A DNA stretch of 64,000 nt, from NCBI GenBank assembly GCA_965246715.1, contig CBDFFH010000021.1, positions 128,001-192,000 of the forward strand, in the 5' to 3' direction. Within the stretch, counting starts at the first letter, position 1. Every line of letters starts with the position of its first letter. Of this stretch, positions 1 to 64,000 are shown in pieces. A program made the translations under genes and the position numbers. Below the pieces are notes generated by a model that worked only from the letters and a program-made list of their open reading frames with translations, was not told where the DNA came from and did no database searches. Source of the DNA: Chamaesiphon sp. (GTDB taxonomy: Bacteria > Cyanobacteriota > Cyanobacteriia > Cyanobacteriales > Chamaesiphonaceae).

Positions 1-231
1 TGCGATATTGAAATGCCACAGATGAATGGCTTTGAATTCCTTAGCCACTGTCGCCAGGATGCCAAATTTTCCCAAATCCCGATCTTCATGCTCACCACTC
101 GCGGCGGCCAAAAACATCGTCAATTAGCAATGACTTTAGGTGCCAAAGGTTATCTCACCAAACCTCAGTCCGAGAAAGACTTGCTAGATATCGTCGCTAA
201 GTTAGCGCAGCCTAGTGGAGTAGGAGTTTAG
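1..231 (+). CDS. C-terminal receiver domain of a hybrid CheA-like kinase (5'-partial, starts before the window)
   Basis: Frame 1 is open from base 1: CDIEMPQMNGFEFL...IPIFMLTTRGGQKHRQLA..LGAKGYLTKP. Closely parallels the REC tail of the CheA at 45642-50984 and is followed by a CheW-like gene. Confidence 0.8.
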   Translation, partial: CDIEMPQMNGFEFLSHCRQDAKFSQIPIFMLTTRGGQKHRQLAMTLGAKGYLTKPQSEKDLLDIVAKLAQPSGVGV

Positions 232-387
232 AGAGTAGGGGATAGGGGATAGTGACTAGTCACTATTTTCCCTAGTGGTTGTTGTCGGCGGGTCGGCACT
301 GCATGGTAGGGGATGTCAAGGATGTTCTAAACCTTATGAATATTTATGCCGACCATAATTCATAACTCATAATTCATAATTTTTACG

Positions 388-918
388 ATGCTAAATTCCT
401 CACTCGTACCGACACGCCTAGCTAGTATCGACGACGATGGCGATGCTTTTCGGACGATCGTTTTTTCGCTAGCAAATATCGAACAGACAGCAATGGGTAA
501 ATACCTATTTGCGATGCCTGTAGAATCGGTCGTCAAATCGATCGTTTATCCAGCCGAACGCCCGATGCTCAAAGATGGTATCGGGATGATTTATCTCGGC
601 GAAGAAACTGTCACGCTCGTCGATTTACGCCACAAGTTTACGACCATCGACTCGACGATCGACACCTCTGGATTTTTGGTATTATTTCATACCCACGCTG
701 GCGAACTGTGCGGTCTACCGATCTCCAAGGCTCCAGTCCTGATGGACATCTCGCTCACCACGATTCGTGCGCTCCCGCTGGCATATCGCGAAGTCAACCA
801 ACTAAATTTTGCCAGCCACATGGCGCTCGTCCCTCAAGGCGAGAACGTCGAACCATTACAAATCTTACTCCTCGGCATGAATCAACCATCCACCCGATCG
901 GCCCATCACCTCAACTAA
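388..918 (+). CDS. CheW-like chemotaxis adaptor
   Basis: YLFAMPVESVVK / GIGMIYLGEETVTLVDL / GELCGLPI..PVL pattern of cyanobacterial CheW-like proteins; lies downstream of the CheA tail. Confidence 0.65.
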   Translation: MLNSSLVPTRLASIDDDGDAFRTIVFSLANIEQTAMGKYLFAMPVESVVKSIVYPAERPMLKDGIGMIYLGEETVTLVDLRHKFTTIDSTIDTSGFLVLFHTHAGELCGLPISKAPVLMDISLTTIRALPLAYREVNQLNFASHMALVPQGENVEPLQILLLGMNQPSTRSAHHLN

Positions 919-1016
919 ATTACACTTGATTCTTCCGTTCTCCTTGCAGGAACCGTGCAACAAGACAGAGGAGCTAGGCGAGATCGGTCATCAGGATAAG
1001 GGAAACCCGATCGGGT

Positions 1017-1469
1017 CTAACTTTCAAACCCCTGCTGGATCTCCGCCATCACCTCAGCAGCCTCAACATCATCAATATCCAATACCGCCTGCAACTCCGT
1101 CAGGAAAGCCTGTCGATCGGTCGGCACAATGCCCGTCTCTGGGTCCATTCGCGTCAAAATCGCCGCAGCATAAGCATCGGGCACCAAATCGTCAGGGATC
1201 GCCTCATCGGCCGCATTAAACAATGCTCCCAGACCTTCATCAGTCCCGATCGCTGTCAAGCGATCGACCATTGCTAGTAAATCTTCATCTGAGTACTCTG
1301 CATATAAGTCAAAATCTGCCAGAATATCCAAGAAGAGATCGGGAGCGACCAACTCTTTCGGATTGTCTGCCAATGCTGCGATGAGTACCATTGCCGCCAA
1401 GCCTTCAGCTTCATTTAACGGTTCTTGGGCATATTCTTCGGCATTGAAGATGCTGTCATATTTTGCCAT
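1017..1469 (-). CDS. TerB-like (tellurite resistance family) acidic helical protein
   Basis: AEGLAAMVLIAALAD...AYAAAI...FLTELQAVLDIDDVEAAEVM pattern. The ORF extends to 1520; the start at MAKYDSIF is a judgement call. Confidence 0.6.
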   Translation of the reverse strand: MAKYDSIFNAEEYAQEPLNEAEGLAAMVLIAALADNPKELVAPDLFLDILADFDLYAEYSDEDLLAMVDRLTAIGTDEGLGALFNAADEAIPDDLVPDAYAAAILTRMDPETGIVPTDRQAFLTELQAVLDIDDVEAAEVMAEIQQGFES

Positions 1470-1558
1470 GTTCATACTTTTTCGATCGACTATCCTCTCG
1501 CTAGTCATACCAGATGCCACAGGTAAATGGAAGCGATAGAGATGTTCTGTAACAAAAA

Positions 1559-1700
1559 TAGGCTTTAGGGGTTAGGCTTTAGGCTTTAGGGATTGGGATT
1601 TTAGTTTGGACATGGCTCACCACCCAGCTTCATGTTCTAGGACGCTTGCGTCCCCCTAATTTCCTAAAGCCTAAAGCCCAAAGCCTAAAGCCTATCCCTA
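1559..1700. repeat. Inverted pair of heptamer tandem arrays (STRR-type)
   Basis: (taggctt)n at 1559-1591 faces (cctaaag)n at 1663-1700. Confidence 0.8.
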
Positions 1701-1932
1701 CCCCCTTGCCCATGCTTCCACCAAATGGGATGATGGTTAGCAATTGTTAAAATTAATGCAGATCTTTCTCCAGACATCAATTGTGGCACTTGCTCGTTAG
1801 ATCGATCGGAGATCGGCACAACCGAATCGCCCGCACTGCCATCAATGTAAGCATCGTTGCTGAGATCTCGAGCTGTATTTGCCTAGTGGTGCCGTGCCAC
1901 ATTTTAGCCAGTAGTTTAACCAAATATATATC

Positions 1933-3945
1933 ATGCCTGTAACCGCCCAATCTTTAGACCAACTTGCTATTAATTCAATTCGGTTTCTTGCTGTCGATGC
2001 GATCGAAAAAGCCAAGTCTGGACACCCAGGCTTACCGATGGGTGCGGCTCCCATGGCTTATGTGCTGTGGCAAAATTACATGCGTTACAATCCCAAGAAT
2101 CCGCAGTGGTTCAACCGCGATCGCTTCGTATTATCTGCGGGTCACGGTTCCATGCTTCAGTACGCCCTGTTGCATCTAACTGGCTACGATAGTGTCAGCA
2201 TCGAAGATATCAAAAACTTCCGTCAATGGGGTTCTAGCACCCCCGGACACCCCGAAAACTTTGAGACTGCTGGGATTGAAGTAACCACAGGGCCGTTGGG
2301 TCAAGGGATCGCTAACGGCGTTGGTTTGGCTGTTGCTGAAGCACATTTAGCTGCTAAATTCAACAAACCCGACGCTACCATCGTCGATCACTATACCTAT
2401 GTTATCGTCGGCGACGGTTGCAATATGGAAGGTATTTCCGGCGAAGCAGCTTCGATCGCGGGTCACTGGGGTCTGGGCAAACTGATCGTCTTGTACGATG
2501 ACAACCACATCTCGATCGATGGTTCGACTGATGTTGCCTTCACTGAAGATGTCTCGAAACGGTTTGAAGCTTACGGCTGGCATACCATCCACGTCAAAGA
2601 TGGGAACACAGACTTAGCTGCCATCTCCGCAGCCCTGGAAGAAGCCAAAAAAGTCACCGACAAACCCACGATGATTAAGGTGACGACCATCATCGGTTAT
2701 GGCTCCCCCAACAAATGCAACACTGCGGGCATCCACGGTGCGGCACTAGGTACCGACGAAGTAAAACTCACCCGCGAAAACCTCGGCTGGGAATACGCTC
2801 CCTTTGAATTACCCGCCGATGCTGTCGCTCACATGCGCGAAGCGATCGATCGTGGTGCCAAATATGAAGGGGAATGGGAAGCAACTTTAGCTACCTACAA
2901 ATCTAAATATCCTCAAGAAGCTGCTGAGTTTGAAAGTCTGATTTCTCGCAAACTCCCTGCTGGTTGGGATAGCGTCTTACCTACCTACACGCCTGCAGAT
3001 AGCGCCGTAGCTTCCCGCAAACACTCCGAAATCTGCCTGAATAAACTCGCTCCAGTTTTACCTGGTTTGATGGGTGGTTCGGCTGACTTAACTCACTCCA
3101 ACCTCACCGAACTCAAAGGTTTAGGTGACTTCCAAAAAGGCGCATTCCAAAATCGCAACGTCCACTTCGGCGTGCGCGAACATGCAATGGGTGCGATCTG
3201 TAATGGGATGGCACTCCACAACACTGGCTTGATTCCTTACGGGGCGACTTTCCTGATCTTCACCGACTATATGCGCGCGGCAATTCGCCTCTCGGCATTA
3301 TCTCAAGTTGGTGTCCTGTGGGTGATGACTCACGATTCGATCGGTCAAGGTGAAGATGGCCCCACGCACCAACCGATCGAAACGATCGCCTCCTTACGTG
3401 CGATCCCTAACCTGACAGTAATCCGTCCCGCCGATGGTAACGAAACTTCCGGTGCGTACAAAGTCGCGATCGAGTTAGCCAACAAGCAAGCGCCTACACT
3501 ATTAGCATTATCCCGTCAAAATCTTCCCAACTTAGCTGGGACTTCGATCGCGGGTGTTGCTAAAGGTGCATACACGATCGTTGACTCCCAAGGTACTCCC
3601 GACATCATCCTGATCGGTACTGGTTCCGAAGTCAGCCTGTGTGTCACCGCCGCTGAAAAACTCACCGCAGAAGGCAAAAAAGTCCGCGTTGTCTCGATGC
3701 CTTCATGGGAATTATTCGACGCTCAAGATGCCGCTTACCAAGAATCCGTCTTCCCCAAAGCCGTGACCAAACGCGTCGCTGTCGAAGCTGCTTGCAGCAT
3801 GGGTTGGCACCGTTTCGTCGGTATGGACGGCGGTTTAGTCACAGTCGATCGTTTCGGGGCTTCGGCTCCTGGTGGCGTAGTGATGGAGAAATATGGCTTC
3901 ACTGTTGATAACGTTGTTGCTACTGCCAAGAAAGTTTTAGGTTAA
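1933..3945 (+). CDS. tkt: Transketolase
   Basis: [30 protein letters not shown] (TPP binding), [16 protein letters not shown]; 670 aa. Confidence 0.98.
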
Positions 3946-3971
3946 ATTGTTAACCAACTAAATTGAGATCT

Positions 3972-4000
3972 AAAGGTGGGCTATATGCTCACCTTTTTTT
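3972..4000 (+). terminator. Intrinsic terminator of tkt
   Basis: aaaggtgggc-tatat-gctcaccttt hairpin running into a T-tract, just after the stop codon. Confidence 0.75.
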
Positions 4001-4048
4001 AGCACTTAAATTTAGCTAAAATGTATGGTACCTATTATTAGCCAAACT

Positions 4049-4192
4049 ATGACTTTCAGCGATTTAGTCGAAACTGTCAAAGATTTGTCGCTCGATGAGA
4101 AACAACAATTGCAAATGCTGTTACAACAATATCTCAGAGAAGAGCGGCGCGAAGAAATATATAAAAATTTGGCTCTCCAGCAGTTATGGTGA
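4049..4192 (+). pseudogene. Short or truncated antitoxin-like ORF (47 aa), not in the ORF track
   Basis: MTFSDLVETVKDLSLDEKQQLQMLLQQYLREERREEIYKNLALQQLW* resembles the N-terminus of small cyanobacterial TA antitoxin-like proteins. No toxin gene follows. Confidence 0.45.
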
Positions 4193-4421
4193 TAATTTAA
4201 AGTTATCACTTATAGAATCCTTGCTATGTAGGGATTCTACGTTAATATCAGAAATGAAGCGCTCGTCTTAGCCCCATTTCCCCCATACATCCACGAGAGC
4301 CTTGTGGCTATGCTCACGGCTGCAAGCCAGGTGATTAATGCACTTCATCATTAAAATTCTCAAAACAATATTTAGGAGCTTTCGGAAACCCAATTTCTTT
4401 AAAGAAGTCGGGTTTCTTGCC

Positions 4422-6104
4422 TCACAAGGGATGCTCGGATCGATCGAGATCTGGAATTAGCTCATCCAAGATCCGAAAGCGAATATGGTTGATGGCTAAA
4501 TCTCCTAATGAGAAATTTTCCGGCTTGTTATCGGCTTTCATTTTGGTAAAAGAGATCCCCTTGCCGATTTCGGTGTGGTACCAGGATAAACCCATAAAAA
4601 ATCGCTGAGGATATGGCCCACGTTCGATCGTATCGTCCACATTCGATTCCATCGGCAACCAACCGATCCCAGGGACATAAAACTCGATCCAGACATGGTT
4701 AAAATCGGGTTCTAGGGGTAGGTAACGTCGATCGGCATAGGGAGGACATTTGTAACGTCCGATCGTCCGACAGGCAATGCCATTGAGGCGGGCGAGGGCG
4801 AGTAAGATGCCCACATATTCACCACAGGAACCAGTACCGCGCGACAGGGCGATATCTGGGGTATCGATCTTGGGCTGAATACCATAGGACATGCGATCGT
4901 AAACATAGTTACGAATTTTGAGCATCTTTCGCAGCACGTTTGTCTCAGTGCCGACTGCTTCTTTTGCCGCTTGACGGATCGTGTCTGTGTCCATCGCCAA
5001 TTCATCGTCATCGACCAAGTAACGTTGGGCGAATTCGACTGGGAGGGTTAAACTCGCATCGATATCGTTAGGTTCTAAATGATACTTCAGGCCATACATT
5101 TCAACTATTACTTTCCAGCCAAGTAGTCCGCTTTGATGTGGTAACAGTCGATCGAATTTAAATACGGCAACTTTTTGCCCATCCTGTTCTTCGATCGTAC
5201 ACTCGCGACCGATCGGTTCGATGTGGCGAATCCGCTGGCGGAGTGTTTCCGATGGCAGGGCAATCCGCCATTCGACGTTATCGAGCGTGACAGCATCGAG
5301 TGGTAGTAATTCTTCTGCGTAGGAAAATTCGACTAAATAACCATTAGAAAGCGTGTAACGTTCTGTGGGATTGTGGTGAATATATAGCGGGTGAATGAAG
5401 GTGCGATCGCGAAATGTCAGTTGGAACGGGTTCTTGGAATTTGGATCGTCACGAATGTATGGTTCTTCATCGGCATAGACAACATAGCAAGTTGGCTCTA
5501 CTGCCTCTGTAGCTGAATAAAATCCAATTCCAGTTGGCGAGCTAAATGGTGTCAGAGCACTGTACTGAATCGCTCCGGTAGTGCGATCGAGGCAATAGAC
5601 GGTTTGCTCCTGGCGATCGCAAACCCATAATGCATTACCAAGCAGTGTCAGGGTTTCCGTCCCGACACCAGGTTGTGAAAATCTACCGATTTCTTTGCCC
5701 GTATCGCGATCGAATGTATAGATATATCCAGCTTTCTGACAACTGACATATACCATTGCTTCCCAGACTGCTATCCCTGTTACTGGATAGGGAAGCCGTG
5801 TAAATACTGTTGGTGTGAGGGTTTGGCGGTCGCACCACAACACCTCTTGTCCTTTTGCAAACCAGAACTTATCTCGATCCAGAGCGATCCCAGTTACCCC
5901 TAGCCAATCTGCAACGTGATGCGGGTTGAGGACGATCGAGTTATTGGTAAGGGGATCGATCGACATCAAATAGCCCCGTACCGTATCCACACTGAGGAAT
6001 CGATTGCTATCGATCGCGAGTCCTGACAAGGCATAAACACCGATCGGGCGAATGGTTGAATGCTGGGATGCAGCATCTGAAAACCCGCATTCAGACTTCG
6101 GCAT
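4422..6104 (-). CDS. Transglutaminase-like domain protein with N-terminal beta-propeller
   Basis: C-terminal GSCGEY and NHVWIEFYVPGIGWLPME catalytic motifs. N-terminal repeats of G(I/L)A plus aromatic strands suggest a propeller. Confidence 0.85.
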   Translation of the reverse strand: MPKSECGFSDAASQHSTIRPIGVYALSGLAIDSNRFLSVDTVRGYLMSIDPLTNNSIVLNPHHVADWLGVTGIALDRDKFWFAKGQEVLWCDRQTLTPTVFTRLPYPVTGIAVWEAMVYVSCQKAGYIYTFDRDTGKEIGRFSQPGVGTETLTLLGNALWVCDRQEQTVYCLDRTTGAIQYSALTPFSSPTGIGFYSATEAVEPTCYVVYADEEPYIRDDPNSKNPFQLTFRDRTFIHPLYIHHNPTERYTLSNGYLVEFSYAEELLPLDAVTLDNVEWRIALPSETLRQRIRHIEPIGRECTIEEQDGQKVAVFKFDRLLPHQSGLLGWKVIVEMYGLKYHLEPNDIDASLTLPVEFAQRYLVDDDELAMDTDTIRQAAKEAVGTETNVLRKMLKIRNYVYDRMSYGIQPKIDTPDIALSRGTGSCGEYVGILLALARLNGIACRTIGRYKCPPYADRRYLPLEPDFNHVWIEFYVPGIGWLPMESNVDDTIERGPYPQRFFMGLSWYHTEIGKGISFTKMKADNKPENFSLGDLAINHIRFRILDELIPDLDRSEHPL

Positions 6105-6258
6105 AAATTAACTGCTCGCGACGTTGACCGACTATTGATGTCTCTTATATTAACATCTCGCTCGTTCTCTATGCGCGCTAAAATTATTTGCCGGCTCTAG
6201 TTTTCAGCTTCAGAGTCAGATTATACTTGGATGCTAAGTCCTTTATCTCGACTTCCAA

Positions 6259-6483
6259 ATGAAAGTTTTGTATGACCCAGACAATGATATTTTACAAATT
6301 ACTTTAATCGATACCACCGTTGAAGAAACAGCTCAAATAGCGCCAGGATTGGTGTTGGATTATGACGTAGATGGCAATGTCATCGGACTGGAACTCAGAA
6401 AAGCTTCGACAAAGGTGGATAGCCCCTATGCTATTTCCTATCTCGTTGGTGAAGCAAACTTTGATAAGCCCCAGCTCAAATAA
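6259..6483 (+). CDS. DUF2283-family small protein
   Basis: MKVLYDPDNDILQI...GLVLDYDVDGNVIGLEL..AS signature. Confidence 0.75.
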   Translation: MKVLYDPDNDILQITLIDTTVEETAQIAPGLVLDYDVDGNVIGLELRKASTKVDSPYAISYLVGEANFDKPQLK

Positions 6484-6502
6484 AGGTTAGGCTCGCTAGA
6501 TC

Positions 6503-6724
6503 TCAATCATTAACCCAACATTCTGTGCCGACTAAATCGGTGATGTGGTCTCGCAATAAATATTCGTGCAGGTTGAGTAGCTGCTCGGCGTTGTGCCATG
6601 CGCGATCGCCAAAATATCCCCTCAACTCATAGATCCGTTGTTGACGACCCACCACTCCACGTGTCACTAGAGCACGTATTTCATCTTGAAAATCAGCGAT
6701 CGAGTATTTTTCGATGACTAGCAT
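6503..6724 (-). CDS. DUF4327-family cyanobacterial protein
   Basis: YSI..FQDE.RALV..GVVGRQQRIY...YLLRDHITDLVG.ECW.ND signature. Confidence 0.72.
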   Translation of the reverse strand: MLVIEKYSIADFQDEIRALVTRGVVGRQQRIYELRGYFGDRAWHNAEQLLNLHEYLLRDHITDLVGTECWVND

Positions 6725-7178
6725 ATTTGTTTTCCCGCAGAGGAATTGAAATAATATTTTGATAGAGCAAACAGATGTTCGATCGATTCAATCCGTAAAT
6801 GTATCATGATTAGACTGATTTGACGGATCTGAATGAAGTCTGCACGCTTTATATTGATAACTGTATTGTAAGCTACTAATCCCCAAAAAGATTGCGTGAA
6901 TTCACTATTTTATGAAAATTAAATAGTATCGCTCTCAAAGACAAGTTAAATTGATTGAGATCGGCAGGATTTAGGATGTTAGATGCCAATTAAATTATTC
7001 GATCGGAGGATGTTAAAATATTCGCATAGAAAATTTAGCACGATCGCGCTCGATCGCTATAGATTTTGCTCCAGAATCGGAATGCTTCAGACACCGACAA
7101 TCGATCGTCAAGGCATTAAGATATCGTGATGCCATAAGATCGCATCGCCAGCCCCATTCAATAAATCTTGATTTAAAC

Positions 7179-9281
7179 ATGATTGATACAGTGCGAATCT
7201 TGATGTGTGCTCCGCACCATTACGACGTTGATTACGTGATTAATCCGTGGATGGAAGGTAATATTCATCGCTCGTCGCGGGATCTAGCAGAAGCGCAATG
7301 GAATCAGCTTTATGAAGTACTAAAAACTTATGCGACGATCGATCTGGTCGAACCTCAACCAGGATGGCCAGATATGGTATTTGCAGCCAATGCGGGCTTG
7401 ATATTGGGCGATGCAGTCGTCCTCAGCCGCTTTTTCCACCCCGAGCGTCAGGGTGAAGAGCAATATTTTCAACAATGGTTTGAATCGCAGGGCTACACGG
7501 TGCATCTGCTACCCAAAAGTTTGCCGTTTGAAGGCGCGGGGGATGCGCTGCTAGATCGATCGGGTGGCTGGTTGTGGGCGGGTTATGGCTTTCGATCGGA
7601 ACTCGATTCTCACCCTTATTTAGCCAAGTGGTTGGACGTTGAGGTGTTGTCCCTCAGACTGGTGGATCGGCGGTTTTATCACCTCGACACCTGTTTTTGT
7701 CCGCTGACGGATGGTTATCTGTTGTATTACCCTGCGGCATTCGATACTTATTCCAATCGCACGATCGAATTGCGGGTGCCAGCAGAAAAACGTATTCCGA
7801 TAAACGAAGTGGATGCGATCGAGTTTGCCTGCAATACGGTGAATATCGGTCGAGTGGTGGTAATGAATAAAGCCAGCGACTCGCTCAAGCAGATCTTGCA
7901 GGAGCGCGGTTTTACAGTCGTCGAAACGCCACTAACAGAATTTCTGAAAGCTGGTGGAGCGGCGAAGTGTTTGACCCTAAGGGTAACAGAATCGCGGGCA
8001 GTGGCTCCCCATGCCTCAGCGTTGCAAAGCCGGACGATCTCACTCGAAGGTCACTTATTAGATTCTGGCCTGGTAAATCGCGCGCTAGATACGATCGTCG
8101 CAGGGGGCGGCAGTTTTCAAGTCCTGAACTTCAAGCTCGGCGAGCAACGCCTGGATACTTCAGTAGCAGAGGTCAAAGTCTCTGCACCAGATCCGGCAGT
8201 GATGGCCGATATTATGGGACAATTGATCGACCTAGGTGCGGAGAGCGTACCCGAGGAAACCTCCGCAGCGCATTTAGAGGCAGTGATTCAGCCTGGTGTC
8301 GCGCCTGATGATTTTTATGCGACAACGATCTATCCTACGGAAGTATCGATCGACGGGCAATGGGTAAAAGTCCGCGAACAACGCATGGATGGTGCGATCG
8401 CGGTGACACAGACCCCCGACGGTGCAGTCGCTCGCTGTAAGCTGTTGCGCGAGCTTCAGCTCGGTGAATCTGTAGTAGTCGGCAGCGAAGGCATCCGTAC
8501 CAAACGGAATACCACGACGCTCAAGCAGAGCGCGACCGAAGAATTCAGCTTCATGGGCGCAGGAGTTTCCAGCGAGCGGCGGGTAGAACTAGTCGTCGAA
8601 CAAATTGCCTGGGACTTGCGCCGCATTAGGGATCGAGGCGGTAAAGTCGCGATCGTCGCTGGGCCAGTGGTGATTCATACTGGTGGTAGCGAACACTTAA
8701 ACAAATTGATTCGGGAGGGTTACGTCCACGCGCTACTTGGGGGCAATGCGATCGCGGTTCACGATATCGAGCAGTCGCTAATGGGTACTTCGCTCGGTGT
8801 CGATATGCAACGGGGGGTGTCCGTGCATGGCGGTCATCGCCATCACCTCAAGGCGATCAATACGATCCGCCGCTGCGGTAGCATCGCCAAAGCAGTCGAA
8901 CAGGGGGTACTGCGGAGCGGTGTGATGTATGAATGCGTCAAAAATAATGTTCCGTTCTCGCTAGCCGGATCGATTCGGGATGATGGCCCACTCCCAGATA
9001 CCAAGATGGATCTGATCGAAGCCCAAAAAGAATATGCTCGGTTAATTGAAGGTGCCGACCTGATCTTGATGCTATCGAGTATGTTGCACTCGATCGGGGT
9101 GGGAAATATGACTCCAGCAGGGGTGAAAATGGTCTGTGTAGATATCAATCCGGCGGTAGTGACCAAACTCAGCGATCGTGGCTCGATCGAGTCGATCGGG
9201 GTTGTAACGGATGTCGGGTTGTTTCTGAGTCTATTGGTGCAACAACTCAACAAACTAACTGGAACATACGATCGGGTTTAA
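7179..9281 (+). CDS. argZ: Arginine dihydrolase / ornithine cyclodeaminase (ArgZ/AgrE)
   Basis: N-terminal amidinotransferase-fold domain (YVINPWM, DMVFAAN, FEGAGD, FYHLDTCF, EFLKAGGAAKCL), then LOR/SDH-like middle and C-terminal domains (APDDFYATT, GGNAIAVHDIE, AGSIRDDGPLP); 700 aa. Confidence 0.92.
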   Translation: MIDTVRILMCAPHHYDVDYVINPWMEGNIHRSSRDLAEAQWNQLYEVLKTYATIDLVEPQPGWPDMVFAANAGLILGDAVVLSRFFHPERQGEEQYFQQWFESQGYTVHLLPKSLPFEGAGDALLDRSGGWLWAGYGFRSELDSHPYLAKWLDVEVLSLRLVDRRFYHLDTCFCPLTDGYLLYYPAAFDTYSNRTIELRVPAEKRIPINEVDAIEFACNTVNIGRVVVMNKASDSLKQILQERGFTVVETPLTEFLKAGGAAKCLTLRVTESRAVAPHASALQSRTISLEGHLLDSGLVNRALDTIVAGGGSFQVLNFKLGEQRLDTSVAEVKVSAPDPAVMADIMGQLIDLGAESVPEETSAAHLEAVIQPGVAPDDFYATTIYPTEVSIDGQWVKVREQRMDGAIAVTQTPDGAVARCKLLRELQLGESVVVGSEGIRTKRNTTTLKQSATEEFSFMGAGVSSERRVELVVEQIAWDLRRIRDRGGKVAIVAGPVVIHTGGSEHLNKLIREGYVHALLGGNAIAVHDIEQSLMGTSLGVDMQRGVSVHGGHRHHLKAINTIRRCGSIAKAVEQGVLRSGVMYECVKNNVPFSLAGSIRDDGPLPDTKMDLIEAQKEYARLIEGADLILMLSSMLHSIGVGNMTPAGVKMVCVDINPAVVTKLSDRGSIESIGVVTDVGLFLSLLVQQLNKLTGTYDRV

Positions 9282-10119
9282 TTTACTTCTTTTACTCGAT
9301 CGACACCATCGATCGAGTATTTGGTTAATGGTGTTGATTCAGATTATCGATCGCGGCTAGATATTTAGATGTCTGAGTAGCGCATCATCGATAAGCGGAC
9401 AGGCGTTCAAATCGATCGTTCGATCGTCGATTATTAAGCTCGCAAATAATTCTCAAATATTTGCTATGACTAGCCACTAGCCACAAACAAGTCTGAAGAC
9501 TCCGAGCTTAAACTTGCAGTTTTAATTGATGCTGACAACACTCAAGCTGCAATTATCAAAAATTTATTAGAAGAGATTGCTAAATTTGGAGTTGCCAGTG
9601 TCAAGCGAATTTACGGAGACTGGACGCAACCTCAGTTAAGTACTTGGAAAAAGGTATTACTCGAACTTTCGATCCAGCCAGTACAGCAGTTTGCTTATAC
9701 CAAAGGTAAAAATGCTACCGATAGTGCATTAATTATCGATGCCATGGATTTGTTATATACCAGACGATTTGATGGATTTTGTTTGGTTTCTAGCGATAGT
9801 GATTTTACGCGCCTTACCGCTAGATTGAGAGAGGAAGGCCTGACTGTCTATGGATTTGGTGAGAAAAAAACGCCAGAGCCATTTGTCGCTGCCTGCGATA
9901 AATTTATCTATACAGAATTATTACGTCCGATCGAAGAACTAAAGACAAATCCAGAATTATCAGATTCTTCAAAAGTGTCTAGCAATGAAAATGTTCCAAT
10001 CGACCTAATCGTCAAAGCTGTCGATGACGTTTTTGAAGATAATGGTTGGGCACATCTAGGTAGCGTAGGAAGCAATATTAACAAAATTTGACCAGAATTC
10101 GATCCAAGATTGTATGGAC

Positions 10120-11599
10120 TACCCCTGTTAAGGTGACAAAAGCATGACTAAGTAGTGAGGAGCCGAAAAGTAGCAATATGAGGATGTTTGGGGTCATACT
10201 TCTTCTTTGTGGGCGGCTTTTTTGCTCCTCGTGGGGACGACAAGAAACGTTTGAGATTCACATGACTTGCACATGCTCGCAAAAACTCCGCTAACAAAAG
10301 CACACTCATGTGTGCAAAAGGTTGCCAATCCTCAGCACAGATCGCAATCTCCATCCCTCGAAAAGTTGACTGGACTTCTTCAACCACATAATAATTGGAT
10401 AAGCTCGACTCAATTTTTCCGGCACCATGAACATCTTTAAGCGCAGCTTTAACCGTAGATAGAATGTTAAACGCCATCAGTGCTATACAAAAAACGCACA
10501 ATGCCGCTTTGGGATAACCCAATGTCTTGAGTTCACAATTAAAAGTATCAGTAATAACTTGGAACATCTGTTCGATTTGCCATCGATTGAGGTAAAGATC
10601 TGCCACCATGATGGCTGTCACCTCTGTCTGAGGCAAATTAGTTAACACTGTTACTTGTAAATCGCCATGACGAGTTGAGTGTTTCAGTTGAATCGTCACT
10701 CGGCGGACAAAAAGACCACTATCGAGTCGAACCTGTTGCTCGAAAATAGTGCCACTGTCATTTTGCCCAACTGCCAATCTTGGTGTTATTTCCGTCCATT
10801 TCAAACCCAGGTGCTCTCGAATCACAAAACTGGCTCCATGTGTACTAATACCAGTCAAAAAGTCCTTGGTGCAAAAATTCCGGTCAGCAATCCATACTTG
10901 CCCTGCTTTGACCGTTTCGAGCACTAATGGTAGCAACGATCGCTCTTGAGCGTGAGCATCTTCTTCTGGAAATACATCCACGACCATTTCTCGCTGCGGG
11001 TCTAGTACCGCGATTGCTTGTCCTGGCAAGGCTCCTGCAACTTCTGGTCGTAATACCTTTAGTCGATGTTCTGTGCCCCCGATATGATTCCCATCAATGA
11101 TTCTGACTTCGGATCCTGGTAAGACGACCTTAATTGCTTGAGTAAATTCTGTGACTACTGAGGAAAGTTGTTCGCCACTATACCGCACCAATGCCTGAGA
11201 CAAATTAGGTTCTAGCCCATTGATTTTGGCATACAAGGATACTTTCGACACCCCCACTACTTTCTCGAATGCTTTGTAAGCGGCACCCACTGATGGATAA
11301 ATTCCGCAGACGACTAAGCTCATGATTCCGACTACGTTTGAGAATAAGAGTTCTCTGGTGTACTGCCGCTCGGCAGTGTCTTCAAACAACCGCTCTAGTT
11401 GCTCTGTGGCAAAGATTCTTTCCATAATTGCTCTTACCATCACTGTCAAAGGTGTCTGTTCTACAAATCTCTCAAAGATGTCACTAATCATCTTCAATTC
11501 CCTCACTCTGCTTAGGTTTTCAGCTTTCGAGTCAGATTATACTCGGCTTTTATGCCCTTTGAGACTCTACCAGTACAACAGCTCACCTTAACAGGGGTA
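10120..11599 (-). mobile_element. IS4-family insertion sequence (1480 bp)
   Basis: Perfect 17-bp terminal inverted repeats tacccctgttaaggtga / tcaccttaacaggggta. 10-bp target duplication ttgtatggac at 10110-10119 and 11600-11609. Confidence 0.95.
10148..11506 (-). CDS. IS4-family DDE transposase
   Basis: IIDGNH, WIADRNF and LYLNRWQIEQMF (Y-x2-R-x3-E) motifs; intact 452-aa ORF inside the inverted repeats. Confidence 0.92.
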   Translation of the reverse strand: MRELKMISDIFERFVEQTPLTVMVRAIMERIFATEQLERLFEDTAERQYTRELLFSNVVGIMSLVVCGIYPSVGAAYKAFEKVVGVSKVSLYAKINGLEPNLSQALVRYSGEQLSSVVTEFTQAIKVVLPGSEVRIIDGNHIGGTEHRLKVLRPEVAGALPGQAIAVLDPQREMVVDVFPEEDAHAQERSLLPLVLETVKAGQVWIADRNFCTKDFLTGISTHGASFVIREHLGLKWTEITPRLAVGQNDSGTIFEQQVRLDSGLFVRRVTIQLKHSTRHGDLQVTVLTNLPQTEVTAIMVADLYLNRWQIEQMFQVITDTFNCELKTLGYPKAALCVFCIALMAFNILSTVKAALKDVHGAGKIESSLSNYYVVEEVQSTFRGMEIAICAEDWQPFAHMSVLLLAEFLRACASHVNLKRFLSSPRGAKKPPTKKKYDPKHPHIATFRLLTT

Positions 11600-12257
11600 T
11601 TGTATGGACATAAAAAATTTAGTACTTTAGTTAAATCATTTCCAGCTATTTTTGAATTTGAAGAAAGATCTTCAGGGTCTAAAGGGTTAAAAGATATCTA
11701 TATTCGGAATAAAAGATAATGGGTGTTGCTGAATTCAGGTATGGAATGCACAAATAATTTTTGTCGGGGTAATGCCTCGCGCCTACCCCATGCCAAAGTG
11801 AAAGCCGATCGACATGCTAGATAACGGTCTCATCTCGATGCTAGAGATTGGATGCCAAAGAATTTCCTGGAAAATTTGGCTGTGAGGTCTGCCGATCGAT
11901 ATAGCTATGTTACGCAGCTGGCTTGTGGGGAACGAATAATATATGGTATACAGTGTATCCGGGAACGATGGCAATTATTAGCACCAGAGTAGATGTTCTT
12001 CCGCTCGACGAGATCGAGACATCTCAGCAGTCAGCGACGGTGAAAAAACATTTGTGCTACATCGAGGTTGAGTCTATGGAACAGAACGATCTCGAGCCGA
12101 TCGAACTTGCCAACTTGTTGAATTTGCTACAAACTTAACCGAGATAATGTATCTTTAGATTAAATTCATCTGGACCAGAGCTAATGTTCGCTCACACTCA
12201 ACTAAACTTTAGACTTGGATAATTATCGTGATAAAATGTTAAACTTGGGTTCGTTCT

Positions 12258-13124
12258 ATGCTTGATGTAAAGCCTTTTCTACCTTCACAGTCTATGGCAA
12301 TTTCGATCGAGCATTCGATTATCTCCACCAAATACCCAATGATGGTAATTGGTGGAGCAGAAGACAAGGTTAATGAGTGCGGGATCTTAACCGCCTTCTT
12401 TGAGAGTGCTGGTGGGGATCTGTCTACGATCGGCATCATACCTTGTGCTTCTCAAGAACCTGTGGTGGTGGGCGATCGCTATTATCAGATTTTTCGCAAG
12501 ATGGGTGCCGAGCAGGTGCAAGTGCTCGATATCCGCCAACGCAATGAATGCGATCGAGAGCAATGGTTGGCCGTATTAGCTCAATGTACTGGAATTTTTT
12601 TGACTGGCGGGGATCAGTTACGCCTGAACGACCTACTGGGTGGTAGCAAATTTATCGACACGGTCAAACAAAGAGTTCAGCTGGGCGAACTCACTCTTGC
12701 TGGTACCAGTGCTGGAGCGGCGATCGTCGGTGAAAAGATGATTTCTGGCGGTAGCAGTGGTGAATCACCACATCAATTATTGGTCGATCTGACGGTTGGT
12801 TTGGGCTTTTTGCCAGAGCTAATCGTCGATCAACATTTTCACAACCGCAATCGGATGGCACGATTGATGAGTGCGATCGCGGCTAATCCTGACAAATTGG
12901 GGATTGGGATCGATGAGGATACTTGTGCAGCTTTTCGGGGCAATGGCACGTTTGAAGTGCTTGGCAAAGGTACCATTACGATTATCGATCCTGGGAGATT
13001 AACCCATACAAATTATCTTGAAGCTGACGAAACCATGCCGCTGAGCTTGCATAACCTCTCCGTACATGTGTTGGTTCAGGGCGATCGTTATGACTACAAG
13101 CATCGTGTTGTCTTGATGCCGTAG
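12258..13124 (+). CDS. cphB: Cyanophycinase
   Basis: IGGAEDK, TGGDQLRL, AGTSAGA (catalytic Ser), DQHFHNRNRMARL, GIGIDEDT; upstream of cphA. Confidence 0.96.
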   Translation: MLDVKPFLPSQSMAISIEHSIISTKYPMMVIGGAEDKVNECGILTAFFESAGGDLSTIGIIPCASQEPVVVGDRYYQIFRKMGAEQVQVLDIRQRNECDREQWLAVLAQCTGIFLTGGDQLRLNDLLGGSKFIDTVKQRVQLGELTLAGTSAGAAIVGEKMISGGSSGESPHQLLVDLTVGLGFLPELIVDQHFHNRNRMARLMSAIAANPDKLGIGIDEDTCAAFRGNGTFEVLGKGTITIIDPGRLTHTNYLEADETMPLSLHNLSVHVLVQGDRYDYKHRVVLMP

Positions 13125-13268
13125 TCAGATTTCACTGTCCGCAGCGCCTCGTTCGCGCAGCGTCTCTGGAAGAGAATCGCGATTCCCTGGAACGAGCGAC
13201 TATCCCCAGATCGTTAAGCTGGTAACTATGTAGTACGTGCGGGTTGATTAATTAAGATAAGTTGTTTT

Positions 13269-13282
13269 GTAACAAATGATAC
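13269..13282 (+). promoter_or_regulatory. Putative NtcA box upstream of cphA
   Basis: tGTA-acaaatga-TAC (GTA-N8-TAC) in the cphB-cphA intergenic region. No canonical -10 box at 22-nt spacing. Confidence 0.5.
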
Positions 13283-13468
13283 GGAACTAGAGGTTCGATT
13301 TGAAATTAAGTATAAGTAGATCTGCACGATTAATCCAACTGTCAATGCGATTGTAGCAAAGAATTTTTCAATTTAGTCCTTCCACAACCTATTTCAATCC
13401 CAAACCCTGAAACTCAGCTCAGGGTTTGTCTTAATTGAGATCTAATCAGCTAAAGCCACCTCACAACT

Positions 13469-16267
13469 ATGAAAATTCTTCAAACTCAAACGCTTCGAGG
13501 CCCAAACTACTGGAGTATTTCTCGTTCCAAGCTAATTCTCGTGCGTCTTGATTTGGAGGAACTAGCCGATCGCCAGTCCGATCGCCTTCAGGGATTTTAT
13601 GATGGATTAGTGGCCGCGCTACCAAGCTTAGACGATCATTTTTGTTCGCGGGGGTGCCAGGGCGGATTTCTGAGTCGGGTCGCAGAAGGGACGATGATGG
13701 GTCACATTCTAGAACATGTGGCGCTGGAGCTACAAACATTGGCGGGGATGTACGTCGGGTTCGGTCGCACTCGCGAGACGGCAACTCCAGGCGTATATCA
13801 GGTGGTGATTGAATACGAACATGAGGAGGCGGGACGTTACGCGGCAAGAGCGGCACTGCGGCTATGTCAAAGTATCGTCACTACAGGTACATACCCCCAA
13901 TCCGAACTAAAAAAAGATTTGGCCGATCTGATGAAGCTCCGGACAGAAGCGTCTGTGGGAGCCAGTACCGAAGCACTGGTGCGAGAAGCTCAAGCACGGG
14001 GGATCCCGTGGATGCAGTTAGAGACCTGCGATCTGATCCAGTTAGGTTATGGCAAGTATCAAAAACGGGTTCAAGCGGCACTAACCTCTCACAGCAACGT
14101 ACTCGCGGTAGAGCTAGCGGGTAATAAGGAGAGTACTAAAAAAATCTTGGCTCATTTGGGCGTTCCGGTGCCGTTGGGCAAAGTTATCTACTCATTCAAG
14201 GAGCTAAAAGAAACGATCGACGATCTCGGTGGCTTTCCGATCGTGATTAAGCCATTAGATGGTAATCACGGGCGGGGAATTACGATCGATATCCAATCGT
14301 GGGAGCGGGCAGAAGTTGCTTACGATCGGGCGCGGGAGGTGTCTAATGGTGTGATTGTCGAACATTTCTACCAGGGGCGAGATCATCGGATTTTGGTAGT
14401 CGATCGCAAAGTAGTGGCAGTAGCAGAGCGGGTACCTGCCCATGTCATCGGTAATGGCATCGAGACGATCTCCGCATTAGTCGATCGCGAAAATCGCGAC
14501 GCGCGTCGAGGCGAAGGACACGACAATATTTTGACGCAGATTCAACTCGATGATGCTACGGATGAGATGTTGAGAGGTCAAGGTTGTACCCTCGATACGA
14601 TCTTGCCAGCAGGGGACGTTTGCTTCCTCCGGGCGACAGCCAATCTCAGCACGGGCGGGATCGCCATCGATCGAACCGACGAGATTCACCCAGACAATGT
14701 CTGGTTAGCAGAGCGAGTTGCCGGGATTATCGGGCTAGATATCGCGGGGATCGATGTGGTGACGACGGATATTAGCAAGCCGTTGCGCGAAGCGGATGGG
14801 GTCATCGTCGAAGTGAATGCCGCACCTGGGTTGCGGATGCATGTGGCACCGAGTCAAGGTGTCGGTCGCAATGTGGCAGCGCCGATTCTAGAGATGTTGT
14901 TTCCCCCCGGTACGCCAACGCACATTCCGATCGTGGCAGTGACAGGAACTAATGGCAAAACTACCACGACGCGACTGATCGCCCATATTTTCAGTCAGGT
15001 TTATCCGGCGGTAGGCTTTACGACTACAGACGGAATTTATATCGGTGAGCGTCTAGTCGAGAAAGGCGATACTACCGGGCCGCAAAGCGCCCAGATGATC
15101 TTGCAAGATCCGACGATCGATATTGCCGTATTAGAGACGGCACGGGGAGGGATTTTGCGAGCGGGTCTGGCATTCGATCGCTGTGATATTGGCATCGTCT
15201 TAAATGTGGCCGCAGATCATTTAGGATTGGGAGACATCGAGACGATCGACCAAATGGCTAAAGTCAAAGCGACGATCGCTGAATCGGTGAGAGCGGATGG
15301 TTATGCCGTGCTCAATGCTGATGACGAGCGAGTTGCCGCTATGGCCGATCGGGTCGTTAGCAAGGTGGCCTATTTCTCCATGGATGCGGAAAACCCGTTA
15401 ATCCGCTCTCACGTTCGGAACGGGGGAATTGCCGCAGTTATCGATAATGACGGGTACTTGGTGATTTTACAGCAAGATTGGGTGCATCGCATCGAGAAAG
15501 CAGAGCGAGTACCACTGACATTGGGCGGTCGCGCACCGTTCATGATTGCCAATGCCCTCGCAGCCAGTCTGGGTGCATTCGTGCATGGAGTTAAAATCGA
15601 GCGAATTCGAGCGGCGCTATGCAGCTTCAAAGCCTCAGCGCAACAAACGCCAGGACGGATGAATTTATTCGATCTCGGTCGCTATCATGCGCTGGTAGAT
15701 TATGCCCACAATCCCGCCGGATATGCAGCCGTCGGCAGCTTTGTCACCAACTGGGATGGCCCAAAAATTGGGGTAATCGGCGGAGCTGGCGATCGCCGCG
15801 ATGAAGATTTGGTCGCATTGGGTAGCCTCGCAGCAACTTTTTTTGATGAGATTATCGTCAAAGAAGATGACGATTTGCGCGATCGACCTTGGGGTGAGGC
15901 CGCAGAGTTAATCGTCCAAGGGATCGAGCGAGTTGTCGAGACAGATCCGAACGTTTCAGTCACCCACTCGATCGTCCTCAATGAAGTTGAAGCAATCGAA
16001 CAGGCGCTCAATAATGCCCCCGACAATGCTTTGGTAGTAATCTTGCCAGAAAAAATTAGTCAGGCGATCGCGATGATTATGTCCCGCAATCCGATTGTCG
16101 ATCGTCCGGAAACTGCTGTAGCACCAGCAACGCGGCCAGAAAATCCCATCGCGATCGACCGCCACGATTCGATCGAACATACGCTACCGGTGATTAATTA
16201 TCCGCCGCAGCCGGAACAACTGCCAACTTTGAATAATTCGGAACGTCCAGGAGTGCATTTCGGTTAA
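13469..16267 (+). CDS. cphA: Cyanophycin synthetase (CphA1 type)
   Basis: LRGPNYWS start; N-domain C...HILEH; ATP-grasp domain (KPLDGNHGRG, EVNAAPG); Mur-ligase domain (VTGTNGKTTT, LETARGG, DYAHNP). Confidence 0.97.
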   Translation: MKILQTQTLRGPNYWSISRSKLILVRLDLEELADRQSDRLQGFYDGLVAALPSLDDHFCSRGCQGGFLSRVAEGTMMGHILEHVALELQTLAGMYVGFGRTRETATPGVYQVVIEYEHEEAGRYAARAALRLCQSIVTTGTYPQSELKKDLADLMKLRTEASVGASTEALVREAQARGIPWMQLETCDLIQLGYGKYQKRVQAALTSHSNVLAVELAGNKESTKKILAHLGVPVPLGKVIYSFKELKETIDDLGGFPIVIKPLDGNHGRGITIDIQSWERAEVAYDRAREVSNGVIVEHFYQGRDHRILVVDRKVVAVAERVPAHVIGNGIETISALVDRENRDARRGEGHDNILTQIQLDDATDEMLRGQGCTLDTILPAGDVCFLRATANLSTGGIAIDRTDEIHPDNVWLAERVAGIIGLDIAGIDVVTTDISKPLREADGVIVEVNAAPGLRMHVAPSQGVGRNVAAPILEMLFPPGTPTHIPIVAVTGTNGKTTTTRLIAHIFSQVYPAVGFTTTDGIYIGERLVEKGDTTGPQSAQMILQDPTIDIAVLETARGGILRAGLAFDRCDIGIVLNVAADHLGLGDIETIDQMAKVKATIAESVRADGYAVLNADDERVAAMADRVVSKVAYFSMDAENPLIRSHVRNGGIAAVIDNDGYLVILQQDWVHRIEKAERVPLTLGGRAPFMIANALAASLGAFVHGVKIERIRAALCSFKASAQQTPGRMNLFDLGRYHALVDYAHNPAGYAAVGSFVTNWDGPKIGVIGGAGDRRDEDLVALGSLAATFFDEIIVKEDDDLRDRPWGEAAELIVQGIERVVETDPNVSVTHSIVLNEVEAIEQALNNAPDNALVVILPEKISQAIAMIMSRNPIVDRPETAVAPATRPENPIAIDRHDSIEHTLPVINYPPQPEQLPTLNNSERPGVHFG

Positions 16268-16300
16268 GCAGCAAAGCGGGTACATAAATTAAGTGAGTGA

Positions 16301-16334
16301 TGGCGGGTGGACAATGACCACTCGCTATTTTTTT
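16301..16334 (+). terminator. Intrinsic terminator of cphA
   Basis: tggcgggtgg...ccactcgcta hairpin followed by T7. Confidence 0.7.
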
Positions 16335-16444
16335 GAGCCAAGCGAATTTCGATCGCGATTGTACCATTTTGGATTTTGGATTGGGAAAGCCTTGCTGTCT
16401 GTGGAGTCTACAAACCTATCTGTCGCCCTTATTTGTTAAATAAC

Positions 16445-16832
16445 GTGAGTTCGGGTTAAGGATATTTGCTTCGCTCAAGCACCGCACTCGATTGTGTCTT
16501 GTCGCACTAAACCCTCGGCAAAGCCGAGGAGCGCGCGCCGCAAATCGGTGCTAATAGTGCAAAGTCCGGTTGTTGCCGCGAGCGGCAAAAGCCTGCCTTC
16601 GAGGACTAGATAATTAGTCCGCGAAGCGAAAAGTGCATTTGGTCGGCTAGCCTTTTGGTCGGCTCGCCGACCATTAGACCAGTAGGTCTTGGGGTTTCCC
16701 CAAGTAGAGCACCTTTTCAAGACAGCGACGCGCGCTCCTCGGGTTCCCCGAGGGTTTAGCGCGTCAAGACAGGCGGACTTTGCATCATGAGCCGAGACTT
16801 CAGTCTCCAGGCTATTCTTATCCCGAACTCAC
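16445..16832. mobile_element. Non-coding MITE-like element with nested inverted repeats
   Basis: Outer repeats gtgagttcgggttaag (16445-16460) / cttatcccgaactcac (16817-16832) match 15/16. Inner ~46-bp inverted repeat at 16496-16541 / 16725-16770. Confidence 0.75.
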
Positions 16833-16953
16833 TGTGGTTTTGCTGATGAGTTATCGCGTAATCAATCAATTCATGCACAAACTCAAACAGTAGTAGTTCA
16901 AATTTGTAGATAACTCTGAATGTCCAAATTTTCAAGATCGAGCCAACTAAAAC

Positions 16954-17802
16954 ATGAATAAATATCTCGATCCTTCAACGTCGATCGGGATCGAGCTAAC
17001 AGGACTCGATCTCAACACGCTCAGTGACGATCGCATCGCCGAGCTGAAGTATTTACTAGCACACAAGGGTGTTGTGGTTGTGCGCAAGCAGTCACTAAGC
17101 GATACCGAGTTTGTCGCCTTGCTCGGGCGGCTAGGCTCCCTAGCATTTACCGCCGGCGAACAACCCGTTGTAGAACAGCAGTGGTTAAACCTCGTCAGCA
17201 ATGTGGGGCGGAAGTCTCCACCTCGCAGCGTTTTTCATACCGATACGAGTTATATTGCCAATCCCCCAGCTTATACTGCGCTCAAGGCAGTGACGCTACC
17301 ACGATACGGTGGCGAAACGCTATTTTCTAATCAATACCTAGCCTTTGACACATTGCCAATTAGCATCAAACAACGGTTGGCAGATGCAACAGTGTTACAT
17401 GTAGCTTCTGGGGTCGAGCCAGCTAACGGGGAAACTCAATCTTGGCATCCGTTATTTCGGCAACATCCAATTTCAGGGAAGATTGCGCTATTCTTATCGA
17501 CACCAGAACGGTGTCAGCGGATCGACGGACTAGATCTCACCCAGAGCCAGCGGGCGATCCGGTTGCTTTACCAACATTCGATTCGTCCCCATCGACTGTA
17601 TCGCCATCATTGGCAACAGGGCGACATTGTAATTTGGGACAATCGCTGCACGATGCATCGTGCGGATCATTCACAAGTGGTGGGCGATCGCGTCCTGCAT
17701 CGCGGTCTCGTCGCTGGTGAAGCGCCACTAACTGCTGTGCTACTCTCGGGTAGCACAGCAGTTAGCCTTAGTTTGCAGCAGGATCTAGACCTCAATTGGT
17801 GA
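16954..17802 (+). CDS. TauD/TfdA-family Fe(II)/2-oxoglutarate dioxygenase
   Basis: FHTDTSY (HxD), GGETLF, WQQGDIVIWDNRCTMHRA. Confidence 0.92.
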   Translation: MNKYLDPSTSIGIELTGLDLNTLSDDRIAELKYLLAHKGVVVVRKQSLSDTEFVALLGRLGSLAFTAGEQPVVEQQWLNLVSNVGRKSPPRSVFHTDTSYIANPPAYTALKAVTLPRYGGETLFSNQYLAFDTLPISIKQRLADATVLHVASGVEPANGETQSWHPLFRQHPISGKIALFLSTPERCQRIDGLDLTQSQRAIRLLYQHSIRPHRLYRHHWQQGDIVIWDNRCTMHRADHSQVVGDRVLHRGLVAGEAPLTAVLLSGSTAVSLSLQQDLDLNW

Positions 17803-17981
17803 TAGTGCAAATCTTTAAAGAAGTGAAGCTACCTTTCTAAGAACCTATTGGACACACAGCAAAAGTCACTGAATATCTGTCTGTCTAACGTTGCCCATCA
17901 CCCGCCACAAATCGGTATCATAACCGATCGACTCTCGGCGGTCAGTCAGTGTGCATGAGCGTTGTGATACTGTGCGCCCCG

Positions 17982-18302
17982 CTAAAAACGTCTTTCAGGG
18001 TAAAAGATAAATAGTGTGCAGCCTATCTTCGATTGGGGAATGTGGCCAGAACCGATGGGATGATGAATAAATGTTCCCGCTGGATAGTCCCGAGTACCAT
18101 CATTAAAAACTCCATCCATCACCAAAACTTCCTCTGAAGTGTCTTGGTGGAAGTCAACGCCTTCCCATTGAGCACCAGGTTCAATTTTAACAATTACTGC
18201 TTGTGCGCCATTCTCACCTTGCCATAACTGACGAGCACTAATCCCATTGAAAATTGCTCGAACAGGGCTATCCTGTCCGTTCGACCATACGATTGCACTC
18301 AT
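17982..18302 (-). CDS. ChrR-like cupin protein
   Basis: IEPGA...H...EEVLVMDGVFND...YPAGTFIHHPIGSGHIP.S..GCTLFI. Confidence 0.8.
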   Translation of the reverse strand: MSAIVWSNGQDSPVRAIFNGISARQLWQGENGAQAVIVKIEPGAQWEGVDFHQDTSEEVLVMDGVFNDGTRDYPAGTFIHHPIGSGHIPQSKIGCTLFIFYPERRF

Positions 18303-18400
18303 CGAAATATTCTCCTTTTAGTTCATAACTGAAGCTTAAACTGCTAAAATCTATTTGTCAAAGTGAACTTATCGAACTTTCAATTCATTTTTACTGATAT

Positions 18401-19348
18401 ATGGAATTTCGACATCTGCAAACCTTTCAATCGATCGCGCAGGAAGGCAGCTTTCTGAAAGCAGCTGAGAAACTCCAGTACGCACAATCCACGATTACGC
18501 TACATATTCAGCAGCTAGAAGCGGAACTAGGCATAAAACTGTTCTCTCGTCGTGGTAAACGCACAGAATTAACTATTGCGGGGAGAACCCTGATAGCTCA
18601 TGCCGATCGATTGCTACATCGTGCAGCAAACTTACAGCAAACTATGACCGATCTGGTTGCTGGCGAAGCTGGACATTTACGTATTGCTTCGATCGAACCC
18701 GTTGCCAGTATTTATCTGCCTGCCATCTTGGTACAGTTCTGTCAGAACCATCCTAAAGTGAGAATAACGCTTGAAGTAGGTGTGACTCAATCGATTAGTC
18801 AGCGCGTTGCTGTTGGGTCGATCGATCTAGCGATTTGCTCACCACCAAGCGCAAATCTAGACTTAACCTTTGAGTTGTTATTTCACGATCCGATCGCACT
18901 GCTAATTCCAGATACGCACCCACTCGCTACATTAGATGAGATTTCGGCACCTTTATTAGCCAAAGAGCGTTTAATTCTAACAGAGGAACATTGCCCATAT
19001 CGCAATATTTTTGAGAAGGCATTACTTTCTGAAGATATTAACCCTTTCTCCGGTCTTGAAGTGATGAGCTTAGAAGCACTAAAAGAAATGGTGCGATGTG
19101 GATTGGGTATTGGTGTAATCCCTGCGGCTGCGGTTGCATCTCCTCCCCCAAACACGATCGCTCGAAGCATTTCAGGACTAGATCTGAAATTACCGGTTGG
19201 TATCGTTTTCCAGTCAGAAGTAAGTTTTCCCGGCTCAGCCTTACACACACTAATTTCAGATTTGAAAGCTGGATCGAACAATGCTTATTTGAGTACAACT
19301 GAGAGATCGACTTCAAATACTTCTGTTCCGACAGATCGAGCAGTATAA
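18401..19348 (+). CDS. LysR-family transcriptional regulator, divergent from the cupin gene
   Basis: N-terminal HTH GSFLKAAEKLQYAQSTITLHIQQLEAELGIKLFSR, then a substrate-binding domain. Confidence 0.95.
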   Translation: MEFRHLQTFQSIAQEGSFLKAAEKLQYAQSTITLHIQQLEAELGIKLFSRRGKRTELTIAGRTLIAHADRLLHRAANLQQTMTDLVAGEAGHLRIASIEPVASIYLPAILVQFCQNHPKVRITLEVGVTQSISQRVAVGSIDLAICSPPSANLDLTFELLFHDPIALLIPDTHPLATLDEISAPLLAKERLILTEEHCPYRNIFEKALLSEDINPFSGLEVMSLEALKEMVRCGLGIGVIPAAAVASPPPNTIARSISGLDLKLPVGIVFQSEVSFPGSALHTLISDLKAGSNNAYLSTTERSTSNTSVPTDRAV

Positions 19349-19470
19349 TGTTCCCAATTACCTGTCGCTAGCAACAGGTGATTCACCCACAACCCCAATA
19401 CACTTTTGCCGTATTGAGATTGTGATGCCGCGAGCGATTTTTGCTAACTACCAGTTCGAGAAGCGAATCT

Positions 19471-20016
19471 TTAAACTGGCTCAAAGATCGTCCAATCTTC
19501 AACATTTACATCTTTTAAGATCGTTCCCGCTCGATCGAGTTCATCGTCCGTACCCTTAATGACGACTAAATACCCTCCTTGCGTCAAGCGATCGAGGTAA
19601 GGTTTGATGCGATCTGCGGAAATTTCATTCCGAATTCCAGCATTAATCAATCCGCCGGATAATGCTCCATAAAAAGCTCCAGTTGCTAGTCCCACGCCAG
19701 CGACAGCCAGCGAACCGAGTCCTGGTACCACCAAGGTTGCCAGCCCGCCCAGTAATACGCCAGCAGCACCGCCCAAACTCCCGCCAGTAAAAGCACCCGT
19801 GCCGACTCGCTCGACACTTTGCTGACTCTCAAATTGAGTTTGAGACTGAACGACGGGTACGGATGTTTCGAGAGCTTTATCTTCTGGCTCGATATGCTTG
19901 GTGACGACAGAAACATTGTCGATCGGAAAATCTGCTGCTTGCAGTCGATCGAGTGCCGCTTGGGTGCGCTCGCGATCGGCAAATACACCAACCGCATTTT
20001 TGTGTTGTGCTGACAT
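19471..20016 (-). CDS. General stress protein (YflT/17M-like) with glycine-rich membrane segment
   Basis: AVGVF...ALDRL...F...VSV, a glycine zipper GGSLGGAAGVLLGGLA..VPGLG, and Y..RL.QGGYLVVI.G. Confidence 0.75.
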   Translation of the reverse strand: MSAQHKNAVGVFADRERTQAALDRLQAADFPIDNVSVVTKHIEPEDKALETSVPVVQSQTQFESQQSVERVGTGAFTGGSLGGAAGVLLGGLATLVVPGLGSLAVAGVGLATGAFYGALSGGLINAGIRNEISADRIKPYLDRLTQGGYLVVIKGTDDELDRAGTILKDVNVEDWTIFEPV

Positions 20017-20529
20017 CTTTCAAGTTCCTAGATTGTAGGTTTATGTAAGCTCGATATTTTATGCCACAAAATATCGAGCTATTTCTGTGGACGAATAGTT
20101 GGCAGCATGGAGAAACAACCGATCGCGAACAATCTAGATTCAGGCATATTTAGATTGGTGGTGAAGGCGGCAAGGAAATCGCTCGTGCTGATGACTTTGC
20201 TAGCCCTTATTAAAATATCGTTACATGTGGATGATTGAAATCTTGTCTAGTTAAGCGATTGAATTGTATAAGAATTACAAAACGGTGGTTAAAATTTCGC
20301 TCGATCGTCGCTGTTGCACTTGGATCGTTGTTTCAATACACCTTTAGCAGCTACCTACTGAAATGCCACCGATTAAAACCGCTGAGGTTATCGGTAGCAA
20401 CTTGGGTTACTAGTGAATGGAGATATCAAAAGTATTGAGATAGTTTTCGTAGCTAAACATACAGCCAAATACAGCCGATCGCAGCTTAGATAGATTTAAG
20501 TAATCGATCGATAGCTGGACTAATTACCA

Positions 20530-21936
20530 GTGGCTGAATCTGTGTTTGAAATGAGAGGCGATCCGCGCTTACTGGTCGATTTACAGCAGGTAAATGCGAT
20601 CGCGCAGAGTTTTAGTGGCTGTCTGGAACCAGCCGAGATCGCGCGGCAAGTTACGGATGGACTAGTTGAAAAATTTGGCTGCGTATTTGCGCGGATTTGG
20701 TTGATGGAACCCGAGCGCACGATGCTCAAACTAGTGGCATCAGCGGGTTTGTATCAACGCACGGATGGCTTTTTTGCCAAAGTGCCAGTGGGAGCGTTTA
20801 AGGTTGGGAAAATTGCCCAAAACCAAATTCCATTTCTGAGCAATCAATTAGCAGCGGAAACCTGGGTGTTGGATCGCGATTGGGCGATCTCGAATGGGAT
20901 TAAGGGTTTTGCGGGCTATCCATTAATCGCGAATGGTGATTCGATCGGGGTATTGGCAGTTTTCAGCCAGACGGAAATGTTGCCCGAATTTCTGGAAATA
21001 TTGCAGAGTTTGTGTACCGCCACAACGATCCGGTTAGCCGCAGCCTTGCGTTATCAGCAACAACGCCAAGCGTGGCAATCGCAGGTTGCGAGTAGTGCCG
21101 ATCGAATCCAGCTATCGGAGCAGCTAGCCAAGATCTTAAGTCAGACTCAATTGATGTCGATCGGTACCGAGCGAGCGCTTTCGACACCGATCCACAACCT
21201 GTTGCTCAGAACGGCTGAAATCTTGAGCCAATTTCCTTGCCTACACAGTCGGTTGAATTATCTCGATCGAGAGCGGCTATCCTTAGAAGTTGTGATTGCT
21301 GGCGATCTGAACGATGCGATCCTCTGTAATGCTTTTAGTGCCGTGAGATTGGAAGCGATGTGTCTGGGTGGCACGCTGGAAATTCAACCACAAGCCGAAC
21401 GGCGAATGTTGCGAGCGAGCTTGATGGTGACATCCATGCCTAATGGTGGTGGACGGGTGAACCTGCGGTGTCGTGATTCGGTTTTGCAAATGGCTTTTGC
21501 TCATTTAATCGAATTGGCAGGATTAGCGGTTGCCCCGATCGTCGATCCAGATTTACCATTACTGACAGACGATCGAGCGCTAGTTACAAGTAATTCAAAT
21601 CTACTCTGGATCGAACTGCATGGAACAGTTCCAGCTCAGGCACGAGGCAAAATAGATTTATCGATCGACCCTAGCAAATTGCGATCGGCGGTTGAAGCAG
21701 TGATGCGGGGGGAAGAGTGGGAGATCGATCGAACGGAGGAGTCTTCACCGTTATCCGATCGAGAGAGGGAGATTATGCAACTTTTAGCGAAGGGTTTACG
21801 CGATCGAGATATTGCCAGTCGGTTGATTGTAAGCGAAAGTACCGTGAAGTTTCACATTAATAATATTCTGGCTAAAGTCAAGGCAAAAACTCGATTTCAA
21901 GCTTTGTATCTGGTGATGATGAAGGGGTCGATTTAG
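20530..21936 (+). CDS. GAF + LuxR-type HTH regulator (likely Nit1C cluster regulator)
   Basis: N-terminal GAF (FARIWL, LKLVASAG, FAGYPL...GVLAVF); C-terminal LSDREREIMQLLAKGLRDRDIA..L.VSESTVKFHINNI. Directly upstream of the Nit1C genes. Confidence 0.88.
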   Translation: MAESVFEMRGDPRLLVDLQQVNAIAQSFSGCLEPAEIARQVTDGLVEKFGCVFARIWLMEPERTMLKLVASAGLYQRTDGFFAKVPVGAFKVGKIAQNQIPFLSNQLAAETWVLDRDWAISNGIKGFAGYPLIANGDSIGVLAVFSQTEMLPEFLEILQSLCTATTIRLAAALRYQQQRQAWQSQVASSADRIQLSEQLAKILSQTQLMSIGTERALSTPIHNLLLRTAEILSQFPCLHSRLNYLDRERLSLEVVIAGDLNDAILCNAFSAVRLEAMCLGGTLEIQPQAERRMLRASLMVTSMPNGGGRVNLRCRDSVLQMAFAHLIELAGLAVAPIVDPDLPLLTDDRALVTSNSNLLWIELHGTVPAQARGKIDLSIDPSKLRSAVEAVMRGEEWEIDRTEESSPLSDREREIMQLLAKGLRDRDIASRLIVSESTVKFHINNILAKVKAKTRFQALYLVMMKGSI

Positions 21937-21962
21937 TCGATTGTTTTCTGTCTTGTTGAAAC

Positions 21963-22068
21963 TATAGCAGTTCTCATCCTAGTAAAGGGCATTATTAGTG
22001 GTTTTAGTGGCTAGTGACTAGTGGCTAGTGGCTAGTGAATGTACCTCCTTCGATTGGGAACAGCTATA
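21963..22068. mobile_element. Short MITE-like element containing a (tagtggc)n array
   Basis: Imperfect terminal inverted repeats tatagcagttctca / tgggaacagctata around a heptamer array. Confidence 0.55.
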
Positions 22069-22157
22069 TCGATTTCGACAGGGGGCAAGGCTCGATCGAG
22101 TCTTAATACCCGATTAACTCCACGATCGATCGACAAATCACTAAAGTTAAAGCTTCA

Positions 22158-22199
22158 GTAGTCAGAAATACAAAATTAACTTTGTTCCAATTCTAGTGT
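22158..22199 (+). promoter_or_regulatory. Class II NtcA-activated promoter upstream of nitH
   Basis: GTA-gtcagaaa-TAC (22158-22171), exactly 22 nt of spacer, then TAGTGT (TAN3T, 22194-22199). Confidence 0.75.
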
Positions 22200-22215
22200 G
22201 ACTTAATCGTTTCTA

Positions 22216-23508
22216 GTGGATAAGTTTATGAATAATTACTATCCGGTCATTATTGTTGGTGGCGGACAAGCAGGGCTATCGATGAGTTACTGTCTGAAAG
22301 AACGCGGTATCGACCATATCATCTTTGAGAAAAATAGCATCGGGCATGAATGGCGATCGCGCCGCTGGGATACATTTTGTTTGGTGACTCCAAACTGGCA
22401 ATGTCAACTTCCGGGCTATCCCTATCCTGGTAACGATCCTGATGGATTTATGCGCAAAGACGAGATCGTCGAATATCTCGAAGGCTATGCCACGATGTTT
22501 GCGCCACCGATAAAGGAAGGAGTAACTGTCACCAAAGTTTGTCAAATCGAGGCGGGTGGCTTCGCTGTGAGTACGAGTATCGGCGAATATACTAGCGATC
22601 GAGTGGTAATTGCCGTCAGTGGATACCATCTCCCCAAGATTCCTCGGCTGGCGGAGCGGTTGCCGACATCGATACATCAACTGCATTCCTCCCAATACAA
22701 AAATCCTGAATCTTTGCCAGCAGGTGGGGTGTTAGTTGTGGGGACGGGACAGTCTGGCTGTCAGATTGCTGAAGATCTGCATCTAGCGGGGAAACAAGTA
22801 CATTTAGCTGTCGGTGGCGCACCCAGATCGCCGCGTCAATATCGTGGTAAAGATGCAGTTGAATGGCTCGATCGGATGGGTTATTATAATCTGTCGATCG
22901 ACGAACATCCCAAGAAAGAGACGGCGCGGAGTAATACCAATCACTATCTGACTGGACGCGATGGCGGACGGGAGATTGACTTGCGGAAATTTGCGATCGA
23001 GGGGATGAAATTATATGGTCGATTGAAGTCGATTACTCCAGATAAGTTGGAGTTTCAAGCCGATTTACGGCAGAATCTCGATCGAGCTGATGCTGTCTCA
23101 GAAAATATCAAACAAAGTATCGATCGATTTATCGAAAAAGAAGGGATCGCTGCACCCACAGAAGCACCTTATCAACCAGTTTGGCAACCAGAAACAGAGA
23201 TTACCGAATTAGATTATTTTGCGGCAAACATTCAAACGGTAATTTGGTCTACAGGTTTTCAAACTGATTTTAGTTGGGTCGATTTACCAGTTTTTAATGG
23301 TAGTGGCTATCCCCATCACGATCGTGGGGTTACTAGTTTGCGCGGTTGCTATTTCATTGGATTGACGTGGCTATATACCTGGGGTTCTGGTCGATTTTCT
23401 GGTGTCGCTCGCGATGCTAATTATCTCGCCGACCAGATCGGCATGATGCAAAAGGCTGCTTCGACAAGTGCTTGGAGTATTGTAAATGAATTTCTGTTGG
23501 GTTCGTAA
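22216..23508 (+). CDS. nitH: Nit1C flavin-dependent oxidoreductase (MSMEG_0569 family)
   Basis: GGGQAG (FAD), RWDTFCLVTPNWQC, VGTGQSGCQIAEDL, TWGSGRFSGV; cluster context. Confidence 0.9.
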   Translation: MDKFMNNYYPVIIVGGGQAGLSMSYCLKERGIDHIIFEKNSIGHEWRSRRWDTFCLVTPNWQCQLPGYPYPGNDPDGFMRKDEIVEYLEGYATMFAPPIKEGVTVTKVCQIEAGGFAVSTSIGEYTSDRVVIAVSGYHLPKIPRLAERLPTSIHQLHSSQYKNPESLPAGGVLVVGTGQSGCQIAEDLHLAGKQVHLAVGGAPRSPRQYRGKDAVEWLDRMGYYNLSIDEHPKKETARSNTNHYLTGRDGGREIDLRKFAIEGMKLYGRLKSITPDKLEFQADLRQNLDRADAVSENIKQSIDRFIEKEGIAAPTEAPYQPVWQPETEITELDYFAANIQTVIWSTGFQTDFSWVDLPVFNGSGYPHHDRGVTSLRGCYFIGLTWLYTWGSGRFSGVARDANYLADQIGMMQKAASTSAWSIVNEFLLGS

Positions 23509-23625
23509 CGGTTGTTACTGCAGAATTAAAAACCTATCGATTTAGACAGGTGGAATAAAGATTGCTGGGCGATTTTTACTCGATCGATCTGGTGACCTAA
23601 TCTAATCATTAGACTTCTGGACTCA

Positions 23626-23668
23626 GTATTGAGAGATACAAAATTCTCGATCGGGCTGACGATAATCT
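23626..23668 (+). promoter_or_regulatory. Putative NtcA-activated promoter upstream of nitB
   Basis: GTA-ttgagaga-TAC (23626-23639) and TAATCT 23 nt downstream. Shares the flanks ca-GTA...TAC-aaaatt with the nitH box. Confidence 0.7.
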
Positions 23669-23704
23669 GTCGTTAATCTTAACAGCTTAAAGGAGCGTGA
23701 TTCG

Positions 23705-24187
23705 ATGCCAGAAGTTACTAAACCCGCCCATCAAACTGGTGATTTCTTTGTTGATTATGAGGAGAAGGTGTTCCCTGATGTGAAAGCCGAACCTGGGGAA
23801 AAAGCGTTGGTAACTTTTCATACTGTAGCGTTTGAAGGCTCGATCGGGTTTGTGAATTTGTTGCAAGCGACGCGGATTCAACGGAAGGGGTTTGAGACTT
23901 CGATTTTGCTGTATGGGCCGGGGGTGACTTTGGGTGTGCAGCGGGGTTTTCCGAAGTTGGGGGATGAGGCGTTTCCGGGGCATCAAAATTTTAATAATCA
24001 GATTACGAAGTTTATGGCTGAGGGTGGGAAGGTTTATGCTTGTCGGTTTGCGTTGCAAGCGTTGTATGGGCATGGGGAGCCGTCGTTGATTCCGGGGATT
24101 CGGCCGATTAGTCCGTTGGATGTGTTGGATATTGTGTTGATGCATCGGAAGGAGGGGGCGTTGATTTTGGACACTTGGACTTTGTAG
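23705..24187 (+). CDS. nitB: Nit1C nitrogen-starvation protein (Sll0783/MSMEG_0572 family, DsrE-like)
   Basis: [37 protein letters not shown]...[16 protein letters not shown] signature. Confidence 0.93.
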
Positions 24188-24207
24188 TTCTTTATTGGTA
24201 GGTATTA

Positions 24208-24398
24208 TGGTGCTTTCCTAGGGATTGCTGGTGGGTGGAACCCGGATCTGGGGGTGCCGACCCCCAGACCCCCCGTTGAGGAGCGGGGTGCCGCCCCTCA
24301 AACTCCCCTGCACAAGGGTCGATCTGTGGGAAGCTTGGCGCGCTTCGCATTGGTGCGTTCTGTCAATTGTTGGCAGGAGATCGCAATTAAATGACTTT
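24208..24398 (+). repeat. ~190-bp GC-rich multi-hairpin repeat, copy 1
   Basis: Aligns to the reverse complement of 25635-25822 (core ccggatctggggg...cccccagaccccccgttgaggagcgg.gtgccgcccctcaaactcccctgcacaaggg). Confidence 0.9.
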
Positions 24399-24555
24399 GT
24401 TTGAGATCTGAATTGCTCTTAGTCCCCCCATTTAAGGGGTTGGGGGATTCCAACTTCAAAGGCAGTAATTCGATCTCGATCGATTCATCACAAAACTCGA
24501 TCGATTTTAATTGGTAATTAGTTTGGGTTTAGAGATTTATGTGAGGTAAAGACTT

Positions 24556-25560
24556 GTGGATGATGGGCGGAAGGTGCGGGCGGCGGCGGTGCAGATTAGT
24601 CCGGTGTTATTTAGTCGAGAGGGGACGACTGAAAAGGTGTTGAAGGCGATCGCTGATGCGGCTCTAGAGGGGGCGGAATTGGTGGTTTTTCCGGAGACAT
24701 TTATTCCTTACTATCCTTACTTCTCATTCATTCAGCCGCCCGTGTTGATGGGTAAAGAGCATATGCGGCTGTATGAGGAAGCGGTGGAAGTGCCTAGTGC
24801 GGTTACGGAGGCTGTGAGTGAGGCTGCTCGATCGCATCAGATCGTCGTCGTGTTGGGGATTAACGAACGCGATCGGGGTTCGATTTACAACACCCAATTG
24901 ATTTTCGATGCCGATGGGACACTCCTCCTCAAGCGACGCAAAATCACGCCTACCTTCCACGAGCGGATGGTGTGGGGACAAGGTGATGGAGCGGGATTGA
25001 AAGTAGTGGATACAGCCGTCGGCAAACTGGGTGCCCTAGCCTGTTGGGAGCATTACAATCCCCTCGCGCGGTTTGCACTGATGGCGCAGCACGAACAAAT
25101 TCACTGCGGCCAATTCCCCGGATCGATGGTCGGTCAAATCTTCGCCGACCAAATCGAAGTTACCATCCGCCATCATGCCCTCGAAGCAGGTTGTTTTGTC
25201 GTCAACGCCACAGGTTGGCTCTTACCCGAACAGGTGAGTCAAATTACCCCCGATGAAAAACTCCAAAAAGTTCTCAGCGGTGGCTGCCACACCGCCATTA
25301 TCAGCCCTGAAGGAAGTCATCTGTGTCCGCCAATTACCGAAGGCGAAGGCATCGCGATCGCCGATCTAGATTTCTCCCTCATCACCAAACGCAAACGAAT
25401 GATGGATTGCGTCGGACACTACTCCCGCCCCGATCTCCTGCAATTGCAATTGAATCCTCGTCAGTGGGAAGTGATGCAAAATCTCGCGATCGTACCCAAT
25501 CTCGCACCAAATCCCGACCCACCCCGCCCTATCGGGCACCCCTCCGAGGAGGGGAATTGA
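24556..25560 (+). CDS. nitC: Nit1C nitrilase (Nit6803 family)
   Basis: Catalytic E-K-C triad: [29 protein letters not shown]; also GHYSRPD. Confidence 0.96.
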
Positions 25561-25634
25561 GAGTGAGTTCGATCGATTTTGGATTTTGGATTTTGGATTT
25601 TGGATCGTTGCTATCCTTTCAGGACTGAAGCTGT

Positions 25635-25822
25635 AAAGTCAAATCGCAACACCCTACCAGCAACCAACTGGACACACTAATGCGAAGCGCGCCCCGCTGC
25701 CCACAAACCAACCCTTGTGCAGGGGAGTTTGAGGGGCGGCACTCCGCTCCTCAACGGGGGGTCTGGGGGAAGCCTCCCCCAGATCCGGGTTCTACCCACC
25801 AACAATTAACAGGAAAGCACCA
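25635..25822 (-). repeat. ~190-bp GC-rich multi-hairpin repeat, copy 2 (inverted)
   Basis: Reverse complement of 24208-24398; many of the mismatches are transitions. Confidence 0.9.
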
Positions 25823-25873
25823 GTCGAAATTCCACCCCACCAGCAACCTAAAACCAAGCACCAATCCGAACAC

Positions 25874-26941
25874 ATGAACAAAAAACAACTAATCACCGAA
25901 CTCCAATCCAAAGGATTAAAACTAATCGAAACCACCGGAGTATCCGGCAGAAAAGGCGGCGCAGGCCCCTCCGACCACAAAGCCATCACCCTCGACGGCA
26001 CCACCATCATGGTACCCATCTACACCGAAACCGCCACCCACTCCCCCTACACCGCCACCCCCACCACCCTCAAACTCCCCAACAACCACACCATCCCGAT
26101 CGAATTCCCCACCACCCCCAACTTCTACCACCTCAGCACCGCCGACGGCATCCCCTACTGGAAAATCGCCCTCCTTCACAGCCACGACGTACTCGCCACC
26201 ACCGTCCAGCAAACCTGTATGCGCTACCGCAACCCCGACACAGTTTGCCAATTTTGCGCGATCGAACAATCCCTCACCGCCGATCGCACCATCGCCCGTA
26301 AAACCCCCGCTCAACTTGCCGAAGTCGCCGCCGCAGCAGTCAACCTCGACGGCATCAAACACATGGTCATGACCAGCGGTACCCCCAATACCAGCGATCG
26401 CGGTGCCGCCTACCTCGCTGAATGCGCCCAAGCCATCAAACAACGAGTCGATCTCCCCATCCAAGCCCAATGCGAACCTCCCGATGACTTTAGCTGGTTC
26501 CAGAAACTCAAAGATGCTGGCGTAGACAGCCTCGGAATGCACCTCGAAGCCATTACCCCCGCCGTCCGCGCCAACATCATGCCCGGAAAAGCCGACGTAC
26601 CTGTCGAGTATTACTTCCAAGCCTTTGTCGCCGCCGTCGAAGTCTTTGGACGGGGACAAGTCAGCACCTATCTCCTCGCTGGATTGGGCGACACCTTAGA
26701 AGCCTTGGTGGCAGGTTGCGATCGATTAATCCAAATTGGCGTTTATCCCTTTGTCGTACCCTTCGTCCCAATTACTGGAACTCCATTAGAGCATCATCCA
26801 GCACCGAGCAGTGAGTTTATGTATGACCTCTATCAACAAGTTGGCGCATTGCTCGCGCGATCGAAGATGTCATCTAAAGACATCAAGGCTGGCTGTGGCA
26901 AATGTGGCGCTTGTTCCGCTCTATCTAATTTTGAAGATTGA
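25874..26941 (+). CDS. nitD: Nit1C radical SAM protein (MSMEG_0568 family)
   Basis: RKGGAGPSDH, an extended C-x8-C-x2-C motif (CMRYRNPDTVCQFC), and C-terminal GCGKCGACS. Confidence 0.93.
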   Translation: MNKKQLITELQSKGLKLIETTGVSGRKGGAGPSDHKAITLDGTTIMVPIYTETATHSPYTATPTTLKLPNNHTIPIEFPTTPNFYHLSTADGIPYWKIALLHSHDVLATTVQQTCMRYRNPDTVCQFCAIEQSLTADRTIARKTPAQLAEVAAAAVNLDGIKHMVMTSGTPNTSDRGAAYLAECAQAIKQRVDLPIQAQCEPPDDFSWFQKLKDAGVDSLGMHLEAITPAVRANIMPGKADVPVEYYFQAFVAAVEVFGRGQVSTYLLAGLGDTLEALVAGCDRLIQIGVYPFVVPFVPITGTPLEHHPAPSSEFMYDLYQQVGALLARSKMSSKDIKAGCGKCGACSALSNFED

Positions 26942-26968
26942 TAAACTCTATTTAATATCCAGCCAAGC

Positions 26969-27475
26969 ATGTCCGACTATCTATTTAAACTAGCCAAAAC
27001 TCAACCGGAAATATCTGCATATTTCGATCTTCGTCACAAAATATTTGTTGAAGAACAGGGTGTGTTTAAAGGAAATGATGTTGACTCGATCGATGAAATT
27101 TCTCATCCCATTATTGCCGTCGAACCTGATGCGACAGCTCTCGAAGTTCTGGGTGTCGTCCGCATATATGAAGCCGAACCGAGACTGTGGTATGGCGGTA
27201 GATTGGGTACTCATCCCGATCGCCGCAAAGGTTGGCAAATCGGTAAAGGATTGATTTATAAGGCAGTCACTACCGCGAACACTTGGGGCTGCGATCGATT
27301 CCTCGCTACCGTCCAAATCCAAAATGTCCGCTTCTTCCAACGCTTACATTGGGACTCGATCGAAGAAATCGAAATCCACGATATCGCTCATCATCTCATG
27401 CAAGCAGATTTAAACTATTACCCAGCAGGTAATGAGATTCGACCGAGATTGTTAGAATATGGTCGAGCATCTTGA
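26969..27475 (+). CDS. nitE: Nit1C GNAT N-acetyltransferase (Sll0786 family)
   Basis: LRHKIFVEEQ, GVVRIY, WYGGRLG, FLATVQIQNVRFF..LHW. Confidence 0.9.
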   Translation: MSDYLFKLAKTQPEISAYFDLRHKIFVEEQGVFKGNDVDSIDEISHPIIAVEPDATALEVLGVVRIYEAEPRLWYGGRLGTHPDRRKGWQIGKGLIYKAVTTANTWGCDRFLATVQIQNVRFFQRLHWDSIEEIEIHDIAHHLMQADLNYYPAGNEIRPRLLEYGRAS

Positions 27476-27575
27476 CTCGATTGTAGTCCGAATCTAAATT
27501 GGCAAAGGAATAGAGATTTATTATTAAGCTAATTAAAAAACTTGCAAAAACTAAGCGCTCTGCAACCGCAGTATT

Positions 27576-28223
27576 TTAATAGCTTATTTCGATTAACATT
27601 GCATTTCCGTGCCTCACAGCATATTGATAGTATTTAACCATCTCTCTATAGTAATCTGTTAACCAATCTTCTATATCTTCTGGATCTTCCCAGTCAAACC
27701 AATCATCAAATCCATCTAAATCAGATACTCTATGACAACGAGATCGAAAACCTGATTCTGATATCCATATCAGACCATCTAAAATTTTACCAACTTCTTC
27801 AGGCGTTTGGTACCAACAACAATCTTCTTCTTGCCCAATCCCCATACCCACATTAATTGCATTGACTAATGGCAAACCATCCCACTCTGACTCCTCGATA
27901 ATAAGGAAATTCATATAACGATCTTTTTGCATCAAATCCTGGCGAGATTGTAGCTCTGGGAGTGCTAAATGTCTTTCAGAATAATCTTCAAGATATCCAC
28001 CCAGTAAGTAGGTCATCTCTGGATAATATTTGTGCAAATCTAGATCTGGAGTTTCCCATTCATCAATAAATCGATCGACATAAGTAGACACAACGAATGA
28101 TGAGTTCACTGCCGATTTAGTCAGATATTGAGAATCATAGAATAACCTTACCTGTTTTGGCTCTTGCTTTAAAATTTCCAGCATAGATGCTGAAATCATT
28201 TTTAGATGAAGAGTGACTCCCAT
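27576..28223 (-). CDS. DUF1877/YfbM-like protein inserted antisense within Nit1C
   Basis: MGV...DLDLHK...YLL.G...YQTPEEV..I...YY..MVKYY..A...GNAMLI pattern; acidic protein, AT-rich gene. Confidence 0.65.
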   Translation of the reverse strand: MGVTLHLKMISASMLEILKQEPKQVRLFYDSQYLTKSAVNSSFVVSTYVDRFIDEWETPDLDLHKYYPEMTYLLGGYLEDYSERHLALPELQSRQDLMQKDRYMNFLIIEESEWDGLPLVNAINVGMGIGQEEDCCWYQTPEEVGKILDGLIWISESGFRSRCHRVSDLDGFDDWFDWEDPEDIEDWLTDYYREMVKYYQYAVRHGNAMLIEISY

Positions 28224-28314
28224 ATCATTAATAGATCGTTGACAACTTTAACTAGAGTACCCAATATATGGATTTGAATTCAAACATTTTTTAAATTGGG
28301 AATTAACGATCGAT

Positions 28315-29271
28315 ATGGAACTCAATTTATTAGCCCAAACTCTCAAAAAATCGCTAGGTATAACTCACAAACAAGATATTCAAATCATCGCCCGATTCCT
28401 CACCGAGGCAAATCCCACCACTAAAATCCTACTGGGCGATGATTGTGCGGCGATTCCCGATGGTGACAGCTATCTCCTCCTCGCTGCCGAAGGTATGATG
28501 CCGTTTTTGGTCGAGTCCGATCCGTGGTTTGCTGGCTGGAGTGCCGTCATGGTTAATGTTAGCGATATCTATGCAATGGGTGGTAGACCGATCGCGGTTG
28601 TCGATACACTGTGGAGCAATAACCCAGAGATCTCGCAGCAACTTTTAGCGGGAATGAATGCCGCAGCCCAGGCATATCGAGTCCCGATCGTCGGCGGACA
28701 CACCAATGGACATAGCGAATATCACGCCCTCGCTGTTGCCATTCTGGGACGCGCTCAGCGGCTGATTTCCAGCTTCGATGCCCAACCTGGCGATCGATTG
28801 ATTGCCGCGATCGATTTACGTGGACGACAACACCCCAAATATCCTTTCTGGAATGCCGCTACGATAACAGATCCCTCGCGCCTCAGAGCCGACCTCGAAC
28901 TGTTGCCAGAATTAGCTGAAAATGGTCTGTGCGATGCGGGAAAGGATATCAGCATGGGAGGAATCATTGGCACCACTTTGATGTTATTAGAAACCTGTGG
29001 TTGTGGGGCGGTATTAAATCTCGATCGCGTGCCAATCCCGCCAGATATTCCACTCGATCGCTGGTTGGTGAGTTTTCCGAGTTATGGCTTTTTATTAAGC
29101 GTTCGCCCACAGAGAGTAACTAAGGTGATGCAGCTGTTTCTCGATCGACAAATTACCTGTGCAGACATCGGTGAAATTCAAGACCATTCTCAACTTATTC
29201 TCCAATCCGAAGGAGAATCGACAATATTTTGGGATTTCACACAGGAGCAGTTAACCGGATTTTCCTGCTGA
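28315..29271 (+). CDS. nitF: Nit1C AIR-synthase-like protein (Sll0787 family)
   Basis: LGDDCAAIP, MVNVSDIYAMGGRP, VPIVGGHTN, KDISMGG, SFPSYGF. Confidence 0.92.
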   Translation: MELNLLAQTLKKSLGITHKQDIQIIARFLTEANPTTKILLGDDCAAIPDGDSYLLLAAEGMMPFLVESDPWFAGWSAVMVNVSDIYAMGGRPIAVVDTLWSNNPEISQQLLAGMNAAAQAYRVPIVGGHTNGHSEYHALAVAILGRAQRLISSFDAQPGDRLIAAIDLRGRQHPKYPFWNAATITDPSRLRADLELLPELAENGLCDAGKDISMGGIIGTTLMLLETCGCGAVLNLDRVPIPPDIPLDRWLVSFPSYGFLLSVRPQRVTKVMQLFLDRQITCADIGEIQDHSQLILQSEGESTIFWDFTQEQLTGFSC

Positions 29272-29275
29272 TAAT

Positions 29276-30430
29276 ATGATTCTACCCTTGCGAATCGCTC
29301 TATTCGTTTATTCCACCCAACCTAGAGGTGGAGTCGTCCACACCTTAGAATTAGCTGAAGCGCTCCATAAACTCGGTCATCAGGTTAGTGTCTATGCCCT
29401 AGCTAAAGACGGCAAAGGTTTCGGGCAGGAGGTTAGCGTGGAAACTCATCTCATTCCCGCTGAGCCAGTCAATGGCGATATTGACACCCTCATTCGCCAA
29501 CGCATTCAAGAATTTGTCGATTATTTGAACGATGCACACCTTCCGGCTCATTCGTACGATTGTTATCACGCCCAAGATTGTATCAGTGCTAATGCGTTGG
29601 CGAGCCTCCGATCGCGTCATCAAATCCCCCATTTCATCCGCACTGTTCATCACATTGAAGCATTCAACAGTCCATATTTACAAACCTGTCAAGACCGATC
29701 GATTCGCGAACCGGATTTATGTTTGTGTGTGAGCGAATATTGGCAACAACAGCTACAGCAAGACTATCGCATCGATGCTAAAAGAGTAATAAATGGAGTT
29801 AATCTCGATCGCTTTTCTTCAATTCCAAACGCTACCGAATCACAATTAAAACAAACGCTAGAACTAAATGGTAATCCAATTTATCTAACCGTCGGTGGCA
29901 TCGAACCTCGGAAGAACTCGATCGCGTTACTGCAAGCTTTCGCTCGTGTTTTACAAAAGTTTCCCCCAGCACAACTCGTCATCGCTGGCGGAGCTACCCT
30001 CTTCGATTATCAATCCTATCGCACCGAATTTTTAGAGATCGCCGATCGATTAAAGATCGTCATCGGACAGGCACTAATTTTGCCGGGAGTCCTCTCTAAT
30101 AGCGAATTATCCACCCTCTACCATACTGCTGATGCATTTGTTTTTCCATCCATCACTGAAGGCTGGGGAATGGTAATTTTGGAAGCAATCGCTGCTGGAT
30201 TGCCTGTGATTACTTCCGATCGTTCACCCTTTACTGAATTTCTCACCCCCCAACAAGCCCTACTTGTCGATCCTCGATCGATCGAAGATATCGCCCAAGC
30301 AATGATTGATATTACTCAACCAGATCTTGCCCACAGTCTCATCCACAACAGCCGATCGATTTGTACCGATTACAGTTGGGAAACGTCTGCTAAAATGCAC
30401 CTTAATTATTATCGATCGGCAATCGTCTAA
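29276..30430 (+). CDS. GT4 glycosyltransferase (MSMEG_0565 family)
   Basis: YSTQPRGGVVHTLELAEAL, HAQDCISANAL, VGGIEPRKN, FPSITEGWGMVILEA. Confidence 0.9.
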   Translation: MILPLRIALFVYSTQPRGGVVHTLELAEALHKLGHQVSVYALAKDGKGFGQEVSVETHLIPAEPVNGDIDTLIRQRIQEFVDYLNDAHLPAHSYDCYHAQDCISANALASLRSRHQIPHFIRTVHHIEAFNSPYLQTCQDRSIREPDLCLCVSEYWQQQLQQDYRIDAKRVINGVNLDRFSSIPNATESQLKQTLELNGNPIYLTVGGIEPRKNSIALLQAFARVLQKFPPAQLVIAGGATLFDYQSYRTEFLEIADRLKIVIGQALILPGVLSNSELSTLYHTADAFVFPSITEGWGMVILEAIAAGLPVITSDRSPFTEFLTPQQALLVDPRSIEDIAQAMIDITQPDLAHSLIHNSRSICTDYSWETSAKMHLNYYRSAIV

Positions 30431-30590
30431 GATGTCCAAAAAGTGGACAGCGGTTGAAACCGCCGCTAGTGATGCGAAGTCCGCCTACGCGGACTAACAG
30501 TTTCTTTAACCTGCGTAGGCAGGTTTTGCAAATGTAGCGGCGATTTTAATCGCTGGGCTACCAAAGATTGGACTTTTCAGATATCCTCTA
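30428..30590. mobile_element. MITE-like element with internal palindromes
   Basis: Imperfect ends aagatgtccaaaaagt / acttttcagatatcct. Internal hairpins agtccgcctacgcggact and aacctgcgtaggcaggtt. Confidence 0.5.
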
Positions 30591-30694
30591 AAATAACTAC
30601 TAAAATAAATAATTTACGAAGCTAAAATAAGATCGGGATTAAACATATGTTTTGCTACTCTACAAAATTGTTACTATTCCCTCACCCCTAAATT

Positions 30695-30982
30695 ATGCCA
30701 GAAATTCGCTTTAAAATTCAATGGCCTGATGGTTCGCAAGAAACCTGTTATTCACCTTCGCTGATTGTCAAAGAATATTTTGATCCAGATCGAGAGTATC
30801 CATTAGCAGATTTTGTCGCTCGATCGCGGACTGCGTTGAATATTGCTAGCGATCGAGTTTTAGCAAAATATGGTAGAGCTTGTGGACTAGCGCTCGGACA
30901 AATAGCGACGATCGAATCTACAGCCGATCGATTTAGTTCGCAGCCAAAACCACTCGTGCGTGTAATCGAATTTATTGAATGA
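30695..30982 (+). CDS. nitG: Nit1C small protein (MSMEG_0570 family)
   Basis: MPEIRFKIQWPDGS.ETCYSPSLIVKEYF...AL.IASDRV..KYG.AC..A signature. Confidence 0.9.
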   Translation: MPEIRFKIQWPDGSQETCYSPSLIVKEYFDPDREYPLADFVARSRTALNIASDRVLAKYGRACGLALGQIATIESTADRFSSQPKPLVRVIEFIE

Positions 30983-31115
30983 AAAACTATTTAGGATTAC
31001 CATAAAGATTAGAAGCCCGCAAATAATCCTCAAATATTTACTATGACTAGCCACTAGTCACTAAAACAATCAGCCATAACTCGATTTAGATGTCGAACAG
31101 CTTATTAAATTAACT

Positions 31116-31742
31116 ATGATAGAATTTTACTACTGGGCAACACCTAACGGTCATAAAATTACAATTTTTCTCGAAGAAGCAGAGTTAGAATATCAGATCT
31201 TTCCCATTGATATCCGGGCCGGAAAACAATTCGATCCGGACTTTCTGAAGATCGCACCCAATAATCGGATTCCGGCAATTATCGATCGCCAGCCGCAAGA
31301 CGGCGGCGAACCAATTTCGGTATTTGAATCGGGGGCGATCCTGCAATATCTAGCTGAGAAAACTGGCAAGTTTCTCCCGACAAATATTCGAGATCGATTG
31401 GTAGCTATGGAATGGTTATTTTGGCAAATGGGTGGATTAGGCCCGATGGCGGGACAAAATCATCACTTCGGACAATATGCCCCAGAAAAAATTCCCTATG
31501 CGATCGAACGCTATGTGAAGGAAACCGCTCGTCTTTATGGCGTGCTAAATCGTCAATTAGCAGGGAAAGATTACATAGCGGGTGAATATTCGATCTCGGA
31601 TATGGCTTGCTATCCGTGGATCGTACCCCATGAAAAGCAGCAACAAAATCTTGCTGATTTTCCCGATCTTCAACGCTGGTTTGAGATAATGCAGCAGCGT
31701 CCGGCGGTAATTCGGGCTTACGAACGAGCAAAGTCATCTTAG
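31116..31742 (+). CDS. Glutathione S-transferase (YfcG/nu class)
   Basis: TPNGHK, PNNRIPAI, FESGAILQYLAEKTG, WQMGGLGPMAGQ. Confidence 0.93.
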   Translation: MIEFYYWATPNGHKITIFLEEAELEYQIFPIDIRAGKQFDPDFLKIAPNNRIPAIIDRQPQDGGEPISVFESGAILQYLAEKTGKFLPTNIRDRLVAMEWLFWQMGGLGPMAGQNHHFGQYAPEKIPYAIERYVKETARLYGVLNRQLAGKDYIAGEYSISDMACYPWIVPHEKQQQNLADFPDLQRWFEIMQQRPAVIRAYERAKSS

Positions 31743-31755
31743 TCCTCCTTGGTCA

Positions 31756-32472
31756 TCAATGCGATCGAACAACTGCTTCATCAAAAAATTTAGTTACCCG
31801 ATCTAACTCCAGATCGGCAAAAGCATCGATCGTCCAATTCGCTCGACGTTGTAGCATGTGAAACGGATAGGTATTGGCGATCGCGACTACCTGGATTCCG
31901 GCTGATTTAGCTGATTGAATTCCTGCAAAAGTATCTTCGATCGCCAGACATTCGCTTGGTAATAGATTTAATTCGGGATTTAATTGATTGAGCATATTTA
32001 CTGCTAGTAAATAGCCCTCTGGATCTGGCTTACTGGCGTTGATATCATCGCCAGTGATGACAGCCTCAAAATAGCGATTGATTTCAGCTTGTTTCAATAC
32101 TAGCTCTGCTTCCGATCGCACCGAACCAGTAACTACTGCTAGCTTATAACTACTGGCGTGCATTTTTTCGATAAACTGAATAACTTCGGGATAAATGGGT
32201 AAGGTGACTAATTGTTGTAATCGCTGGCGATAGATACTTGCTTTTTTGATAACTAGTTTATCTAGATACTCATCAGTTACAAACCGCCCGCACGAATTTA
32301 AGATTTCCCGCAGACAGGAGCGATCGCTCCGACCCACAGACATTTTCCATAGTTCCTTACCTTGTAATGATAAGTTTTCAGCTAGCAATAGCTCTTCAAG
32401 TGCTTGGTGATGAATTGATTCATCATTAATAATCACTCCATTGAAATCGAATAAAACTGCTTTTAGAACCAC
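31756..32472 (-). CDS. HAD-family phosphatase
   Basis: FDFNGVI motif I, VVTG, KPDPEGY, IEDTFAGI. Confidence 0.92.
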   Translation of the reverse strand: MVLKAVLFDFNGVIINDESIHHQALEELLLAENLSLQGKELWKMSVGRSDRSCLREILNSCGRFVTDEYLDKLVIKKASIYRQRLQQLVTLPIYPEVIQFIEKMHASSYKLAVVTGSVRSEAELVLKQAEINRYFEAVITGDDINASKPDPEGYLLAVNMLNQLNPELNLLPSECLAIEDTFAGIQSAKSAGIQVVAIANTYPFHMLQRRANWTIDAFADLELDRVTKFFDEAVVRSH

Positions 32473-32539
32473 GGAAAATTATGAGTTATGAGTTAGGAAT
32501 AGATCTAGCGTGAGCCATTAGATATTTACACAATTTAAA

Positions 32540-33334
32540 TTACGATTTAATTCCACTAGTAACTTGGTTAAGCCAAAATACATCTTTGGTACGAACTTCA
32601 TCAAAGCCAGCTTTACCCATCCAGGCATCGAGATTGCCAGCAGCATATGCCTGAATGTACGGCTCCTCAAACACATTATTCAACCACTCCAGATTGCGGA
32701 GTGTGCCCTGATTGCCATCGAGAATCAGGATTTGTCCGCCTGGAGCGAGCAATCGATAGCTTTCCGCAAGAATTGCTTGCGTAATCGCTGGGGGCGTTTC
32801 GTGGAACAACAGCGCTGCAGTTACTAGATCGAAACTTGCAGGGGCGAATGGAGTTGCTTCAGCGGTGCCTTGCTCCCAAACGATTTCCAGATGAGCCTGC
32901 TGCGCTTTATCGCGGGCGACTGCCAACATGTAAGGAGATAAGTCTAAACCCGTCACGGTGGCAGTGGGAAAGGCTTGTTTGATTAAAAGGGTAGTCGAAC
33001 CAGTTCCACAGCCCAAATCGAGAATTTGCTGTGGTTGGGCGCGAATCTCTGTAACCAAGCTCTGACGTACCCAAGATTCGAATGGCGGTAACACGTACTG
33101 AGTAATCGGATCGTAGGTAATCGCGGCTGTTTGAGTGAGATACCCACCTTCGATCCCGTGAAAGTTTTGCGTATGATAGTAGTCAGGGTAACTCGATTTT
33201 GACACTCGATCGGTTGAGATTTCACGCTCCCAGTCAATGCGATCGCGCAGTTTGAGAATTTGCTCTCGATCGATTAATCCCTGGATCAAGGGTGAAAGAA
33301 ACCGATCCCACAGGGTATCTTGTTTGACAGCCAT
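32540..33334 (-). CDS. Class I SAM-dependent methyltransferase
   Basis: ILDLGCGTGS, GLDLSPYML, FDLV, LFHETP. Confidence 0.9.
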   Translation of the reverse strand: MAVKQDTLWDRFLSPLIQGLIDREQILKLRDRIDWEREISTDRVSKSSYPDYYHTQNFHGIEGGYLTQTAAITYDPITQYVLPPFESWVRQSLVTEIRAQPQQILDLGCGTGSTTLLIKQAFPTATVTGLDLSPYMLAVARDKAQQAHLEIVWEQGTAEATPFAPASFDLVTAALLFHETPPAITQAILAESYRLLAPGGQILILDGNQGTLRNLEWLNNVFEEPYIQAYAAGNLDAWMGKAGFDEVRTKDVFWLNQVTSGIKS

Positions 33335-33438
33335 AATTAAATCGATTGAAGAGTTGGCACCTATGTCATATTGTAGGCAATTTTCTTTGGTTGTAGCCTG
33401 GAGAGTCGCAAAATCGAGTTGTAGTTAATTAGTAGTTT

Positions 33439-35355
33439 ATGACTTATCAAGAATTAGAGATCGATACATCCCACCCAGTATTATCTTGGGCAGGACACGA
33501 CCTGGCTCAACAAGAAACCCGAATGGCAAAAAATGTTGCCTCACTACCATTCGTATTTAGGCATGTTGCGTTAATGCCCGACGTTCATCTCGGCAAAGGT
33601 GCGTTAGTAGGTTCGGTGATTGCGACTAAAGATGCCATCATCCCAGCGGCTGTCGGTGTTGACATCGGTTGCTTTGTGGGCGCTACTCTGATTCCGTTAG
33701 TTGATGGTAAATCATGTCCGATTGCAGAACTCGCGCAAACGGATGAAGAGTTTATTGTCTATGCTTGTACTGCTACAGGTAAGATTATTGCTGCAAAAGC
33801 AACTGCTAGACTTACCAAGAAAAATGCCGCTTTAATTAAAGTGACATTAGATAATCACGAAGAAATTATTTGTACGCCAGATCATCAATTTATGCTCCGC
33901 GATGGTAGTTATCAGGAAGCTCAAAACCTGCAACGTGGTGAGTCGCTGATGTCTTTTTATTCTAAGGTAGATCGAAATGGCGATCTGCTCATCTCCCAGC
34001 CAGATTCGGGACTATGGCAACAAGCCCACTCGATCGTTGCTAGAGCTGGATTTTTGAGTGAGATTCCGCATTTTGCAGGACAAAAAACAGTCATTCATCA
34101 CCGTGATTGCAAGCAATCCGCTCGTTGTCCAGCGCATCTAGAATTTACGGGGAATAGAGACTATTCTCCAGATCGTTGTAGTTTAGTCGATCGAGATCGA
34201 TCTGTAGAGCGAAGTTACATCGGTGATATTTACGAACCGGAACTAAGATCGCTAATTGGGCGACACAATCAGCGGAAGCAAGAGTATAAATCTAACCACA
34301 AGGTTGCATCGATCGAGAGATTAAAGTATGGAGAAAATGTTTACTGCTTGACAGTTCCAGGCTATAACAATTTTGCTTTATCAGCAGGTGTCTTCGTTCA
34401 CAATTGCGGGATGACGGCGATTCAGACACCATTTGTCGAAAGTCAACTAGATGGTAAACTCAAAAAAATTCGGCTCGATCTCGAAGCCCAAATTCCGGTT
34501 GGCTTTGAAGAAAATAAGCAAATTGCTAAAGATGTCACTAATTGGCAAGGCTGGCAAGATTTTAAAGAATTGCATCGTGGCGTGCGCGGGTTGGAAAATA
34601 AAGCCACTCGTCAACTCGGTTCGCTCGGTGGTGGCAATCACTTTATCGAAGTCTGTATCGATACCGAACATCAAGTTTGGTTGATGCTGCACTCCGGATC
34701 GCGCAATGTGGGCAATAAATTAGCCCAATGCCATATCGATACAGCTAAGGATCTGGCTAAATTAGCCGAAACTAGTTTACCCGATCGAGACTTGGCTTAT
34801 TTTGTGGCTGGTACGCCCGAATTTCAAGCCTATTGGCGCGATTTACAATGGGCACAGGACTATGCCAAAGCCAACCGTGAGGTGATGATGTCGCGCTTTA
34901 TGCGGGTGATGGAACAACATCTCAATGGTGGTAAGAAGATTAAGCCATTACTGACGATCGATTGTCATCATAATTATGCCGAAAAAGAGGTGCATTTTGG
35001 TGAGGAAGTGTACGTTACTCGCAAAGGTGCCGTGCGCGCTCGAACGGAAGATTATGGAATTATTCCTGGCTCGATGGGCGCGAAATCTTATATCGTCAAA
35101 GGCAAAGGTAACGCCCAGAGTTTCTGTAGCTGTTCGCACGGTGCTGGCAGAATTATGTCACGATCGATGGCCAAAAATACCTACACGCTCGACGATTTGA
35201 TCTCCCAAACTGCTGGTGTAGAATGTCGCAAAGATACCGAATTAATCGATGAAATTCCGGCTGCTTATAAACCGATCGAGCAAGTAATGACCAACCAATC
35301 AGACTTAGTAGAAGTAGTTGCCACACTCAAGCAAGTAGTCTGCATCAAAGGTTGA
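33439..35355 (+). CDS. rtcB: RtcB RNA ligase containing an intein (393-aa extein)
   Basis: MPDVHLGKG, VGVDIG|C, GSLGGGNHFIE, LHSGSRN, HHNYA, RKGA, IPGSMG, SCSHGAGR, DEIPAAYK. Confidence 0.95.
   Translation: MTYQELEIDTSHPVLSWAGHDLAQQETRMAKNVASLPFVFRHVALMPDVHLGKGALVGSVIATKDAIIPAAVGVDIGCFVGATLIPLVDGKSCPIAELAQTDEEFIVYACTATGKIIAAKATARLTKKNAALIKVTLDNHEEIICTPDHQFMLRDGSYQEAQNLQRGESLMSFYSKVDRNGDLLISQPDSGLWQQAHSIVARAGFLSEIPHFAGQKTVIHHRDCKQSARCPAHLEFTGNRDYSPDRCSLVDRDRSVERSYIGDIYEPELRSLIGRHNQRKQEYKSNHKVASIERLKYGENVYCLTVPGYNNFALSAGVFVHNCGMTAIQTPFVESQLDGKLKKIRLDLEAQIPVGFEENKQIAKDVTNWQGWQDFKELHRGVRGLENKATRQLGSLGGGNHFIEVCIDTEHQVWLMLHSGSRNVGNKLAQCHIDTAKDLAKLAETSLPDRDLAYFVAGTPEFQAYWRDLQWAQDYAKANREVMMSRFMRVMEQHLNGGKKIKPLLTIDCHHNYAEKEVHFGEEVYVTRKGAVRARTEDYGIIPGSMGAKSYIVKGKGNAQSFCSCSHGAGRIMSRSMAKNTYTLDDLISQTAGVECRKDTELIDEIPAAYKPIEQVMTNQSDLVEVVATLKQVVCIKG
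33670..34404 (+). mobile_element. Intein (245 aa) with degenerate HNH-like region
   Basis: Starts CFVGATLI (block A), has CTPDHQF (block B), ends VYCLTVPGYNNFALSAGVFVHN, followed by extein Cys. Confidence 0.95.
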
Positions 35356-35400
35356 AGATCCAGGGTACCCACAAGAGGTACCCCTATAGGTTAATTTTGT

Positions 35401-35513
35401 GGTGTTGCTGAATGGAGGTATGAAACCTTGGGTAGGGGCAATTCATGAATTGCCCCTACCCAAGGTTGTAGAGATCGCATAATTGATGAATCATACCTAG
35501 AATCAGCAACGCC
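35401..35513. mobile_element. MITE-like element with central REP-like palindrome
   Basis: Ends ggtgttgctgaatggaggtatga / tcatacctagaatcagcaacgcc. Core ccttgggtaggggcaattcatgaattgcccctacccaagg is a perfect palindrome. A related left end occurs at 11722. Confidence 0.7.
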
Positions 35514-35541
35514 GAAAATCAACCGATCGCTGATAAAAATA

Positions 35542-35581
35542 GCCGAGGCGATTGCTAGTATATCCTAGCGATTGCCTCGGC
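35542..35581 (-). terminator. Terminator hairpin of the PEP-CTERM gene
   Basis: gccgaggcgattgctag...ctagcgattgcctcggc stem, followed by a T-run on the minus strand. Confidence 0.6.
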
Positions 35582-35608
35582 GATGATTAGTGAATATAAA
35601 ATCAGATT

Positions 35609-36775
35609 TTAGTCCTCTTGTGATGCTATCGCGCTCGATTTTGCAAGCTTGCGTTTGTGTGTGACGATCGTCACAACCCCAAACGCCGTACAGATAAATG
35701 TACCCAAGTAATTTTCAGGTTCGGGGACAGCAGTAGCCGGTGTGTTAAACGCCGCAAAAGAGACAGCGGAACGATCCCAGCCAACAGCATCGAAGGCGCG
35801 GATATCATTAATCGTAAATTGCAACAACTCTCCCGCCGCAGTCACTGGATCCATAATGCCTAATGAAGCACTAACTTCCTGCCAGTGTTGTGCCTGACGG
35901 CCATCTCCATTGATTACGCCGGTTGCTAAGGAAGCAATTTTTGTCTTGCCACCATCGAGCGAGAAATATTTGTCAGTGGTACCGACAGTAAAATCGACTG
36001 CTGACTCAGCGGTACTATCAGTAGAATACCGGAATAAGTCTAGGGGCACAAGACTATAATCGCTCGCTTTCAATTTACCCCCACTGGCATCTAGTGCATC
36101 GACAGCACTATTAAAACCTAATGCGTGACCGATTTCATGTGCGGCAACCCCAACAAAATCATAGTGCCCCGCCGCAATATTTACACCATAATCCCAAATA
36201 TATCCAGTATCATTAAGCGAAATTGTCGCATCGACGATCGGCTGATTGGTAGTTGGGTCGATTGGTGCAGTAGTGATGAGCTTTAGTGCTTTGGCATTGG
36301 CAGTCGTCATGGCCACCCGATCTCCACTAGTAACATATGTAGTTGTGCTACCAGCTCCGTTAGGATTATCGCTGGTATAGTTAGTTCGTTTTTGATAAGC
36401 TCCGTTACTGGAGATGGAGAGACTTGCGACAGCATTATTGTCATCTGTCGATGTTTTGTCTGTATTGAGAGCAGCGTAAACATCACTATAGTTAAAATAC
36501 CCAGATGCCAGATTAGCAACGCCCAAAGTGCCTGCACCGATATCTGTAAAATTAATCTTGATATTGAGGGTAACGGGATCGGTAAACCATGTAGACCATA
36601 AATTTCCAGCTTCTTGAAATCCTAGATATTGCTGACTAGTCGTAGTAATTCCAGTTCCAGCGATAAAGTTGAATGTCAGAGCAGTGGCAGGTGTAACAGC
36701 ACCACTGCCGATCGCACTCAAGACTATTCCCGTCATCATTACAAGTCGCTGGAGTTCTCTACGGCAGATTTTCAT
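35609..36775 (-). CDS. Secreted zinc metalloprotease-like PEP-CTERM protein
   Basis: Signal peptide (..PATA|LTF), HEIGHALG zincin motif, downstream QHW and IMDP, C-terminal VPEP + hydrophobic helix + basic HKRK tail. Confidence 0.85.
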   Translation of the reverse strand: MKICRRELQRLVMMTGIVLSAIGSGAVTPATALTFNFIAGTGITTTSQQYLGFQEAGNLWSTWFTDPVTLNIKINFTDIGAGTLGVANLASGYFNYSDVYAALNTDKTSTDDNNAVASLSISSNGAYQKRTNYTSDNPNGAGSTTTYVTSGDRVAMTTANAKALKLITTAPIDPTTNQPIVDATISLNDTGYIWDYGVNIAAGHYDFVGVAAHEIGHALGFNSAVDALDASGGKLKASDYSLVPLDLFRYSTDSTAESAVDFTVGTTDKYFSLDGGKTKIASLATGVINGDGRQAQHWQEVSASLGIMDPVTAAGELLQFTINDIRAFDAVGWDRSAVSFAAFNTPATAVPEPENYLGTFICTAFGVVTIVTHKRKLAKSSAIASQED

Positions 36776-36886
36776 GGGCTGTAGTCTAAGATAATTTAGT
36801 AGTCTTCATTAATTATCCGATCGAAATGACAAACATACCATCGTAATAATACGCGATTTTTAATAGCTGTACTCGTAAAAACACGC

Positions 36887-36916
36887 AAAAAACGCGGTGG
36901 CCGAATGGCTACCGCG
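36887..36916 (-). terminator. Intrinsic terminator of the hli gene
   Basis: cgcggtggcc-gaat-ggctaccgcg hairpin with T6 on the minus strand. Confidence 0.7.
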
Positions 36917-36966
36917 AGGAAAAAAGATAAGAAAAACTGTGATGGAGCGATCGTGCTAACTCGAAA

Positions 36967-37176
36967 CTACAGATTGGCGATGAAGCCGACGATACCATGT
37001 CCGGTCAAAACTTCTTGAATTAATAGCGCGACGAACCCAATCATTGCCATGCGACCGTTAAGTTTCTCAGCATAGTCAGTCCAGCCAGCTTGAGGCCCAT
37101 CTGTAACGTACATTTTTGGCTCGATCGCAAAATTATTTTCTCTGCCGTCGTTATCGATAAAAATTTTGTTTTGCAT
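36967..37176 (-). CDS. hli: High-light-inducible protein (HLIP / small CAB-like)
   Basis: [10 protein letters not shown] and [13 protein letters not shown] chlorophyll-binding motif; 69 aa. Confidence 0.95.
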
Positions 37177-37215
37177 GGCTGTGTTCCTGAGCAGTTATTT
37201 TTATAATTGTTTCGC

Positions 37216-37233
37216 TATGTAAACTAATATAAC
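37216..37233 (-). promoter_or_regulatory. HLR1-like (RpaB) site upstream of hli
   Basis: Minus strand reads GTTATATT-AG-TTTACATA, one mismatch from (G/T)TTACA(T/A)(T/A)-NN-(G/T)TTACA(T/A)(T/A). Confidence 0.6.
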
Positions 37234-37394
37234 AGAAGCTTTACATAAAAGCAAGCTTTGTTTACAAATAAACTATTGGGTGGGTCAGCGCAACCGCCAA
37301 ACAGGTTTGCTAGCAGTGTCAGCCCGAGCGTTGAAGGTGTCAGCCCAGACGATCCTGCTAGCCTTGACCGTAATTTCATTCCACCTGGGTTATG

Positions 37395-38252
37395 TCATTG
37401 AGTGTGCCAAGGTTGTAAATATTGCTTTAATGTAGTTTTTGTTTTTACTGAAATCTTGTTGCCCTCTGGGTTTACGCTGCCGTCAATTACTGCTGTGGTC
37501 ATTTCAATGAAATTCTCGATCGCATTCTGCGTGAAGCCAATGCTTGCTAATTGCTGTTCCCAGTTGGCTCTTGGCGTTTGACGGGCCTCAACTTTGCGCC
37601 CCAGAATTTCGCCCATAGTTTCAGCAACATCGATCGAGCTATACCATTGGGGGCTTTCTAATTCATAGATTGGCGAATCTTCGATCGGTTCGACGATCGT
37701 ATCAGCTAAAAATTCTGCTACATCTACCGGCGATGTCATGGGGATCTTTAGATCTACAGGGTAAAAAGTTGGTAATAACCCTTGCTCCTTTACCGGATCC
37801 AAATAGGGTAGCCAGTTGCTGTAAAAGTAAGCAGGACGGACAAAAATTTGCTGTGCTTGTAGTCCTGTAAAAGCCCGTTCGAGCATAGCCGACATCTTCA
37901 GATTACCAGCTTGAGATTGTGCCCCGATCGAGGATAAGCCTACTATTTTCTCAATCTGCGATGACTCGATCGCCGCTCTGTAGTTATCCAAAATAGTTTG
38001 CGTATCGCCGATTACATCATTGGAACTTCCGGTTTCTGGTGTAAGCACAAACACCGCACTACCATCTTTAAATGCTGAATGTAATGCATGCAAGTCAAAC
38101 GCGTCAGCCACCGCTACCAGTGCCCCTTTGTGTCGGAGTTCGTCGGCTTTTTTTGGGTTATGGATGACTGCTTTTATAGGTTTGTTTTGTTTGAGTAATC
38201 GATCGACTATTGCCGAACCAACTTGTCCGGTTGCTCCTAAGATGATATTCAT
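37395..38252 (-). CDS. NmrA-like NAD(P)-binding protein
   Basis: ILGATGQVG Rossmann motif, LSSIGA, RPAYFYSNW. The ORF extends to 38276. Confidence 0.85.
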   Translation of the reverse strand: MNIILGATGQVGSAIVDRLLKQNKPIKAVIHNPKKADELRHKGALVAVADAFDLHALHSAFKDGSAVFVLTPETGSSNDVIGDTQTILDNYRAAIESSQIEKIVGLSSIGAQSQAGNLKMSAMLERAFTGLQAQQIFVRPAYFYSNWLPYLDPVKEQGLLPTFYPVDLKIPMTSPVDVAEFLADTIVEPIEDSPIYELESPQWYSSIDVAETMGEILGRKVEARQTPRANWEQQLASIGFTQNAIENFIEMTTAVIDGSVNPEGNKISVKTKTTLKQYLQPWHTQ

Positions 38253-38344
38253 AATTTTTAGGTTCCAGTGATTCAAGCCTCTAAACTGCTACTGAATGCA
38301 ACTCAAGTCAAGCTGTGACCGATCCCTACCTTCTGGCGCTCCTG

Positions 38345-38473
38345 TTAGTCGATCGCATAGGTATCTACCACAAAAAACGGTGATTGTGGTTGCTCTGCAA
38401 ACTCTGGCTGCGGATACTGCTTGAGCGGATCTTGGATCGCATATTGATTCTTGGTCGTAGTCACGTTGTTCAT
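38345..38473 (-). pseudogene. 5' remnant of a YghA/general-stress SDR oxidoreductase
   Basis: MNNVTTTKNQYAIQDPLKQYPQPEFAEQPQSP resembles the N-terminal extension of these SDRs; the frame stops after 42 aa. Confidence 0.5.
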
Positions 38474-38509
38474 GGGTCGATGGTGAGATGAATGTTGAGA
38501 TCTACGGTA

Positions 38510-39019
38510 CTATTGCAAATCGACTTTGGCGTGCTCGGTGGAATTGTCTGGCTCACCAATAGTTGCCGCTTTGACAAAACCTACGGCTTTGGCCACCCAA
38601 CTGGCGGGGGCATCCCAGTACTCAGCATTGGTAGCGGTTACTTTGAGTAGGGCGATATCGGGTTCGTCGAGTTCCTGAGGAAACCAGGCTTTGAGTTCTG
38701 GCTTCCAGCGTTGTTGCATTTGGGCGCGATCTTTGACCAGTTCTGCGGTGCCACAGATGGATACATAGCACTGTTTGTCGGGTGCTGCGAAGCTGACGTT
38801 GACGTGGTTATTTTTGTTTACTTCGGTCACTTTATGCGAACTACCGTAAGTAAAAAACCACATGTCGCAATTTGCTTCGATTTCGCCATTGATAGCCATC
38901 GGACGGCTCCGCAGACAGCCATCATCATCGAGGGTCGTCAACATGCAGAAGTCGATATCTTTAATCAGGTCGCGGATTTTGTCGATCGATTGATTCTTGT
39001 TATCGGTTGTAGTTGTCAT
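38510..39019 (-). CDS. General stress protein 26 / pyridoxamine 5'-phosphate oxidase-like protein
   Basis: IKDIDFCMLTT, LRSRPM, MWFFT, YVSI.G.A, KAWFP, AEYWD. Confidence 0.9.
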   Translation of the reverse strand: MTTTTDNKNQSIDKIRDLIKDIDFCMLTTLDDDGCLRSRPMAINGEIEANCDMWFFTYGSSHKVTEVNKNNHVNVSFAAPDKQCYVSICGTAELVKDRAQMQQRWKPELKAWFPQELDEPDIALLKVTATNAEYWDAPASWVAKAVGFVKAATIGEPDNSTEHAKVDLQ

Positions 39020-39087
39020 TAGTTTGAGTCCTGATGTTAGGTGTATATACTGCGTTATCGCTTCGATTTAGATGGTTTTGGGGTAAC

Positions 39088-39261
39088 TTAGATCTTGCGC
39101 TGTTGAGCTGGGTTAGGTTCGGGTTTTCGATCGGTTAGTAAAGCGGGTGGCAGCACCTCGGTACCCATTGCGGCAGCGATTTCGGCAGGGATACGATCGA
39201 ACTTGCCTTTGGACGGGGTGACGGGATTTATCATGCTGTCTAGATCGTTATTTTGCAACAT
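39088..39261 (-). CDS. Possible 57-aa small protein
   Basis: MLQNNDLDSMINPVTPSKGKFDRIPAEIAAAMGTEVLPPALLTDRKPEPNPAQQRKI*, co-oriented between stress genes; no family recognised. Confidence 0.35.
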   Translation of the reverse strand: MLQNNDLDSMINPVTPSKGKFDRIPAEIAAAMGTEVLPPALLTDRKPEPNPAQQRKI

Positions 39262-39293
39262 TGTTTAGCTTCTAGTTAATTCAATGTGGATGG

Positions 39294-39671
39294 CTAGCGA
39301 TGGTCGATGGAGTCGTAGGTGCCGCCAAATAAGCGATCGTGAATCATTTCACTCCCCAAAAAGTCATGCGGGAAACCCAGTTCGATCTGACTGACTCGAT
39401 CGAGTTTTTGCAATTGTTCTGGGGATAGGCTTACTTCCAGGCACTTGAGGTTGTCTTGAAGTTGCTCTAGTTTGCTCGCACCCAGAATCGGAATCATTTG
39501 GGAACTCTGAGCGCGAATCCAGGCTAAGGCGATTTGAGCGGAGGAGCAGCCATGGCATTGGCGGCGGGTATCTTTTGGTGCACCCCAGCCCCAATCTTCA
39601 CCAAAAGTTATCGTGCCCAAACACAGTTCGGAGACGCGCAATCCACTCTTACCTGGTAACTTATACCGCAT
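39294..39671 (-). pseudogene. Aldo/keto reductase with a large internal deletion
   Basis: AKR N-terminus (GKSGLRVSELCLGTITFGEDWGWG) joined directly to the AKR C-terminus (AQIALAW, IPILGASKLEQLQDNL); the catalytic core is absent. Confidence 0.85.
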
Positions 39672-40282
39672 CTTGATAATTTCCTAATTGGGATTTATTA
39701 CCGGAGGAGCTGCAAAATTAATTAACTACTTCTTCCTCCTTATGCCTATCAAGACCTTCGGCTTGGCGATCTAGCCTGACTTGGTACGAATTTTCCTTCG
39801 ATAAAGTCTCCAATTATTACTGGAGCTTGCTGGTATTATAAATATCTCGATAGCTGTCATAACATCTGTCGATCGAGATATAGACAGATTAAATACCGAC
39901 CGATCGCCAAAAAAAATCGATCGCGCTGAGGCAACAATCTTGGCGTGTTCCGCGCTCGAACTGGATTGTCTGCCTCGTTAACACAAGTTAAACAAATTCG
40001 CGTCTTAGATTCTGCCGATCGTCGAATACTTTACTAAAAGACAGAGCCAGAAATACCTCAAAGTTTCTCTGGCTCTAGGCTCTTGCTGGCTTTCAATTTC
40101 TGGCGAGTGGCCACTTTTAGATTCCAATACTGAAACTTAGTTATACCAATGCATAACCACAGCATGAGTATTTCAGACTTTGATGGTGCCAGCGTTAAGT
40201 TCTAATGTGGTCGACTACACCTTCAAATCACAAAAGGGAACAATCGATCGATCCCTCCCTTGCTATTCCATGACCGCGATTA

Positions 40283-40927
40283 TTATTGCCTCGCCCAATT
40301 AGTAGCTGCCCAAATCCGAATGAATAACACCGCTGATACTAGCGCACCCAATCCCCACTTGACAGAATTTTTAATTAAAGCCGTCTTTTGACTACTCTTG
40401 GTAATTGAAGCGCGATCTTTCAAATTTTTCTCTGCTGTAGCCGCATCTTGCAATAGTTTAGATTTGAAAATTTGTGGATCTGTACCTGCTGCCTTATTAC
40501 TCTTCATCAATGCCTCAATTTGGGCGGCTGGTGCTTTTTCAACTTGTGCTTGAATCTGTTGAAGCTTAGTTATTTCCGGATTGTATTGTGCGTTTATTTG
40601 CTCTTGACCGCGATCGTTAAGTCCGGGGAAGGTAATAAATAAGATTACCAACAAGACTAAATAAAACACCCCGGTCAATAACGATATCCAAGATAATGCT
40701 TTAAGTGCGAGTAGCTCTCTTTTCTTGCGAGCTTCATTATTGCCATAAAAAACCATGGCAAAGCCAATCAGCGGCACGGCCGAGCGTTCTACAAATCCAC
40801 CAGCAGTTTGAAACTGCCACCCAGGATTACTAAACTGAGGTGGAATGAACGCGCTAATCACATCAAACAAAGTTAGGATCAATAATCCATAACCAACGAG
40901 CCGAAATAAAAATACAACAGAAGTCAT
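40283..40927 (-). CDS. HpsJ-family membrane protein (cyanoexosortase-associated)
   Basis: Four TM segments with IPPQF.NP.WQFQ..G.FVER..VPLIG; downstream of crtA. Confidence 0.8.
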   Translation of the reverse strand: MTSVVFLFRLVGYGLLILTLFDVISAFIPPQFSNPGWQFQTAGGFVERSAVPLIGFAMVFYGNNEARKKRELLALKALSWISLLTGVFYLVLLVILFITFPGLNDRGQEQINAQYNPEITKLQQIQAQVEKAPAAQIEALMKSNKAAGTDPQIFKSKLLQDAATAEKNLKDRASITKSSQKTALIKNSVKWGLGALVSAVLFIRIWAATNWARQ

Positions 40928-40983
40928 TTAGGATAGCCTTTTAATATAACCGAAGAGTGGAAAGGTTTAGTGAGCAATTTCTT

Positions 40984-41757
40984 CTACGCTGCTGGAAAAT
41001 GAACTTGCCACCAATGTATCCATGTCACCCCGATCGTTTCTAACGTTTTCATAGTAACATCCGGTGTCGCGCGATCGATCGGTGTCGATAATACCGTCCA
41101 GACACAACGACTATCTCGCAATGTTTGTTGGCCTAACAACCATGGCAACAACCGCTTTACAGATAGGCTGCTTAAAGGATTGGGGTTGCTATTGGTGTGA
41201 AATCGATCCGCCGCTACTGTCGTTATCCCCTGGGGATTGATACACGTACTGAAATAAGCTCTTTCCTTATGAACGAATAAGCTGTAGTCACCAACATTTG
41301 GCTGTTGCTTGGTCGTCGTCGACAGCAGGACGGTATCCGGAACATCAGTAAATGCTGGCAGCAGTCGTTCCATTGCTGGTGGATTGGCCACCCCATCGGT
41401 GATATAGCGAACTTGAATGTCGATCGGTTGTGATTGCTGCTGATAGCGATAGCGATATTGTCGCCCGATCGCCACTGTTTTATTCGGGAATTGATGATCC
41501 GGTAACGATTTACTCTCGATCTGCTGTAAATCGGTCAAGGATGTGGGTTGGGGAAAATTTAGCGAGTTCGTGTTGCGCAGATTTGATTTAGTCGGATTGT
41601 TAACAATCGCACAGCCGAGTGCACCGATCGTGCTACAACACAGTAGCGACAACCAAGATTGACGGGCGATGGTAGTAATTATGCTTCTAGTCACGATCGA
41701 GATTCTGGCTCCTCTTGCTCTGGTGGTCGAACGGTAAAGACTTGAATTAATACCCAC
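40984..41757 (-). CDS. Cyanoexosortase A system-associated protein
   Basis: N-terminal TM, G.YSLF, AYFSTCINP.G..TV, WLLGQ..LRD.RCVW. The true start may be the GTG near 41694. Confidence 0.8.
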   Translation of the reverse strand: MGINSSLYRSTTRARGARISIVTRSIITTIARQSWLSLLCCSTIGALGCAIVNNPTKSNLRNTNSLNFPQPTSLTDLQQIESKSLPDHQFPNKTVAIGRQYRYRYQQQSQPIDIQVRYITDGVANPPAMERLLPAFTDVPDTVLLSTTTKQQPNVGDYSLFVHKERAYFSTCINPQGITTVAADRFHTNSNPNPLSSLSVKRLLPWLLGQQTLRDSRCVWTVLSTPIDRATPDVTMKTLETIGVTWIHWWQVHFPAA

Positions 41758-42563
41758 ACGAGGAGTACTAGCAGCAGTGTAGAAATCACGGAAAACACTA
41801 GTGAACCCGAGCCTTCGTGCCAGTAATCAAATGCAGCAATCTGTTTTTGAGATACCAAAATTGCCATCAATGCTACACGGAGCGAATTTACCACAAAACC
41901 GATCGCTACAGCAGCGATCGGTAAAATTAATTTTTGATGCCGTTTCCACGGTAAGGGGAGAAGTGTCAAAAATAGCACTGACATCCCCAATAACTGTGCC
42001 ATGGCAACCACGCCAGAACAGCCACTGTAAACCTGAACGTTTCCTCCTGGTAGTTGGAGATAAATGCCGTTTTGGGTGACAGGAAAACCGGCATACCAAA
42101 GGAATGAACTAGCAAATTGGGCGGTAATTGGCGAGGGATCGGTAAGTTTTGATAATACTACTTCCGGAATGCCTAAGAAAAATAGCAACACTAACTCTCG
42201 CCCGTAAATTTTCAAGCCTCGAAAGCCGGAGGCAATTAAAGCTAACGAGATCCCAGCAATAAATGGATAACCAATCAGAAAGGATTGCTCGCAGTAACCA
42301 ATACTTTTAAGTAACAACAGTAATAGTAATAAACCGCCGCATAAGCTTGCTACCACTCCAGTCTCGAACTTTAATTGGGTGTGGCGCTCCCAAATTAGAT
42401 GAGCTGCAGTTGCCCAAAATAGCAAACTGGTGATTTGACGATCGGGACTACATATTTTATAAACAAGGGTCAGCTGGATGGCAATAACAGCAGCACTTAA
42501 TACTAAGAGTAAAAAATGTGGCGTTGTCAGCGAATTGCGGAGGAGAAAATCCTGTTGTTTCAT
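41691..42563 (-). CDS. crtA: Cyanoexosortase A
   Basis: Multi-TM protein with the exosortase triad: VYSGCSG (Cys), VNSLRVA (Arg), FDYWHEG (His). Confidence 0.9.
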   Translation of the reverse strand: MKQQDFLLRNSLTTPHFLLLVLSAAVIAIQLTLVYKICSPDRQITSLLFWATAAHLIWERHTQLKFETGVVASLCGGLLLLLLLLKSIGYCEQSFLIGYPFIAGISLALIASGFRGLKIYGRELVLLFFLGIPEVVLSKLTDPSPITAQFASSFLWYAGFPVTQNGIYLQLPGGNVQVYSGCSGVVAMAQLLGMSVLFLTLLPLPWKRHQKLILPIAAVAIGFVVNSLRVALMAILVSQKQIAAFDYWHEGSGSLVFSVISTLLLVLLVWVLIQVFTVRPPEQEEPESRS

Positions 42564-42994
42564 ACTTTAGATAGATTGTGTCTATGTGTCGTGCTCCCGA
42601 TCGACAGCACGGATGTGAGGTAAACGTTACCCATTCACAAATAAATCGATTTGGGTATGCGAAAACTGCCAATCTAAGTATTACCCATCTTGGTTAAAAT
42701 CTTCGATCTTTTTGAGCTAAATTTTGGTGCGCGAACATCTCGATCTTTACTACAGCCACAGAGAATTACCCGCTCGTTAATCCCCTCTCGATCGCGATCT
42801 TACGCTGAAGCGCTCGCTTCACAGATCGAGTTAAAATTGGCAACCGAGGATCATGCTAGCATTGTGAACCGATGCAGAGTTGCCAGACAATTCGCGCACG
42901 CGGTTTAACCGAGCTACCGAGCGACATGTACTTCGGATTATCGAAGTATAGGCTTTGTAGTACAAGCAGCGGTTGCAACCGCTGCGAGATTAGG

Positions 42995-43654
42995 TTATTT
43001 ATTGTTCACTCCCAGACCAGTTTGACCGAAGGTATCGAGTACGATTTGACAATTATGCTGTGTCGATCGATCGACCGTGGGCGGCGCGATGGGGTCGCAG
43101 GTGTAACTACCGATCCTAAATTTTTGGGAATTGCAAATTTTTAAGTTGTAGCCGTAGCTTTGAGCCACACGACCGAACCGATCGAGCGTCCGATAGCGTT
43201 CGAGATAATCTAAACCATTCCAGGATTGGGTATTTACTAATAAATAAACTTGATGTTGACGGCGATCGGCAATCCAGTTTGTAACTAATTTTGCTGAAAA
43301 TTCTTCACTCGTCCACCACAAACTCGGGAGCGTCATTCCCTTCGCGGAGACTGTATCTGCGGTAACGATATTATCATCGGCACCGCGATCGCTTGACTTT
43401 AATAAACTGAGATCGACCTCACAAATTTCTGGTGTAGATAAGTCAGCATTTTGCTGAGACAAGGCCATAGGTATCCCACCAAGAGTTAGGGCTAGACCGA
43501 TACCACAGCCGATCGAGCTAGATTGTAATTTATTTAACCAGCCGAGCCGCTGGATCGGTCGAACAGCTTGGGTACCGCTGGCAATTATTTTGGATGATAA
43601 TAACAGATAGATAATACAATCGTCTGTTAATTTATTTACAAATTGTCTAACCAT
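42995..43654 (-). CDS. Conserved cyanobacterial hypothetical protein, probably exported
   Basis: TLPSLWW...LVTNW...VYLLVN...W..LDYLERY....FG.VA..YGYNL pattern. The true start is probably downstream of 43654. Confidence 0.6.
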   Translation of the reverse strand: MVRQFVNKLTDDCIIYLLLSSKIIASGTQAVRPIQRLGWLNKLQSSSIGCGIGLALTLGGIPMALSQQNADLSTPEICEVDLSLLKSSDRGADDNIVTADTVSAKGMTLPSLWWTSEEFSAKLVTNWIADRRQHQVYLLVNTQSWNGLDYLERYRTLDRFGRVAQSYGYNLKICNSQKFRIGSYTCDPIAPPTVDRSTQHNCQIVLDTFGQTGLGVNNK

Positions 43655-44099
43655 GGTAGCTCAACTTTTTGATGGTGCTAATTTATTCGTCCTACCATTC
43701 TGGACTTTAATCATTTTTCTCCCTAATTGGGATGTTACTGGTAAAGTAATTCGCTCGCCGTTGCCATTTATCGCCTTATCGGGATTGTATATTTATCTGC
43801 TCGTTGTGGCCATCACCCCCGAATCAGCTCAAGCACTTGCCAATCCTAAATTGGCCGATATCGCGCGCTTTTTTGCCGATGAGGGTGCAGCCGCAGTCGG
43901 GTGGGTACATTTTCTGGTGATGGATTTATTTGTCGGACGCTGGATTTATCTCGAAGGGCAACGTACTGGGGTCTTTACCGCTCACTCGCTGGTATTTTGC
44001 CTGTTCTTTGGGCCGATCGGTTTATTATCGCATCTACTCACTGGCGCGATCGCCGATCGATTTGGTAAAACCAACCACGCGAATCCAGCAGAGGGATAG
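43653..44099 (+). CDS. ABA4-like (DUF4281) membrane protein
   Basis: FVLPFW.L.I.LP.W, GWVHFLVMDLFVGRWI, FGPIGLLSH. Confidence 0.88.
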   Translation: MVAQLFDGANLFVLPFWTLIIFLPNWDVTGKVIRSPLPFIALSGLYIYLLVVAITPESAQALANPKLADIARFFADEGAAAVGWVHFLVMDLFVGRWIYLEGQRTGVFTAHSLVFCLFFGPIGLLSHLLTGAIADRFGKTNHANPAEG

Positions 44100-44141
44100 C
44101 TGCGCCATTACTTGATGTCTATCTAGGGAGATTGGGGTTGT

Positions 44142-44750
44142 CTAAAATTCAATCCCAGGTTGGGCTTTGACACCTTGTTCGCGATAGGGATGTTTGATAA
44201 GCGTCATTTCTGTGACCAAATCTGCGACATCGATGAGACTCTGAGGTGCGCCTCTACCCGTGAGAATTATATGCGAGAGCGCGGGTTTTTGTGCTAATCC
44301 AGCAATGACGACTTCGGGGCTGAGATAGCCCAATTTGAGGGCAATATTCACCTCGTCTAGTAAGACGAGTCGATACTGCGGATCGATGATATAACTTAAG
44401 GCTTTTTCCCACGCAAGTTGAGCGGTGGCAATGTCGCGATCGCGATCCTGGGTATCCCAGGTAAATCCTTCACCCATTGCATGGAATTCTAATTGGCCTT
44501 CAAAGCGGGCGAGGACGGCTTTTTCGGCGGGTTCCCAAGCACCTTTGATGAATTGGACGATCGCGACGCGATAGCCGTGTCCGAGCGATCTGAGTACCAT
44601 TCCCAGCGCGGCGGTAGTTTTACCTTTGCCTGTCCCGGTATTGACGATAATCAGACCTTTTTCTTCGATCGATCGATCGATCCGTTCTGCTTGGATCTCC
44701 TGCCGACGCTGCATTTTTTGTTTGTACTGTTCGGCGGTAAGGTCGGTCAT
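44142..44750 (-). CDS. cobO: Cob(I)yrinic acid a,c-diamide adenosyltransferase
   Basis: TGTGKGKTTAALG, VQFIKG, GEGFTW, LLDE, LTGRGAP, ADLVTEM..KHP, AQPGIEF. Confidence 0.96.
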   Translation of the reverse strand: MTDLTAEQYKQKMQRRQEIQAERIDRSIEEKGLIIVNTGTGKGKTTAALGMVLRSLGHGYRVAIVQFIKGAWEPAEKAVLARFEGQLEFHAMGEGFTWDTQDRDRDIATAQLAWEKALSYIIDPQYRLVLLDEVNIALKLGYLSPEVVIAGLAQKPALSHIILTGRGAPQSLIDVADLVTEMTLIKHPYREQGVKAQPGIEF

Positions 44751-44963
44751 TTTAGGGGATAGGGGATAGTGGATAGCGAGCCAAACAGGGGTAGAAGTGT
44801 ATAATTGCTCTTGCTGTTAGTATTTATAATTTGAAGTTTATCTGTTTTTCTTGCTAAATAGGGTAGCGAACTAATTTCGATCTAAATTTTACCAAATTAG
44901 ATAATTAGTACTGCCAAAAATCGCCCCTATCCTCGATTCCCTATCCCCTATCCCCTAATTACT

Positions 44964-45527
44964 TTGCCATCAGGACGTACTCACGATCGAGTCACTCTCT
45001 GGAGCTTACCATTAATTGCTGGCGGGACGCTATATACGACTGCCCGTGCCGATTTAGCATTTTGGGTGTCGGGCGGATTTTTGGTTAGTGGATTGATTTT
45101 TGGCCCAGATTTAGACTTATATTCGTTTCATTACAAACGCTGGGGTAAGTTACGGTGGCTATGGAAACCATATCAGCAGGCAATCAAACATCGATCGATC
45201 TGGTCGCACGGGCCGATTGTGGGGACGCTCGGGCGAATTTTTTATTTAAGCTTATGGTTGGGATTGGTGGGGTGTCTATATCTGGGGATAGTCCAAGCAA
45301 TCTGGGGACAGGCATATACAGGGAAACAGTTGCTGGGTATCTTACAACACTCGATCGATCGCGATCGATCGATCTACATCGCACTATTTTGCGGTCTAGA
45401 ATTGGGTGCGATGAGTCACTATCTCAGCGATTGGCTGGTATCTGGATTCAAGCACATAAATAAATGGCGGCATGGAACTAAGTCCACACCGCCAGCCAGA
45501 GTTAAGCAGGGAAAGAAGAGGGGATAG
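44964..45527 (+). CDS. DUF2227 metal-binding membrane protein
   Basis: MPSGRTHDR, GPDLD, HRSIWSHGP..GT..R, GAMSH..SD. Confidence 0.85.
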   Translation: MPSGRTHDRVTLWSLPLIAGGTLYTTARADLAFWVSGGFLVSGLIFGPDLDLYSFHYKRWGKLRWLWKPYQQAIKHRSIWSHGPIVGTLGRIFYLSLWLGLVGCLYLGIVQAIWGQAYTGKQLLGILQHSIDRDRSIYIALFCGLELGAMSHYLSDWLVSGFKHINKWRHGTKSTPPARVKQGKKRG

Positions 45528-45641
45528 GAATTAGGGGAGGAAGAATTAGTCAGATGCGGAGATCCTACCCACCCCGCCTTTCAGGCACCCCTCCGAGGAG
45601 GGGAATTTACCAGCTACTAGTCACTAGCCACTAGCCACTAT

Positions 45642-48600
45642 TTAAACAATTGCCAACACCTCACCTTGAATCATCCGTTTCGCCGCATCCAGCAGCGCTT
45701 CTTCGAGATAAGGTTTGATAAAGTAGCCGCTAGCGCCGAGTTGAGAGGCGATTTGGCGATGTCTGTCGCTACCGCGTGAGGTTAGCATGGCAACAGGAAC
45801 CTTTTTGAGTGCGGCATCTTTTTGGATGCGCGATAGGAATTCCAGTCCATCCATGCGCGGCATCTCGATATCGCAGAAGACGATATCGCAGGGTAGACCA
45901 GCCCGTAACTTGTCCCAGGCTTCTTGACCGTCGCGAGCTTGTTCGACACGGTAGCCAGCCCGTTTAAAGGTCAATGAGAGCAATTCGCGGACGGTGATCG
46001 AGTCATCAACAATCAAGACCATCGATTCGCGCAGTTCGACGGTTGGCGTATTGATTCGATCGGCCCACTGGGTCGAAACATGGCGGGTGAGCGTACCATT
46101 TGCTAGCGCGGTCAATTCCATCACATCCGCGATCGGGACGATCCGACCATCGCCGAGTACGGTAGCCCCAGCGATTCCTAGCGGTTTAGATGCTGGCCCT
46201 TGCAGCGGTTTGATGACGATTTCCTGGTCGCCAACGATCTTGTCTACTTGTACGGCGATTAAATTCCCGTCGCTCCGCAAAATCAGAATGGAGATCAGCT
46301 CGCTATCATCTTCCTGAGTGCCATAGAAATTATTGCGCGATAGGGGACGGTTGAATCCCAGCAGATCGGACAGCGGTTTGAAGGGCATCAGTTCGTCGCG
46401 CCAGAAGATGCACTGTTCGCCCGCTTGATTGGTTTGGATCTGTTCGGGACTGACATCTTGAGTATCTTCGATCCCGTCCATCGGGAAGGCGATATTCGTC
46501 TTATTATTGACCGCAATTAGGGCTTTGGCGATACTGAGTGCCAGTGGCAGCCGGATCGTAAACGTCGTACCGACACCGAGTTGAGATTCGGTAGCGATCG
46601 TCCCGCGAATTTCTGTCAGACTGGTGCGCACGACATCCATCCCGACACCGCGTCCGGCTAATTCATCTGCAGCATCTTTGGTGGAGAAGCTTGGCAGGAA
46701 CAGGAGTTCGTAAGTTTCAGTTTTGGACATTGCTGCCGCTTGGCGGGCGGTAATAATTCCTTTTTCGATCGCTTTAGCTTTAACCCGCTCGGTATCGATG
46801 CCCGCCCCATCATCCGAAATCGAGATGATCGTTTGGTTCCCTTGATGAAGGGCGCGAATCGTAATTTTACCTTCAGGCAGTTTGCCTGCAGCCTGGCGAG
46901 TTTCTGCGGATTCGATTCCATGAGCGATCGCGTTATTCACCATATGGATTAAGGGATCGGTGAGACTTTCGAGGATCACTTTATCGATGAGCGTATCACG
47001 ACCATCGACACTCAGTTCGATCTGCTTACCGTACTTGAGACCATTCTCCCGCACGCCCCGTTGCAAGCGATCGGCAGTTTGGGCAAAGGGCACCATCCGC
47101 GATTTGGTTAAGTCTTCCTGAAGTTGCCCAGTAATCTGCCGCAGCGTCCGCGTGACTTCGGTACTGCCATCGACGACAAATTCGATATCGGCAGTAGATT
47201 CGCGAATCCGTACCGTCAACTCGATCATCTTTTGCGAGAGCAAGTGAATGGGCGTAAATCGATCCATTTCGAGCGGATCGTATTCCATGAGCGCACCAGT
47301 CTGTTCCAAATCTTGGAGATTAGCTGGAACGCTATTGGGCGTGGCAGTCGGCTTGTATTGTTGACGACTGGCGACGAGGGAATTTTCCATCAACGATCGT
47401 TCGTAGAGATCTTGCATCCGCTTACCAACTTCGTTGAGCTTTTGGACTTCGGAGAGCAGTTTTTCGATAAACTGGCGCATCCGGTTTTGATCTTGTTCGA
47501 GCGTATTGCGATTGACAACGAGTTCCCCGACTAAGTTGTTGAGGTTGTCTAGATGTCTGACGGACACCCGCATGGTTTGCTCGAATGTCCGTTGTTTCGA
47601 TCGCCGATCTGGGGCTTTCTTTTCTATCGAAACTGCGGGTGGTTCGACCACAGTCGGTGTGGGTGCAGCTAACAAGAGATCGAGATCGTCGAGCGGAGCT
47701 GCTGAATTGGCTGTTGGTGCGGCAGTACCGATGAGATCGTCGAGACCGTCAAATGCGCCTGTCTCAGTCAGTACTACACCACCAACGCCCAAGATTGCCG
47801 CCCCACCTAAGAGCGCGTCTAGGCTACTGGCATCGGTGAGATCATCTGTTGGATCGGCGAACATCCCTGCTAAATCTAGCAATTCGCGATCGGCTAGATC
47901 GGTATTACTGTTGTCAAAATTAAAGTCTAACTCTGACAAGTCCTCGAAACTCGACAATCGATCCTCTTGAAGTGATGCCGTTGTGAAAGCTTCATTAGTG
48001 CCAACACGATCGAGATCTGCGCTCAAATCCAGTGCCAAAAGATCCATATTAAAGTTAGCATTCTCATTACTCGTAGCTCGATCGGCGGAGCCGGCAGAAT
48101 TATCGAGCACCTGAAGATCCAACTCTGCAAAATCCCGATCCCGATCGCTGCTGGAGATTTCCGATAACGCCGATGCGAGTTCTGGGTTTGAGGGGATCGA
48201 TTGTGGCATTTCTGCTGTAAGGTCGCTGGCTGAAGCGATTTCTTCAGTGCGATCGGTTAGATAGTTAAGATTCCAATCGTCGAACAGAGCGTTAGTGCGA
48301 TCCAATGCTGATGCCGGATCGTCGCTACCATCTGAATCAGCATTATCTTCGTCTAAGAAACTAAAGTCCAATCCGCCAAAATCGCTACTCTCGCTCAGAG
48401 CGGCTTCACCTACGATTGATGGCGACAAATCTTCGTCGCCAGAGAAATTGAGTTCTAATGCTTTGAGATCGCGATCGATCGCCGACTCCCGATCGACTGA
48501 ATTACCTGCAGGATTGAGATCTAGTGCGCCATTGTCAAGATCCGATCCTACGAGGTCGAGAGGCTTGGCAGCTGTGAAATCAAAGTCTAATTCTTCAATG

Positions 48601-50984
48601 CGATCGAGCGATGACTCTAATTCAGCCAGCTCGTTACTCGAAGAATTAAAATCTAATTCGCCCACATTACTAGTGGCGCTCTGCAACTCTAATTCACTAA
48701 AATCAGCAACATCTAAATCTAAGTCTCCTGACGGAATCGAAGCGTTAGTTAAGAGATTAAAGTCTAACTCGTCAACATCTGGCACTTGCGATGTCGCTTG
48801 CTGGATCGACTCGTCAGTTAAAGTATGAAAGTCTATTTCGCCACCAGCGTTCGAATCGCCTAACTGACTATTGTCAGCCGTTTTGGGAGTGCCTGCGAGA
48901 TCTTCAAAAGCGATCGCCAGCTCTAGATTTGGACTTGATTCGTTCGAGTTCAGTACGCCTAAATCTACCGCTGTAAATCGATCGGCTTCATTTTGTTCCA
49001 ACGAAAAATCGATCCAGTTGGTTAATTCTGTAGCTACATTAGCAGCAGAAGTATCAGCATTTATTGCTAATGGCGGACTATTTAAGTCTTCCAAAAAGAG
49101 AATATCGGATGTCAAATCGCTAGTGGTTTTAGCATTGGTTAGCTCGGTTTCCCAGTTCTCTCCAGACGGTTCGAGATCGGCAGTTGTAACCGATCGCTCT
49201 TCAGTGTTATTTTCTAGATCGAACGCCAGCGACTCTAGTGGCGTGTCGATCGCTGGCAAGTCAGACTCTTGTGCCAGTGCGGCTGATAACTCGACAATCG
49301 CGGGAACGGACGCATCCACCCCAGCTGTTGGCTCCTGTACCAATTCAGCCTTGGGAGGTGTGACAGTCGGAAATAGATCGCTCATTTGAGCGTCTAATGT
49401 AAATTCTGGAGCCGCAATATCGAGATCGACGGCTGGAGAAGAGTCGGGTTGGAAACGATCTCCGAGACTGTCGGGTAAATCGAGTGCCGAATATAGCGAT
49501 TGCTGTGGTGCGGTTAATTGGGTGTCAGACCAGAAATTAACGATGTCGCCATCATTAAGATCGCCTAGTTCGGGAGTATAAAACGTCTCCTCATCATATT
49601 CGAGCGCTGAGGGATCGGTTGCGAGCAGAATTGGTGTTGCCAGCACAGGCAAGTCAACTGGATCGGCGACCTGTAATTCGACTGGATCGATTGCTAGCTC
49701 AGCAAAATCGATTGGCGAGTTGTCATTGAGATCGAACAAATCATCCTCGGTCATCCAAGTATCCTCGTCGGCCAGCTCGCCATTGAGCGAGTTCATAAAA
49801 TCATCTAATTCAACGGTCTTAGCATCGAAATTAGCATCGCTGTGGGTAGTTAAATTGATAAAACTATCGTTGGCGGCGATCGGATCGATCGCTGGTACAG
49901 TTGACTGGAGCGCGGCAGCTCGGTCGCTAAGGGGCATCTGTTCGGTCAGAGACTGCGACAAGATTGCTGGTAGCTCGTTTGTCGCCACGAGGGAATTAGT
50001 AATCGTCGAGAGCACGGGGGCTAACGATGCGGGAAGCGGATCTGTAGAGCCGGTTGGTGACGAATTCAGCTTTTGGGTCGTCTCATCGCCTTCGATCTGC
50101 ATAGTTAAAAATGGATCGTGAGGATTGTCTACTCTAAATAGCTCTGGCTGCCGTTCGGGCTGATGCGCTACTCGCTCTTGACGTTCGATTAATGTTACTA
50201 GATCGGGAGGAATCTGAATCGCGCTAGGACGACCCGATAACACAAAAATTTGGGCTTGCTTGACAGCAATGCCAATCTTTTCACCTAATTGTGGCAAGGT
50301 GTTGTGAGGATTGGCGATCGCGAGCCGACAAGCTGCAAATAAATTGCTCCATTCGAGGAACTCAAAATTTTCGCCGAGATTGCCTAATTTTTGGCAGATC
50401 TTTTGGATTTGCGATCGAATTTCTGGGCGATCGAGTTGCAAGCACAATTCGGCAATTTCACCCAGTTTGCGAGTGACGTACTCGCCAAAAACTTGTTCGA
50501 CAGCAGGCTCTGGGGGTACATCTCGTGTGGGCAGTTCTTGAATTTTGGGGGCTGGCTCGATCTGCGTCAGTAAGTGTTGCAGATATGATTTGAGTTCTTC
50601 AAAGACCGGATCGCCGATCGGATCTGGAGTAGCTAAGTTGCGGCGATAAGGATCGTTCGAGGCCTTCACATCATCGATCGCCGCGCGTAAAAAATTGAAG
50701 CTTTCGAGAAATAACGATTGGAGGTGACGATCGACCGCAATTTGCGGCTGTTCTTTCAGGAGCTTGAAGTTGGCTTCAAATTGGTTGCCGACTTGTTGGA
50801 CATCCGTGAGTCCCAACATCGCCGCACTCCCTTTGATCGAATGTGCGGCCCGAAATAGCTCGCGAATCGTCGCTGGTTGGCGGACTGTTTCGGGCAGTTT
50901 GCCCAAGCCTTGCTCGATCGTGTGTAAGTGTTCGCTAGCTTCTTCTAAAAAGTAGCCCAGAATGCGATCTTGTTGTTCTGCCAT
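45642..50984 (-). CDS. pilL: Hybrid CheA-like kinase (Hpt, long acidic linker, dimerisation, HATPase, CheW, REC); PilL/HmpE type
   Basis: LFRAAHSIKG (Hpt), LDNLNNLVGELV, HMVNNAIAHGIE, DDGAGID, GRGVGMDVV, C-terminal DDS...CDIEMP. Confidence 0.93.
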   Translation of the reverse strand: MAEQQDRILGYFLEEASEHLHTIEQGLGKLPETVRQPATIRELFRAAHSIKGSAAMLGLTDVQQVGNQFEANFKLLKEQPQIAVDRHLQSLFLESFNFLRAAIDDVKASNDPYRRNLATPDPIGDPVFEELKSYLQHLLTQIEPAPKIQELPTRDVPPEPAVEQVFGEYVTRKLGEIAELCLQLDRPEIRSQIQKICQKLGNLGENFEFLEWSNLFAACRLAIANPHNTLPQLGEKIGIAVKQAQIFVLSGRPSAIQIPPDLVTLIERQERVAHQPERQPELFRVDNPHDPFLTMQIEGDETTQKLNSSPTGSTDPLPASLAPVLSTITNSLVATNELPAILSQSLTEQMPLSDRAAALQSTVPAIDPIAANDSFINLTTHSDANFDAKTVELDDFMNSLNGELADEDTWMTEDDLFDLNDNSPIDFAELAIDPVELQVADPVDLPVLATPILLATDPSALEYDEETFYTPELGDLNDGDIVNFWSDTQLTAPQQSLYSALDLPDSLGDRFQPDSSPAVDLDIAAPEFTLDAQMSDLFPTVTPPKAELVQEPTAGVDASVPAIVELSAALAQESDLPAIDTPLESLAFDLENNTEERSVTTADLEPSGENWETELTNAKTTSDLTSDILFLEDLNSPPLAINADTSAANVATELTNWIDFSLEQNEADRFTAVDLGVLNSNESSPNLELAIAFEDLAGTPKTADNSQLGDSNAGGEIDFHTLTDESIQQATSQVPDVDELDFNLLTNASIPSGDLDLDVADFSELELQSATSNVGELDFNSSSNELAELESSLDRIEELDFDFTAAKPLDLVGSDLDNGALDLNPAGNSVDRESAIDRDLKALELNFSGDEDLSPSIVGEAALSESSDFGGLDFSFLDEDNADSDGSDDPASALDRTNALFDDWNLNYLTDRTEEIASASDLTAEMPQSIPSNPELASALSEISSSDRDRDFAELDLQVLDNSAGSADRATSNENANFNMDLLALDLSADLDRVGTNEAFTTASLQEDRLSSFEDLSELDFNFDNSNTDLADRELLDLAGMFADPTDDLTDASSLDALLGGAAILGVGGVVLTETGAFDGLDDLIGTAAPTANSAAPLDDLDLLLAAPTPTVVEPPAVSIEKKAPDRRSKQRTFEQTMRVSVRHLDNLNNLVGELVVNRNTLEQDQNRMRQFIEKLLSEVQKLNEVGKRMQDLYERSLMENSLVASRQQYKPTATPNSVPANLQDLEQTGALMEYDPLEMDRFTPIHLLSQKMIELTVRIRESTADIEFVVDGSTEVTRTLRQITGQLQEDLTKSRMVPFAQTADRLQRGVRENGLKYGKQIELSVDGRDTLIDKVILESLTDPLIHMVNNAIAHGIESAETRQAAGKLPEGKITIRALHQGNQTIISISDDGAGIDTERVKAKAIEKGIITARQAAAMSKTETYELLFLPSFSTKDAADELAGRGVGMDVVRTSLTEIRGTIATESQLGVGTTFTIRLPLALSIAKALIAVNNKTNIAFPMDGIEDTQDVSPEQIQTNQAGEQCIFWRDELMPFKPLSDLLGFNRPLSRNNFYGTQEDDSELISILILRSDGNLIAVQVDKIVGDQEIVIKPLQGPASKPLGIAGATVLGDGRIVPIADVMELTALANGTLTRHVSTQWADRINTPTVELRESMVLIVDDSITVRELLSLTFKRAGYRVEQARDGQEAWDKLRAGLPCDIVFCDIEMPRMDGLEFLSRIQKDAALKKVPVAMLTSRGSDRHRQIASQLGASGYFIKPYLEEALLDAAKRMIQGEVLAIV

Positions 50985-51000
50985 AGCTAGTGACTAGGGG

Positions 51001-51100
<100 letters not shown>

Positions 51101-54100
51101 CTACTCGACTTTGAATCGTTCGACGTAAGTTAAGAGGTTGCGGGCGACAACTACCAGGTTTTCCAGGGAGGAAGATACTTTCTGGGCTTCTTGAGAGGTT
51201 GACTGAGCTTGAATTTCGACCGATTGCATTACTTCGGTGACGGCTTTGGAAGTTTCGCGTTGCTCGATCGTATCGGAGGTAATCGATCGCACGAGGGCAT
51301 CGATCCGATTGGATACTTGGATGATGTCATCGAGCGATCGTTTGGCTTGCTCTGCCAGTTTGGTACCTTGGATGACCTGTTGGGTACCTTGTTCCATCGC
51401 GGCCATTACCGAGCCAGTTTCACTTTGAATCTGAAGTACGATATGCTCGATTTCTTTGAGCGCTTTCGCACTTCTGTCGGCTAGTTGGCGGACTTCATCG
51501 GCAACGATCGCAAATCCTTTGCCGGATTCTCCGGCTCTGGCTGCTTCGATACTGGCGTTGAGGGCGAGTAAGTTGGTCCGCGAGGCAATTTGCGAAATTA
51601 CCGAGACGATTTGCGAGATTTGTTGCGAAGATTCGGCTAAGCGTTTGACTTTGCGCGTACTTTCGGCGACCGTTTCCCGGATCTCTTGAATACCTGCTAC
51701 CGTGCGGTCTACCGCTTCCCCACCTCGGAGGGCGGTAGATGATGCGGTACGAGCGACTTCCTCTGATTCCCGGGCGCTTTCGGCTACCCGTTTGATCGAG
51801 GCAGTCATCATTTGAACGGAGTTCACGGTGACGGCCAATTCTTCAGCTTGGCTGAGGGCATCGGAAGACAATCGCCGCGCGAAGGCTTCACTTTCGGTCG
51901 AACCTTGGTTGACCTGAACTGCGGCAACTTGAACCTGTTGTACGATTTGGCGCAGACTATCGATCGTTAGGTTGAACGAGTCAGCAACCGCACCGAGCAC
52001 GTCGGCAGTTACTTCGGCTTTCACCGTTAGATCTCCGCGTGCTGCACCTTCTACATCATCTAGCAGCCGGATTACTTGGCGTTGGAGTTCGTCCTTGGCT
52101 TGTTCCATTTCCCGTGCTTTCCGTTGGGCTTCGGAGTTACTGACGACTACCGATTGCAACATGTAATTGAACGAGGAAGCTAATTGACCGAGTTCGTCTT
52201 GAGACGCAATTGTCGCTCTCGCGGTCATATTGCCCTGAGCAACTTGCTCGAAGTTGGATTGGAGATCGCGCACGCCGCGACCGACTTGCTTGGTATAGCG
52301 TCCGGCCAAGAGTGTCGCCACCCCAAAGCTAGTCAGACCACCCACGAGTGCCATGATGCCGCCTGCTTGCTGCAATGGTGCCCGCACTTCTTTGGCGATC
52401 TTGGCATCGAGTGTCAGGCTCATCACACATGTCGCACCAGCGATCGCGAGTGCCGTCCCGATCCCCGCAACACTAGAAATCAACCATTGCTTTTTCTGGA
52501 ACGAGGCGTTTTCAAATGGTGCGAAGATCCCTTGGGGAGTGACGAGATTTGTCATATTGGGGCCATCTTCACGGTAGATATTGCTAATCGTCCCAGGTTG
52601 CGGATTTTTGATGCCAGAGATCGATACGCCATTGATAAAGGTCGAACTATCATCGAACATCCCCGAAGATCTGGGGATGTTGAAAGAGGATGGTGTCGCC
52701 CGATCGAGGAAGTCGTCTGGCAAATCTAAAAATCCCGATTGGGGTTCGTCGCCACTAATTGGGCCGGAATTACCATGGCTATTAGTACTCAGGTCGGAAC
52801 TGGCGTTTAATGCGGCACCACGACCGTTGTGCAGTGAGCCAGAATTAGCAGAGTATGGTTCAAAGGCTGCTTGTAAAGCTGGGGAGATCTCCATGTTGGC
52901 CATATCGAGATCGACATCAGAGTAGCTATTGCCACCGTTCGCTCGATTTGTTTCAGCGGCATCGAGTTGACGCTCGTCGGTCAACCAGTTGGCAGTACTA
53001 GCCTGTTGTCCGGTTGGCGGCCAAGCTAGTGGCAGCGCACCACTAATTTCATTGAGTGCATCCGAAATATCTTCAACCGAAAAGTTAACTCGATCGGCAT
53101 TTTGGTGATTCGCTTGCACAAAGGCTGATGAGGCAGCGGCTTCGCCACCGGCAGGACTAGAATTTTCTCCGTGTTGCATTGCTGCTGCCTTTGGATTAGA
53201 GATCATCGTCGGTCGTGAAGCCAGTTCCTGCGGATCGTCGAGCGTAAATTGTCGATCTCGATGCTCTGCTGATGCAGTTTGCGCTCGATCGCTAGTGGAA
53301 CTTGCGGCTGGGGTATCACGCCGATTGCTCGTGGACTCCGATCGCTCGTTATCGTTGCTGGTTGCTGGTCGATCGGGATCGAAAGTTGCAAAAGCACGAT
53401 GAGCGGCTGGTGAAATATTGAAAAAGCCGGTATCGTCTACTGCTTCAGTCGTCGCAGCCACAGGTAATGCATCAAAGGGATTGCGAGCGAGATCTTCACT
53501 ACCATCTTCTTGAGTATAACCAAACGCAAAAGCATCAGTCAGCGTTTCTTGTTCGTTGTTGTGATAGCCAGTTGCTACTTGCGTTTGTTTTTGGCCGTTG
53601 GTATTGGAATCGATCGAGAAATAGTCGGTAGCTTGACTGGGAAATAATTGTCCCGAGACATCAACATTAAAGTTTAGGGCGGCCAGATCGAAATCTTCAT
53701 CGGCAGTAAGATCTTCAGGTTGCCGCCAAGTCAATAATTCCCCTGGATCGGTCGTAGTTTCACGATAATGACCGCCAGAATCACCGCCATCAAATTGCTG
53801 CCGATCGACTCCTTGGTTAAACCGCTCCGCAGAAGCATCATTCGTTTCACTCAAGCAAGAATTGGCATATTCCAAGCCACTATTGGCAAATTGGATGAAC
53901 TCCGAATCTGTAGAGATCTTGAGCACATGCTCGTACTCTTTTTTCCCGATTTCATACTGATATAGCCCGTAACAATAAATGTGTCCTCTGAGCAACCTAA
54001 CGCTAGGATCGTTACTAAACTTGCTAACTAGGCCATCGATAATTGTCGCAGACTGTTGATAATTTCCTTGCAAATAAGCAGTTTCTGCAAGCTGATATTC

Positions 54101-54139
54101 GTGTGTATAGTCTTGAGTGTAGTCAGAATTAGAAATCAT
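51101..54139 (-). CDS. pilJ: Methyl-accepting chemotaxis protein with N-terminal TPR-like region (PilJ/HmpD type)
   Basis: TPR-like start, long polar linker, two TM segments, HAMP ([11 protein letters not shown]), [34 protein letters not shown]. Confidence 0.93.
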
Positions 54140-54375
54140 TTTGCTCCCTGTCAGTAACTAGTCGATGTTATGAAATATGTATATGTTTCTTATAAACTTC
54201 GAGCGCCATAGCTGGCTTAAGTATTGCTAAATATGGTTGAAAACGATTTTGATGAGGTCGCAATCGATATTAACAAGTGAAGTTTAAGTAATAATATTGG
54301 TATGGCGAATGTAGCTAAAACATTAGTCTCCAGCGCTGATTGCATAACAAGCAATTTCAGCTAACGTCATTATTG

Positions 54376-54900
54376 TTAAATCGCCCAATTAGGCGAGCGG
54401 AGAATCGCTACTCGATCTAATAATCGGAGTTCTGGAGTATTGGTGTCGGGCATGGCATAAACTCCATTGACAAACCCGCTCATGGCAGTCGGAATATTGG
54501 AATTACCCACTAGCCGATCGACATCCAACCACTCGGTGTTTGCCACTTCTTCAACGGCAAAGCCCACGATCAGTTCGCGATCTTCGACTATGAGTAAGGC
54601 AATTTCATTGCGATCGGTATCGACTAAAACTCCATCACCTAAGAATTGTCCGAGATCGGCAATCCAGACCACTTGACCGCGCCAATTATAAGTCCCTAAG
54701 AAAAAGGGCGAAGCATTGGGAATCGGCGTAATCCGATCGAGATAAACTGACATCACTTCTCGCACGCCAGAGGCCGGAATGGCAAACTCATTGCCAGAAG
54801 GTACTCTAAAGCGCAGACACAGTTCTCCTTCCCGCGTGTCAGGGGTGACGTTGGGAGTGGGAGTATCATCACTGGTGAGAAAATCTAAATTGAGAACCAT
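54376..54900 (-). CDS. pilI: CheW-like adaptor (PilI/HmpC type)
   Basis: VREV...ITPIPNA...LGTYNWRGQVVWIADL..FLG, VGFAVEEV. Confidence 0.9.
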   Translation of the reverse strand: MVLNLDFLTSDDTPTPNVTPDTREGELCLRFRVPSGNEFAIPASGVREVMSVYLDRITPIPNASPFFLGTYNWRGQVVWIADLGQFLGDGVLVDTDRNEIALLIVEDRELIVGFAVEEVANTEWLDVDRLVGNSNIPTAMSGFVNGVYAMPDTNTPELRLLDRVAILRSPNWAI

Positions 54901-54945
54901 TAGACCCGTCCTAATTTGGCAGTAACTATTTGCTGGAATCGATTG

Positions 54946-55311
54946 TTAATTGCGGAGTAATTGTTTGATGGTGCCGATTAATTCAACTGGGTCGAAAGGT
55001 TTACACACATAGGCATCCGCACCTTGTCGCATTCCCCAATGTTTATCGAAATCTTCACCTTTAGAGCTGCATAGAATTACTGGCACATTTTGAGTTTTGG
55101 GATCTGATTTAAGTTTGCGGCAGACCTCATAACCATTCATTTTGGGCATGACCACATCGAGGACGACAATATCGGGTAAGGTGGCCAGTGCAACTGCGAC
55201 TGCTTGTTCGCCATCCATCGCTACATTAACGGTCATACCACTAGCTTGGAGTAGCTCTTTCATCATTTCCCGTTGAGCGGTACTATCATCCACAACTAGA
55301 ACTGTTTTCAT
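54946..55311 (-). CDS. pilH: CheY-like response regulator (PilH/HmpB type)
   Basis: MKTVLVVDDS...DVVMPKMNGYEVCR...CSSK...WGMRQGADAY.CKPF; start placed at the ATG at 55311 (121 aa). Confidence 0.93.
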   Translation of the reverse strand: MKTVLVVDDSTAQREMMKELLQASGMTVNVAMDGEQAVAVALATLPDIVVLDVVMPKMNGYEVCRKLKSDPKTQNVPVILCSSKGEDFDKHWGMRQGADAYVCKPFDPVELIGTIKQLLRN

Positions 55312-56109
55312 ATATCTGCTAAGCGATGGGGTATATGGACACTGAATCGGTAGACTCGGACAATGCACGCTGATAATTAAACATAGTAAATAAATTTCAT
55401 AGCTAATTCTGATAAGGAGCTGGGATTGGCAGCGAGCCAAACTAGGAGGGTAGCACGGCTAATGTCGATCTAGCCATTGGCGCTGGTGGAGCTGTTGTTG
55501 GGGCAACAGCTTTCGGACGCGAGCAGCGTCGGGCGATTTGGACTGGATAAATGGAGCGAAAACAGCACTGATGTTGATGTTCGCCAGATCGAACGCCGAT
55601 CTGCATTTATGTCCGCTACATTCAGTTTTCCCACACATGCACTCTTTTGTTGCATTATCTCCAAGATCGATCGAAAATTCAGTGATTTTGTGCTGATGAC
55701 AGTTGGCAGTCGATGTATATATAGTTGTTGGTAGTGGCAATGCCCCACTTAAGCTCAGACTTAGCTGGCATTCTCCTGCAATCGTGCGATTGAGAAATTA
55801 AGTATCTAAGCACATCCTGCACCGTTCGCAGCCAGTCTTCACGCCACAACAATCGCTAATCCTCAGTAATGTGCCTAGTCGAGTCATCTGCTGGCAGCGA
55901 TTCCCAATGGTCGAAGATCGCTGTTTACATCGATTTGATGCCGTTACGATCGATAAGATCTGGGTGCTGTGTTCCGCGCGAAAGCGTAAGCATAGCTGCG
56001 GCAGGTCGAACTGGTTGTTGGCTCAGATTTATAATATGGATTAACTTACGCGATTCTATATGCTGGGCAAAAACCTAAATTTATTTATATAAGACAAGGG
56101 AATATCAAA

Positions 56110-57831
56110 GTGTTGTATCTAGCAGAAGTCCAAAAACCAAAATCTGGGTTTAATATTAGCGGTAGAAGTAAAGCTGAACTCAAACTATTAGCTTGTCAGC
56201 GTACCGAACAAAATTGGAGTGCGATTCCTGGGGAAGAGCTAGTTGTGGCACCCGATGATACCAATAACTACAATCCTGGCGTACTCGTATTGATCGAGAT
56301 GAATGCCAATCGGCAGATTCAGTCGCAAGTGCGAGATGCTGGCAAACATTTGGTGGGTATTTTGCAAAGTCTGTCCCGGCAAATCGAAAAATATAAAAAA
56401 GAATCCGACGAAATCGAAAGTTGGCGGCAATCGCTCGGTTTACAAAGCCAGCAGTTACAACTCCGGCAAGAAGAAATCTACGGGCGGGAAGAAGATCTCG
56501 AACACACGCGCGCAGAACTCGATCGGTTGACCCAAGAAGCCCAAGCACTCGAATCGACACTCGAACAACACGAACAGTCGCGCAAAGAATTAGCCGAACG
56601 CTGGGAACGGTTGCGGGAACAAGAGGAACGGATCGAGCGGCAACAACAATCGATGGGTACGAGCTTGAGCGAACAGCAAGTTGCGGAAATTCGCACGGCA
56701 TTATCGCAATTGGGTGGTACCAATAGTAGTTTAAATCCCCAACAATTAGAAACTACAGCTACCGCAATCGAGTTACAACAAGATCTCCTCAACGGATACT
56801 GGCAGCAATACAATCACTGTCAACAAAGTTTAGTTGAAACCCAAGCCCAACTCGATCGTCAACAACATGAAATCGAACAACGCAGACAGCAACTTCAAGA
56901 ATTGCAAACTTCGCTCGAAAAAACTCAAACCGACTGGGAAGTTCAACAGCAACTTTTAAGCAAACAGCAAGAATATCTGCAACGGTTGACCGTTCGGATC
57001 GATCTCGAGCAAGAAAACTATCAGAAAATTTATCTGATGTCTAAAGGTGCTGGTGGCGAAATCGGTGATGACCTAAAAATCGACCTCGAACAGTTGGAAG
57101 CAATGCCGATTGGCGAACTGCAATCGACTGTTGAAAGTCTGGAAAAAGAAGTCGCTCGATCGGTCGAATTCGTTCATTTAGAAGAAGAAGAACTGCAAGA
57201 AAAGCAAGCAGCGATCGATGAACTCACCCAAGCTATTTCACAGGCAAATGAGTTCGACAAGCTCAAATTAGAAGCCGATCTCGCGGAGGAACAAGATGGG
57301 TATAATATGCTCGACCATACCTTAGATGGTCAACGCCAAACAATGAAGGAACGTCAAATGTTCCTCCAAATTCACAATCGGGTATTGCGCCAACGTCAAG
57401 GACATCCCCCCGCAGGCGCAGATGCCGCTCAAATTGATTGGGAATCGATCCTAAATCTGTTGGAACACCAACGCCAACAGCAACAGTCTGAATTCACTCA
57501 AGTCGAATCCGAAATTCACCAGCTCAGAACTACGCTCGAACAAGCAAAGGCAAGAGTCGAGCAACAAGTCAATACTTATCTATCTGAATCTCAATCAGTC
57601 CAACAACTCGAAGTCCAATATCAAGCAACCAAAGAATTGGTGACAGAGCTAAACACTAAAATTAACTTGTATCAGGAGACAATTCAGCCATTACAACAGC
57701 AGATCGATGCCTTCAAACAGCAGTTGGGCGATTTAGCTGATGCCGCCGAGCACCAGCCTGAAAATCACCATGCGATGCAACAAATCGAATCACTATTGAA
57801 TAATCTCGTTCATGGTACGCCGATGGGATAG
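56110..57831 (+). CDS. hmpF: Pilus motility/taxis coiled-coil protein HmpF
   Basis: MLYLAEVQK...AELKLLACQR.EQ.W start, then a long Q/E-rich coiled coil; divergent from the pil/hmp cluster. Confidence 0.9.
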   Translation: MLYLAEVQKPKSGFNISGRSKAELKLLACQRTEQNWSAIPGEELVVAPDDTNNYNPGVLVLIEMNANRQIQSQVRDAGKHLVGILQSLSRQIEKYKKESDEIESWRQSLGLQSQQLQLRQEEIYGREEDLEHTRAELDRLTQEAQALESTLEQHEQSRKELAERWERLREQEERIERQQQSMGTSLSEQQVAEIRTALSQLGGTNSSLNPQQLETTATAIELQQDLLNGYWQQYNHCQQSLVETQAQLDRQQHEIEQRRQQLQELQTSLEKTQTDWEVQQQLLSKQQEYLQRLTVRIDLEQENYQKIYLMSKGAGGEIGDDLKIDLEQLEAMPIGELQSTVESLEKEVARSVEFVHLEEEELQEKQAAIDELTQAISQANEFDKLKLEADLAEEQDGYNMLDHTLDGQRQTMKERQMFLQIHNRVLRQRQGHPPAGADAAQIDWESILNLLEHQRQQQQSEFTQVESEIHQLRTTLEQAKARVEQQVNTYLSESQSVQQLEVQYQATKELVTELNTKINLYQETIQPLQQQIDAFKQQLGDLADAAEHQPENHHAMQQIESLLNNLVHGTPMG

Positions 57832-58011
57832 TTGAGAGTTAGGCTTTAGCTGTATAGTCCGTTCGATTAATGGTGAAAATTCGTCATTGGATCGTTCGCA
57901 TATCGTATCGGAGGTAATCGGATCGAGCAATTTAAATTCTTTGTGCTATGGATTCAATTGGTCTTTAGGCAATGACTCGATCGGATTAGCTAATCGATCG
58001 TCATAAGTACT

Positions 58012-58587
58012 ATGCCAGAATACCGCCGCGCTCATATCCCTGGAAGTACTGTATTTCTCACCCTCATTACTTACCAACGACATCAGTTATTTCTTACTCC
58101 TGTCAATATCGACAGGTTGAGACAGGCTTGCGCGATCGCAATGGCAGAGAAACCATTTACGATAGATGCTGCGGTTATCTTACCCGAACACGTTCATTTT
58201 TTGTGGACTCTACCGCCGGACGATCCAGATTATTCTTATCGAGTCGGACGGATGAAGGTGTTATTTACACGTGCGTTACGGGGTGCTAATAATTTACCGG
58301 AGGATGTATGTGAATCGCGCTGAAAACATCGGGAGAGTGATGTGTGGCAAAGGAGGTTTTATGAGCATACGATTCGGGATGAGGTGGATTTTCTCAAGCA
58401 TTTAGATTATTTACATTTCAATCCCGTCAAGCATGGGTTGGTGAAATGTGTACATGATTGGGAGTATTCGAGTTTTCATCGCGGGATACGTCGGGGTGAA
58501 TACAATCGCGCGTGGGGTTGTCAATGCGGGGACAATATTTTCACTCCACAAGTAGCAAGTTTAATGAATTTAGAGATGGGTGAATAA
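58012..58587 (+). pseudogene. REP-associated tyrosine transposase (RAYT) with an in-frame nonsense codon
   Basis: HUH motif ILPEHVH, WQRRFYEHTIRD, YLHFNPVKHG. TGA at 58321-58323 in SR*KHRESDVWQ; both ORF-track halves share one frame. Confidence 0.9.
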
Positions 58588-58600
58588 CATCAAATATCCC

Positions 58601-58870
58601 GTAGTGGGCATTGCCCACCAACACCATTTATGAATTAGTAATATAAAATTTGGATTTGTTATTATCGGTCGATTCGTGAAGAGATTGCGATCGAATCAAA
58701 CAGTTTAATTTCGTAGGGTGGGCAGTACCCACAGCACCATCGTCGATTTAGTAATATAAATATTGAGGTGTTTAATGTCGATCGATTAGTGAAGAGGTTA
58801 CGAGCGAATCAAATAATTTAAACTCTTATTGCTTCGGCTTTGAATGGTCTGTGGGCAGTGCCCACCCTAC
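58601..58870. repeat. GTAG-type REP array / REPIN
   Basis: gtagtgggcattgcccacc (58601), gtagggtgggcagtacccac (58713) and inverted gtgggcagtgcccaccctac (58851). The first two head ~112-bp degenerate direct repeats. Confidence 0.85.
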
Positions 58871-59222
58871 GTTTCTCTACAGACCTTTTGCCGATGTTTG
58901 GATTAATAACAAACAAGGAGTATCTCCAGACTTTACTTTGAGAGGAATTTCTGGTGAGAGTAATATTCGCGGATTTGTTCGGCATACTGCATCTGAAAAT
59001 AGAGTGCTCAGAACTAAAATAATAAAAGGAGTAGATAGAGCACAAGATCCAGATGCAAAAATTTTGGAAGAAATCCTAGCTAATACAAATACTCATGATA
59101 AAATTCACATTAACTTTTACACTGAACGACCTGTCTGTGAATCTTGTATAGATGTCATTGCTAATTTCTTAGCAGCACGCCCAAATGCAACAGTTTCAAC
59201 TTTTGGTGCAGTAATAAAATAA
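58851..59222 (+). pseudogene. Orphan polymorphic-toxin C-terminal fragment, deaminase-like
   Basis: ISG...R.QDPDAKILEEI...INFYTERPVCESC..VI..F....PN resembles toxin deaminases. The start lies inside a REP, there is no delivery domain, and an immunity gene follows directly. Confidence 0.6.
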
Positions 59223-59718
59223 TTAGAATACAACTACTATATGAACAAGTATACTTCAATAGCTCAAGGATATAAAAAAAGATTTGAAAATATTCTAACT
59301 GGCAAATGGGCTTACAAGTTACAAGAAATACATGGTTTTTCTCAGGAAGAAATCAATACAATCGAGCTTAAGTATCATGCTTCTCTACCGCAAAGTTACA
59401 AAGTATTTTTATCTGAATTTGGAAATATCCCTAAATCTTTTCTACTTGATTTAGACATGGGTGACGAACATCCACTAGAAATGACTGAATTTTTTTATGA
59501 TGCAATAACAATTGCTGAAGGAAGATATATACCGCCGACAAATATACCTCGAAATATGTTTGTTTTTGCTACATATCTTTATGAACACTTTTATTTTTTC
59601 TTTTTAGACGACCCTTCCGACGATCCTATGATATATTTAGCAAATACTTTTCAGGGTGAAGGTCAACCTTTCAAATTTGAAAAAATAGGAGAATCAGTCT
59701 GGGAATTTTTGGAAGAAG

Positions 59719-61206
59719 CAGGGTGAACGCACTTAAATTTCCTACTATTTAAAATCCTCGCAAATCAGTTGCAGATTTGAATTACGAAAAGTATGAAAGC
59801 TTTAATGGTAAACAAGTATAGCCAGTTAATTATGTTATATTTATTGGAAATTCAGATCGCGTCAAATGAAGCTAAAGCCAAGGCATAGTATCGCAGAACA
59901 CTTTGGTGACATAAAAGACATTAGAATTGAACGGGGGAAAAAACACAAACTAATCGATATTATCACGATCTCGATTTGTGCAGTAGTATGTGGAGCAGAT
60001 GGATGGGAAGACATAGAGCTGTATGGCATCACCAGAAAAAAATGGCTGGAGGAATTTCTAGAATTACCGAATGGGATACCATCTCACGATACATTTGCAC
60101 GGGTATTTTCACAAATTAATCCTGAAGAATTCAATAAATCTTTCCTGCATTGGATTAAAGGAATAAGTAAAATAACAGCAGGAGAGATAATCGCATTTGA
60201 TGGAAAACAATCTCGAAATTCAAGAGACGAAAAAAATGGTAAAGGAGTAATTAATACGGTCAGTGCTTGGGCAGCAAGTAATAGATTAGTATTAGGACAA
60301 ACAAAAGTCGAGAGTAAATCAAATGAAATTACTGCATTGCCTGAGTTGATTAATGCCTTAGATCTAGCTGGATGTATAGTGACAATTGATGCAATGGGAT
60401 GTCAGCGAGAAATAGTCAAGAAAATTGTCAAAAAAGAAGCAGATTATGTAATTGCTGTCAAAAAGAATCAACCAAGTTTATATGAAAGGGTAGAACAGCT
60501 ATTCAAACAGGCGATTAAAACTCGTGGTGAAAGTCTGAAAACGCATAGCTTCAGCAGTAGAGAGATGAATAGAGGTAGAGAGGAAACTCGTAATTACCTA
60601 ATGATATCAGACATTGCAACATCAATAGATCCATTGCTAAAATGGCAAAATCTGACTAGTATTTGCATGGTAGAATCAGTTCGAGTTGTCAATGAAAAAA
60701 CCAGCGTAGAAGCTCGTTATTTCATCAGTAGCTTAGAAGATAATGTTGAAAAACTAGCAGAAGCAATCAGAGGTCATTGGTCGATAGAAAATTCACTCCA
60801 TTGGGTACTTGATGTTATTTTCAAAGAAGACATTAGTCGAATTAGAAAAGATAATGCTCCAGCTAATTTTGCTGTTTTAAGACATATAGCAGTTAATATA
60901 ATGAGTCAGAACAAGAGTCGAAAACTAAGTGTTAGGAAGAAGCGATTTCTTGCGAGCCTTGATGAAGAATATTCGCGCGAACTTCTAGAGGCTATTTTAG
61001 CCTAAATTTAACTAACCCCAGAGTATGAATTTGGCTAAATATCTTTAGCCGCACTTTTGCCGGACTAAATTGAGTTAATTTAACCTCGTCTTTGGTTTCG
61101 ATTTTATTGATATTGTCGTAATTGTAGTTAAGCAATCGAATATCATTAATCGCCTATTTTAGTGGCTCTCGATCGAAATAAATCCTGTTTTGATGCGTTC
61201 ACCCTG
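59719..61206 (+). mobile_element. ISAs1-family insertion sequence (1488 bp)
   Basis: Terminal inverted repeats cagggtgaacgca / tgcgttcaccctg. 10-bp target duplication ttggaagaag at 59709-59718 and 61207-61216. Confidence 0.95.
59866..61005 (+). CDS. ISAs1-family transposase
   Basis: GIPSHDTF.RVF, IAFDGK, KSNEITA, VTIDAMGCQ, RGHWSIENSLHW.LDV.F.ED. Confidence 0.95.
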   Translation: MKLKPRHSIAEHFGDIKDIRIERGKKHKLIDIITISICAVVCGADGWEDIELYGITRKKWLEEFLELPNGIPSHDTFARVFSQINPEEFNKSFLHWIKGISKITAGEIIAFDGKQSRNSRDEKNGKGVINTVSAWAASNRLVLGQTKVESKSNEITALPELINALDLAGCIVTIDAMGCQREIVKKIVKKEADYVIAVKKNQPSLYERVEQLFKQAIKTRGESLKTHSFSSREMNRGREETRNYLMISDIATSIDPLLKWQNLTSICMVESVRVVNEKTSVEARYFISSLEDNVEKLAEAIRGHWSIENSLHWVLDVIFKEDISRIRKDNAPANFAVLRHIAVNIMSQNKSRKLSVRKKRFLASLDEEYSRELLEAILA

Positions 61207-61312
61207 TTGGAAGAAGGAATTGAAAAATATGAAATTGGTAAAAAAGAAGGTAGATATTTTATTGATAATTGAATGAGAAATAGTGTGGGCAAATGTCAAC
61301 GATAGTAAAGAT

Positions 61313-61333
61313 GTAGGGTGGGCATTGTCCACC
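61313..61333 (+). repeat. GTAG-type REP
   Basis: gtagggtgggcattgtccacc, same family as the REPs at 58601-58870. Confidence 0.8.
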
Positions 61334-61581
61334 ACTTCAAATCGAGACGGAGTAACGACTTTGGCTTGTTCTGTCGCTCGAAAATTTGAAATACTCGGTC
61401 GCTGTTGATTCGATCGATCGAATATGAATGATGTTCGATCGCTTAGGTATTTTCTAATTGCGATCGGAGGGATTGTAATTGTTCGATAGATAGAGTGTTT
61501 GCTATCAATCGTGATTTGGGAGACTCGATCGTGGTTATCGATTGCGTGGATATTCGATCGGAGTTATTTCAAAGCGAGCGG

Positions 61582-62412
61582 TTAATTATCTTGTAACTGC
61601 GATCGCAGAGCTTGTAATTGCTCGATGTTTAATTCAGTCAGCTCAGCAATTGTTTCTAGAGGCATATTTTTACGCAGCATTCTCAAGGCAATCTCTTTTC
61701 GATCCTCCTGCTTGGCAGCTTGGATTTGTTCCAAATACAAAGGTGATAACTGCATAATTAAATCCCGATCCTCCGGTTGAATATTTTCTTGACTCTCTAA
61801 CGTCACCTTCAAGTTACTCAGTAACTCTAGCGTATTCTGACGATAAGGATGTCCCTGGGGCAGTTCAGTTACTTCCTCGATCGCTCGCCTTTGCACCCCA
61901 TCCCTACCTAATATTCTAAACCACCTTGTTTCTGGTGTCCTTGGTAAACGATGAATCACAATAATCCCTGTCTTCTGTGCCGATGGGAGCAAATACACAC
62001 CCTCACCGCGTTCGGCATCTAAATTAGCCCCCAGACTCATTAAAATATTATCCGATAGAGTTGGAGTCAGAATCCACAGCATGGGTAAATCATCATCCTT
62101 GGGTTCTGGTTGCTTCTTGCGCTTTGCCTCACGATAGAGCTTGGCATGTAAATCGTAGAGCTTAGACATACAAGCACGAATATCGGGCACAGACACCGAA
62201 TTCCGAAATGGCTCGAAGACAACTAGCGAAATGACACATCGAGCTAGCAAACCTAAATCTGTGCGGTCGAGATTGTTACTCGACGGGATGAAATAGACAT
62301 CAATTTCCCTAACTTCAGCAGCAATTTTATAAGCTGGCTCGACCTTACCAAAAGGTGAAAGCAAGGCTTCTAAAAAACCCTTGGTAAATTCATCATAAGG
62401 GAAGATCGTCAT
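61582..62412 (-). CDS. Cyanobacterial PD-(D/E)XK-like / Rpn-like protein with C-terminal helical module
   Basis: REIDVYF...VVFEPFRN...LWILTPT; C-terminal EIALRML....PLETIAELT.L.IEQLQ.L resembles Rpn C-termini. The ORF extends to 62427. Confidence 0.6.
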   Translation of the reverse strand: MTIFPYDEFTKGFLEALLSPFGKVEPAYKIAAEVREIDVYFIPSSNNLDRTDLGLLARCVISLVVFEPFRNSVSVPDIRACMSKLYDLHAKLYREAKRKKQPEPKDDDLPMLWILTPTLSDNILMSLGANLDAERGEGVYLLPSAQKTGIIVIHRLPRTPETRWFRILGRDGVQRRAIEEVTELPQGHPYRQNTLELLSNLKVTLESQENIQPEDRDLIMQLSPLYLEQIQAAKQEDRKEIALRMLRKNMPLETIAELTELNIEQLQALRSQLQDN

Positions 62413-62488
62413 GTACAGCAATCCCAAAATATTCTAACAGTATTGCATATTCGTCAGCAATTATCCTCGATCGTACAATAACTCTTAA

Positions 62489-64000
62489 CCCATTCGTGAC
62501 AAGTTAAAAAGCCGCTCATCTATATTACCCGACACAAAGATCGATCGCATCACCAAACAAACTACAGCCGATGGCGGTACGACTGAATATAAATATAACG
62601 ATATTCGAGACTTAGAATCAGTTACTGTCAAATCGAGCGGCGATCCAGTCGGACGGATCGTTGGCTACAAATATTATGCCGATCGACAAATCAAAGATGT
62701 TGTCACCGAGGTATTATTAATTGGCTCCAATATCTCTTCATTAACTACACCTTTATCAACAACCACTCACTACGAATACAGTCCACCAACTCCCGCACCG
62801 ACAGCACCCAACCCGACACCAACAATTACCACCACCGTTACAGGTGGCGGACAAACGCGAGTAACGATCGATAAATATGACAGATATCAACGCTTGCTCG
62901 AATCGACAAATCCCATCGGTGTAAGAACTACCAATAAATACTTTGAAGACGGCCAAATTAAATCGAGTAGCGTTCGAGGTTTCGATAGCTCCAATACATT
63001 AGTAACCTACGAAACCAAATCCAAATATGATGAATTGGGTCGGAAAAATCAAGTCATCGATGCGCTCGGTCATAGTACCCTCATGGACTACGACCTAGTT
63101 GGTAATGTCATGTCGATGACCGATGCTAACGGTCATATTACTAGCAATATCTACGATAATTTAAATCGTAAAACTCAGACAACAACCTCAGTTACTACTT
63201 ACGATCTTGCCACCGATACACCGATTGTTAGCAACCTCACCACCAGATATACATACGATAAAAATAGCAATGTTATCTCAATTGAAGATCCACTCGGTCG
63301 CATTACTGAGAATACGTATGACGCACTAAATCGCCAGACTAAAACGATTAGCAATGCTCTGGGGAGTGGTAATGAAATTGCTACAACCAAATATAGTTAC
63401 GATGGTGTCGGCAACCTCATCACCACGATTGATGCCAATAATCACCCGACATATTATGAATACGATGCAGTAAATCGGCAGAACAAAGTCACCGATGCAC
63501 TCGGTAAAGTCACCAGTCAAAAAACTTATGATGCTTTCGGACGGGTGATTAGTAGCACCAATACTTATGGCGAAACTACCACTACTACATACAACGATCA
63601 GTACCACACTTCAACCACTACCAACTCCCTCGGTACCAGCACTCAACAGACCGACGCTTATGGAAATATCTTCTCGACTACCGATGCGTTGGGACGGACG
63701 AATACTTATCTCTATGACTCGTTAAATCGGCGCATCCAATCGACAGATTATCGGGGTGGTGTAGTTATCGATGCTTATGATAGTTTTAATAATCTTGCCT
63801 TACACCGCGATGCTAGTCTCAATCTCATTGAATATAAATACGACGCACTCAATCGCCGTACTAATATCAAAGACAGCATCGGACAAATCTCGCGAATTGT
63901 CTACGATAACGTTGGCAATAAGATCGATGAATATCTGACTGTCGATACCGGAGTCGAACGCCACAACGAATATAAATCCGATCGATTAAACCGTCAATAC
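62489..64000 (+). CDS. RHS/YD-repeat protein; no 5' start, runs off the window (absent from the ORF track)
   Basis: Frame is stop-free from 62489 to 64000 with many YD repeats (YDELGRKNQVIDALG, YDLVGNVMSMTDANG, YDKNSNVISIEDPLG, YDALNRQ, YDGVGNL, YDAVNRQ, YDSLNR). Confidence 0.9.

What the first reader, a model, noticed from the sequence alone, without database searches (positions are those of the whole stretch)
23705..26650. Repeat-anchored, orientation-dependent strand bias in the codons of the Nit1C genes
Seen: two ~190-bp copies of a GC-rich hairpin/G-run repeat lie in opposite orientation (24208-24398 and 25635-25822). Near copy 1 the plus strand is extremely G/T-rich: 99 of the last 102 nitB codons (23882-24187) end in G/T, and the 5' part of nitC is also G/T-skewed. 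Near copy 2 it is the mirror image: 96 of the first 100 nitD codons (25874-26173) end in A/C, the exceptions being 2 Met, 1 Trp and one CCG inside a CGATCG site. The 3' part of nitC is A/C-skewed and the bias flips inside nitC at about 24900. It fades over several hundred bp and appears to reach amino acids (T/P/H/N-rich TETATHSPYTATPTT in NitD). All three genes share a strand, so codon preference, transcription direction and replichore skew do not explain opposite biases. Inference: the repeat directs local strand-specific transitions (net C>T and A>G on the strand carrying the C-rich version), for example through ssDNA exposure after nicking, fork stalling at a hairpin/G4, or error-prone resynthesis. 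I do not know a described system that does this.
Basis: partly seen in the sequence, partly recalled or inferred. Interest (0 to 1): 0.88.

Follow-up and report, generated by a model that had tools for sequence, protein, structure and literature searches.

The report
Cyanobacterial repeat imprints G/T strand bias
In Chamaesiphon cyanobacteria, genes beside a small mobile double-hairpin repeat have had their silent codon letters, and some amino acids, shifted to G and T on one fixed strand of the repeat over about a kilobase, likely because the repeat makes DNA repair favour one strand, which would give a testable handle on an unexplained kind of bacterial sequence skew.

Summary
The genome holds 51 copies of the repeat. 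Upstream of 15 of 50 scorable copies, third codon positions are strongly G/T on the repeat's reference strand; none goes the other way. The bias repeats at copies in other Chamaesiphon species (24 of 78, none opposite) and a sister genus. Orthologues without the repeat are unbiased, in both directions of comparison. The rank is G > T > A = C, which transitions alone cannot give; A-to-G exceeds C-to-T; divergence in the zone is not raised, so this is a slow 2-4-fold directional bias, not hypermutation. The hairpins fold on the C/A-rich strand, and their core also marks DGR targets and small ssDNA viruses. Best guess (0.4): a nick on the hairpin strand misdirects MutS/MutL repair. No enzyme was found, and a distant genus has the hairpins without bias. 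Closest published: GRINS (same signature, duplicated DNA, no anchor). This scan noted similar zones beside other repeats in other bacteria.

The parts
23705..24187 (+). nitB (Sll0783 family); codons from 23882 on form the strong zone upstream of copy 1, G/T on +
   Evidence: TIGR04044; 99 of 102 G/T; orthologues without repeat 52-74 of 96-99
24208..24388 (+). Repeat copy 1; reference (G/T) strand is +, hairpin-forming strand is -
   Evidence: strand of folding from G.T pairs
24244..24270 (-). Copy 1 stem A, the most conserved hairpin (invariant G.T pair on the - strand, variable 6-nt loop)
24277..24300 (-). Copy 1 stem B, second hairpin with compensatory changes
24556..25560 (+). nitC nitrilase: 5' part G/T-rich (downstream zone of copy 1), 3' part A/C-rich (downstream zone of copy 2), switch near 24850-24920
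   Evidence: TIGR04048; (71 of 87 and 35 of 115 G/T against 37-54 of 81-87 and 48-66 of 113-116 in orthologues without repeat)
25642..25822 (-). Repeat copy 2; reference (G/T) strand is -, hairpin-forming strand is +
25730..25753 (+). Copy 2 stem B
25760..25786 (+). Copy 2 stem A
25874..26941 (+). nitD radical SAM gene; first ~800 bp form the strong zone upstream of copy 2, A/C on + (G/T on -), with derived T/P/H/N residues
   Evidence: TIGR04043; 96 of 100 A/C; G/T 1 of 97 against 30-50 of 96-97 in orthologues without repeat
22216..23508 (+). Nit1C flavin oxidoreductase gene, outside the zone; internal control
   Evidence: 237 of 412 G/T against 206-221 of 407-412 in orthologues

Best explanation
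The repeat is a cis-acting anchor around which one fixed strand has slowly gained G and T at the expense of A and C, and it likely works by getting its hairpin-forming strand nicked, so that MutS/MutL repair would rewrite that strand and keep the mispaired base on the other. Shown: anchoring, polarity, range (strongest in the 0.5 kb on the 3' side of the hairpin strand, reaching 1-2 kb on both sides), rank G > T > A = C, folding on the C/A strand, normal overall divergence, MutS and MutL present without MutH. Inferred: the nick, the unidentified nicking enzyme, and the role of repair. A fixed strand signal would fix the common errors of the other strand (G opposite T, T opposite G, G opposite A or G) and remove the mirror errors, on both sides of the nick and whatever the gene or fork direction. 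Copies spread passively, many inside IS982-type miniature elements, and only long-resident copies have had time to build a zone (inferred).
For: Anchoring: 15 of 50 copies z>3.5, 0 below -3.5; null 2.0% and 1.1% of 3963; 0 of 100000 resamplings; 24 of 78 upstream, 19 of 56 downstream, none opposite; 0.599 against 0.495 at orthologous codons; 39 of 54 loci higher, 11 lower; sister genus 9 of 25, pooled z 11.5. Same strand on both sides with decay over 1-2 kb, as for a nick-directed repair tract (nick 5' or 3' of the mismatch, up to 1 kb in E. coli; passages of PMC8744996). Spectrum: logit shifts G over A +1.4 to +1.6, G over T +0.88, T over C +0.74 to +0.84, A over C +0.06; transition-only models fail. 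Rates against G011: towards G/T 0.132 [0.075-0.203] against 0.056, away 0.035 [0.020-0.054] against 0.056. Folding strand: 94% of 575 cells paired, invariant G.T in 28 of 28, 22 more G.T cells. MutS1 and MutL over cut-off, MutH not found while the control rang. A strand-misdirected repair model has been proposed for HIP1 in cyanobacteria (passages of PMC4390886; a hypothesis there).
Against: No nick was observed and no nicking enzyme is linked: no recurrent enzyme neighbour among 168 loci; none of six Y1-HUH matches is flanked by this repeat. The rate test does not separate models: 118 differences observed, 149 expected for mutation bias only, 97 for a symmetric fixation bias, 111 for background; the weak bins fit mutation bias (67 against 67 and 46); it assumes stationarity and has one genome pair, no close outgroup. 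The neighbour-base preference that I recall for uncorrected replication errors (3' C) is not seen: A-to-G shift 1.16 before C against 1.62-1.82 before G or T, though composition confounds this. Mismatch-repair escape gives mostly transitions (recalled), so the gain of G from T and C is only partly explained. A distant genus carries the same tandem hairpins with no zone (0 of 28 loci, pooled z -0.4), and G108 (z 0.5) and G483 (z -2.2) show none either. 35 of 50 copies in this genome are below z 3.5.
Confidence: 0.4

Rival explanations
1. The hairpins are a single-strand priming or restart signal, as on small ssDNA replicons. The hairpin strand serves as template and the G/T strand is re-made again and again by a low-fidelity polymerase, which would leave G and T misinsertions on the new strand.
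For: The stem-A core occurs in 118 viral stretches, among them 4 microvirus-type genomes with a REP_ORF2-G2P gene and several 2-3 kb circular-Rep-type genomes (labels from my reading of the proteins). The rank G > T > A = C fits misinsertion on a new strand. In other species the downstream zone is long and flat (excess 0.09 to 0.05 out to 2 kb), as for extension from a start site.
Against: Extension from the repeat runs downstream only, yet the strongest zone is upstream. It predicts no drop in the reverse rate, and the estimate is lower (marginal). No primase or polymerase gene is linked.
Confidence: 0.24
2. The repeat is a polar recombination hot spot between chromosome copies: the G/T strand always invades, and alleles that form the more stable mispairs (G.T, G.A, G.G) are converted more often. 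This would also produce GRINS.
For: Skewed patches away from the repeat are enriched in duplicated DNA (59 of 207 against 104 of 785), as GRINS are (PMC8256042). Forward rate up and reverse rate down fit a fixation bias. The rank matches mispair stability (recalled).
Against: The nit genes and 18 of 24 strongly skewed windows near copies are single-copy, so conversion needs standing variation between chromosome copies or cells. The E. coli Chi octamer (recalled motif), present in several strong copies, has no effect alone (437 sites, mean z 0.15).
Confidence: 0.13
3. One reading: the G/T strand is left single-stranded near the repeat (fork stalling at hairpin or G-quadruplex, gap or bubble) and deaminates, C to T and A to G.
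For: The direction of both transitions fits; four G runs on the hairpin strand could form a quadruplex (sequence).
Against: Deamination predicts C-to-T well above A-to-G and G about equal to T; observed is A-to-G above C-to-T and G 350, T 96, A 38, C 17 in the strongest bins. The same hairpins give no zone in another genus.
Confidence: 0.11
4. Selection keeps the flanks G/T on one strand for a function of the element (unstructured C/A-rich ssDNA or RNA, protein loading, Rho site, avoidance of pairing with the hairpin).
For: A fixation bias is not excluded; HIP1 cores persist inside the zones (4.4 against 4.5 per kb).
Against: The bias holds in sense and antisense genes and at 5' and 3' gene ends, decays smoothly over 1-2 kb and changes conserved residues. 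No Rho over cut-off, no terminator-like site at either copy. The flanks are rich in the letter that pairs with the element's free runs, not poor in it (sequence). Copies differ between species, and 35 of 50 have no strong zone.
Confidence: 0.07
5. The segments came from donors with such codon habits, or the pattern is a gene-end or gene-calling artefact.
For: The genome-wide null is overdispersed (sd 1.5-1.6), and 207 of 231 windows with |z|>4 lie away from the repeat. Gene calls are my own.
Against: The sign follows the repeat at 15 of 15 strong copies here and 24 of 24 in other species; matched intergenic null means are 0.12 and -0.13; the bias flips inside one gene; G011 shares genes, repeats and bias.
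Confidence: 0.02

Closest known systems
[quoted passage not shown] 2021, PMC8256042; parts 1-4 of 5 of the text read, supplements not read)
   Same: Correlated G-over-C and T-over-A skew, strongest at third codon positions, abrupt sign changes within 1 kb, and the same residue shifts (Pro, Thr, His, Gln against Gly, Val, Cys, Trp); mechanism unknown.
   Different: GRINS are defined as duplicated stretches over 500 bp; no anchor or polarity rule is described. Here the skewed genes are mostly single-copy, and a short hairpin element sets position, sign and gradient.
REP/REPIN elements with RAYT (TnpA-REP) HUH nucleases (PMC6006769, passages read)
   Same: Dispersed intergenic hairpins that fold on one strand, sometimes in convergent pairs; the genome encodes Y1 enzymes that could nick such a strand.
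   Different: No GTAG/GTGG foot (2 of 51 copies); no Y1 gene flanked by this repeat; the word 'skew' does not occur in that paper.
DGR target hairpin/cruciform (Guo et al. 2011, PMC3240598; abstract and passages read)
   Same: The stem-A core sits 3-6 nt behind the target gene in 29 of 113 viral loci with A-specific template/variable repeat pairs and a reverse transcriptase nearby; that paper postulates a nick near such a hairpin by an unidentified nuclease and finds no dependence on replication direction.
   Different: No template repeat beside any copy here; DGRs remove A from the hairpin strand over about 100 bp, whereas here that strand gains A and C over 1-2 kb.
Replication-linked GC/keto skew (own knowledge)
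   Same: Same direction of letters: G over C and T over A on one strand.
   Different: Local, far stronger, and opposite in sign at two copies 1.3 kb apart; 20-kb samples of the complete relative G011 show skews within about 0.06.
Proposed methylation-directed repair that creates HIP1 sites in cyanobacteria (Elhai 2015, PMC4390886; passages read)
   Same: A fixed strand signal that would steer MutS/MutL and so shape sequence within about 1 kb.
   Different: A hypothesis about a palindromic site and its edge bases; HIP1 sites show no oriented zone here (mean z 0.00).

Membership tests
GRINS | Intense, correlated GC and TA skew, strongest at third codon positions | tested here: met
GRINS | Region over 500 bp duplicated at over 80% identity | tested here: not met
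   nit windows have no second copy; 18 of 24 skewed windows near copies are single
GRINS | Spread by gene conversion between paralogues | not tested
   no paralogue for the nit genes; conversion between chromosome copies cannot be seen in these data
REP/REPIN-RAYT | GTAG or GTGG 0-2 nt before the hairpin | tested here: not met
   2 of 51 copies; definition from PMC6006769
REP/REPIN-RAYT | Cognate Y1 transposase gene flanked by the repeat | tested here: not met
   6 Y1 matches, none flanked by this repeat in the 1.4 kb viewed; several carry other REPs; no recurrent neighbour in 168 loci
REP/REPIN-RAYT | Dispersed multi-copy hairpin folding on one strand | tested here: met
Diversity-generating retroelement | Template repeat differing from the target at adenines | tested here: not met
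   0 A-specific pairs for 150-bp flanks on both sides of 51 copies
Diversity-generating retroelement | DGR reverse transcriptase beside target or template | tested here: not met
   only 27%-identity RT matches, nearest 3.3 kb from a copy
Diversity-generating retroelement | GC-rich hairpin behind the target | tested here: met
   same core motif at 29 of 113 viral loci; resemblance only
IS91/ISCR rolling-circle element end | Y2 transposase in the genome | tested here: inconclusive
   no match, but the control genomes were silent too
Chi-type recombination hot spot | A short octamer that acts alone and polarly | tested here: not met
   E. coli Chi (recalled motif) 437 sites, mean z 0.15; no 7-9-mer stands out beyond composition
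Single-strand priming signal (ssi/pas/sso) | Primes complementary-strand synthesis on ssDNA | not testable with these tools
   motif present in small ssDNA-type genomes; function untested
Known structured RNA | Match to an Rfam family | tested here: not met
   0 matches at E<=1 in 22000-28000
Nick-directed MutS/MutL repair without MutH | MutS1 and MutL present, MutH absent | tested here: met
Nick-directed MutS/MutL repair without MutH | Strand-specific nick at the repeat and loss of bias without MutS/MutL | not testable with these tools
   needs bench work

The most novel reading that the evidence does not exclude
A hairpin motif shared by chromosomal repeats, DGR targets and small ssDNA viruses is the docking site of a host strand-processing activity (nickase or primosome). 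Parked in a chromosome, it permanently tells repair which strand to trust, so a 100-bp mobile element rewrites the codons and residues of neighbouring genes by orientation. The same activity would be the missing seed of GRINS and the missing strand-opening step of DGR homing.
Probability: 0.25. Interest if true: 0.92.

Novelty: new variant of a known kind. Interest (0 to 1): 0.77.

Why it matters
GRINS-type skews have had no mechanism and no handle for experiment. Here a defined, transplantable element of about 100 bp predicts where the skew lies, which sign it has and how it decays, in culturable cyanobacteria, so the cause can be tested with one reporter and a few repair mutants. It shows a mobile repeat changing protein sequence at a distance without inserting into the gene, and such zones would mislead codon-bias, selection and horizontal-transfer analyses. 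The overlap of the hairpin core with DGR targets and ssDNA replicons points to a host activity that has not been identified in either setting.

Tried and rejected
Rfam: nothing. Annotated plasmids and phages: no match to the repeat; strict pattern absent from viral contigs and found in 2 of 301 phylum genomes, both of the genus. Chi and any 7-9-mer as sole cause: rejected. A 5' motif (GTAG/GTGG-AACCC) as the active part: suggested by two partial copies with zones (C35, C43) but not kept, since strong copies in other species lack it and only 2 of 24 free matches have a zone. Rho site: no Rho. Terminator: none at either copy. RAYT, IS91 and DGR membership: see tests. Dedicated enzyme gene: none (clustering only, neighbours not scanned against Pfam, and the largest cluster was chained by repeat-spanning frames). 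Hypermutation: divergence from G011 in the core zone 0.051 (2-fold), 0.097 (4-fold), 0.034 (amino acid) against 0.053, 0.112, 0.033. Carrier ends alone: mean z 0.23 at 272 scored sites. Other repeat families: no consistent oriented zone except a weak one at a GTAG-type REP. Expression: no RNA holder listed. Contigs of four runs cover the region but are mixed strains and gave no polarisation. My recall that DGR homing depends on replication direction was wrong for BPP-1. First structure string was misregistered and redone. Literature: searches (listings and abstract starts only, apart from the papers named) found no description of a repeat-anchored strand-skew zone in bacteria; subscription journals are largely missing, and no supplements were read.
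Full report
Observation. The counts are exact. 99 of the last 102 nitB codons end in G/T and 96 of the first 100 nitD codons in A/C, and nitC switches near 24850-24920. The two repeats are 24208-24388 and 25642-25822, 83% complementary. The genes are the known Nit1C cluster and matter here only as a substrate. All 80 record titles listed for the repeat in the species collection are Chamaesiphon (90 loci returned, about 260 stretches estimated), so the window is most likely from that genus.

The effect belongs to the repeat. The genome holds 51 copies with the core. I call the strand that reads G-run, loop, CCCCCAGACCCC the reference strand. With my own gene calls (5453 frames) the pooled excess of G/T at third positions on that strand has z 15.7 at -300 to -100, 7.9 at -500 to -300 and 2-4 downstream. 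With codon-family expectations and 54 repetitive genes left out, 15 of 50 scorable copies have upstream z>3.5 and none is below -3.5; matched intergenic positions give 2.0% and 1.1% of 3963, and 0 of 100000 resamplings reach the observed mean; downstream 9 of 46 exceed 3 and 2 are below -3, both of these facing an opposite copy or partial copy. Strong zones occur in genes on either strand and at either gene end. In 91 copies from other species 24 of 78 upstream and 19 of 56 downstream zones are strong and none is opposite; there the downstream zone reaches 2 kb. A sister genus shows it too (9 of 25, pooled z 11.5).

Controls in both directions. Seven genomes with Nit1C genes but no repeat match there are unbiased or mildly biased (nitB tail 52-74 of 96-99 G/T against 95 of 98; nitD start 30-50 of 96-97 in the six that hold it, against 1 of 97), and the close relative G011 has both repeats and the same bias. 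Conversely, where another species has a copy and this genome has none, orthologous synonymous sites are 0.599 against 0.495 G/T upstream (39 of 54 loci higher, 11 lower) and 0.613 against 0.523 downstream (33 of 42 higher, 9 lower). In NitD residues 56-83 the replacements run towards C and A on the coding strand.

Limits of the rule. 35 of 50 copies have no strong upstream zone. Copies next to the inverted ends of a miniature element are mostly blank (4 of 31 strong, mean z 0.70) against 10 of 20 solo copies (mean 3.98). Those ends also bound a DDE_Tnp_1_3 transposase gene, which I label IS982-type from recall, and show apparent 5-bp target duplications. The simplest reading is that carried copies are young; insulation by the ends is not excluded. 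A distant genus has the same tandem hairpins in 29 loci with no zone (pooled z -0.4), G108 and G483 show none, G478 and G505 weak ones. So the hairpins are not sufficient: age or a host factor is needed. Also, 207 of 231 strongly skewed 500-bp windows lie away from the repeat; they are enriched in duplicated DNA (59 of 207 against 104 of 785) and look like GRINS.

What kind of change. At four-fold sites the reference strand is G-dominated: G 660, T 291, A 135, C 129 upstream of 16 chosen strong copies, and G 350, T 96, A 38, C 17 in the strongest bins. Logit shifts are G over A +1.4 to +1.6, G over C +1.58, G over T +0.88, T over C +0.74 to +0.84, A over C +0.06. Boosting A-to-G and C-to-T even 30-fold leaves G at 0.48, so changes from T and C to G, or fewer losses of G, are needed. 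Against G011 the core zones of ten chosen strong copies are no more diverged than background (two-fold 0.051 against 0.053, four-fold 0.097 against 0.112, amino acid 0.034 against 0.033); under stationarity the rate towards G/T is about 2-3 times background and the reverse rate about 0.5-0.6 times. A site-wise version did not separate mutation bias from fixation bias (118 observed; 149, 97 and 111 expected for mutation, fixation and background). The process is slow and directional.

Anatomy. On an alignment of 28 copies that I chose (the two window copies and 26 of the 90 loci), two stems pair in 94% of 575 cells on the strand opposite to the reference strand, with an invariant G.T pair in stem A and 22 further G.T cells, which would be A.C mismatches on the reference strand. 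So the hairpins work on the C/A-flanked strand, and the strongest zone is on its 3' side. There is no Rfam match, terminator-like site or Rho gene. A looser pattern for stem A occurs in 38 of 301 genomes of the order and 118 viral stretches. Of 113 viral loci tested, 29 are DGR-like, with the hairpin 3-6 nt behind the target and an A-specific template repeat; 5 of 5 neighbours tested are RVT_1 and 4 other loci carry a REP_ORF2-G2P gene. The pattern was chosen from this repeat, and G-rich hairpins may converge, so this is a resemblance and not proof of common function. The chromosome copies are not DGR targets.

Mechanism. The data require one fixed strand to win on both sides of the element, over 1-2 kb, independent of gene and fork direction, with rank G > T > A = C and without more divergence. 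A recurring nick on the hairpin strand that steers MutS/MutL meets all of these: errors made on the other strand would be copied into the hairpin strand, and the mirror errors removed. The genome has MutS1 and MutL and no MutH; for such bacteria PMC8744996 (passages) discusses pre-existing nicks as strand signals and calls the matter open, and PMC4390886 (passages) proposes a misdirected-repair model for HIP1. Against it: no nick seen, no enzyme linked, no 3'-C context effect, and an only partly explained gain of G by transversion. I give it 0.4. Priming with low-fidelity resynthesis (0.24) and polar conversion (0.13) share its logic that the G/T strand's mispaired base is kept; deamination of exposed DNA (0.11) and selection (0.07) fit worse.

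Comparison and novelty. GRINS (PMC8256042, parts 1-4 of 5 read) have the same letter and residue signature and no known cause, but are defined by duplication, which fails here, and have no described anchor. REP/RAYT (PMC6006769, passages), DGR (PMC3240598, abstract and passages), IS91 and Chi tests fail or stay open. Ten literature searches found no account of a repeat-anchored skew zone in bacteria; the library lacks most subscription papers and I read no supplements. Earlier notes of this scan describe similar zones beside other repeats in other bacteria; they are unchecked and gave me the GRINS lead and the word 'halo'. I rate it a new variant of a known kind: the GRINS signature with a defined cis anchor, reciprocal controls and a testable mechanism. 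Interest 0.77.

Noticed in passing
G000 C2:229500-231400, C51:16550-18150 and 4100-5350, C2:155800-156750 and 161600-162600, C39:88300-89400: Sharp-edged G/T or A/C patches inside housekeeping-type genes (glutamate synthase, aconitase, methionine synthase, chelatase-like, by my reading of the proteins) with no copy of the repeat; many are duplicated, i.e. GRINS-like.
   Followed up: partly
G000 C10:14800-18500, C3:3050-7650, C18: Plasmid-like contigs with relaxase- and primase-like genes show long one-strand G/T tracts, possibly from single-stranded transfer.
   Followed up: no
G000 genome-wide, GTAG-type REP (114 sites; e.g. beside the Y1 gene in L044): Weak A/C excess on the REP's own strand 3' of the hairpin (mean z -0.67; 12 below -3.5 against 3 above 3.5), the same sense as this repeat relative to the folded strand; many lie beside repetitive RHS-type genes.
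   Followed up: partly
L232, L234, L237, L240, L243 and 24 more viral loci: A large set of phage DGRs share one hairpin sequence motif directly behind the target gene, although stem sequence is reported as free in BPP-1.
   Followed up: partly
L249, L276, L288, L290; L233, L253, L254, L267, L285: The same hairpin core lies in the non-coding region of microvirus-type and small circular Rep-type genomes.
   Followed up: partly
L220, L244, L280, L283, L292 and about 9 more: A further group of viral loci carries the hairpin core at a shared position with G/T-rich 5' flanks; the neighbouring frame has no Pfam match.
   Followed up: no
G000 genome-wide; L219: 341 inverted-end sites of a miniature element tied to a DDE_Tnp_1_3 transposase carry varied cargo, including this repeat and other transposase genes; stems of the repeat often hold nested short inserts.
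   Followed up: partly
G000 C35:74915-74950 and C43:59940-59990: Partial copies that keep only the 5' part of the repeat, one inside a coding sequence, still sit in correctly oriented zones (z 6.5 and 5.8).
   Followed up: partly
window 25518-25554, 24421-24449, 25577-25592: Three unrelated short repeats: a palindromic repeat read in frame at the end of nitC (also at 45572), a G/C-run palindrome after copy 1, and a heptamer array.
   Followed up: no
window 58619-58828 (G000 C21:186011-186900, L043): A RAYT-type Y1 gene interrupted by one TGA, followed by REP-bearing repeats; a full-length paralogue is in L044.
   Followed up: no
G000 C15:199163/199512, C43:59606/59966; L115: Convergent pairs of the repeat about 350 bp apart, REPIN-like in layout, with zones pointing outward.
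   Followed up: partly
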